From the human T2T-CHM13v2.0 reference genome, Homo sapiens: 64,000 nt of DNA. Position 1 is the stretch's first letter. Each line of letters starts with the position of its first letter. Shown here piece by piece: positions 1-64,000 of the stretch. The notes beneath the pieces were generated by a model. That model made no database searches, was not told where the DNA came from, and was given only the letters and a program-made list of their open reading frames with translations. The position numbers were made by a program, and so were the translations under genes. The stretch lies in the NCBI RefSeq assembly GCF_009914755.1, contig NC_060944.1; one strand, 5' to 3'.

Positions 1-136
1 TTTTTTTTTGTATTTTAGTAGAGACGGGGTTTCACTGTGTTGCCCAGGCTGGTCTGAAACTCCTGAGCTCAGGCAATCCACCCACCTCGGCCTCCTAAAG
101 TGCTAGGATTACAGGCATGAGCCACTGCGCCTGGCC
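1..136 (-). mobile_element. Alu, partial (cut by window edge)
   Basis: Antisense Alu left-arm sequence ending ...gagccactgcgcctggcc. Confidence 0.95.
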
Positions 137-712
137 GTTTAGGCCTCTTTTGCTAAAACTGCATGAAAGCATGTGTCAAGAGAACTCAGAGCATGATTGC
201 CCTGGGATTTGACAGCAGGGCTGCACTTCATCATTCTGGGCAGCTCACATCTGGGAATTACTATCAGAAAAATATCTTTGTGCTGTGTCCCTTCTTTCTC
301 ACTGACATCTGCTTTGGAGGGGAGATTTGGATGGAGTAAAGTTTCTAAGCAAGTGGGAGAAGGCCTAGAAATAGAACACTTCAAAGTGCAGGCCATAGTC
401 GTTTCTCCTGATATATAATTGATTTTAGAAGATTTAAGCTTTTTCCTCTCTGGAAGCTGGCACCAGTTTTCTCCATTATAGAAAAGCTGCGGCTCTTTAA
501 AGGGATGTAGAAATTTACTTTGACTGGAAAATATCTGAGGAGAGAACAGCTAGTCTTCAAAGTAGGAAAACCATTTGTCAAACGTTCTTGTGCCTCCTAC
601 AGGGTAACACGGAGCTGTTGACAGTTTCCTCCTTTCTCCTACAGCCAAGTCAGGCAGGCATTAAAGGACAAACATGGTCTCTAAAAAGAAGGCTCAACAG
701 AAAGCTTGGGTT

Positions 713-1558
<846 letters not shown>

Positions 1559-1804
1559 GTTTTTGTTGTTTGAAGATGCCTTGGCTTGTCCTCCCTCCTA
1601 AGATTTGCTGGAATCTGACTACTTTGGGGTAGTCTTGGAGCTTCTGCTATTAAACCCTTTTCTTAAAATGTGCTAGGGCTGCCTAGTTGCTCTTCTATGT
1701 AAAGAAAAACGTCTCTGAAAGAGTGTGTTGATTTGAAAAGTATATTCATCATATTCCAGGAACAGCTTACATTTTCCCACACTTTCATCCTTAAATAAAA
1801 AGTT

Positions 1805-2095
<291 letters not shown>

Positions 2096-2639
2096 TTACA
2101 AATTAAGGCATCATACACTCATAATTGTCAATAGAATCTATCCCTGGCGAGTTATCAAAAATATGGGCTTAGCAGTAACGTCTTAATCACAAATAACTTT
2201 TCAAATGTACAAAGAAAATCTTTTTTCTCTGACTCATACAGTGAGATACAAAAATCAAATTGGTCCCTTAAGATAGGATTAGAGTTGATAAGATCATCAC
2301 CCTTAGAATTAGGAGGTAAACGTTTTAGACCTGGAACAAAGTTAGCACCTAGTCGTGCAAATAAAGAAAGGACTCTAGAGTAGAGAGAACAATCCAGGGA
2401 CTTCCTGGGTCATTTATTTATGAATTGACTTTTGACCCTTCTCATCATAGGCTGTGACCTATTCTTAAAGTTTGATCTTTTTTCAGTCCTTTTACAGCAT
2501 GGCAGTATTTCCTTAAGATCTACCAAGAATCCTAGCGAGACTTAATTCTGTTAGCCTAACAATATGAGAAATTCAGAAAGTTAAGCGTACTTACTTCCTG
2601 GACTTTTACCCCTGTTTCCTATTCTCTAGTCCCCCTCCT

Positions 2640-3420
2640 GAAATTAGTGCTGATCAGAACAGAAGTTTGAAGAAACTACCTGAGGCTGGAGAAAGTAGCA
2701 CCAGAAAAGAGCAGAAGGAACAATCCTCAGAGTACCAGCCCCAACAAGATAAAATTCACTATGTCTGACATTCAAAAAAAGTTATCAGGCCTGCAAAGAA
2801 ACAGGAAAATGTGATCCATAATGAGGAGAAAAATCAAATCAATAAAACAGATCAAGAATTATACAGAAGATAGAATTGGTAGACAGAGACATTAAAACAG
2901 TTCTTATAACTGTATTCCACATGTTCAAGAAGCTAGAGGAAAGATTGAAAATGATAAGTAGAGTCATGGAAGTTATTTTAAAAGATCTAAGTCTAACTTC
3001 TAGAGATGAAAAATATGGTATTTGATATGAAAAATACAATGGATAAGATTAACAGCAAATTAAACATTGCCAAAGGAAAGACTAAATAACTTGAAGACAT
3101 AGCTATAAAAACAATAAGAAATGAAACACATAGAGAAAAAAGACTTTAAAAAGAGCACATCAGCGAGCCTTGAGACAACATCAGGTGGCCTAATATATGT
3201 GTAATTAGAGACCCCAAAGGAGAAGGGAGGGTACAGAAAAAAAAGAAATAATGACCAAATAGTAATGAGCAGATAAAGACCCAAAATTTTTCAAATTTGA
3301 TGAAAACTATAAACCCATAGACCCAAGAAGTTCAACAAACCCTACATGGGAAGCATGAAGAAAATGACACCAAGGAACTTTATAATCAATTTGCTTAAAG
3401 CTATTGTTAAAGAAAAAAAT
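2640..3420 (+). mobile_element. Old L1 (L1M) ORF1-region fragment
   Basis: A-rich, with L1 ORF1-like motifs (aaacccatagacccaagaagttcaacaaacc, caccaaggaactttataatc); degenerate. Confidence 0.65.
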
Positions 3421-4006
3421 CTTCTTCATCTCCAGTGCCTTAGGTTAGGTCCTCTTCATTTCTTAGCTGAACTTTTACAATAATCTCCAACTAATTGCCC
3501 TGCCTCTAATATAATTCCCCACCAGTCTTTTCCTCTTCACCACTGTTAGAGAACTCTTCACTGACCATTGACTAAAATCCAGGCTCTTAGCACTGCAAGT
3601 AAAGCTTTGTTAGCATGGCATATGTGACCCTTTTCACTCTCTCCAATCTCGGCACCCTATCCTCCACATCTGTTCCCAGTCCTCTAACCACATGGTACAG
3701 TTCGTGGAAAGAGCTGTACTGCTCTGGCCTCTATGCCTTTACATATGCTATTGTCTGTCTGGAAATGTCCTTCTCTTCCTTGGTTTATTAATCTGTGGCC
3801 CCCACTAATCTCTAAGCTCCTGGAAGACGACAGACTGTCTCTTTTTCACTGCAGTGTTGGGCTGAAAAAGGAAATAGAGTGGAATTTGAGAAGGGGTGTG
3901 GAAGGCAGGAGGAGGGAAGGGAGAAAAGAACAATAGAAAAAACAAGACTGAAGAGCTTAGCCAAAGTGTTCTATTTCCACAAAGAAGGTAAATATAGAAG
4001 AGAGAA

Positions 4007-4313
4007 GGCCGGGCATGGTGGCTCATGCCTGTAATCCCAGCACTTTGGGAGGCCGAGGCAGGAGGATCACGAGGTCAAGAGATTGAGACCATGCTGGCCA
4101 ACACGGTAAAACCCCGTCTCTATTAAACAATACAAAAATTAGCTGGGCATGGTGGCATGTGCCTGTAGTCCCAGCCACTTGGGAAGCTGAGGCAGGAGAA
4201 TCACTTGAACCTGGGTGGCAGAGGTCAGAGGTTGCAGTGAGCCCAGATTGCGCCACTGCACTTCAGCCTGGCGACAGAGCGAGACTCCGTTTAAAAAAAA
4301 AAAAAAAAAAAAA
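4007..4313 (+). mobile_element. AluS
   Basis: Full Alu with poly-A tail. Confidence 0.93.
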
Positions 4314-5744
4314 GACAGAGAGAAAAGATGGGCAAAGAGGTGTAACGAAGAGGTCTAGTAGAAGGGTGGGGCTTGAACACAGGGAGTGACTCCTCTTTTA
4401 GTGAGTTGAAAGAAAGAAGTGGAGGAGATAGAGCTTAAGGGAATTTACTACTGGCAGTTTCGTTTCCTTCCTAAAGTAGGAGACAAGGTCATGTGCTGCA
4501 AAGAAGGCTTGAGGAGAATGGAAAAGGCTGTGACATAGAATAACCACTCACATTCAAAACAGTGTACTGTGATCCGCTGAAGACTTCAAATCAGAGCTGA
4601 AAACCAGGACAAAATATATCCTGTCCTCCTCCTAAACATACCCTACAATATCTCCTACTGGCTCTTCCTTCCCTTTTATAAAAAACCATCTGCCTAGACT
4701 CTCTAGACAGATCACTGCCTTTGATTCTGAGTATGGGGTTTTCTCTGGAGGGGAACCGGAAAATGTAGCAAAACAAGAGTAAAGGAGGAGGGCAAAATAT
4801 GAAGAGTGCTCAAGAGTAGGTTATACACATTTTAGAAGTACAGCGAAGATCATTAAAATAGCCCAAAATCTGGTTTGAACCTAAAGGTTTCTAACAGGTA
4901 CAGGGAATCAGATGTATTCTAATGTGTCAGTTGACAAATTTCTTGGCAATTTACCTTCAGAACAGTGGGAGAGATCTACAGCTAACATATTCAGTCATTC
5001 TTGGAGGGTAGAGGGATCTCTCTGCAGGGGTATTATTTTAAAATCAAAGCAAAATATCTAACAGAATAACAAGTATCTGTAATGAAAAAATCTCCATTTC
5101 AAAGCGTTGCTTGAAATGAAAGAGACATTTTATTAGATTATTTATCAGAGAGTGGTCTGAGGAACAACTGCATGATGGGGTTGAGGGTGAGGCCCAGGGG
5201 TTGGGTCTGGACAAAAATAGAGATTATTAACATTGCAGTTTCTTGAATCCCATGTCAGATTTACTAATTTAGAATCTCCAAATGGCAGGGTGGGGTACGG
5301 GAGAAGCCTAGAAATCTAAATATTTTACAGATGTTCCAAGTAATTTTTAAACATTTTATTATGGAAAATTTTAGTCTCACACAGAAGTAGAGAGAATAGT
5401 ACAATTAAGCCCATTCACCTACCACACAACAGGGGGCCGAGTTAGGAGTTGGTAAGCAAAGTATTGATAACCTGTGCCCAAGCGAACAAAGTAAGTGGTC
5501 ACCTATACAATCTGCTACTCCAATTTGCCTTATATAGTTGCTCCAAAAGTAAATTGCCTCTCTAAAAGAGAAAATGTAGTTATAACTACACATTCTTTTA
5601 TGATGTAAATATATCCTGTCTTTCTATCTATATTCTATAAAATGCAAACGTAGCAAAAATTCTTTGGGAAGGTGAGGAGCTGAATGATTCTGAATAGCAG
5701 GTCTGCATCAATTTCCTAATTAATGGCCACATTTAAAACATTTA

Positions 5745-5868
5745 AAAATTTTTTTAATTTTAGAGGCGGGGTCTTGCCCAGGCTGGTCCCAAACTCCTGG
5801 GCTCAAGCAATCCTCCTGCCTCAGCTTCCCTAGTAGCTAGGACTACAAGTGCAACTATGCCCAGCAGT
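5745..5868 (-). mobile_element. Alu monomer (FLAM/AluJ-like)
   Basis: Antisense Alu monomer flanked by taatggccacattt direct repeat. Confidence 0.8.
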
Positions 5869-6322
5869 TAATGGCCACATTTAATTTAATAAATATTATT
5901 GAGCACTTACTGTGGCCAGCTTATGATGCAAGATCTAAGCTGCTATTACAGAGAGACCAAAAAAAAACAAAAAACAAAAAAAACCAGTGACTTAAACAAG
6001 ATAAATGTGTATTTCTTCCTTACACAACAACATGAAGGATTGGCATTCCAGCAAGGAAAATGGATATTGAGGGATGGTTAGCAATCTCTGCTGTACCAAC
6101 TTTGTACAAGACCTTGTGGTGAGCCCAGAGCTTATGGACCCTGGAGCGTGTACAAATTTGGAGGCCCTCTTTAAGTAAGAGAATATAGAATTATAGATAC
6201 AAAATTAAGTACAGAAAACTGAGCAAGCAAAGGTCTTTAAAGCTAAATTAGCTTTACAGTAAATCTAGCTCTGAGTGGGTTTCTGCCATCCAGTCAGGAT
6301 TTGCCTGAAAAAGACAATTAGA

Positions 6323-7200
<878 letters not shown>

Positions 7201-7334
7201 AAAAGACAGAGATCTATATAAGCTAGTGTTTTGTCATACTATAATTGACTGAAGTGCCTGAAATAAGTGCCGTGTGCAGTGACAGTCCTGGGTAGTAAAA
7301 GAATTTACTAAGACAGAAATAAAATAACAGAAGC

Positions 7335-7689
<355 letters not shown>

Positions 7690-7714
7690 TTATAGCAGCA
7701 ACAGGCAGTAGTGA

Positions 7715-8059
<345 letters not shown>

Positions 8060-8703
8060 AAGAGGGTTTTATAGGACAGTGTTGGAGAGATCTATGTACA
8101 AGTGAGCTTGTGCTGTATACTAAGAATACGTGGCAGTAATTTTTCACTGCCAGGCCTTTCCTCTTCAGGTGCCCAAGGGAAACACTCTGCTGTTCTTAGC
8201 CATCTTGCAACCAGCATGCCTTTCATTTCTGGAGTTGCAAGATAGTGGCTGCGGTTTTTCCACACCCTTTAAAGGAATTACAAACCAGGTTAAGTCCCTA
8301 TTCCACCAGCCTGGTTCCTTCCTGGTTCCATTAACTTATTGATTTATTACGGCCCCACAGTGAGTTCAAAATATTTTGCTATACTAAGAGTTATGGATAG
8401 TCACAAAAGCTTGAGAAAAAGGAGAAAGGATGTTTGTTGGAGTTACCCGTAAAGGCATCATGAAGAAGCTATAGTCAGACACTTAAAGGATGGGTAGGAC
8501 TTGAAAAGGCGGAATGTAGGGAAGAGGCTGATGAGGAATCCACATATGCAAAGTTCTGAAAGCAAGAATGAGCAGACCACTTGGGAGATGGGAGGACATC
8601 TGGACTGGAACTAGACTAAATGTTGAAAACAATGAAAGATTCGGCAGAGACAAATGATGAAATGTTCTGCCAGAGTGAAGCATTTGGGTTTGATCAGATA
8701 GAT

Positions 8704-8885
8704 CAGGGGTTGGTAAACTACATCAGCAAGCAGGCCAAATCTGGCCCACCCCGTTTTTTCGTAAATAAAGTATTACTGGACAGTCGTGCCCACTTGTTTA
8801 CAAACCTTTGTGGCTGCTTTTGGACAAGTAGAGTTGAGTAGCTGTCACAGAGACCTTATAACTCACAAAGCCTTTATAGAAAATT
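8704..8885 (+). mobile_element. MER58-like hAT DNA transposon remnant
   Basis: caggggttggtaaactac...ggccaaatctggcccacc...gtaaataaagtattactgga resembles the MER58 consensus. Confidence 0.65.
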
Positions 8886-9030
8886 TGATCAAACAACAAG
8901 ACAATATAAAATCCTCTAATAAGGAAGAGAACTGAAGTTTTATTGGAGACCATTTTTCAAAATCTGATATATTTACAACTTCCTAAAGCTCCAAAGCAGG
9001 TTTAGAAAACTTCAATCGAAATATTTTCTG

Positions 9031-9325
9031 GGCCGTGCGCGGTGGCTCACATCTGTAATCCCAGCACTCTAGGAGGCCGAGGCGGGCGGATCAGAAGGTC
9101 AGGAGTTCAAGACCAGCCTGGCCAACATGGTGAAATCCCATCTCTACTACAAATACAAAAATTTGCTGGGTATGGTGACACATGCCTGTAATCCGCGCTA
9201 CCTGGGAGGCTGACGCAGGAGAATCATTTGAATCCAGGAGGCAGAGGTTGCAGTGAGCCAAGACTGCGCCACTGCATTCCAGCCTGGCGATGGAGCGAGA
9301 CTCTGTCTCAAAAAAAAAAAAAAAA
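9031..9325 (+). mobile_element. AluS
   Basis: Full Alu, TSD-like gaaataxttt. Confidence 0.93.
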
Positions 9326-9817
9326 GAAATACTTTCCTAGTTTGCAGAGACTGTGCCTTAAGGCATAATTTAGGTTGAAATGAATCTCATTGTTGCGCTT
9401 CAGCAGTTTTGCATCATTATTTGTTTTTCTCTGGTGTGCCTTTGTTTCCTAATATTTCACAAACCAGTTGGGCCAATTATCTTCCACACAATTAAAACAG
9501 TTTGTGCCATCCAGCTGTTTCTCCTTAATCTTGGGCACTTTACATGATGCTGTTTGCCCTCCTCACTAAAGCTCTCTCATTCTATGGTGGGGGCACTTTC
9601 AAATTAACATTCCCGGCAAACTTTTTGCAGGGTTTAAATTTTTCTGAGCAATATCTTCTCCCCTATATTGACAGTCCATGAGCACCCTCAGGTTCAATAA
9701 AGTGTTCCTTATACTCATTTTTTATTTCACACATGAACACTCAGCAGAAGAAACAGGTAAGATTATTATACCTAGGAGAGTTGTACCTAGGGGAAAAAAT
9801 GTAACATTTAAGATGAT

Positions 9818-10179
9818 TGTCACATTTAAGAGGGTGTCTAGATTCTTGGCATCTTGAATAAAGAATTGGACAAAATGCACAAACAAAGCAAGGAAGGAAT
9901 GAAGGGATTTATTGAAAATGAAAGTACACACTCCACAGTGTGGGAGCAGGTACGAGCGTAGGGGCTCAAGGGCCCCATTACAGAATTTTGGGGAGTTTAA
10001 ATACCCTCTAGAGGATTCTATTGGTTACTTCAGGTATGCCCTATGCAAATAGAGAGGATGAAGTAAAGATACAAAGCTATTTACTTGGCCTATGCCCTAT
10101 GGAGAGGATATTTCCTGTCCTAGCTGAAGTGGGAATTGGCCTTATGTTCCCTGCCTCTAGACCCTATTTTCCTGCCTCA
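9818..10179 (-). mobile_element. ERV1 solo LTR, MER51/MER61-class
   Basis: Reverse strand starts TGAGGCAGGAAAATAGGGTCT, contains AATAAA, ends ..ACA; atgat direct repeat flanks (9813-9817 / 10180-10184). Confidence 0.8.
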
Positions 10180-10203
10180 ATGATTACAAAATGTTCCCCC
10201 TAA

Positions 10204-10581
<378 letters not shown>

Positions 10582-11076
10582 TAAAAAATTATTCATGGAA
10601 CCAGGACTCCTTAGAGAAATGGTTAACTCAATGAACTGATTGAACATCCCAAATCCAAAAGCCAAAATGCTCCAGTGAGCTTTTCCTTTGAGCTTCATGT
10701 CAGCACTTACAAAGCATCAGCTTTTGGAACATTTCAGATTTTCAGATTAGTGATTCTCAACTTGTATCAATCACTTGATCTTCCTCGTCCTTTGGTAAAC
10801 AAGCCAAAGGTCCCATATAGGATGTCTCTGAATTTCGCCGAAAAACTGGGTTGCCAATGTTGATGGAAATGTGAAAAGTGAATGGGACTTTCCAACATAT
10901 AGAAGTATATAATAGCCTGATATATTGGAAAGAGCACTGGGAAAGACATCAAAAGACACCCAACTATACTTCACAGTTCTGCCACTAACTAATCACTTAA
11001 TTGCTTTAGGCTAAATTTGTTTTGGTTTTTTAAAAATATGTAAAATAAAAGTTATATACTGTATTATCTCCAAGAA

Positions 11077-11370
11077 CTTTTTTTTTTTTTTTTAAACAAA
11101 GTCTGTCTCTGTCACCCAGGCTGGAGTGCAGTGGCATGATCATGGCTCACTGCAGCTTTGACTTACTGGGCTCAAGCAATTCTCCCCACCTCAGCCTCCA
11201 GACTAGCTGGGACCACAAGCATGTGCCACCACGTCTGGCTAATTTATTTATTAATTGTAGAGGCAGGTCTCATTATGTTGCCCAGGCTGGTCTCAAAGTC
11301 ATGGCCTCAAGTAATTCTCCCACTTTGGCCTCCCAAAGTGCTCAAATTATAGGTGTGAGCCACTGAGCCC
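11077..11370 (-). mobile_element. AluJ
   Basis: Diverged antisense Alu dimer. Confidence 0.88.
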
Positions 11371-12156
11371 TACCAGAGCTCTTCTAATAATAAAGTTCTG
11401 TGAAGTAGAAATGAAGATAAAATTGGAAATGTTTTGCCTAGCCAAAGTCCCTATGCCCAACATGGTCATATGTGCTCAAGGATAGACAATAAAAAGTATT
11501 TAGAGTGCTTATCTATCTTATTTATCCATAGAGAGTGAACAAAGCCTCCCTGGCTTAGGAATATCTCCTCTGGTGTCTGGAGAGCTCCTGGAGCTATGAA
11601 GGAAATGGCACCAGGAGCTCCAGAAGACTCAGGAAAGCTTTCAAATCCAATGGGATGACTATACAGGTCAGTAAAAGAAAAAGTACAGAGGAAAGAAAAT
11701 CCTTTTGTGTGTATCACATTCTGTGCTAATTACTTTATATAACTATCTCATTTACTCTTTGCTTATGATGTAGGTTTACTGTTCCCATTTTAAAAACACT
11801 TTTTGCATCAATGAGAAACTGAGGCTCTCAGAGTTTAAATGATTTGGAAGTCTGTGCACTGTCCATATTCCATTCCATCTCTGTCCAGAGAGTCAAATTC
11901 TTTCATGAAATATTTCTACCCCTTCTGCAGAACCTTCTCTGACCATTCTGGCCCACAATGACTTCTTCTTCTGAGCTTCTCTAGTGCTTATTACCTGTAC
12001 CACCAATTTCACAGCTGTAACTCTTTGGAACGTTGCTTATATTTGATTTATATATCAATCAGTAAGCATTTATTGAACAACCACCATAGACCCCCTAGGC
12101 AGTGGGGATACACAGGTGAATAAGACACAGCCCTTGAACTCAGGAGTTAAAATCTA

Positions 12157-12503
<347 letters not shown>

Positions 12504-13228
12504 AGTTTATAAACACCCCAATCCATTCTAAGAGTAAATCACTTTCTCTACTTCTCTCTCCCCTAGTTTGGAACACTTACATTTCAGCTCTCATTATCAT
12601 ACCAATAAGCCTGAAAGTAGCAAAACCAAGCCTTCAGGGAAAAGGAAAAGGAGAATTTTAACTAATGAACTACTGCAGCAAATACCCTATAAGCCCCAAG
12701 GACAAAACACAGCAGAGGTAACAACTGTGTTGTTACCTTAAGTTGACTTAAAACTTAAATTCTCCTAAGGGACAGTGCTTTTCCCAGGCAAAGCAGGCAG
12801 ACGGGTTTCCGCCAAAGTCTCAGCCCTGTGGCAATATACAATGGCGGGTGGGGCCAGGCATGGTCGGGGGACAGAGGCAGGAAGAGGATTACTTGAGGCC
12901 AGAAGTTCAAAGACCAGTCTGGGCAACAAAATGAGACCCCATCTCTACTAAAAAAATGAAGAGAAAAAGAAAATAATGGCTGGTGGCACACTGTTGTCTT
13001 AACCCACTCCATGGAGGGAATCAGTGAGGAAGAGTCTCACTTTCTGGTAACTAGGGATGGCTTTAGGAATAAAACTATCTATTCCAGCCCTTATTCTAAC
13101 CAGCTATCCTACTAACAACACATTCCTAAGCTAGTCTTCCAATGCAATGATAACTTTCTAAAAGATAATGAAAGCCCATAGATAAAAGTTATATGAACAA
13201 AGCCCGGTATATAGAAAAGATAGTGCTC

Positions 13229-13613
<385 letters not shown>

Positions 13614-14189
13614 TCAGTTTCATGTCCTTTGATACTGAATCAATTCAATTTGATTTAATGAACAACTTCAACATGCAAAGCAATATGTACTTAAGAGAAT
13701 AAACGTGAAGAAGAGACGATTCCTGCTTCAAAAGTTGATAGTCACGTAAATTATTATCCATAATATAGATCTGGAAATGTCATGTTCTTGTGACAACTAC
13801 TTATGCTCTTAAGAGCCGTATATAAAAGCCATGTATATATGTGGCTGAGCTTATTCCACCCCATACTGTAAGATTAAAATCATTGCCATCTTCAAGGTTC
13901 TGGGCTGGGCTATGTTAACAAGGAGTTCTGGTCGTGCCTACTGAGAGACTTGTCCCAGAAATGAACATTGCAAGCATTCTTGAAGTCAAAGAATCACTTG
14001 GTCTTATCATTACAACCTAGGATTTGAGGAAGAGAAACACCAATCCCTGTGACTATCTACAGTATCCACCCCACGTCCTTTCTAGAGTTGCCCGAGTAAT
14101 ATATTCTTCAACCCAAGCCTCATCCTGTCTACTAAGCAAGAGGTAAGGCAGGTAAACAGATTTCCTCTAAAATGTAGAGGGTAGAATTA

Positions 14190-14380
14190 AGGGAAGTGAA
14201 ATTCATTGAGCATCTACCATGTACTATACATATCGTAGCTTGTTTAAAGCTCACATTAGCACTGTAGAGTAAGTCTCATTGCCCGCATTTTACATCTTAG
14301 GAAAGTGAGGCCAAAAGAGGTTAAATAACTTGTCTGAGGTCACGGCTAGTAAGTGGCAAAGCCATGATTCAGGCTTGGAG
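14190..14380 (+). mobile_element. MIR remnant
   Basis: cattttacatcttaggaaagtgaggcc...aggttaaataacttgtctgaggtcacggctagtaagtggc is MIR-core-like. Confidence 0.7.
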
Positions 14381-14842
14381 ATTGGTAGCAGATGGAGTTC
14401 TAGTTCAGAAAATTTTTTGGATGCTGGCTCTACCAGAGCTTTAACACGGCTAAAAGACATTTCAGATTATCAAAGTGCTCCAAAGCCATGGGCAGGAGGC
14501 CCCCACACAGCAAGCTCTACTCCAGGGAACTTCAGACTCTGCCTGAAATTCAGTTGCACCAAATGCCTTTAGTCTCCACAATTTAATTTTTGCACCGTAA
14601 TTTCAGGCTGCTCCTGATTAGAAATGTGATAGCTCAGGTGCCATAAGCAAAAGAACTCACACCAAGGAAACCCTTGCTGAGTTGTCAGCACCCTGGGTGG
14701 TAGGAGTCCTGAGAGACAGAAGGTCATGGAGCAGGAAAATATAGAGTCCTCTTAGACATGAAAGCACTGAAGATCTGGGAAGCCAGGCAGAGTGGTCAGA
14801 GGGATCGCCCCACAGCTGGAAGTCATTAATAGTCCGGGGTTG

Positions 14843-14955
14843 CATAAAAAGCAATGTGAAGGGAGTGAACAGCTTTGGTCAGGCTACCAAAGTCGCTGGT
14901 AGCCTGGACCCTGAGTTCACCGATCCTTCCTACTCAGTAATATCTACAGGTAAGT
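14843..14955 (+). promoter_or_regulatory. ASIP: Candidate TATA-like promoter plus short non-coding first exon (~14875-14949), likely a far-upstream ASIP first exon
   Basis: CATAAAAA at 14843-14850, ~30 nt before the candidate start; consensus donor CAG|GTAAGT at 14949/14950; unique non-repeat DNA. ASIP assignment comes from recalled locus context. Confidence 0.45.
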
Positions 14956-15184
14956 CCAAAGGGAAATTGCTTTGGGAATCTGACAATTTAACTCTGCTCT
15001 GCTGATACAAGGATGTCATCACCAAAGCTGGAAAGAAAATGGGCCACTGATGGTGACATGATTTAATAATGAGGCCAGTTCTCATTTTTCTATTGGGAGC
15101 TTGGTAAGAATTCTCTAGACAGTAGACAATCCACAATTCACTTATATTTGACTTTGGAATTTGGGGTAGCTTTGGCAGCAGTAG

Positions 15185-15443
<259 letters not shown>

Positions 15444-15938
15444 AAGCAGTAGGATTTAACTTCCTGATTATGTTTAACTTGGGTTGAAAACTGAAATAAT
15501 TAGTAGTCTTTGGGAATGCCCTGATTGATCAATGAGGCACAAAGGAGAACCAATCAATCAGTCACTTAGAACTTGCCATCAGTGATCCACAAAGGGGTGT
15601 GAGAGTCATAAATAAATAATTCTGGTGGTAGTCCTAAATTGGTTCTTTTTTTTGTATTTGGTCATAGCACTAAACTAGGCTGGGAAGAAAGATTCTCGGG
15701 GCAGAATTCTGAAATCTTTGCCTTAGCTGTGTAACTGTTCAGAGAGGAATTTCTTTTCAACTTGTCTTTTCCTTTGGCCTCTAAAGTTCTTCTCAGAGAA
15801 AAAATCAATCCCCTGCTCCAGGCTAGGGCCAAGTGTGTAAGGTTTGTCAGTTTAATCTCTGTCCACAAGCCTAATCACTTTAAGCTGGCCTGTCCTGGGG
15901 CTGAGAATCTACTGACGGTGTTTTCGTCTTTCTCTTAG

Positions 15939-16099
15939 GAGGATCGTGAATTTCCTAAACTGTCTTTGAGAGACTCAGATATTTTATTTTATAAATGGCA
16001 GTGACAGATGTTATGTATCCATTGCTAATGTTATCTGTACAAAATCAAGAAGATATATTACAGTGGATACAAACCTAGAGTGCCTTTTGGATATGGCAG
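15939..16099 (+). other. Candidate internal non-coding (leader) exon, 161 nt
   Basis: Branch point TACTGAC (15910-15916), pyrimidine tract, AG at 15937-15938; donor CAG|GTGAGG at 16099/16100. Confidence 0.4.
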
Positions 16100-17632
16100 G
16101 TGAGGAGTGTTCCTTGATGGTTTGTTTTCAGTTCAGTGCAAGACACTCCTGAAGCACATCACTTACTATAAATGACCTTTAAGAGGAAAAGATACTTTGG
16201 AGTTACTCTATCACTTGAAAATGGGGCAGGACCATTACAAGAGTAAATATAGTTATTTATGAAAAGCCAGATCTCCAAGTCCAAAAGGAGAGAAATAACT
16301 ATTATTCATATAGTTCAGTCCTTAGAACCAATTCTCCTCTGCTGTGTATGGCATTTCCACATCTTGTTTAGACTTCAGGCTGAGCCTGTAATTGTTTGGC
16401 TGTGGGAAATGAGGGAGTGTATTTCAGAAAACCCATCTTCCCCTCGCACTTCCAGGGTCCTATTCAGATCGACTTGTTCTGCTACCATTTTACCCATACC
16501 CAGCATCCCGATATTTATTGAGCATATTTATGTGTGCCATTCTATCCTAGTTCCCAAAGGGGATACAAAAACGAAATTATACGCAAGATGGTAGAGCATT
16601 TACACAAAATCGTAAAGGAGGTGAAGTTGGCCAGTTTAGTTTTTTCAGTTTACTTGGGGAACTCATTAGCCTGCTTTCAGCCCTTTTGTCTCCGAAAGCT
16701 TAGAACATGTACTGCTGGTGGTATGTGAGATGGTTTAAGTTAAACAGAAGATGACTTTAGGCGGTAGATGGACAAGCATAAGATTATCACATCATGGAAA
16801 AGTAATTTCCTTTTTAATTTGCTTTCAAGCCTGGATTCATCTAGAAGAAAGTCTCAGTGGGGGTTGATGTGTCATTAACATATTCCAAAACTTATTCCCT
16901 TTTAACATATTCCTTTTTAATCAAGAAAATAGACCTCAGAACTGGAGTGCTCTCCTGGTAACAGTAGTTATTTAGAATTTATTGACATTGTATTATTAAT
17001 TTTTTCTAGGATTATATTCTGTTTATGAAAAATGACAGTAACATGCTATAAATTTTCCAATTTACACGAATGTATTTAAGCTTTGAAAAAGTTATTAGTT
17101 GATTTAAAGAAAAATATTGAGTAAATAATAATATAGCTGGGTTGGAGATATGGTTGAAATCCTGACATTGCTATTCAAATGACTGAAGTTTGGGAGACAC
17201 TTCTTTCCCCCACCCGGAGCCCAAACAAAATTACTATTTGTGACCCATTCCTGCCCTCTGCTTTACCTAAACCAATTCAGGATCATGATAATGACCAATA
17301 ATATAATAAGAACCATACTTCTCCCTATAAGCATTATGATAGGGCTCTGAGATCTTTAACCTAAAGAGTCATTTTAATGGTAGAAATTTCTAAAAAGACA
17401 GGATAATATATTTGTAGTAGATGAAACTGTCACAATAATGACACTATCGAGTGCTGTCATTTAGACTTTTTGAGTATTCTCTAATTCTCACAACGACCGT
17501 GAGGCATTTTTCAGATGAGAAAACTGAGGTTCAGGGAGGTTAAACAAAACCTCAAGCAATAAGGAGCAGAGCCACGGTCTGGTGCCTAGAACTTCTGGCC
17601 ATGTGGGTAGCTTAACTGCTCCCCCTAAGGTT

Positions 17633-17929
<297 letters not shown>

Positions 17930-20043
17930 CTGCTCCCCCTAAGTATTAGGCAAACCCTGGAGAAGCCACACGGATGAACAGCCTGAGGAACTCAAGGGAG
18001 CATGTGAATAGGTGCACAATAACACATTATAACACAGGGAAACTCTGAAATACTATGGGAGGAAGTACGTTCAGAGTAGGTGAGACCAACTGAAGGAAGT
18101 GGGGACTCTACCAAAGGAGTCACCTCATTGCATTTATCTCTGCCTTGCATTCTACCCCTCTGCCTTACAGACCTCCTTGTAGGGCCAGGTCAGGCTTCAT
18201 GTCTCCCACCAACCCCAGTCACTCAGAAAGGAGCAAGTACTCTGGTTGCCATATTTCTGTCTCTGGAAAGGATGCCTGTCTTCCCAGTTGGGAAGACCAT
18301 TCCTCAGCTCGGTCCGGTGGACTGCTGCCTGTAGGACATGCAGAGGCAGGCAGGCTGCATCTGCTTCTGGAGATAAGCTCCCGCTGCAGAGCTTTTGTCA
18401 GGTTGGCCACTGTCCCGCAACAGCCTTTCTAACCCAGCGCCATGGACCAGCTATGCTCTTCACCAATAGCCTAGGCAAGAGCTTCAAGTGCTCTTAGGAG
18501 TCATTCCGTGTGATGCTAACCTGGGGCTTCAAGCCTACCATTGGGAATCACTATCCCTTGTGACACTGTGTCCAGGCCCCACCTCCTGCCTGTCCGATAG
18601 ATTGGATTTCTTGCAGTGTTGGCATCATCCCAGTCACACCTCGTTTTACCAGGTATTTTATAGAACCTCCCAGATGAGAATTAAGATAATGAGTATGAAA
18701 GATAATGAGTATGATAATGAGTTGAGAAATTCCAAAGCCCCAGAAAAATACATAAGATGATATCACCAAACCTTTCCGCCCACTCTAGAGTGTAGTCCTT
18801 GGAACTCAGCCCTTGTCACTATTCCCATTTTCCCTGGGTGATCTCATCTGTTCCCCTGGTTTTAATTACTACGTATATGATAATAACACTCCTATCTGCA
18901 TGTCTAGTTTAGATCTCTCTCCTGACCTTTAGATTTTTATTTTGACAGATTCCTAGATATCTATATTTCAGTGTATTCCACAGATACTTCAGAGTAAACA
19001 GAACTCACCCCCTTCCTCACTAAGGCTTCCTCTTCCTTCGGAATTCTGTATCTCATCAAGGTTTCTGATGAGTCTCCAAAGAGCTCCAGCCGGAAGAAAC
19101 ACACACATCCCATGCAGTCTTTTCTCCATACCAAGTGCAGAGCTGAGCTCTGGTGTGGCCACCGGGAGGCAGTGCAGACTTGAGGATGTGTTTCGCAGCA
19201 AGGCTTCAGGAGCCCCAATCCTGAGCAATCCCAGTCCTGCATGCAACTTCTGCCCAGCTTCCTTTCCTCTCTTTTTCAGGGAATGTCTTTGTCTGAGTCC
19301 ACCATTGACTCAGGCTCCTATTGAATTGGTAAGGGAGGGACTGGAATGGGGCCCAAGTGCAAAGCTCCTTCACAGAGCAGCATGCACCCCCATATGCACA
19401 TATCCTGGAACACTGCCTGCCTTCAGCTCCTGAGAGGCACAGTTCAACAAATCAAGCTGGAGGCTTCTTTGAGCCAGGAAACCTAAAAGACTTTAAAGGA
19501 AAGTGTGGAGCCTGGTGTTAAACAGGTATTACTTTGTTCCCTGACATACAGGTGGTGGAAATGTCACATTTCTTTAATTTTCTAAATTAAATACCCTTGG
19601 CTTCCATCCAACAATGAGTAGCAAATCCAATCTTGGTCCTTTATCAGGAGCTTACACATACTGGGGGGAAGATGTCTCTTAGATGAGGGTGCCTGTCACC
19701 CCTGGCGCTCTTTGCCCAAAACAATTCTACGACCCTTTCTCCAGGTTTCTCTATGGCATGAAGACCTCTGCTGAGGCTCGGGATCAGCAGTGCCTTTGCT
19801 TACCTCCCTGAGCACACTGTCATCCCCATTGAAGGCCCTCTGGTCCCAGCGGTCTGTGGGAGGCCTGGAGCAGGACCTGGCCACAAAAGGAGGCTGCAGT
19901 GCTCCTCAGCACCATGCCTCAAAGCCAGGCTCAGGAAATTCTCCTCTGCCCTCTTCTAATTCTACAAATCCTTCCTCCTCTCAGACAAAACAGTTTTATT
20001 GCCTCTAAGACTGGGTTAATTTTTTAAAACAAAAGCTTGTTGA

Positions 20044-20925
<882 letters not shown>

Positions 20926-21204
20926 GAGATGAGAGAAAGCCTGATCTCCAGAACAAAAAGCCCTGGTTACCCTTTGGGATTGGGAGTGTGGAGGAAGATA
21001 GGAATGGTCTATTCTTTTGTGAAGAACAGAAATGGCAGACACTACAGAAAATCAGTCAATTTCTCAACCAGGTTACCCTCCCTGCACTAAAGTGGTGCTT
21101 ACCTCATACCTTGTTGCCAAAGTTTGGGGCCTGCCTCAGATTGGTGATGCATCAGATTGGAAGTAAGCAGCAAACTTGGATCCCCCAAGCTTTAAAACAT
21201 TTAA

Positions 21205-21480
21205 AAAAATTTTATGGATACATAATAGTTGCACATTTTATAAGGTGCATGTGATATTTTCATACATGCATAAAATATATAATGATCAACTCAGGATAAT
21301 TGGGATATCCATCACCTCAAGCGTTTATCATTGTGTTAGGAATACTCCAACTCTACGCTTTTATTTTGAAATATGTAATAAATTATTGTTAACTATAGTT
21401 GCCCTTTTGTGCTACCCAACACTAGATCTTATTCCTTGTATCTAACTGTATTTTTGTACCCATTAACCAACCCCTCTCTT
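21205..21480 (-). mobile_element. L1MA-type 3'UTR fragment
   Basis: tttatggatacataatagttgcaca...aatgatcaactcaggataattgggatatccatcacctcaagc; paralogous to 33230-33440. Confidence 0.8.
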
Positions 21481-22954
21481 TATCTATCTGTATAGTCGAC
21501 AACTTCCAGCTTCTCCAGAAGTGGCAAATAACTTTCCAACTGGGTATCCACACAGAAATATGTGAGCATGCTTACATGGCATGTGCTGCCCCACCTCCCC
21601 CTGTGAGGAGCTTGGTTACAGCTACAGCATTTCTACAACCTCTTTAAACCAACTTTGTAGTATCCGGCAGCAAAGTATCATTCCCTGACATTCGAGTCAT
21701 TGAGTCTCTGAAGACTTGGAAAAGGGATAATAAGCCAAATCATTCAGGAACCAGGGGGTCCCAGAGAGGTATGTAATAAATTTCATCCAGATGTTGGAAT
21801 TGGCCTTTTTTTCTTCCATCTTTTTTTTTTTCCAGTTACATTAAAAACCAAACACATTGTTGTTATCTTATCAAGCAAGGTGGGAAGAACATTTTTTCCT
21901 TTATTTCTAGGTAAGCCTGCACAAAGGATTGAAAGGGCTAACAGCATATGGGTAATACAGGATCTGCATTATTGGACATCTGAATTATTGGAGAGTACTT
22001 TGTACATGACAGAATTATCCAGATAGGTAAATGGTGTTGCAAACACTTCACCAAAATCCAACTAGAGACCTCTAAGTTCATTTTAATGTACAGCTTCCAA
22101 ACTGTTTATCTGCAGTGTAGGCAGCCCAGTCTGTTTTAAAATCCTTCTAGGAAACTATGGCCGTGCAAATCAGTCCAACAAATAGCCAAATGTGCATGTT
22201 ACTCTGTTAGAAAGGGAAAAGTAGATGCAGGCATAAGTGCAAATTTTTATCTCATGGCATCCGAGGAACCTAAATGTCTGGACAGCTTTGTTGTGCCATG
22301 TGGCTGACAACCAGGTTATTAGATAACTCACAAAACTCTTCTCCAGCAGCCCAGAGTTTCCTGAGGTTACCTCTTCCCATGGGACTAGAATGAAGAAAAA
22401 AGAAAAACAGATATCCCCAAGCTGCAGCCACATTTAATGTCCCCTTTACCCCACAATTGAACTCCTGCTCCCTGGAGGAAAACCCTAAATAAATATACCA
22501 GTGGCAGCAGAGAGGGATTATTTTTGATAGTGGCTGCTCCTGACTCCAAGCTGTGGGCACTGAACTAGAAAGCAGTGCTGAGAGAGAGAACCAGGAATAA
22601 ATGACACTGGGAAATGGGAAACCCAGAGAAGAAAAAAATCTTACTTTCTTCCCCTGAAAAAGATGCACTTTGCAAGGTTCATCTTTTCATCTTTTAATCT
22701 GGTGAGTCTCGAAATTTTTAGTCTTTAGACTACTTAAGCAGAACAAGAGTCTCACCTATTTACTAGATTAAATAAACAAGCAAGCAAACAAAAAACACCC
22801 TTGAGGTGTTTTTGCTGAATCCCTTGTGATTATTTATAGCTCCTTTCAAAAATATTTGCTTTGGTGCATTTAAATTTTATTTCAAATCTGCAGTGGAAAA
22901 TCTGTTTCAAAGGAAAAAAAAAAAAAAGAAAGAACCACCCAACACGCTTGCATT

Positions 22955-23154
22955 TCGACTCAGCCCGCTGAACGCCTGGAAGAAATTTTGCAGACCCACC
23001 AGAGATCCCCAGATTCCACTTGTAAAACCATTGATCTAAAAACTACGTCTTGACTTCAGAACACTTCTTTTGATCTGGAATTATCTATTATTGACCACAG
23101 AGAGCAGCCACTGACGATTTCCTGGAACAGGGCCCTGTATAGAGAGAGGTGAGC
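22955..23154 (+). promoter_or_regulatory. ASIP: Candidate ASIP upstream non-coding first exon (exon 1A / ventral-promoter type), ending at 23148
   Basis: Unique sequence ending in donor GAG|GTGAGC (23148/23149); position relative to XPOTP1 fits the recalled start of the long ASIP isoform; 5' boundary approximate. Confidence 0.55.
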
Positions 23155-24457
23155 TCCAGGGAGGGAAGAAGAAATTTCTTTCGCTTTCTGAGCGGGTGCT
23201 TTGGTACAGTACAATATCTATGCTATAGTAATATATCTATGGGCTTGACTTCTTCTTCTCCTCGTTTTCCTCTTTCTCCATCCCCCTCCTTCCTCATCTC
23301 CTTATTTTTTTTGTTTATTTGCTTCTTCTATAGTAAAACTTTCTGAAAGCCAATGTGCCTGGATGATTTTTGCCTGGTACATTCTGCTAATTGGAGTTTC
23401 AGAATCACAGTTTCTTGCTTGGGTGCAGAATTTTCAAAAGTGTTTAAGTGCCTAAATTATTGTTGTAGTTGCTGGCCACTGCCCATGCCTTGTAGACAGG
23501 CAGCTGAGAAGGTACCAGAAAAAAAAAAAAAGGCTGCAGGTCTGTACCCTTCACTGTACCAGAATGCAGAGCCCTACTGAGCTGTAGGAATGCAGAACCC
23601 TACTGAGCTGCTCCTCATGGAAGGAGCAGCCATGTTGTACTGAGCTGACAACACGGGCAATGGAAAGAGCAAACCCAGGGCGTAAATGGAACCAGGCCCT
23701 GGAAGCGTTTGGTTGGGAGTCTCCCAACTGAGCTGAGCCCTGAGAATAAGATGGTTCCTTTGGCCAAGTGGCTCTGTGAAAATGAGGAAGAATCTGATCC
23801 ACGATGAAGGTAAGGAGTGCATCTGTGTCTCCTCTCCTCAAGCCACAGGGATCTCATTAAGGATCAGGGCACTTACGCTGATGGCTTCACTTTAGGCACA
23901 ACCCTCAGCAGGAGGGCCCCATGCAAAGATAATTACCAGGAATGGTGGGCCCATTACAGCCCTTTGATTTGGTCACTCCAACATACTGTTAGACAGATGT
24001 AAGAAAGCTGACCGACATTTACCTAAAAGTGACAAATTGCAGGTTGAAGGATTTGGTTTCAGCCTCTGGCAGGTTGGGGCTTTGAAAAAACAGAATATAC
24101 CAGACTCTTGCTTTGGAGCTCTTGCAAATTCAAGTACATAAGGACAGATATAGCCAAAATTGAGACAATTACCTTTTTTTTTGTTTTGTTTTGTTTGTTT
24201 TTTTTGCTGGAGTAGCTCGAGTGAGGAACAATTACTTTTAATAGTCTATTTTACTGTCCAGCGCAGTAACCCCCATAACCCCCATATATTGTAACTGGCT
24301 CTGGGTTGGAAGGCAGTCTGGGAAAGGGCCTGTTTCTGCTTCTTTGAGACAGCCTGCAGGAAACTTCAAAGTTAAAATAACATAAAACTTGCCATATCTT
24401 GGTTCCACTATGAGTGTTTCTCTTCCAAGCACTTCTGCCTATGGGTAAGCATTCTAG

Positions 24458-24860
<403 letters not shown>

Positions 24861-25480
24861 GAAAAGGAAGATTTCTTATAGAAAATAGGAAACAAAAAGT
24901 TCAGATGTCTGGGAGGAGATGCGGGCGGGACGTCATCTTTGAAATAAAAAAGAGTACGATTCATAGGGGAAATGTACACAAAGAGACTGTGAGTTGAGAA
25001 AAACCTGACTTGTGTTGGGGAGATTTATTCAGATTTTGGGAAGAAATTGGAAAGAACTATAAAGCTAGAGTCTGTAATTAGTTCCCATACCTGCGTAGCC
25101 GGTTCTGAGGGGTGAAGTACTCCCTAGAGCCCTTAGAGGTCTGCATTTTGCTCACAGGGCAGCTGTCTTGAGGAAAAAGATGAAGAATGGGAGTGTTATG
25201 GAGGGCATACGCCCCTCTGATCATCACCACAAAGGTAGGATCCAGCTATAAATTGCCTGCTAGAGAGTCACCAGTTCCGTCTCCATCTGTTCCCCAAACT
25301 TGTGCTTATGGATTTGACATTCAGGTATTTTTCAGAAGAATCAGCTTGAAGCAAAAATACTGAACTTAAACATTCTTTTTTTTTTTTTTTTTAAATTCAA
25401 ACCCACAATTTGAATCTTGTTTAAAAGATGGAAGGATGAGAAGTGTGATTCTCTTGGCTTGTTTAGAAATAGCCATAGCA

Positions 25481-25765
25481 GGTCGGGTGCAGTGGCTCAC
25501 ACCTATAATCCCAACACTTTGGGAGGCTGAGGCAGGTGGATCACGAGGTCAAGAGTTTGAGACCAGCCTGGCCAACATGGTGAAACCCTGTCTCTACTAA
25601 AAATACAAAAATTAGCCAGGTGTGATGGCGGGTGCCTACTCTAGAGGCTGAGGCAGGAGAATTGCTGGAACTCAGGAGGCGGGGGTTGCGGTGAGCAGAG
25701 ATCGTGCCACTGCACTCTAGCCTGGGCAGCAGAGCAAGACTCCGTCTCAAAAATAGAAAAAAAGA
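25481..25765 (+). mobile_element. AluS
   Basis: Full Alu. Confidence 0.92.
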
Positions 25766-26444
25766 AGTAGCTGTACTAGACGGGATCCCAGGTCTTACGC
25801 ATTTTCACTCTTCCTTCGGGTTAGCCTCCTCTCAAGTGCCTTCAGGACTTGTTCAATACAGTCAGTAATTGGGCTTTTAGAAAGAGGAAAAGTATTTATG
25901 TAAAATTGCCTCCTTATGTCCTGTAGCTACACCCCGTGTGCATCCAGGGAAGTGTACGCAGTGACCACTGAGTGGGTATCCGCTTATTTCATGGTAGAAC
26001 TGACTTAAAGCAGATACCTAGTCCTTGGCATTTCTATAAGTTAGGGACAAATTTCTCATCCTCAGCATTATTATAAATTAGGGACACAGAGAAAAACTTG
26101 CTGGCTCCTAGTGAAGGCATTCATTGCTTGGAACCCAGACTCCGCAAGGTCATGCAGCCTGACAACTGGCTGTAGTGCACCAAGCTCATAATCAGGAATT
26201 AAGAGACCAGAGTCAGGCTTGCATCTGCGTATAACTACCTGTGAGACTTTAATCTACATATTGACCGCCTCAGGGGTTCCATCTTCCTATGAATCAAATG
26301 GGAAAACAAAGACTCACCTCCTCTACTAGCAAGAATTCTTGTAGATACCATGACAGGTTAAAAGTATTTGCCACAGCTGGGGAAGAGAGAATGGGGTCAG
26401 ACCCTTGATGTTGTGGTAGCTGACTTTTTTACTTGATTGCTTAA

Positions 26445-26776
26445 TTTTTTTTTTTTTTTTTTTGAGACGGAGTCTCACTCTGCCACTCAGGCTGGAGTGC
26501 AGTGGCGTGATCTCAACTCACTGCAACCTCCACCTCCAGGATCTGCTTCTGCATTTCCTCAATGGTAAATAAATTCAAGCGATTCTCATGCCTCAGTCTC
26601 CCAAGTAGCTGGGACTACAGCTACATGCCACCACACCCAGCTAATTTTTGTATTTTTAGTAGAGACGGGGTTTCACCATGTTGGCCAGGCTGGGCTTGAA
26701 CTCCTGACCTCAGGTGATCTGCCGACATCAGGCTCCCAAACTGCTAGGATTACAGGCGTGAGCCACCGAGCCCGGT
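26445..26776 (-). mobile_element. AluS with 33-bp non-Alu insertion
   Basis: Antisense Alu interrupted at 26541-26573; TSD-like attgcttaa. Confidence 0.9.
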
Positions 26777-26849
26777 CATTGCTTAACGTTTTAAATCCTC
26801 ATCTTCCATTTTCCTGGGCTCCTAAATGGCCTGGATACACTTTTATTTT

Positions 26850-27167
26850 CTTTTTTATGTATTTATGTATGTATGTATTTATTTATTTTTCAGAGACAGG
26901 ATCTCCCTCTGTCACCCAGGCTGGAGTGCAGTGGTGTGATCATCCTTCACTGCAGCCTTGAACTCCTGGGCTCAAGTGATCCTCCCCCTCAGGTTCCCAA
27001 GTAGCTAGGATTACAGGCACATACCACCATGCCCAGCTAATTTTTAAATTTTTTGTAGAGATAGGGTCTTGCTGTGTTGCCCAGGCTGGTCTCTAACTTC
27101 AAGTGAACCTCCCACCTCAACCTCCCAAAGTGCTGGGATTACAGGTCTGAGCCACCATGCCTAGCCC
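26850..27167 (-). mobile_element. AluJ
   Basis: Diverged antisense Alu. Confidence 0.88.
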
Positions 27168-28490
27168 CTTATTTTCTTGTAAGTTTTTATTGATTTAAAA
27201 TACAGTTACAGAAAAGTGTTCATATCGATGAATTTTCACTATGTGAACACTCCCAGAAAACTAGAATCTAGATCTAGAAACAGAGCATTACCAGCACCCA
27301 GAAGCCTCCTCATTCCCCCTTCAAGTCCCTTTTTCTTACCAAAGTTAGTCACTACCCTGACTTCTAACACCATACATTAAATTTTGCCTGTTTGGGGGCT
27401 TTATATGTGTGTGTAGGTGTTTTTATGCGTGGCTTCTTTCGCTTAATATTAAGTTTGTGAGATTCATTTATGTTGTATATGGTAATATTTTATTTGTTCT
27501 CATTATTGTGTGGTATTACATGAATACCACAATTTGTTTATCCATTTGTTTATCCATAATTTATTTATCTACAATTTACATGGATAAATGCCACAGTTTA
27601 TTTATCCATTGTCTTATTGATGGACACATGGAGTGTTTGCAGTTGGGGGCTATTACTGAACAGAAGCATTAGGAACATCTGTGAATACTTTTTTTTTTTA
27701 AAGAACATATGAGTGCATTTCTATCTAGAAGTAGAATTGCTGAATCATAGGACATGTGTGTTCCGCTTTTACAGATATTGTCAGTTTTCCAAAATGATTG
27801 TATCATTTTACACTCCCACCAGCAATGTCTGAGATTTGTTTTTTCTTACATCCTCATCAGTGGTTGGTATTGTCTGTCTTTTACGTTTAGCCATTTTGAT
27901 GGGTGTATAGTGGAATGCTTCTTTATTTTAATTTTTATTCCTTGAAGACTAATGACGTTTAGCACCTTTTTACATATTTATTGGCCTTTTGACTATCCTG
28001 TTTTGAGAAATATCTGTTCAGATTTTGAACCCATTTCTCTACTAGGTTGTCTGACATTTTTATTGACCTATAAGAGTTCTTTAAATATAGATATGAGCCC
28101 TTTGTTGTGTACATGTTGCAAATATCATCTCCCACAAGGCTATGTGGAGTCACACTGGAGCTTCAGGCAAAAGAAAAAATAAAAATCCTGATTCCTGTCT
28201 TTATTTTAGATTTTGATATTTTGTTCACCATGGATTTTTTTGCATTAAATTTGATTTTTTAAAATATTGCATCAAATGTTTATTTCTCCTGATTACTGAG
28301 TTTTTTGTCACCCCCGTAAAGAACTGTATCCAAGGCAAGAGCCTCACTTGCCTCACCCCAATCCTGGCCCATCCCATTCTGTGTCTTGCATTGTCATGCT
28401 CTTTAATATATATTGTTATTTGTTGAAAAGCAGTTTCTAATCTAATGAAGTCCAAATGTTCAAGCTTTTCTTTTAAGATTAGTGCCTTTT

Positions 28491-29418
28491 CATTTGGATC
28501 ACATTTATACAGTTATAAAAATAAAGATTTGATTTTGGTCATTCTTCAGATGTTTGGCTCTGAATGACTTAAGCTGAAGTAACTGGTTCCTTTTTTTAAA
28601 TGTTGTGCCATCATTTCACCCGATGAGCATTTCTTGGAGCCTGCTAGATAGTGTTAGGTCCTCAGGCTGTAAAGAGGTCTTCAACAGGATGTAAAGCAAA
28701 CTTAATTGTAATTACTTTATTCTGCCGATTAAGAAATACAGTACTAAAGTTTTATCTCTAGTCCCTCAAATTGGCATCCCTCAAATTGGCATCTGGTAAT
28801 GTACATTGTGGGGTAGACTGATAATCAAATGACAGTGCAACATCTTACCAAGAAGTAAATATGATCTGAGTGTCCTATAAATAATGTAAGAGCAGGTTTT
28901 CAAACTTGGAGAGCTGTTTTCTCATTTCATGTACACTTGCCCCAAATTGTAGTTTTTGAAGTCATGTGCATTGCACGTTGGATGAGCCAGGGAAATTATT
29001 ACATTAACAAGCATTTTGTGTGTATGTAGTAGTTACTTTGTACTGAGAGAACTTGCTTTGGGGTGCAATTAAACAATAAACTGATTTTATTTGGGAGAAA
29101 CAGGGAAGGGTGCACTTACTAGCAACCTAAGAATAATTTTTCAGCTTTTGCCCTTAAGGTTTAAATTACAATTCCAAAATGTTAGACATACTGTATCTTT
29201 TTGTTCAGTGTGGCTTTAATTTTCCCCCCTATGGTTTGTTCTTTAATGCCTTTTACATTTGGACACATAGTTTATGCTTTTTAGATTTTGGTTGCTATCT
29301 TGCCAAAATAAGTGTTAGCTGTGTTTCAAACTTGATTTTCTTTCTTTCTTTCTTTCTTTCCTTCCTTCCTTCCTTCCTTCCTTCCTTCCTTCCTTCCTTC
29401 CTTCCTTCCTTCCTTCCT

Positions 29419-29454
<36 letters not shown>

Positions 29455-30484
29455 TTTTTTCCTCCAGAATGTCTTATTTAAAAAGAAAGCTAAAAGTATA
29501 CTTCTAAGTTAGAGCCTCTATTTTTGTATAACACTTGGGATATTTTTTACTTCACATTGAATATAGACAGGCACCCAAGAAGTCTGATGGCCACCGGAGT
29601 GCGGGTGACAAGGACCTGACAGAGCCCATGCAGGGCTTTAGATTTGGACACACAAGAGTTGATAACTTCCTTATGAACTCCTTGCCTGATCTAAACTCAA
29701 TATGGATTCTGACTGTGTTTGAGTAAAGGTTAAACCTGTTGGCAGTTACTGCTTTTCACAAAGTGCACAGTGGAAATCGAGAATTGATAGGGTTAATTTT
29801 GGAGCAGTGGCTTATACCATTCACCTCTTTGTTTTTTTGTGACTTATCTCACAGATAATGAGACCTTAATAACAAACAGGTGTAAAAAAATTTCACATTG
29901 AAATGATACAAACATTTGATGTAATAAAACCTTGTTGGCTTGATATTTTAAGGAACTGAAATCTAGCAATCTTACTGGAGAGACAAGAATTGGTCTCCAG
30001 CTGCCTTTGATAGATTCGGGTGCGAGTGGAGCCGGAGCCATATACCTGGAGGGAATGTGGTTTGTCACACCAAAGAGGATTTTTTTTCTTCAAACTTGCA
30101 TGTTGCCTAGGTTTCAAATTCTTTGCCGCAAGGCTGATTTGCTTTCACTAACTGGAATTTTGTAGGAGATACTGGTGACCTAAGCTAAGTTGCATTCAAC
30201 ATACTCAGTGTCAAGCTAATGAGGTTCTGTTATAAAGCTTCTACTTTTAATCTGAGAGAAAACATGTTCAGGGCTTCTAGAACACTAAAAATTTTGACTT
30301 AGAACAGTGTTCAGTCTGGTGCCAAACTTCCAATGGAATTCAAATTCACATAATCTGAACTTTGTTCACAGGTTATCCTAATAGAGTAATTCTTCATTTT
30401 GTTCTATTGAACTGTCTTAAGGATTTGTTTCAAACAGCTAAGTTACTTGATTAAAATAATGATAAAATTGTAAAAAAAAAAAAA
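28491..30484 (+). pseudogene. Retrocopy of an mRNA 3'UTR (5'-truncated processed pseudogene, parent unidentified)
   Basis: ATTAAA at 30450, poly-A 30472-30486, exact 16-bp TSD aagattagtgcctttt (28475-28490 / 30485-30500), TT|AAGA L1-endonuclease-type site, no ORF, non-repeat AU-rich sequence. Confidence 0.85.
29336..29460 (+). repeat. (TTTC)n(TTCC)n(TTTC)n compound microsatellite
   Basis: Directly visible. Confidence 0.97.
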
Positions 30485-30574
30485 AAGATTAGTGCCTTTT
30501 TAAAATCCCTTATAACAAATTTTGTTTTACCCAGTCTTAAAGATATTCTATCTTATATCTTCTAGAACAGCAAG

Positions 30575-30860
30575 CACTGTCCACTTGAACTTTCTGCAAT
30601 AATGGAAATATTCGATACCTGCATTGTCCAACATGTAGCCACTGAATGGCTACTGAGCGCTTGAAATAGCACTAGCCACATATGGCTATTGAGCAATTGA
30701 AATACTACATATGGTCTACGGCCATACCACCCTGAAATATTTTACAGATATTGTCAGTTTTCCAAAATGATTGTGTCAATCTTGTCTGAAACAGTACATA
30801 TGATGAAATGAATTTTAAATTTTATTTACTTTTAAATAATTTAAATGAATTGTGGTGAAT
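30575..30860. mobile_element. MER3/MER33-like hAT remnant
   Basis: aactttctgcaataatggaaatattc...tagccacatatggctattgagca...ttttaaattttattt. Confidence 0.6.
30714..30789 (+). pseudogene. 5S rRNA 5'-end fragment (retroposed), interrupted
   Basis: gtctacggccataccaccctgaa (30714-30736) is the exact 5' end of vertebrate 5S rRNA; a decayed continuation gtcaatcttgtctga follows at 30775-30789; flanked by aaatactacatatg / aaacagtacatatg. Confidence 0.85.
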
Positions 30861-31144
30861 GGCAATGTAGTTCTGGCAATGTTGTTCCACCTGGAATTGA
30901 TTTTCAGGTATGATGTGAGGTCAAGTTTCCCTTTTTTTTCTGTATGGATATTCAATCAATCCAGCATCATGTACCGAAAACACTATTAATTTCCCACTTT
31001 TATTATTAATCCATTGTCTATCTAATATGTGTGTGTTGTTCTGGAATCTCCATTCTTTTCCATTTGTCCATTAGTCTGTCTTTCTGCCACTTGCACCCTG
31101 TTTCCATTTCCTGTAACTTTGCAATAAGTTTTGATATTTGGTAG

Positions 31145-31487
<343 letters not shown>

Positions 31488-31799
31488 TGGCTATTCTTGA
31501 ACTTCTATATTTCCACATAAACTTTAGGATAACTTTATAAATTCTACCAAAAAAAACCCTGCTGGAATTTTTATTGGGATTACATTAAATCTGTCCATCA
31601 ATTAATATGAAAGTCTTTACAATATTAAATTTTTTTATCCATGAATATGGTATATCCCTTCACTAGTTGAAGTCTTATTAAAATTTTTTGATGTTTTATA
31701 GTTTTCTATGTAGAAACCTGGTATATTATTCATTGGATTTATTCCCAATTATTTTCTATTTATTTTATAAGTGGCATATATATATGTATATTATATATA

Positions 31800-32430
<631 letters not shown>

Positions 32431-32588
32431 TAATGTTCATTTTTAGTTGTTTGATGCTGGCATATTGACATAATAATTAAAATTTTGTATTTATACTTGC
32501 ATACAGCAACCCTGCTTAATTAACTTAATAATTCTTATAGTTTATTTATAGATTCACAATCATGTAGTATGTGTAGTGTGTGTAGTGA

Positions 32589-32910
<322 letters not shown>

Positions 32911-33452
32911 CGTTTTTTAACTTCTTTTTCTTGAATTATTGGACTGGGTAAAACCTTAAGAACAATGATGAATAAAAGTGAAAATAGCAGGCATCCTTAT
33001 CTTAGTTCTGATAGAAAGAAAGCACTCAATAATTTCAGTTAAATATGATGGTTGCTGGAGTTTACTTTTTGTAGTTACTCTTTATCAGATTGAGGAATTT
33101 TTCTTCTAATTCTAGTTTGATATAATTTTTAAACATTAACAGATGGTGAATTTTATGAAATGTATTTTTCTCATCAGTTAAAATGAGCCTGTGATTTTTA
33201 CACTTTATTCATTTTATTTATTTTCTATTTTTATGGATAGGTAATAGTTGTACAATTTATGTGGTACATGTGATACTTTGATACAAGCATATAATGTGTA
33301 ATGATCAAATCAGGATAATGGAATATCCATCACCTCAAGCATTTATCATTTATTTGTGTTGGGAACATTCCAAATCTACTCTTCTAGTTATTTTGAAAGG
33401 TACAATAAATTATACTTAATTATACTCACCCTATTGTGCTACCAAGTACAAG

Positions 33453-34607
<1,155 letters not shown>

Positions 34608-34902
34608 TGAACTCCTGGCCTCAAGTGATCTGCCTGCCTCAGCCTCCCAAAGTCTGGGATTGCAGGCATGAGCTACCACGCCCGGCCTCGAATTGTATTT
34701 TTGTATTCATTAACCAACCCTACTTTATATCTTCCTCCCTACTACCCTTCCCACCTTCTCAAAAACACCATTCCATTCACTACCTTTCTGATATCGATTT
34801 TTTTAACTCCACGTGAGTAAGAATATGTGACATTTATCTTTCTGTGTTTGCCTTATCTAACTTAATGATGACCTCCAGTTCCATCTATATTGTTGCAAAT
34901 GA

Positions 34903-35306
<404 letters not shown>

Positions 35307-36118
35307 TAGGTTGATTTCATATCTTCGTTATTGTGAATAGGGCTGCAATAAACATGGGAGTGCAGATATTTTTTTGATACACTGAATTCCTTTCTTTTGG
35401 AAATATACCTATCAGTGAGATTGCTGGATCATATGGTAGTTCTATTTTTAGTTTTTTGAGGAATCTCTATATTGTTTTCCATAGTGACTGTATTAATTTA
35501 TATTCCCGTTAACAGAATACAAGCATCCCCCTTTCTCTGCATCCTTACCAGCATTTGTTATTTTTTTAAATTTCTTTTCCTTCTTCCCAAACATTACTGC
35601 TGATATTTTCTATCTTTTCTGATAATAGCCATTTTAACTGGAGATGAGATGAAATCTCACTGTGGTTTTGATTTGTATTTCCCTGATGATTAGTGATATT
35701 GACTATTTACTCATATGCCTGTTGGCCCTTTGTATGCCTTCTTTTGAGAAATGCCTGTTCATTTTTAAATTGGATTTTTTTAAACCAGTGAGTTGAGTTC
35801 CTTACATATTCTGGTTATTAATCCCTTGTCAGTTGACTAGTGTGTATTAATATTTTCCCATTCTGTAGGTTATCTCTTCACTTTATGGATTGTTTCCTTT
35901 GCTGTGCAGGTTTTTGCCTTGATATTATCGCATTTGTCCATTTTTGCTTTGGTTGCTTGTGCTTTTGAGGTCTTACTCAAGAAATCTTTGCCAGGACCAA
36001 CATCCTCAAGCATTTCCACAATGTTTTCTTCTAGTGGTTTCATAGTTTCAGTTCTTACACTTAAGTCTTTAATCCATTTTGATTTGATTTTTGTATATGG
36101 TGAGAAATGGGGGTATAG

Positions 36119-36361
<243 letters not shown>

Positions 36362-37533
36362 TAGTAGAGACCGGGTTTCACCATGGTCTCGCTCTCCTGA
36401 CCTCGTGATCCACCCGCCTCGGCTTTCCAAAGTGCTGAGATTACAGGTGTGAGCCACCACACCCGGCCTCCAGCACCATTTATTAAAGAGTTGACTGTAA
36501 ATGTATAGATTTGTTTCCGGGTTTTCTATTCTGTTCCATTGGTCTATGTATCTGTTTTTATGCTAGTGCCATGCTGTTTGGGTTACTATAGCTTTGTAGT
36601 ATAACTTGAAATCAGGTATGTGATGCCTACGGCTTTTTTCTGTTTGATCAGGATAGCTTTGGCTATTCTGGGTCTTTTGCTGTTCCATATAAATTTTAGG
36701 ACTTTTAAAAATATTTTTGTGAAGAATGTCATTGGTATTTTTTTGTTTGTTTTCTTTTGTTTTTGAGACACAGTCTCCCTCTGTCACCCAGGCTGGAGTG
36801 CAGTGGTGTGATCACGGCACACTGAAGCCTCTACCTCCTGGGCCCAATTAATCCTTCTGCCTCAGCCTCCTGAGTAGCTGGGATTACAGGTGTGCACCAC
36901 TACTCCTGGTTAATTTTTTTATTTTTTGAAGAGACAGGGTCTTACTGTGTGCCTCGGTTGACTCAAACTCCTGGGCTCAAGTGATCCTCCCACCTTGGCC
37001 TCTCAAAGTGCTAGGATTATACACATGAGCGATACACAGCACCTGGCCTTCACTGGTGTGTAGATAAGGACTGCATTGAATCTGTAAATCACTTTAAGTA
37101 GTATGGACATTTTAACAATATTGATTCTTCCAATCTATGAACATGAGATGGCTTTCCATTTTTTGGTGACCTCTTCAATTTCTTGAATCAATGTTTTATA
37201 GTTTTCATTGTAGAGATCTTTCACTTCTTTGGTCGTTTATGCCTAAGTATTTTTTTCTGTAGCTATCGTAAATGAGACTGCTTTGTGTTCTTTCTCAAAT
37301 TGTTCACAGTTGAAATATAGAAATTCTATAATACTAATTTTTGTATGTTGATTGTGTATCCTGCTACTTAATTTGTTTATCAGTTCCAATAGGGTTTTGG
37401 TGGAGTCTTTAGCTTTTCTAAACATAAGATCATAGTGTCTGCAACCAAGGACAGTTTGGACAGTTTCCTTTCCAATTTGGATGCCCTTTGTTTCTTTCTT
37501 TTGTATAGTTGCTCTGGCTAGGACTTGTAGTAC

Positions 37534-39106
37534 TGATGATAGCAGTGGTCCATCTGGAGCAGCTGCTGCCATCACTCCAGCTGCACATTGCACAGAGCTG
37601 GTGGGAGCCGGCAACAAGTGGGAGCCCTACCCCTTCCAAGTTGGTGGGGTGGGAGCTCTCTGGGTGCAGCTACAGCTGCCCAAGTCATGGCTGCAGACTC
37701 AGGCCTCCCACTCCACGGAGCAGGCAGGAGGCCTACCCTCACGGGTGCAGCTACAGCTGCCCAAGTTGTGGCTACTGACCTGGGCCTTCCTGTGCTCTTG
37801 GGTGGTCCAGGAGCAGGCAGGAACCCCACCCTCCTGGATGCAGCTACAGCCACCCAAGTCACAGCTGCAGAGCCAGGCATCTCTGCACTCTTGGCAGCCT
37901 GGGAAGACCCCCCTGTACCCCCAACCAGGCTCAGAGAAGTCTGCTCCCACTGCCTGGCCTCTCCCTGCTCCCAGCACCCACTCCAATCTTGGAGTAAGGT
38001 TGGGGCTGGGCCCAGGCACTGTCACAACCCAGCCGTGTGTGCATACACTTGGGGCAGTGTTGACATGACAGTCCCCTGCTGCCTTGGGCCCCTCTGGATT
38101 TGGGGCACCAACGAGAATGGGAGGGAAGCTAAGGAGGGGCCGAGGGCAGCTTGGCATTGGCCTGCAGGTGTCCCTTGGCATGATAACCTGGGTGCGATGG
38201 ACAGCAGTGGGAGGCAGACAGGCTCCTGGGTAGAAGGGAGGGCCTGAAGGCTGGGAGTCTGGCTGCCAGTCCCACAGACCAGAGTGGGAAATAGTGGTGC
38301 CTTTTCCCAGCCCACCCATGGCTGCCCATGGACCAATCAGTGTGCACTTCCTCCCTTTTGAGGCCCATAAGAGCCCCCAATTCAGCCAGAGCTGAGCAGA
38401 TTTTGGGACAACCTGCTACAGAGAGGAGCTGCCCACTCCAGGGCCTCCTCTGAGCTATTTTGTCACTCAGTAAAGCTTCTCTTCACCTTGCTCACCCTCC
38501 ATTTGTCTGCACACCTCATTCTTCCTGGACGCAGGACAAGAACTCGGGACCTACCAAATGGTGGGACTAAAAGAGGTGTAACACAAACAGGGCTGAAACG
38601 TCCCTTGCTCACCACGTTGAGGGTGAAGAGAAGGATAGAAGAGCTGTGGCCCTTTGGGGAGCCCAGACCTGGGAGTTCCCTGAGCCAGGGCTATGACTCC
38701 GTCTTTGGGGCCCTGTGACTCCTGGAGTCTCCAAGCTTCTGGGAGCCACCACATTCCCCAGTGGCAGGTGTGGAAGCTGCTTGCAGTGTGTCTGGTCCAG
38801 TTGCAGCCTCACAGAGAGTCAGCACCCACGTCAGCACCTGGAGCTGCCTGCCCCACAGCAGCTGACATGCTTGACTGTGCGCAGTGGCCAGACCCCCATG
38901 CTTGCTCACTCACACACCTGCTGCCACTCCATGCCTGGCTTGCCTTTGGCAGGCATGGGATCCAGGCCAGTAGTGTGGACCAAGCACAACCTGCCAGGCT
39001 GAGTGGGCAGAATAAGACCAGCGGGCCTGAGCAAAACTCAGGCAAAGGTGCCACCAGCCACAGAGGTTTCCAGCCAGAAAAGTGACACCCCGAGGATCCT
39101 GCAACA
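37534..39106 (+). mobile_element. MER52-type ERV1 solo LTR (~1.57 kb)
   Basis: tgatgatagcagtgg...gatcctgcaaca termini, GC-rich internal repeats (gtgcagctacagctgcccaag), 4-bp TSD gtac; L1 resumes on both sides. Confidence 0.85.
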
Positions 39107-39423
39107 GTACTAGGTTGAATAAAAGTGGTGAAAGCAGTCATCCTTGTCTTGTTCCAGATGTTAGATGAAAGGCTTTCAGTTTTTCCCCATTTAGCATGCT
39201 GTTAGCTGTGGGGACCTTATTCATTTTATGATGAACCACAGTGACTGATTTTTTTGAATGATAACTTAATCTTGTATTCCTGGAATAAACCCTATTTGGT
39301 CATGGAGTATTAGTCCTTTTATATATTTCTAGTTTGGGTACGCTAATATTTTGGTTAAGATTTTTACATGTATATTATTTTTAAAATTTGATATGTAATT
39401 TTTCTCTTGTAGTGTTCTCTCTC

Positions 39424-39754
39424 TTTTTTAAAGAGACAGGTCTTGCTCTGTCATCCAGGCTGGAGTACAGTAGCTTAGTGGCTTGATTATAGCTCACTGC
39501 AACCTTGAACTCCTGAACTTAAGCAATCCTGCTGCCTCTGCCTCCCAGGTACCTAGGACTGCAGGAGCATGCCACCATGCCTGGCTCGATTTTTATTTAA
39601 TGTTTTATAGAGACAGGTTCTCACTGTTGTTGCCCAGGCTGATCTCAAACTCCTGATCTTAAATGATCCTCCCAGTTTGGCCTTCCTCAAATGATCCTCC
39701 CACTTCGGCCTCCCAAAGTGCCAGAATTATAGGCATGAGCCACCGTGCCCGGCC
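39424..39754 (-). mobile_element. AluJ
   Basis: Diverged antisense Alu. Confidence 0.88.
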
Positions 39755-39759
39755 TCATT

Positions 39760-41385
39760 GCCATATATTTTAATTTTATATATACTTTAAATTCTACAAA
39801 ATGTTGTTGTTATTGTTGTCAGTGCTGTTGTTTTATACAATTGGCATTTGTTAAGATTTACCCACTGTTGTTAACTTAATGTTGTTCTATATTTCTTCTT
39901 TCAGTTTTGTGCTTCCATTGAGATTACTTTCTTTCTGCCTGAAAAATACCATTTAGAATGTCTTTTAATATGGGTCTACGGGTGACAAATTTTTCTCAGG
40001 TATTATTTGTCTGAAATTGTCTTTATTTCCACCTTCATTTACGAAAAAATGTTTTTGCTGAATGTAGAATCCCAACTTAGTTATTTTCTTTCATTTTGAA
40101 GATATCATTCCATTGTTTTCTGAGTTATGTTGTTTCCTTTGAGAAATTAGCAGTCAGTCTTACTTTTTGATCTTTTGCAAGTAAACTGACTTTTTTCTTG
40201 TGCTACTCCTAAGATTTTTCTCTGGGTCGTTAGCTTTTTATAGATGTACAGTCACATGCCTAGGTGTACATTTATCCTGCTTGGGCTTTGTGGCATTTCT
40301 TGAATCTGTAACCAGATAAAGATATCAAGTATATAAAGCTTTGGTACATTCTCAGTAATTATCTTCTCAAATATTGCTTGTGTCCCATTTTCTCTCTCTT
40401 ATCCTTCTAAGATTATAACTGCTTACTATGTCCTATATGATTTTACATTCTTTTCTGTATTTTTCATCATTTTGTAACTCCATGTTTTAGTCTGTGTATT
40501 TTCTTCTGAATTTTCTTTCATTTCACCAATTCTGCTTTAAGCTGAGTCTAATTTATTATTAAACTCACCTAATAGATTACTCTTTAAACTTTTATTTGTA
40601 AATAATTTCATAACGTAAAGAAAAGTTACAAGACTAGTAAGAAAAATTGCAACAACTCCCATACACCCAATCTCTGATTGTTAATACTTTGTCTCATTTG
40701 CTTTATTATTTTGTGCCTGTGTGTTCACTCTCTTTCTTCAAATGTGCACACACATTCATGCACACACACATTTTTTACACATAAAATTTGAGAGTAAATT
40801 TCATACATATACATTATGACCCTTTTCTACTAAATATTTCATTGTGAATTTCCAAAGAATAAGAATATTTTCTTAAGTAACCATGGTACAGTTATCACTC
40901 CTATAAACTTATTTAGTATATTTTAATATTGATGCAATACATTATCTACTGTCTATTTTACAATTTTAACAATTGACCCAATAATGTCTTATATAGTATT
41001 TATTTTCCTTCAGTACAATCTCCTTTAATCTGGAGCAGTTCCTCAGCCATTCTTTGTCTTTTATGACATTGACATTTTTGAGGAAAAAAAATTCTTCTTT
41101 TGTGTGATAGAATTATTTTAATTTTGAGTTTATCTGATGTTTTCCCACCTGCCCTTGTTAATTTTGATCACTCCATTGAGATATTTCCATTCTTTACCCT
41201 TATAACTAATAAGCAATCTGTAGGGGAAATACTTTAAGAATGTGCATATATCTTGCATCTATTGATGATTCTTACTTGAATCAATTCTTACTATGATGGT
41301 TGCAAAATTAAGATTTTCCAACTCCAGCACTGCTTTTGAGTGACTGTAGGACTTACCAGTCAGCACTTGACATACTACTATAAGC
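39760..41385 (-). mobile_element. Degraded old L1 fragments
   Basis: T-rich with L1M-like motifs (gtctttatttccaccttcattt, tctcagtaattatcttctcaaatatt). Confidence 0.55.
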
Positions 41386-41394
41386 AAGAAGCCT

Positions 41395-41885
41395 CCTAGA
41401 ATGTTTATCCCTCCAAAAGTCACTTTAAACTTAGTTGCCATTGTAACAGTATCAACAGGTGAGACTTCTAAGAGGTGATTAGGCCATGAGGACTCCACGC
41501 TTGTGAATAGACCTAATGCTGCTATCATTATTGCAAGGGTGGGTTCACCCTTCTTGCTCCTTCTCCTCCATCCTTTCTTTATCCTTCTGCCATGTGATGC
41601 CTTCTACCATGTTATGACACAGCAAAAAAGGCCCTCACCAGATGCCAGCCCTTCTATCTTGGACTTGCCAGCCTCCAGAACTGTGAACCAATAACTTTCT
41701 TTGCATTATAAATTACCCAGTCTGTGGTATGCTTTTATAGCAGCACAAAACAGTCTAAGACAGAAAGTTAATGCCAGAGAGTGGAGTGTTGCTATAACCA
41801 ACACCTGAAAAATGTGAAAGTGGCTTTGGAATTGAGTCATAGGTAGAGACTGAGACAGTTTTGAAGTGAACACTGAAAAAGTCTG
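41395..41885 (+). mobile_element. MST (ERVL-MaLR) LTR (to 41762) plus first ~120 bp of internal sequence
   Basis: gaggtgattaggccatgagg...gacttgccagcctccagaactgtga...ataaattacccagtctgtggtat...ctaagaca, then MaLR-int-like aatgtgaaagtggctttggaa. Confidence 0.85.
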
Positions 41886-44772
41886 TCTCTAAAGCAGCAG
41901 ACTGGTCATTTTCTTCTGCGGGCCAGAGTAGCACTTCAAAAATTGCATGAAGCAGGGGCATGAACATCTGTTGTAAAAACGGGGATACTTGTACCTTGAA
42001 TTTGGCCGTAATCTGGTTGATAAGAGGAATGAACTCCTGGAGGTCTTTTGCTTCACAATCTTTGAGTATATGTTCTGAAGCAGATGGGATGAACGGAAAA
42101 ACTTCTTCCTCCAGGCAAATAATCATTCGATGAAGGAAAGTACAGACTCCACTTCTGAGAATACCCTTTTGTAAGGGACAACTGAGGGCCAGCAAGAATG
42201 TCTGTAAACAGTCCAGATAAACTTCGGAACAGCCACACTGTTTCACAGTCTGCTTGTTGCTGAAAGCTTTACTAGTTCGACTTGCAAATCCAACAGCATG
42301 GTTGAGACAGTCTGCTAGAGAGGCTTGCCTTTCTTCATCTTGTGCCAGCATCAAATTTTCTAACAGAATTTTAAACTTCTCCATTAGTGGAGTCAACAGA
42401 TTCCTCATTAAGGCTTCTTTCCTTTCTGCCGGGTATTCATTATTAACAATCATCACTCCAACTGTCTCATAAATAAAATTTGATCATCGCTGCTCAGGAA
42501 GGACTGGTGGCCATTCTCAGGTGGAGAAAGCTTTAATAAATCTTGTATTCTATTCAAAATATCCTCAATGAAAGGATTCATTTGCTTATTGAGAGATTTG
42601 ACAAATCTAGAAAACAGGTAAGCCATCTTGCTCTGAACTTTTGCACTGGAATGACGCAGACCTCTGTGATCTAAGAAAGCCATTAGTACACATGGAACGT
42701 GCTGAGGTTCAACTGTGAAAAACTTTTCATATCTAACAACAGTTTCGAAGAACTCCAACGTCACAGATGTATGCTGATAGGAACTGACTCCTGATGTTAC
42801 CAGAGTTCGCATCATACCCTGCAAAGCACTAGCTTTTGAAACATCACCTGAGAAGTGAGCACCATGAGATAGATACTGGAAGAGCTTCTGCCAACATATA
42901 CAGCAATCTTATTGCTACTTCAACTTCCATGAACCGTGTAGTCTGCCAATTCTGCAGTGTAGAACTAAAAACTCTGCGAACAGAGGCCAGTAGTAACTCT
43001 CGTGAAACTTGAGCAAGCCTGTCCAACACTAACTTCAGTTGTTTTCTATATTCTACAAACATGGCTTTATCTTGACCCTCATTTTCAAAGTTATATTCTT
43101 CATCATAAGTCAATTTTTTCATAACGGCCAACATGATTGCCTCCACATTAGCTTTTTGCTGATCCGAGAGCACTGTAAGCTGTTTCAAAATATGAAGATA
43201 ATCATAACAAAATCCAATATTAGAAGAAATATCATCATCCTCATGAATTAGTAGCTGCAACATCAGTGCCACTTTTGTTTCAATAGCTTGTAGTGCCTCT
43301 TGAGCATTCTTAATATTCCCATTCTTAGTTAATTTACTCCAACTAACTATCCATGACTGTCCCATTCCGTTTACCGGCTTAGAAAATCTGGCCAACATCT
43401 TCTTCCTGGTCAATGCTGAAAAGAAGTCAACATCTTCTTCCTGGTCAATGCTGAAAAAGCCAGCAGACTGTAATACTTGACACAAAGATTCTACTAGTTT
43501 CATTTTATCAACAGGGTCCATTCCTTTATTTACAACTTCAAATAAACAGTCACATGCTTCTTCCCGTAGAACTTCTATTGACATATGACCTAGCAGCATA
43601 TTTATAAACCTATCATTGGCTAAAAGGGATAAGTCAATCCAAGAGACATAAGCCCCAACTACTTCAAGGCACTGACACATCACTTCAGAATTAGTATACT
43701 GATAATTTTGTGATATTTGGTACCATGATTCCACCAGATTTGGAATGCACTGTTCCCTCATGGTATCTTTTATGAGAGTATTCCTGTGAGCCTCCTCTGA
43801 TGTATGCACCACATCACGATCCACCAACTCTGAGTTGATAGCCATGAGGATTCGCAGGTACAGATCTACTCCCCTTGGATTTAGGTCCACTACTGAGAGA
43901 ATGTCAAAAAAAAAACTTGGGCCACTTAGTGAGATATTCTGCAACAAAAAGCAAGGCGAGGACTTGGGCGGCTTTATTTGGTATAAAGGTCTTCTCTGGT
44001 TGGGGATTCAGCATCTGAGCTTGCAGCCATGATATGAGCGTCTCCCTAATTAGTTGTTGTTGAACAGTGGTTAGTTCTGAATATTTGTATTTAACTTGAT
44101 GTTCCAGTACTTGAAAGCAGAAAAACTTTACATGATCATCACTATATGTCCTCTGGGCTAGAGCTTCTGCACACACCTGCCAGGCATCTGGGGAAATCTT
44201 TAACTGCTCAAAATAGGCCAGGGCCCTTAGTCTAAAGTCTGAATCAGCATTTGGATTTAGCCCTAATAGAGCCTGTTTATCCATCCTTGCTGCTATACTT
44301 GGAGTTTTCTGGTTATAATAGGCTTGCCCTCTGATCCCACAGAAGAATTTATAAACATCTTCCCTATCACTCCAGCCCGCCTCCCAGCCTGAACTCCATG
44401 GTCAGCCAGCGGAACGGAGCCGAGCGGCGCAGCTCGCAGAGAGCTGGGACAGCGGCCCTCGTCCTTGTCGCCGTAGTCCTCTGCCACGACCGCAGCGCCA
44501 ACGCCAGAGACGGAGTTGGCCGGGACTGCACGCCTCTCGTCGCTCCGCGTCCCCTGGCACCTTCTCTTGAGTGGCAGGCAAGCAAGCAAGCAAGCGGGCG
44601 GGGTCAGCGCCCCAAGAAGGGAAAGAGCGCGAGGGCCAGCTAACGCCGCCGCCGCCGTCGCCGCTGAGTCAGCGCGAAGCGCCCTCTCCGAGTAGGTGCC
44701 GCGCGGGCGGGCGCTGGCGCCAGCAGTCTCATGGAGAGTGCGGGCGGCAGCCCGCGGGCTGGGGCCGTCTCC
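41886..44772 (-). pseudogene. XPOTP1: Exportin-T (XPOT) processed pseudogene with 5'UTR, frameshifted and 3'-truncated
   Basis: Four collinear intronless ORF pieces (44284-43904, 43947-42844, 42824-42453, 42456-41886) match exportin-T (MDEQALLGLNPNADSDFR...AEENDQSAALE); frameshifts at A10 run 43906-43915, agat duplication 42867-42874 and ~42470; GC-rich 5'UTR to ~44772. Confidence 0.95.
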
Positions 44773-44779
44773 TGTCTAT

Positions 44780-45330
44780 TTCTTATTTATTCCTTTCAAA
44801 ATGGCGTCTTATGATAAGCAAAAAAATAAATTTTCTTGAAGTCCAATATTTTATTTTTACTTTTATGGTTAGTACATTTTATGTTCTACCTATGAAATTT
44901 CCGTTTACTCCATAGTCACAAAGATATACTTCTAGAAGTTTTATGGTTCTAGTTTTTAATGTAGGTCTATGATCCATCTTGAATTAATTTTTTGTATGGA
45001 ATGCCATAGGGGTTAGAGCTGTCTTTCCATAGAGATACCCAGTTTTTTTCACACATCTGTTAAACAGGCATTCCTTTGCCTCACTGAATTGATCTGATGC
45101 CTTGGTTGATAATCAGTTGACTATATATGTATAGATCTATTTTTGGACTTGATCCTGTTCCATTCATCTGTATCTGTCTACTCTAGCTTTGTGGCAAATC
45201 TTGAACTTGTGAGTATAAATATTCTAAATTTGTTCTTTTTTCAATATTGTTTTGATTATTCTAGGTCCTTTGCATTTCCATATAAATTTTAGAACCATGT
45301 TGTCAATTTCTTCAAAAAAGCCTGTGGAGC
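44780..45330 (-). mobile_element. Old L1 ORF2 fragment
   Basis: ggtctatgatccatcttgaattaattttttgtatgg, tctaggtcctttgcatttccatataaattttagaa. Confidence 0.7.
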
Positions 45331-45411
45331 TCTGGAGACGATTTGAGGTTCTATATGATGTTATCTCTCTCCAGAAGGGTTTACTTTTGTTTCTGTCAAG
45401 CGAATAGGCTA

Positions 45412-46254
<843 letters not shown>

Positions 46255-46980
46255 CGCTGAAAGCTCTTTTCAGCCTCTCAGCGCTGCTTTTGCTTTTGGA
46301 ATCAGCAATTGTCTTCAGAGTAAAGTGTCTCCAAATACCAGTCTCACCTTACTTGGCTTCTCTTTTTCTCCAGATCTTGGACTAGCAAATTCTCACTGCT
46401 TTTGTAGCTCTTCCATAGCTCCAAATTGCTGTTTTTAAAAAGTGCTAATTTGTTCAGCATTTGTAATTGTTCTCAGCAAGATGTTTGAAAAAGACCAACT
46501 AGTCAGCCTTTGCCAGAAATGGAACTCTATGACACACATTTTTAGAAATATAAGTTCATTAAGATTAACTTTGTTTTGGAAGATACGTTCAGACTTTATT
46601 AATGATTTTGGAGACAATTGGGAAATTGCGAGCATGGAGGTTTGGCTTCAGCATTATGAGGGTAAAAAACTCCCACAAATCCTCAGATTGGAATGACAGA
46701 GCCCACAAGCAGGATATGATATTTGGAGCTGTTCACTAAGGCTATTTGGTGTGCCTTGTACACCTACCACTTCTTCACCACTCCCTTCTAAAAAGGAGAG
46801 ATTGGGAAAAATATAGCCTTGTTCATTACTTTTATCCAGTCCCACTGAGGCAAAGTGGCATCACCCATTTATCATTTTTTATTACTGAGCAATAGCAGCA
46901 TGCAGGTCTTATAGCTGGATACTTCTGGGGAGCACTCCTCCTATTTGCTTTTAGATATCTGCTCACCCACCCTAGCTTAA

Positions 46981-47354
<374 letters not shown>

Positions 47355-48199
47355 CCTTTTCAGCAATTTTAACGTAACCCTCTGAAGTTTCTCAAACTAA
47401 ATGTGAGAATAGCTGGAAACCTATGGCTCTTGTATACAGATGTACACTATAGGCAGTTGTATAGACTTCCAAACACATACACATTACATGTTCAAATGTA
47501 TATAAATATAGACTCAAAGCTCCTAGGGAACAGGTAGTATAAGAAAAGGAAGCCTAACCTTAGGCTAAACTAGATAATGTCATGTAATACACTAGACTAG
47601 ACACTATATGGAAAGAGGTGATCCAAGTGATCCTCTTGAGGAAGGAGAGAATCAAGGAGTAAAAACTAACTTTTGTGGATGCTTGTTATGTGCCAAGTGT
47701 GGTGCTTAAACACCTTTTCTATCTTTACACATTCAATCATCATAATGATCCTGCAGAATAGGTATTGTTATCCCCATTTTTAATTTAATCTCCCAAAAGG
47801 CCACACCCAAGACCAGGAGCTAGTGTATTTGCAAAGCCAAGATTCAAATCTAATTCTGCCTGGCTCCAAAACTTATTCTCTGAAAGTAGGAAAGAGAGGC
47901 AGAAGTTCTTATTTAAACAATTAGACTCTGCAATAGAGTTTCCAAGCAAAATATAATTAATAAATTTGTTTACTCTTTCTCTCTCATAGTGGTCAACAGC
48001 ATTAATCTCAGTGAATAACACTGTATAAGCACTTACTAGAATAAAAGTGCTCAGTTACTAGGTTTTGCTGGGCAAGTGTAAGGTTGCTTGTGGGTGGTGA
48101 GAGGAACAGAGCACAGAAATGTTAACATTCACAAACTTTCTGAACACCTGAGCACTGAGCTGGGAACCCAGAATATAAAGATAAAAAATACAAAACATG

Positions 48200-50564
<2,365 letters not shown>

Positions 50565-51020
50565 TTAGCTGTAGGATACCAGCTTTTGCCATAGAAAATA
50601 CCCAGTTACAGCTCATAGAACCTAAAAGAATTTGAGTTGGCAATGGTAGGCTACAGGGAGGAAGGATAATTAAAAAAAAAAAGGCTACAGATGGAGGAGG
50701 ATGAGGCTGTAACTGCTATGATCTACAGCAAATAAGTAGCCCAGGCCTTAGGTGTTTTCATTTGTGGTTTAGGGCTCCAGAGCTTCTTTTGAATAACCAG
50801 TAAGGACCCATGACTCAGAATCATTGCTTCGAGGGCCGTATTGAGCAACTCTGAAACTAGATGCAGAACAGATGTCGTTGTAGAAGCCTAACATGCAGAG
50901 AAACTTGTAAAATATATATTTTTTTCAGGCCCTAGATTCTAAGATCCTGCTTTGCAGATCTGAAGTGGGACCCAGGAATCTTTAACAAGCTCTAAGGTAA
51001 TGGTAATGCAAAAGTTACTC

Positions 51021-52632
51021 CCTCTCCCTCTCCCTCTCCGTCTCCCTCTCCCTCTCCCCACGGTCTCCCTCTCATGCGGAGCTGAAGCTGGACTGTACTG
51101 CTGCCATCTCGGCTCACTGCAACCTCCCTGCCTGATTCTCCTGCCTCAGCCTGCCGAGTGCCTGCAATTGCAGGCACGCGCCGCCACGCCTGACTGGTTT
51201 TGGTGGAGACGGGGTTTCGCTGTGTTGGCCGGGCCGGTCTCCAGCCCCTAACCGCGAGTGATCCGCCAGCCTCGGCCTCCCGAGGTGCCGGGATTGCAGA
51301 CGGAGTCTCGTTCACTCAGTGCTCAATGGTGCCCAGGCTGGAGTGCAGTGGCGTGATCTCGGCTCACTACAACCTACACCTCCCAGCCACCTGCCTTGGC
51401 CTCCCAAAGTGCCGAGATTGCAGCCTCTGCCCGGCCGCCACCCCGTCTGGGAAGTGAGGAGTGTCTCTGCCTGGCCGCCCATCATCTGGGATGTGAGGAG
51501 CCCCTCTGCCTGGCTGCCCAGTCTGGAAAGTGAGGAGCGTCTCCTCCTGGCCGCCATCCCATCTAGGAAGTGAGGAGCGCCTCTTCCCAGCCGCCATCAC
51601 ATCTAGGAAGTGAGGAGCGTCTCTGCCCGGCCGCCCATCGTCTGAGATGTGGGGAGCGCCTCTGCCCTGCCGCCCCGTCTGGGATGTGAGGAGCGCCTCT
51701 GCCCGGCCGAGACCCCGTCTGGGAGGTGAGGAGCGTCTCTGCCCAGCCGCCCCGTCTGAGAAGTGAGGAGACCCTCTGCCTGGCAACCGCCCCGTCTGAG
51801 AAGTGAGGAGCCTCTCCGCCCGGCAGCCACCCCATCTGGGAAGTGAGGAGCGTCTCCGCCCGGCAGCCACCCCGTCCGGGAGGGAGGTGGGGGGTCAGCC
51901 CCCCCGCCCGGCCAGCCGTGCCATCCGGGAGGGAGGTGGGGGGGTCAGCCCCCCGCCTGGCCAGCCGTGCCCTCCGGGAGGGAGGTGGGGGGGTCAGCCC
52001 CCCGCCCGGCCAGCCGCCCCGTCCGGGAGGTGAGGGGCGCCTCTGCCCGGCCGCCCCTACTGGGAAGTGAGGAGCCCCTCTGCCCGGCCACCACCCCGTC
52101 TGGGAGGTGTGCCCAACAGCTCATTGAGAACGGGCCAGGATGACAATGGCGGCTTTGTGGAATAGAAAGGCGGGAAAGGTGGGGAAAAGATTGAGAAATC
52201 GGATGGTTGCCGTGTCTGTGTAGAAAGAAGTAGACATGGGAGACTTTTCATTTTGTTCTGCACTAAGAAAAATTCTTCTGCCTTGGGATCCTGTTGATCT
52301 GTGACCTTACCCCCAACCCTGTGCTCTCTGAAACATGTGCTGTGTCCACTCAGGGTTAAATGGATTAAGGGCGGTGCAAGATGTGCTTTGTTAAACAGAT
52401 GCTTGAAGGCAGCATGCTCGTTAAGAGTCATCACCAATCCCTAATCTCAAGTAATCAGGGACACAAACACTGCGGAAGGCCGCAGGGTCCTCTGCCTAGG
52501 AAAACCAGAGACCTTTGTTCACTTGTTTATCTGCTGACCTTCCCTCCACTGTTGTCCCATGACCCTGCCAAATCCCCCTCTGTGAGAAACACCCAAGAAT
52601 TATCAATAAAAAAATAAATTAAAAAAAAAAAA
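51021..52632 (+). mobile_element. Full-length SVA retrotransposon, SVA_F-type (~1.6 kb)
   Basis: (CCCTCT)n 51021-51058, Alu-like domain to ~51423, GC-rich VNTR to ~52110, SINE-R, AATAAA 52605, poly-A, TSD aaaagttactc (51010-51020 / 52629-52639); tail aataaaaaaataaatt and ctcatgcggagc are F-like features from memory. Confidence 0.96.
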
Positions 52633-53295
52633 GTTACTCAGGAGACCCTTTTAGAAATACTTAGGGAAAGATAAGCTGTCTCCTTGGGATGACTGGGCTG
52701 GTGTCTGTGCATATGCCTTCTCTGGATCCAAGTGACTTTACCACACCAAGCCTTAAGACTGCCAGACTGTTCTCTCCATTGAAAGCCATTCTGCACCACT
52801 GGCCATACAGAAGGAATCTCATATTCCAGGAGACTGGCCCAAACAGGACTGTTGAGTGGCTCTAAGGCTTTTAGACGTCAAAAGGGTTTATAAGAATAAT
52901 CATCATAATATAGTTATGAATCAGAAACATGCATACATTTTCTTAAATGACCCTGTGGGGATGAGTTAAAAAGGGAGGAGTACCCAGATGCAGGCGTCTA
53001 GCAGAATGGACTTGCTTGAGAATATCAAGCAAGACAGCCAAAGAGGACTCCTAGGATTGTCTCACCAGGACTTCTGAGGCGACTCTAATGAAATGACTTA
53101 AAAGTGTGGTGGAGTGGCTTCTGTGGCTCCCACACCTGCCTAATCCTGGTTGATATTGCACAACCAGGGTGCACTGACAATCTCTGGGAAAAAAGCAAGG
53201 TCTAATATTCAAAGCTTGGCAAACATGACCAAGACTTTTTCTCTTTCCTTTGAATTATTTTAGTTCCCTAATTTTTTGTCCCATATGCCACTTAA

Positions 53296-53730
<435 letters not shown>

Positions 53731-54268
53731 TGCACCTTTGTTATATAGAAAATTCTTATCAACATTATTGTCTACTTTTAGACTTTATTTTGTTCTATTG
53801 AACTATTCTGGTTCTAGTACCATACATTAAAATTATAGCTTTATAATACTTTTTAACATCTGACAGGATGTGCTCCCCTTATCATCCTTCTTTTTCAATA
53901 TTTTATCATTCTCACAGTTTTTCTCAGATCAACTTCACATGTAATTTACAAAAAAAATTAAAATTACATTGGTATTTAGGTGGAAATTATGTTAAATTTA
54001 TGTACTAATCTGGAGAAGTCTTGTTTCGTAATAATAATTCTTACCATGAAGGAAAATAGCTTCTCTCTCCGCTGATTCATGTTTTTTCTCATGTCTCTCA
54101 GTAGAGTTTATAGCTTTTTTTGTATAAGTTCTCATAATTGCTTGAATATATTCCTAATTATTTTATTTTTGTTGTTTTGGGTGTGAATGAGATTTGTTTT
54201 TGTTCATTTTTAATGGGTTCTTGTTGGCATATACAAAAACCACTGATTTTAAAATACTTATGTAATAA

Positions 54269-54588
<320 letters not shown>

Positions 54589-54639
54589 GACGTGTACCTA
54601 CTTTAGAACGTGTGTCTCTTATGTCAGCTTACCATTATT

Positions 54640-59545
<4,906 letters not shown>

Positions 59546-59555
59546 GCGCTATCAG

Positions 59556-59640
59556 CTTTCTTTCTTTCTTTTTCCTTTTCTCTTTTCTTTTCTTTTCTCC
59601 TTCCTTCCTTCCTTCCTTCCTTTCTTTCCTTTCTTTCTTC
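59556..59640 (+). repeat. (TTTC)/(TTCC) microsatellite
   Basis: Directly visible. Confidence 0.9.
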
Positions 59641-59664
59641 CTCACTCTGTTGCCCAAGTGTATA

Positions 59665-61885
<2,221 letters not shown>

Positions 61886-61899
61886 CCTGGGAAAATCTT

Positions 61900-63900
61900 C
61901 TTGAGTTTTATAGTTTCAGGTCTTATTAATACATTTAGGTCTATGATTCATTTTGGGTAAGTTTTTGTATATGGTGTTAGGTAAGAGTCTAACTTCATTG
62001 TTTTGCATGTAGATATCCACTTTTCCTAGTACCATTTGTTGAAAAAAACTCTTATTTCCCCCATTAAATGGCCTTGACACCTTTGTCAAAAATCACTTGA
62101 CCACACATGTAAAGGTTTATTTCTGGGCCTTTATTTATTCTATTATGGGTTTATTTATTCTATTCCATTTTTCTACACATTTGTCTTTATGCAAGTACCA
62201 CACTGTTTTGATTACTGTGGCTTTGTAGTAAGTTTTGAAATCAAGAAGTGTGAGTCCTCCAGCTTTATTCTTTTTCAAGATTATTTTGGCTATTTGGGGT
62301 CCTTTGAGATTCCATACAAATTTTAGAATGGGTTTTTTTTCTATTTCTGCCAAAAAAAACCTCCTAGAGATTTTGTTAGGAATTGTATTGAATCTGTAGA
62401 TTGCTTATATTTATGTCTTATTTAATTTCTTTCAGCAATGTTCTATAGTTGTCATTGTACACATCTTTCACCCCCTTGGCTATGTTAATTCCTAATTCTT
62501 TTGATGCTTTTGTAGATTGAATCATTTTCTTAATTTCCTTTTCAGATTGTTCATTGTTAATATATAGAAATGTAACTGATATAACTTTGTATCCTGCTAC
62601 TTTGCTAAACTGATTTATTAGTTCTAACAGTGTTTTGTGGAATCTTTAGGCTTTTCTACATTTAAGATCATATTATCTGTGAACAGAGATCATTTTACTC
62701 CTTCCTTTTTAATGCGGATGGCTTTGCTTTCTTTTCCTTGCCTAATTGTTCTAGGTAGAACTTCCAGTACTATTTTGAGTAGAGGTGGTGAAAGCAGGCA
62801 TCTTTGTCTTGTTCTTGATGTTGGAGGAAAATCTTTCATTCTTTCATCATTGTGTATGATGTTGGCTGTGGGTTTTTCATATATGGCTTTTATTATGTTG
62901 AAGCAGTCCTCCTATTCCTAGTTTGTGGAGTGTTTTTTTTTATCATGAAATTATGTTAGAGTTTGTCAAATGCTTTTCCTGCATCAATTGAGATAATCTG
63001 ATATAGGATTCTTGGTTGACAGTTTTTTTCTTTCAGAACTTTGAATTTGTCAGCCCACAGCCTCTGGCCTCCAAAGTTTCTGATAAGAAATCTGCTAATG
63101 ATTTTATTGAGGATTTATTGTATGTGATGAGTCGCATCTCTCTTGCTGCTTCCAAGATTTTATCTTTGGTTTTGGCTTTCAAAAGTTTGATTATACCGTA
63201 TCTTTGTGTGGATCTCTTTGAGTTCATCTTACTTGGAGTTCATTGAGCTTCTTGGATGTTTATATTCATATCTTTAATCAAACTTTGGAAGTCTTAATCA
63301 ATGTTTCTTCAAATATTCTGGGTTTTTTTCTCTCTTCTCCTTCTGGGATGGCTAGACTTCTGAGAGAATGCATATGTTTTTCTGCTTGATGGTGTCCCAC
63401 ATGTCCCTTAGGCAGTGTTTACTTTTCTCCAATCTTATTTATGTTCCTCAGACTCAGTAATTTTCATGGTTCTATCTTCAAGTTCATTGAGTCTCTCTTC
63501 TGTCTAATCAAATCTGCCTTTGAATCCCTCTAGTGCATTTTTAAATTTTGGTTATTGTACTAATCAATACTACAAAAAGTTCTTGTACTTTCTGGTTTCT
63601 TTTTAGGTTTTCCATATCTCTATTGATATTCCCCTTTTGCTTGTACTTGTTTTTTTCACTCTCCACATCTTCCTTTAGTTCTCTGAGCATCTCTAAGACA
63701 ATTGTTTTAATATATTTGTCTAGTAGGTCTGCCATGAGGACTTTCAGAGCTTCTGTTGACTTTTTTCCTTTGAATGTGCCATATTTTTTCTTTTCTTTGT
63801 ATGCCTTGTGATTTTTTGGTTGAAAACTAGACATTTTAGTTTAATAATGTGGTAACTCTAGAAACCAGGTTCTCCCCTTTCCTCAGGGTTTACTTTATTT
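61900..63900 (-). mobile_element. Old L1 (ORF2 and ORF1 fragments), antisense
   Basis: Minus-strand ORFs with L1 peptides: [45 protein letters not shown] (ORF2) and KDKILEAARE..ADFLSETLEAR (ORF1). Confidence 0.9.
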
Positions 63901-64000
63901 TGTTACTGTTTTTTGTTATTGTTGATGTTTCTTTTTTATTGTTATAGGCTATCTCTGTGCCAAGGACACTTTGCCATCCAAGCCTTCACCTAGAAGTTGC

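What the first reader, a model, noticed from the sequence alone, without database searches (positions are those of the whole stretch)
51010..52639. Sense-oriented SVA_F acting as an exon trap for upstream (ASIP) transcripts
Seen in sequence: a complete young SVA on the same strand as the candidate upstream exons. It offers AG acceptors in the Alu-like domain (ctgcctcAG 51148-51149; gagattgcAG|cctctgcc 51422-51423, the type of site used in MAST2-SVA fusions) and a terminal AATAAA/poly-A (52605-52632). Established: SVAs trap upstream exons by splicing. Recalled from published work on ASIP (verify): a fixed human-specific SVA_F in an early ASIP intron diverts transcripts into non-productive splicing, lowering ASIP output and affecting pigmentation. 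Inference: exon1-SVA chimeric RNAs are also polyadenylated, potentially retrotransposition-competent templates.
Basis: partly seen in the sequence, partly recalled or inferred. Interest (0 to 1): 0.8.

Follow-up and report, generated by a model that had tools for sequence, protein, structure and literature searches.

The report
Known SVA exon trap in ASIP
A young SVA jumping-gene copy sitting just after an untranslated ASIP exon captures part of the gene's transcripts, which is already published as a cause of darker human skin, and two copies elsewhere in the same genome record how that RNA was spliced and where it ended.

Summary
Window 51010-52639 holds a complete sense-strand SVA: CCCTCT hexamer, antisense-Alu-like part, VNTR, SINE-R, AATAAA, A-tail and a perfect 11-nt target-site duplication. 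It starts 24 nt after the donor of ASIP 5'UTR exon 2 (50929-50996).

They describe a fixed, human-specific 1.6-kb SVA F that traps exon 2 transcripts and ends them early.

- The donor is exon 2 (50996), not 23148.
- The RNA does not end at the SVA's own AATAAA. It reads through to sites further down the intron.

- Chromosome 1 carries a retrocopy of the spliced ASIP-SVA RNA, 5'-inverted by twin priming. Its exon 2-SVA junction is exactly 50996 to 51150, so the acceptor is AG 51148-51149. Its tail was added at about 53346.
- Chromosome 11 carries a full-length SVA offspring with a 1.5-kb 3' transduction that ends at 54163.

I found neither copy in print. The main finding is already known, and the additions are modest.

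The parts
25175..25234 (+). Upstream exon piece present in the chr1 retrocopy, not in the RefSeq table supplied. It is followed by a GT donor. Its true 5' end is unknown, because the retrocopy arm may be truncated.
   Evidence: 60 of 60 nt identical to L002 1058-1117; gtagga follows 25234.
45510..45892 (+). Long form of the annotated exon 45782-45892. In the retrocopied RNA it is an internal exon, with acceptor AG at 45508-45509 and donor CAG followed by gtacct. It contains a sense Alu.
   Evidence: 381 of 383 nt identical to L002 1118-1500.
50929..50996 (+). ASIP 5'UTR exon 2 (68 nt). Its donor (AAG followed by gtaatg) feeds the trap.
   Evidence: Hub annotation; AG acceptor and GT donor; the paper names exon 2 as the donor; 68 of 68 identical in the chr1 retrocopy.
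50997..51149 (+). [quoted passage not shown] It is 69% pyrimidine. A CTCAC branch-like motif has its A at 51116, 33 nt before the acceptor. There is no AG between 51086 and 51148.
51010..51020 (.). Left target-site duplication AAAAGTTACTC.
   Evidence: family D9.
51021..51073 (+). SVA (CCCTCT)n hexamer region.
51074..51422 (+). SVA Alu-like domain (antisense Alu fragments).
   Evidence: all matches outside the SVA fall in SVA positions 67-403 and hit Alu elements.
51148..51149 (+). Splice acceptor AG used by the retrocopied chimeric RNA. The trapped exon starts at 51150.
   Evidence: In L002, exon 2 ends ...CTCTAAG and is followed directly by CCTGCCGAG, which is window 51150 onward. It has the best polypyrimidine context of the 111 AGs.
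51422..51423 (+). No use at this locus was seen.
   Evidence: 7 of 16 pyrimidines and an AG within 12 nt upstream. [quoted passage not shown]
51423..52099 (+). SVA VNTR.
   Evidence: periods 37, 40, 49, 77, 156.
52100..52604 (+). SVA SINE-R domain (borders approximate).
   Evidence: at least 1518 candidates in the genome, 40 of 40 scored near-identical. The paper gives 506 bp.
52605..52628 (+). The SVA's own poly(A) signals (AATAAA 52605 and 52613, ATTAAA 52618) and A-run. Both retrocopied RNAs bypassed them.
   Evidence: the 40 nt downstream are A-rich with only 8-11 T. Searches show the read-through.
52629..52639 (.). Right target-site duplication AAAAGTTACTC.
   Evidence: family D9. It is carried along inside the chr11 offspring.
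53311..53346 (+). ATTAAA (53311-53316) and the cleavage point, about 53345/46, used by the RNA copied to chr1.
54145..54163 (+). AATATA variant signal and the cleavage point (after 54163) used by the RNA copied to chr11. The downstream region is GT-rich.
54696..54760 (+). AATAAA (54696), ATTAAA (54705) and a T9 run. This is my best candidate for the poly(A) site the paper saw in skin RNA-seq. It is inferred, not shown.
   Evidence: The paper's APARENT window is centred on the coverage fall-off. Its centre maps to about window 54736 if hg38 34222672 corresponds to window 51074; that offset is my own mapping, good to about 20 nt.

Best explanation
A full-length SVA retrotransposon inserted, in the sense orientation, 13 nt after the 5' splice site of ASIP 5'UTR exon 2. 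Its pyrimidine-rich hexamer array and the first antisense-Alu piece supply a polypyrimidine tract, a branch-like CTCAC and the AG at 51148-51149. Part of the transcripts that carry exon 2 therefore splice 50996 to 51150 instead of to the first coding exon. The captured RNA runs through the whole SVA and ignores the SVA's weak poly(A) signal. It is cleaved further down the intron: 53346 and 54163 are documented by retrocopies, and about 54.7 kb is likely in skin. Because the ASIP start codon lies in a later exon, these RNAs are non-coding and ASIP output falls. This CHM13 haplotype lacks the polymorphic inverted SVA F1 that relieves the trap, so it is the trap-active allele. The element was also a source element. 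Its own transcript gave a chr11 offspring with a 3' transduction, and a trapped ASIP-SVA RNA was copied by the L1 machinery into chr1. What is shown: the anatomy, the splice junction in the retrocopy, the read-through, and the published RNA-seq and minigene data. What is inferred: that the skin acceptor equals 51148/49, the branch point, and the 54.7-kb site.
For: Published data (PMC11319198):
- A nonpolymorphic 1.6-kb SVA F lies 3.9 kb upstream of, and opposite in orientation to, the antisense SVA F1.
- 619 reads splice exon 2 into the SVA against 4,018 reads for exon 2 to exon 3.
- Splicing into the SVA accounts for 14.1-15.6% of junctions without F1 and 3.1-5.6% in heterozygotes.
- SpliceAI gives the acceptor a probability of 0.51.
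- About 11% of transcripts splice into the SVA in a CAG-intron minigene.
- The element is absent from chimpanzee, present in Neanderthals, and fixed in the 1000 Genomes samples.

Own-genome searches:
- Exon 2 has 2 of 2 scored matches: itself and chr1 at 100%.
- The chr1 locus L002 aligns to window 25175-25234, 45508-45893, 50922-50996 and 51145-51301 on one strand, and to 52817-53346 on the other. It has a T-run and a 16-18-nt duplication.
- All three junctions are GT-AG.
- The copy differs from the window at 8 of 1189 aligned bases.
- The 3' flank has 3 of 3 matches: itself, chr11 and chr1.
- The chr11 copy is a full SVA plus the parent's AATAAA, A-run and target-site duplication, then the flank to 54163, with its own tail and 16-nt duplication.
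- No second SVA lies in the window.
Against: - The paper's main text gives no coordinate for its acceptor.
- The chr1 copy lacks window 51302-52816, so it does not show what happened inside the SVA in that RNA.
- Retrocopies report germline or early-embryo RNA, not skin RNA.
- The published aberrant-junction share (about 14-16%) is smaller than the 2.2-fold expression effect. The authors explain this by instability of the non-coding RNA, but it leaves room for other mechanisms.
- Human specificity and fixation rest on the paper alone. No ape genome was available here.
- My acceptor and poly(A) scores are crude heuristics, not trained models.
Confidence: 0.9

Rival explanations
1. One reading: trapped RNAs end at the SVA's own AATAAA/A-tail (52605-52632), giving compact exon-SVA RNAs.
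For: Canonical AATAAA is present twice, plus ATTAAA. SVAs normally use this signal when they retrotranspose (established knowledge).
Against: The paper places the poly(A) reads at the coverage fall-off between the SVA F and the F1 site and ran APARENT on hg38 34224584-34228084, entirely downstream of the SINE-R end at 34224222. Both retrocopied RNAs passed this signal. The 40 nt downstream of it are A-rich and T-poor.
Confidence: 0.1
2. The SVA lowers ASIP mainly by means other than acceptor capture. Candidates are repressive chromatin recruited to the SVA, slowed elongation through the GC-rich VNTR, or intronic polyadenylation of RNA that has not been spliced.
For: The 2.2-fold expression effect of the rescuing F1 allele exceeds the roughly 14-16% junction share. 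Several usable poly(A) sites lie within 2 kb downstream. SVA-linked intron retention is reported for TAF1 (abstract listing of PMC12632633).
Against: The minigene shows about 11% capture by the SVA alone in a foreign intron. The splicing QTL and the expression QTL share the same signal. The retrocopy proves that spliced capture occurs.
Confidence: 0.15
3. The acceptor used in skin is a different AG in the SVA, for example 51520/21 in the VNTR or 51422/23. The site 51148/49 would then be a germline-only or one-off choice.
For: The paper gives no coordinate. Its plotted SpliceAI interval maps to about window 50738-52160 by my offset, which covers the hexamer, Alu-like and VNTR parts. 51520/21 also passes my crude filter. 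The authors consider that the F1 hairpin might mask the acceptor, which could only happen for a site at or after 51423.
Against: 51148/49 is the first AG after the long pyrimidine run and the CTCAC motif, it has the best context of the 111 AGs, and it is the only site with direct evidence of use.
Confidence: 0.2
4. The chr1 element is not a retrocopy of a trapped RNA but a DNA-level rearrangement or a chance mosaic.
For: None found.
Against: Four collinear pieces from 28 kb of the ASIP locus are joined exactly at GT-AG borders. The copy has an A-tail (a 26-nt T-run on the other strand), a 16-18-nt duplication, a TTTT/AC nick site, and the inverted-5'-arm architecture with 2-3 nt of microhomology at the internal priming point.
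Confidence: 0.02

Closest known systems
The ASIP SVA F of Kamitaki et al., Nat Genet 2024 (PMC11319198)
   Same: This is the same element. It is 1.6 kb long, sense to ASIP, next to 5'UTR exon 2 and upstream of the SVA F1 site, and it traps exon 2 transcripts that then end early in the intron.
   Different: Nothing differs biologically. This CHM13 haplotype lacks the polymorphic F1.
SVA exon trapping and spliced 5' transduction (Hancks et al. 2009; the MAST2-SVA F1 subfamily)
   Same: An upstream gene exon is spliced into an AG in the SVA Alu-like domain, and the chimeric RNA is retrotransposed.
   Different: [quoted passage not shown] Here the junction is about 270 nt further 5', at 51148/49. 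The ASIP chimera left a single inverted, internally deleted copy and founded no family (2 of 2 matches). Hancks 2009 and Damert 2009 were not held, so what I say of them beyond those passages is recalled.
Disease-causing SVA exon traps (FKTN in Fukuyama dystrophy; CLN7/MFSD8 in Batten disease)
   Same: A sense SVA in a transcription unit redirects splicing and removes the normal 3' part of the mRNA (named in PMC10681720 passages).
   Different: Those are rare pathogenic alleles. This one is fixed, sits in a 5'UTR intron, is only partly penetrant, and affects a quantitative trait.
L1 twin-priming insertions (Ostertag and Kazazian 2001; recalled, not read here)
   Same: The chr1 copy has a direct 3' arm with an A-tail, an inverted 5' arm, an internal deletion, microhomology and a target-site duplication.
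   Different: The template is a cellular mRNA-SVA chimera, not an L1 RNA.
SVA source elements traced by 3' transduction (PMC12593883, passages read)
   Same: The chr11 offspring carries the parent's target-site duplication and downstream flank, which is the criterion that paper uses to confirm a source element.
   Different: That paper's passages name no chr20/ASIP source ('chr20' occurs 0 times in its main text). Its tables are supplements that I could not open.

Membership tests
SVA (SINE-VNTR-Alu) retrotransposon | 5' (CCCTCT)n hexamer array | tested here: met
   51018-51073, period 6, 9.5 copies.
SVA (SINE-VNTR-Alu) retrotransposon | Alu-like domain made of antisense Alu fragments | tested here: met
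   SVA positions 67-403 match window Alus. They match the sense Alu at about 55740-56020 on the minus strand.
SVA (SINE-VNTR-Alu) retrotransposon | GC-rich VNTR with units of 35-50 nt | tested here: met
   periods 37, 40 and 49 over 51423-52089.
SVA (SINE-VNTR-Alu) retrotransposon | SINE-R domain shared with other SVAs | tested here: met
   at least 1518 candidates, 40 of 40 scored near-identical over 486 nt. Its HERV-K origin was not tested.
SVA (SINE-VNTR-Alu) retrotransposon | AATAAA, A-tail and a target-site duplication of L1 type | tested here: met
   11-nt perfect duplication. The bottom-strand nick site reads TTTT/GC.
SVA subfamily F | Subfamily-diagnostic substitutions against the consensus library | not testable with these tools
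   No repeat consensus library was available. The call as SVA F comes from the paper.
SVA subfamily F1 (MAST2) | Hexamer and most of the Alu-like domain replaced by MAST2 exon 1 | tested here: not met
   the hexamer and the full Alu-like domain are present.
SVA exon trap | Sense orientation inside an intron, downstream of a used donor | tested here: met
   Hub annotation puts ASIP on the + strand. The SVA A-tail is at its right end. The exon 2 donor lies 24 nt upstream.
SVA exon trap | An exon-to-SVA splice junction in real RNA | tested here: met
   The retrocopy junction is 50996 to 51150. Skin RNA-seq junctions are known from the paper only.
SVA exon trap | Loss of productive host mRNA | not testable with these tools
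   Known from the paper only: the expression and splicing QTLs and the minigene.
L1-mediated twin-primed retrocopy (chr1 element) | A-tail, target-site duplication, T-rich nick site, inverted 5' arm collinear with the same RNA, internal deletion | tested here: met
SVA source element with 3' transduction (chr11 element) | The offspring carries the parent's target-site duplication and unique downstream flank, then its own tail and duplication | tested here: met

The most novel reading that the evidence does not exclude
The chr1 and chr11 copies are unreported 'fossils' of RNA from the ASIP SVA locus, and three things follow from them. (1) The trap acceptor is 51148/49, inside the Alu-like domain. 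The paper and PMC6139936 say the inverted SVA F1 lacks that domain. The published F1 rescue therefore cannot work by base-pairing with the acceptor. It would have to pair with the VNTR and SINE-R body of the trapped terminal exon and loop out all three poly(A) sites (53346, 54163, about 54.7 kb), so it would act on terminal-exon definition. (2) The ASIP SVA F was itself a source element. (3) The 1.2 to 1.5 kb of unique sequence carried in the two copies gives a minimum-age clock for the ASIP insertion, which the paper said it could not date from the SVA alone.
Probability: 0.45. Interest if true: 0.5.

Novelty: already known. Interest (0 to 1): 0.35.

Why it matters
The element is one of the clearest cases of a transposon insertion shaping a visible human trait, but that story is in print. 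The added value here is narrow and concrete:
- a base-exact acceptor and two base-exact RNA 3' ends, obtained from the genome alone;
- proof that the trapped RNA existed in the germ line and was retrotransposed;
- a constraint on how the SVA F1 allele can rescue splicing;
- a possible way to date the pigmentation-darkening insertion.

Tried and rejected
- Hancks 2009 (PMC2775590) and Damert 2009 (PMC2775593) are not held. I therefore cannot exclude that their lists of 5'- or 3'-transducing SVAs already contain the chr1 or chr11 copies.
- A second SVA in the window (the polymorphic F1): none. Outside the element, only the Alu-like part finds matches.
- Offspring that use the 54.7-kb site: none. 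With window 54585-54760, 40 of 45 candidates were scored. Only the locus itself is at 100%, and the rest are at 85% or less apart from one 37-nt stretch at 95%.
- More copies of the flank 53740-54280: of 16 scored matches, only chr20 and chr11 are real. The other 14 are at 69-79%.
- More copies of the exon 1C region: 40 of 5017 candidates were scored (48 rows). They are the locus itself, chr1 at 99%, and otherwise Alus at 87% or less.
- PMC10380656 and PMC10681720 do not mention ASIP (0 occurrences each).
- Literature searches for the retrocopy returned nothing that describes it.
- My acceptor filter and poly(A) scan are home-made heuristics. No SpliceAI, MaxEnt or APARENT was available.
Re-reading one search puts it at 3036-3051.
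Full report
**What is there**

Window 51010-52639 is a complete SVA retrotransposon on the + strand, the same strand as ASIP.
- An 11-nt perfect direct repeat, AAAAGTTACTC, brackets it at 51010-51020 and 52629-52639.
- Between the repeats lie a CCCTCT-type array at 51018-51073 and an Alu-like part that ends at 51422.
- The only relatives of the Alu-like part elsewhere in the window are Alu elements, matched in antisense.
- VNTR arrays with units of 37-49 nt span 51423-52089, followed by a SINE-R of about 500 nt.
- The element ends with AATAAA at 52605 and 52613, ATTAAA at 52618, and an A-run.
- The SINE-R has at least 1518 first-look candidates in the same genome, and all 40 of the 40 scored are near-identical. 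The copy is therefore young and close to its family's master sequence.
- I could not test the subfamily, because no consensus library was available. It is not F1, since it has both the hexamer and the Alu-like domain.

**Context**

The annotated ASIP exon 50929-50996 has an AG acceptor and an AAG/gtaatg donor. The three upstream annotated exons have donors, and the two I checked (22950 and 45782) have no acceptor AG, so they look like first exons. The 50929-50996 exon is then the optional 5'UTR 'exon 2' of the literature.

The SVA duplication starts 13 nt after that donor and the SVA body 24 nt after it. The window holds no second SVA: outside the element, only its Alu-like part finds matches. 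This haplotype therefore lacks the polymorphic SVA F1.

**What is published**

Kamitaki et al. 2024 (PMC11319198) describe exactly this element. I read the abstract, all of Main, Methods sections 14 and 17-21 and the Extended Data legends. Their findings:
- It is a nonpolymorphic 1.6-kb SVA F, 3.9 kb upstream of and opposite in orientation to an antisense 3.3-kb SVA F1.
- In GTEx skin, 619 reads join exon 2 to an acceptor in the SVA F, against 4,018 that join exon 2 to exon 3.
- The aberrant share is 14.1-15.6% without F1 and 3.1-5.6% in heterozygotes.
- The SpliceAI acceptor probability is 0.51.
- The SVA F is absent from chimpanzee, present in Neanderthals, and fixed in the 1000 Genomes samples.
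- The aberrant RNAs end at a poly(A) site at the fall-off of coverage between the two SVA positions.

The donor is exon 2 (50996), not 23148.

The end of the RNA is not the SVA's own signal. The paper ran its poly(A) predictor on hg38 34224584-34228084, wholly downstream of the SINE-R end at 34224222. If I map hg38 34222672 to window 51074 (my own offset, good to about 20 nt), the centre of that interval falls near window 54736. AATAAA (54696), ATTAAA (54705) and a T9 run lie there. This assignment is an inference.

**New evidence 1: a retrocopy of the trapped RNA**

I searched the window's own genome with the 68-nt exon 2. It gave 2 of 2 scored matches: the locus itself and chr1:185,813,991-185,814,058 at 100%.

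The chr1 locus (L002) aligns on one strand to window 25175-25234 (60 of 60), 45510-45892 (381 of 383), 50929-50996 (68 of 68) and 51150-51301 (146 of 148 aligned, plus a 4-nt gap). On the other strand it aligns to 52817-53346 (526 of 530, plus a 2-nt gap).

Each join sits on a GT-AG pair in the window: 25234/gt to ag/45510, 45892/gt to ag/50929, and 50996/gt to ag/51150.

The inverted arm ends in a 26-nt T-run. The whole insert is bracketed by a 16-18-nt duplication, (AC)ATACAGATATTCTTTT, at a TTTT/AC site. There are 2-3 nt of microhomology where the inverted arm meets the duplication.

This is the twin-priming architecture of an L1-mediated insertion. The template RNA ran from upstream ASIP 5'UTR exons, through exon 2, into the SVA at 51150. 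It passed the SVA's poly(A) signal and was cleaved about 30 nt after ATTAAA 53311.

Two caveats apply. The copy lacks 51302-52816, and it reports germline RNA, not skin RNA.

**Why this acceptor**

The new 153-nt intron is 69% pyrimidine. It has a CTCAC motif whose A lies 33 nt before the AG, and no AG between 51086 and 51148. Of the 111 AGs in the element, only 51148/49 and 51520/21 pass my crude filter; 51422/23 does not.

**New evidence 2: an offspring**

The 3' flank 52640-53430 has 3 of 3 matches: the locus itself, chr1 and chr11. The chr11 copy (about chr11:2,421,051-2,424,396) is a full SVA starting at the hexamer, with a longer VNTR (843 against 677 nt). It is followed by the parent's AATAAA, A-run and AAAAGTTACTC, then window 52640-54163 with 6 differences in 1524 nt. 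It ends with a 14-nt A-tail and is bracketed by its own 16-nt duplication. Cleavage followed an AATATA at 54145 with a GT-rich downstream region.

The ASIP SVA was therefore a source element, and its own poly(A) signal was bypassed here too. That signal has only 8-11 T in the 40 nt downstream.

**Age hints**

The chr1 copy differs from the window at 8 of 1189 aligned bases (4 at CpG). The chr11 flank differs at 6 of 1524 (3 at CpG). Three differences (51166, 51273, 52962) are shared by both copies against the window, so they lie on the source lineage or in an old allele.

Taking human-chimpanzee divergence as about 1.2% over 6-7 million years (my own knowledge), these values suggest a few million years. 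Poisson errors are wide, at a factor of two or more either way. That is compatible with a human-lineage SVA F, and it hints that the insertion is much older than the Neanderthal split.

**Consequence for the published rescue model (inference)**

The paper says F1 lacks the hexamer and the Alu-like elements. [quoted passage not shown] An acceptor at 51148/49 then has no complement in F1. Pairing could only cover 51423-52604, and it would loop out the stretch that holds all three poly(A) sites. [quoted passage not shown]

**Is the new part in print?**

Four full-text searches found no description of either copy. However, the 2009 SVA transduction papers are not held and the supplementary tables could not be opened, so earlier listing by coordinate cannot be excluded.

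**Verdict**

The retrocopy and the offspring are modest additions of a known kind.

Noticed in passing
window 25175-25234 (possible acceptor AG at 25156-25157): An exon piece with a GT donor is recorded in the chr1 retrocopy but is absent from the RefSeq exon list supplied. It may be an unannotated ASIP 5'UTR exon whose 5' end is cut off in the retrocopy.
   Followed up: partly
window 45510-45892: In the retrocopied RNA, the annotated first exon 45782-45892 is the 3' part of a 383-nt internal exon with a strong acceptor (AG at 45508-09). That exon contains a sense Alu (window about 45544-45855 by the Alu matches), so the annotated start lies inside the Alu.
   Followed up: partly
window 51166, 51273, 52962: At these three places the chr1 and chr11 copies agree with each other against the window (A vs G, C vs T, and T vs G plus a 2-nt gap). 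These are changes on the CHM13 ASIP lineage after both copies were made, or an old allele of the source.
   Followed up: partly
window about 56500-56550: This is the expected empty site of the polymorphic antisense SVA F1 (hg38 34228123, mapped with my offset). No SVA sequence is there, so CHM13 carries the ancestral allele without the rescue insertion. The RefSeq enhancer feature at 56921-57422 lies about 400 nt away.
   Followed up: partly
window 54696-55425: The candidate poly(A) site of the trapped RNA (+ strand, about 54.7 kb) lies about 700 nt from the 3' end (55425) of a long minus-strand AHCY alternative-transcript exon. The two transcription units converge here.
   Followed up: no
L008 3052 (chr11 offspring 5' end): The offspring starts with one extra G before the hexamer array, directly after its target-site duplication. 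This is what one expects from copying a capped full-length SVA RNA (my own knowledge).
   Followed up: no
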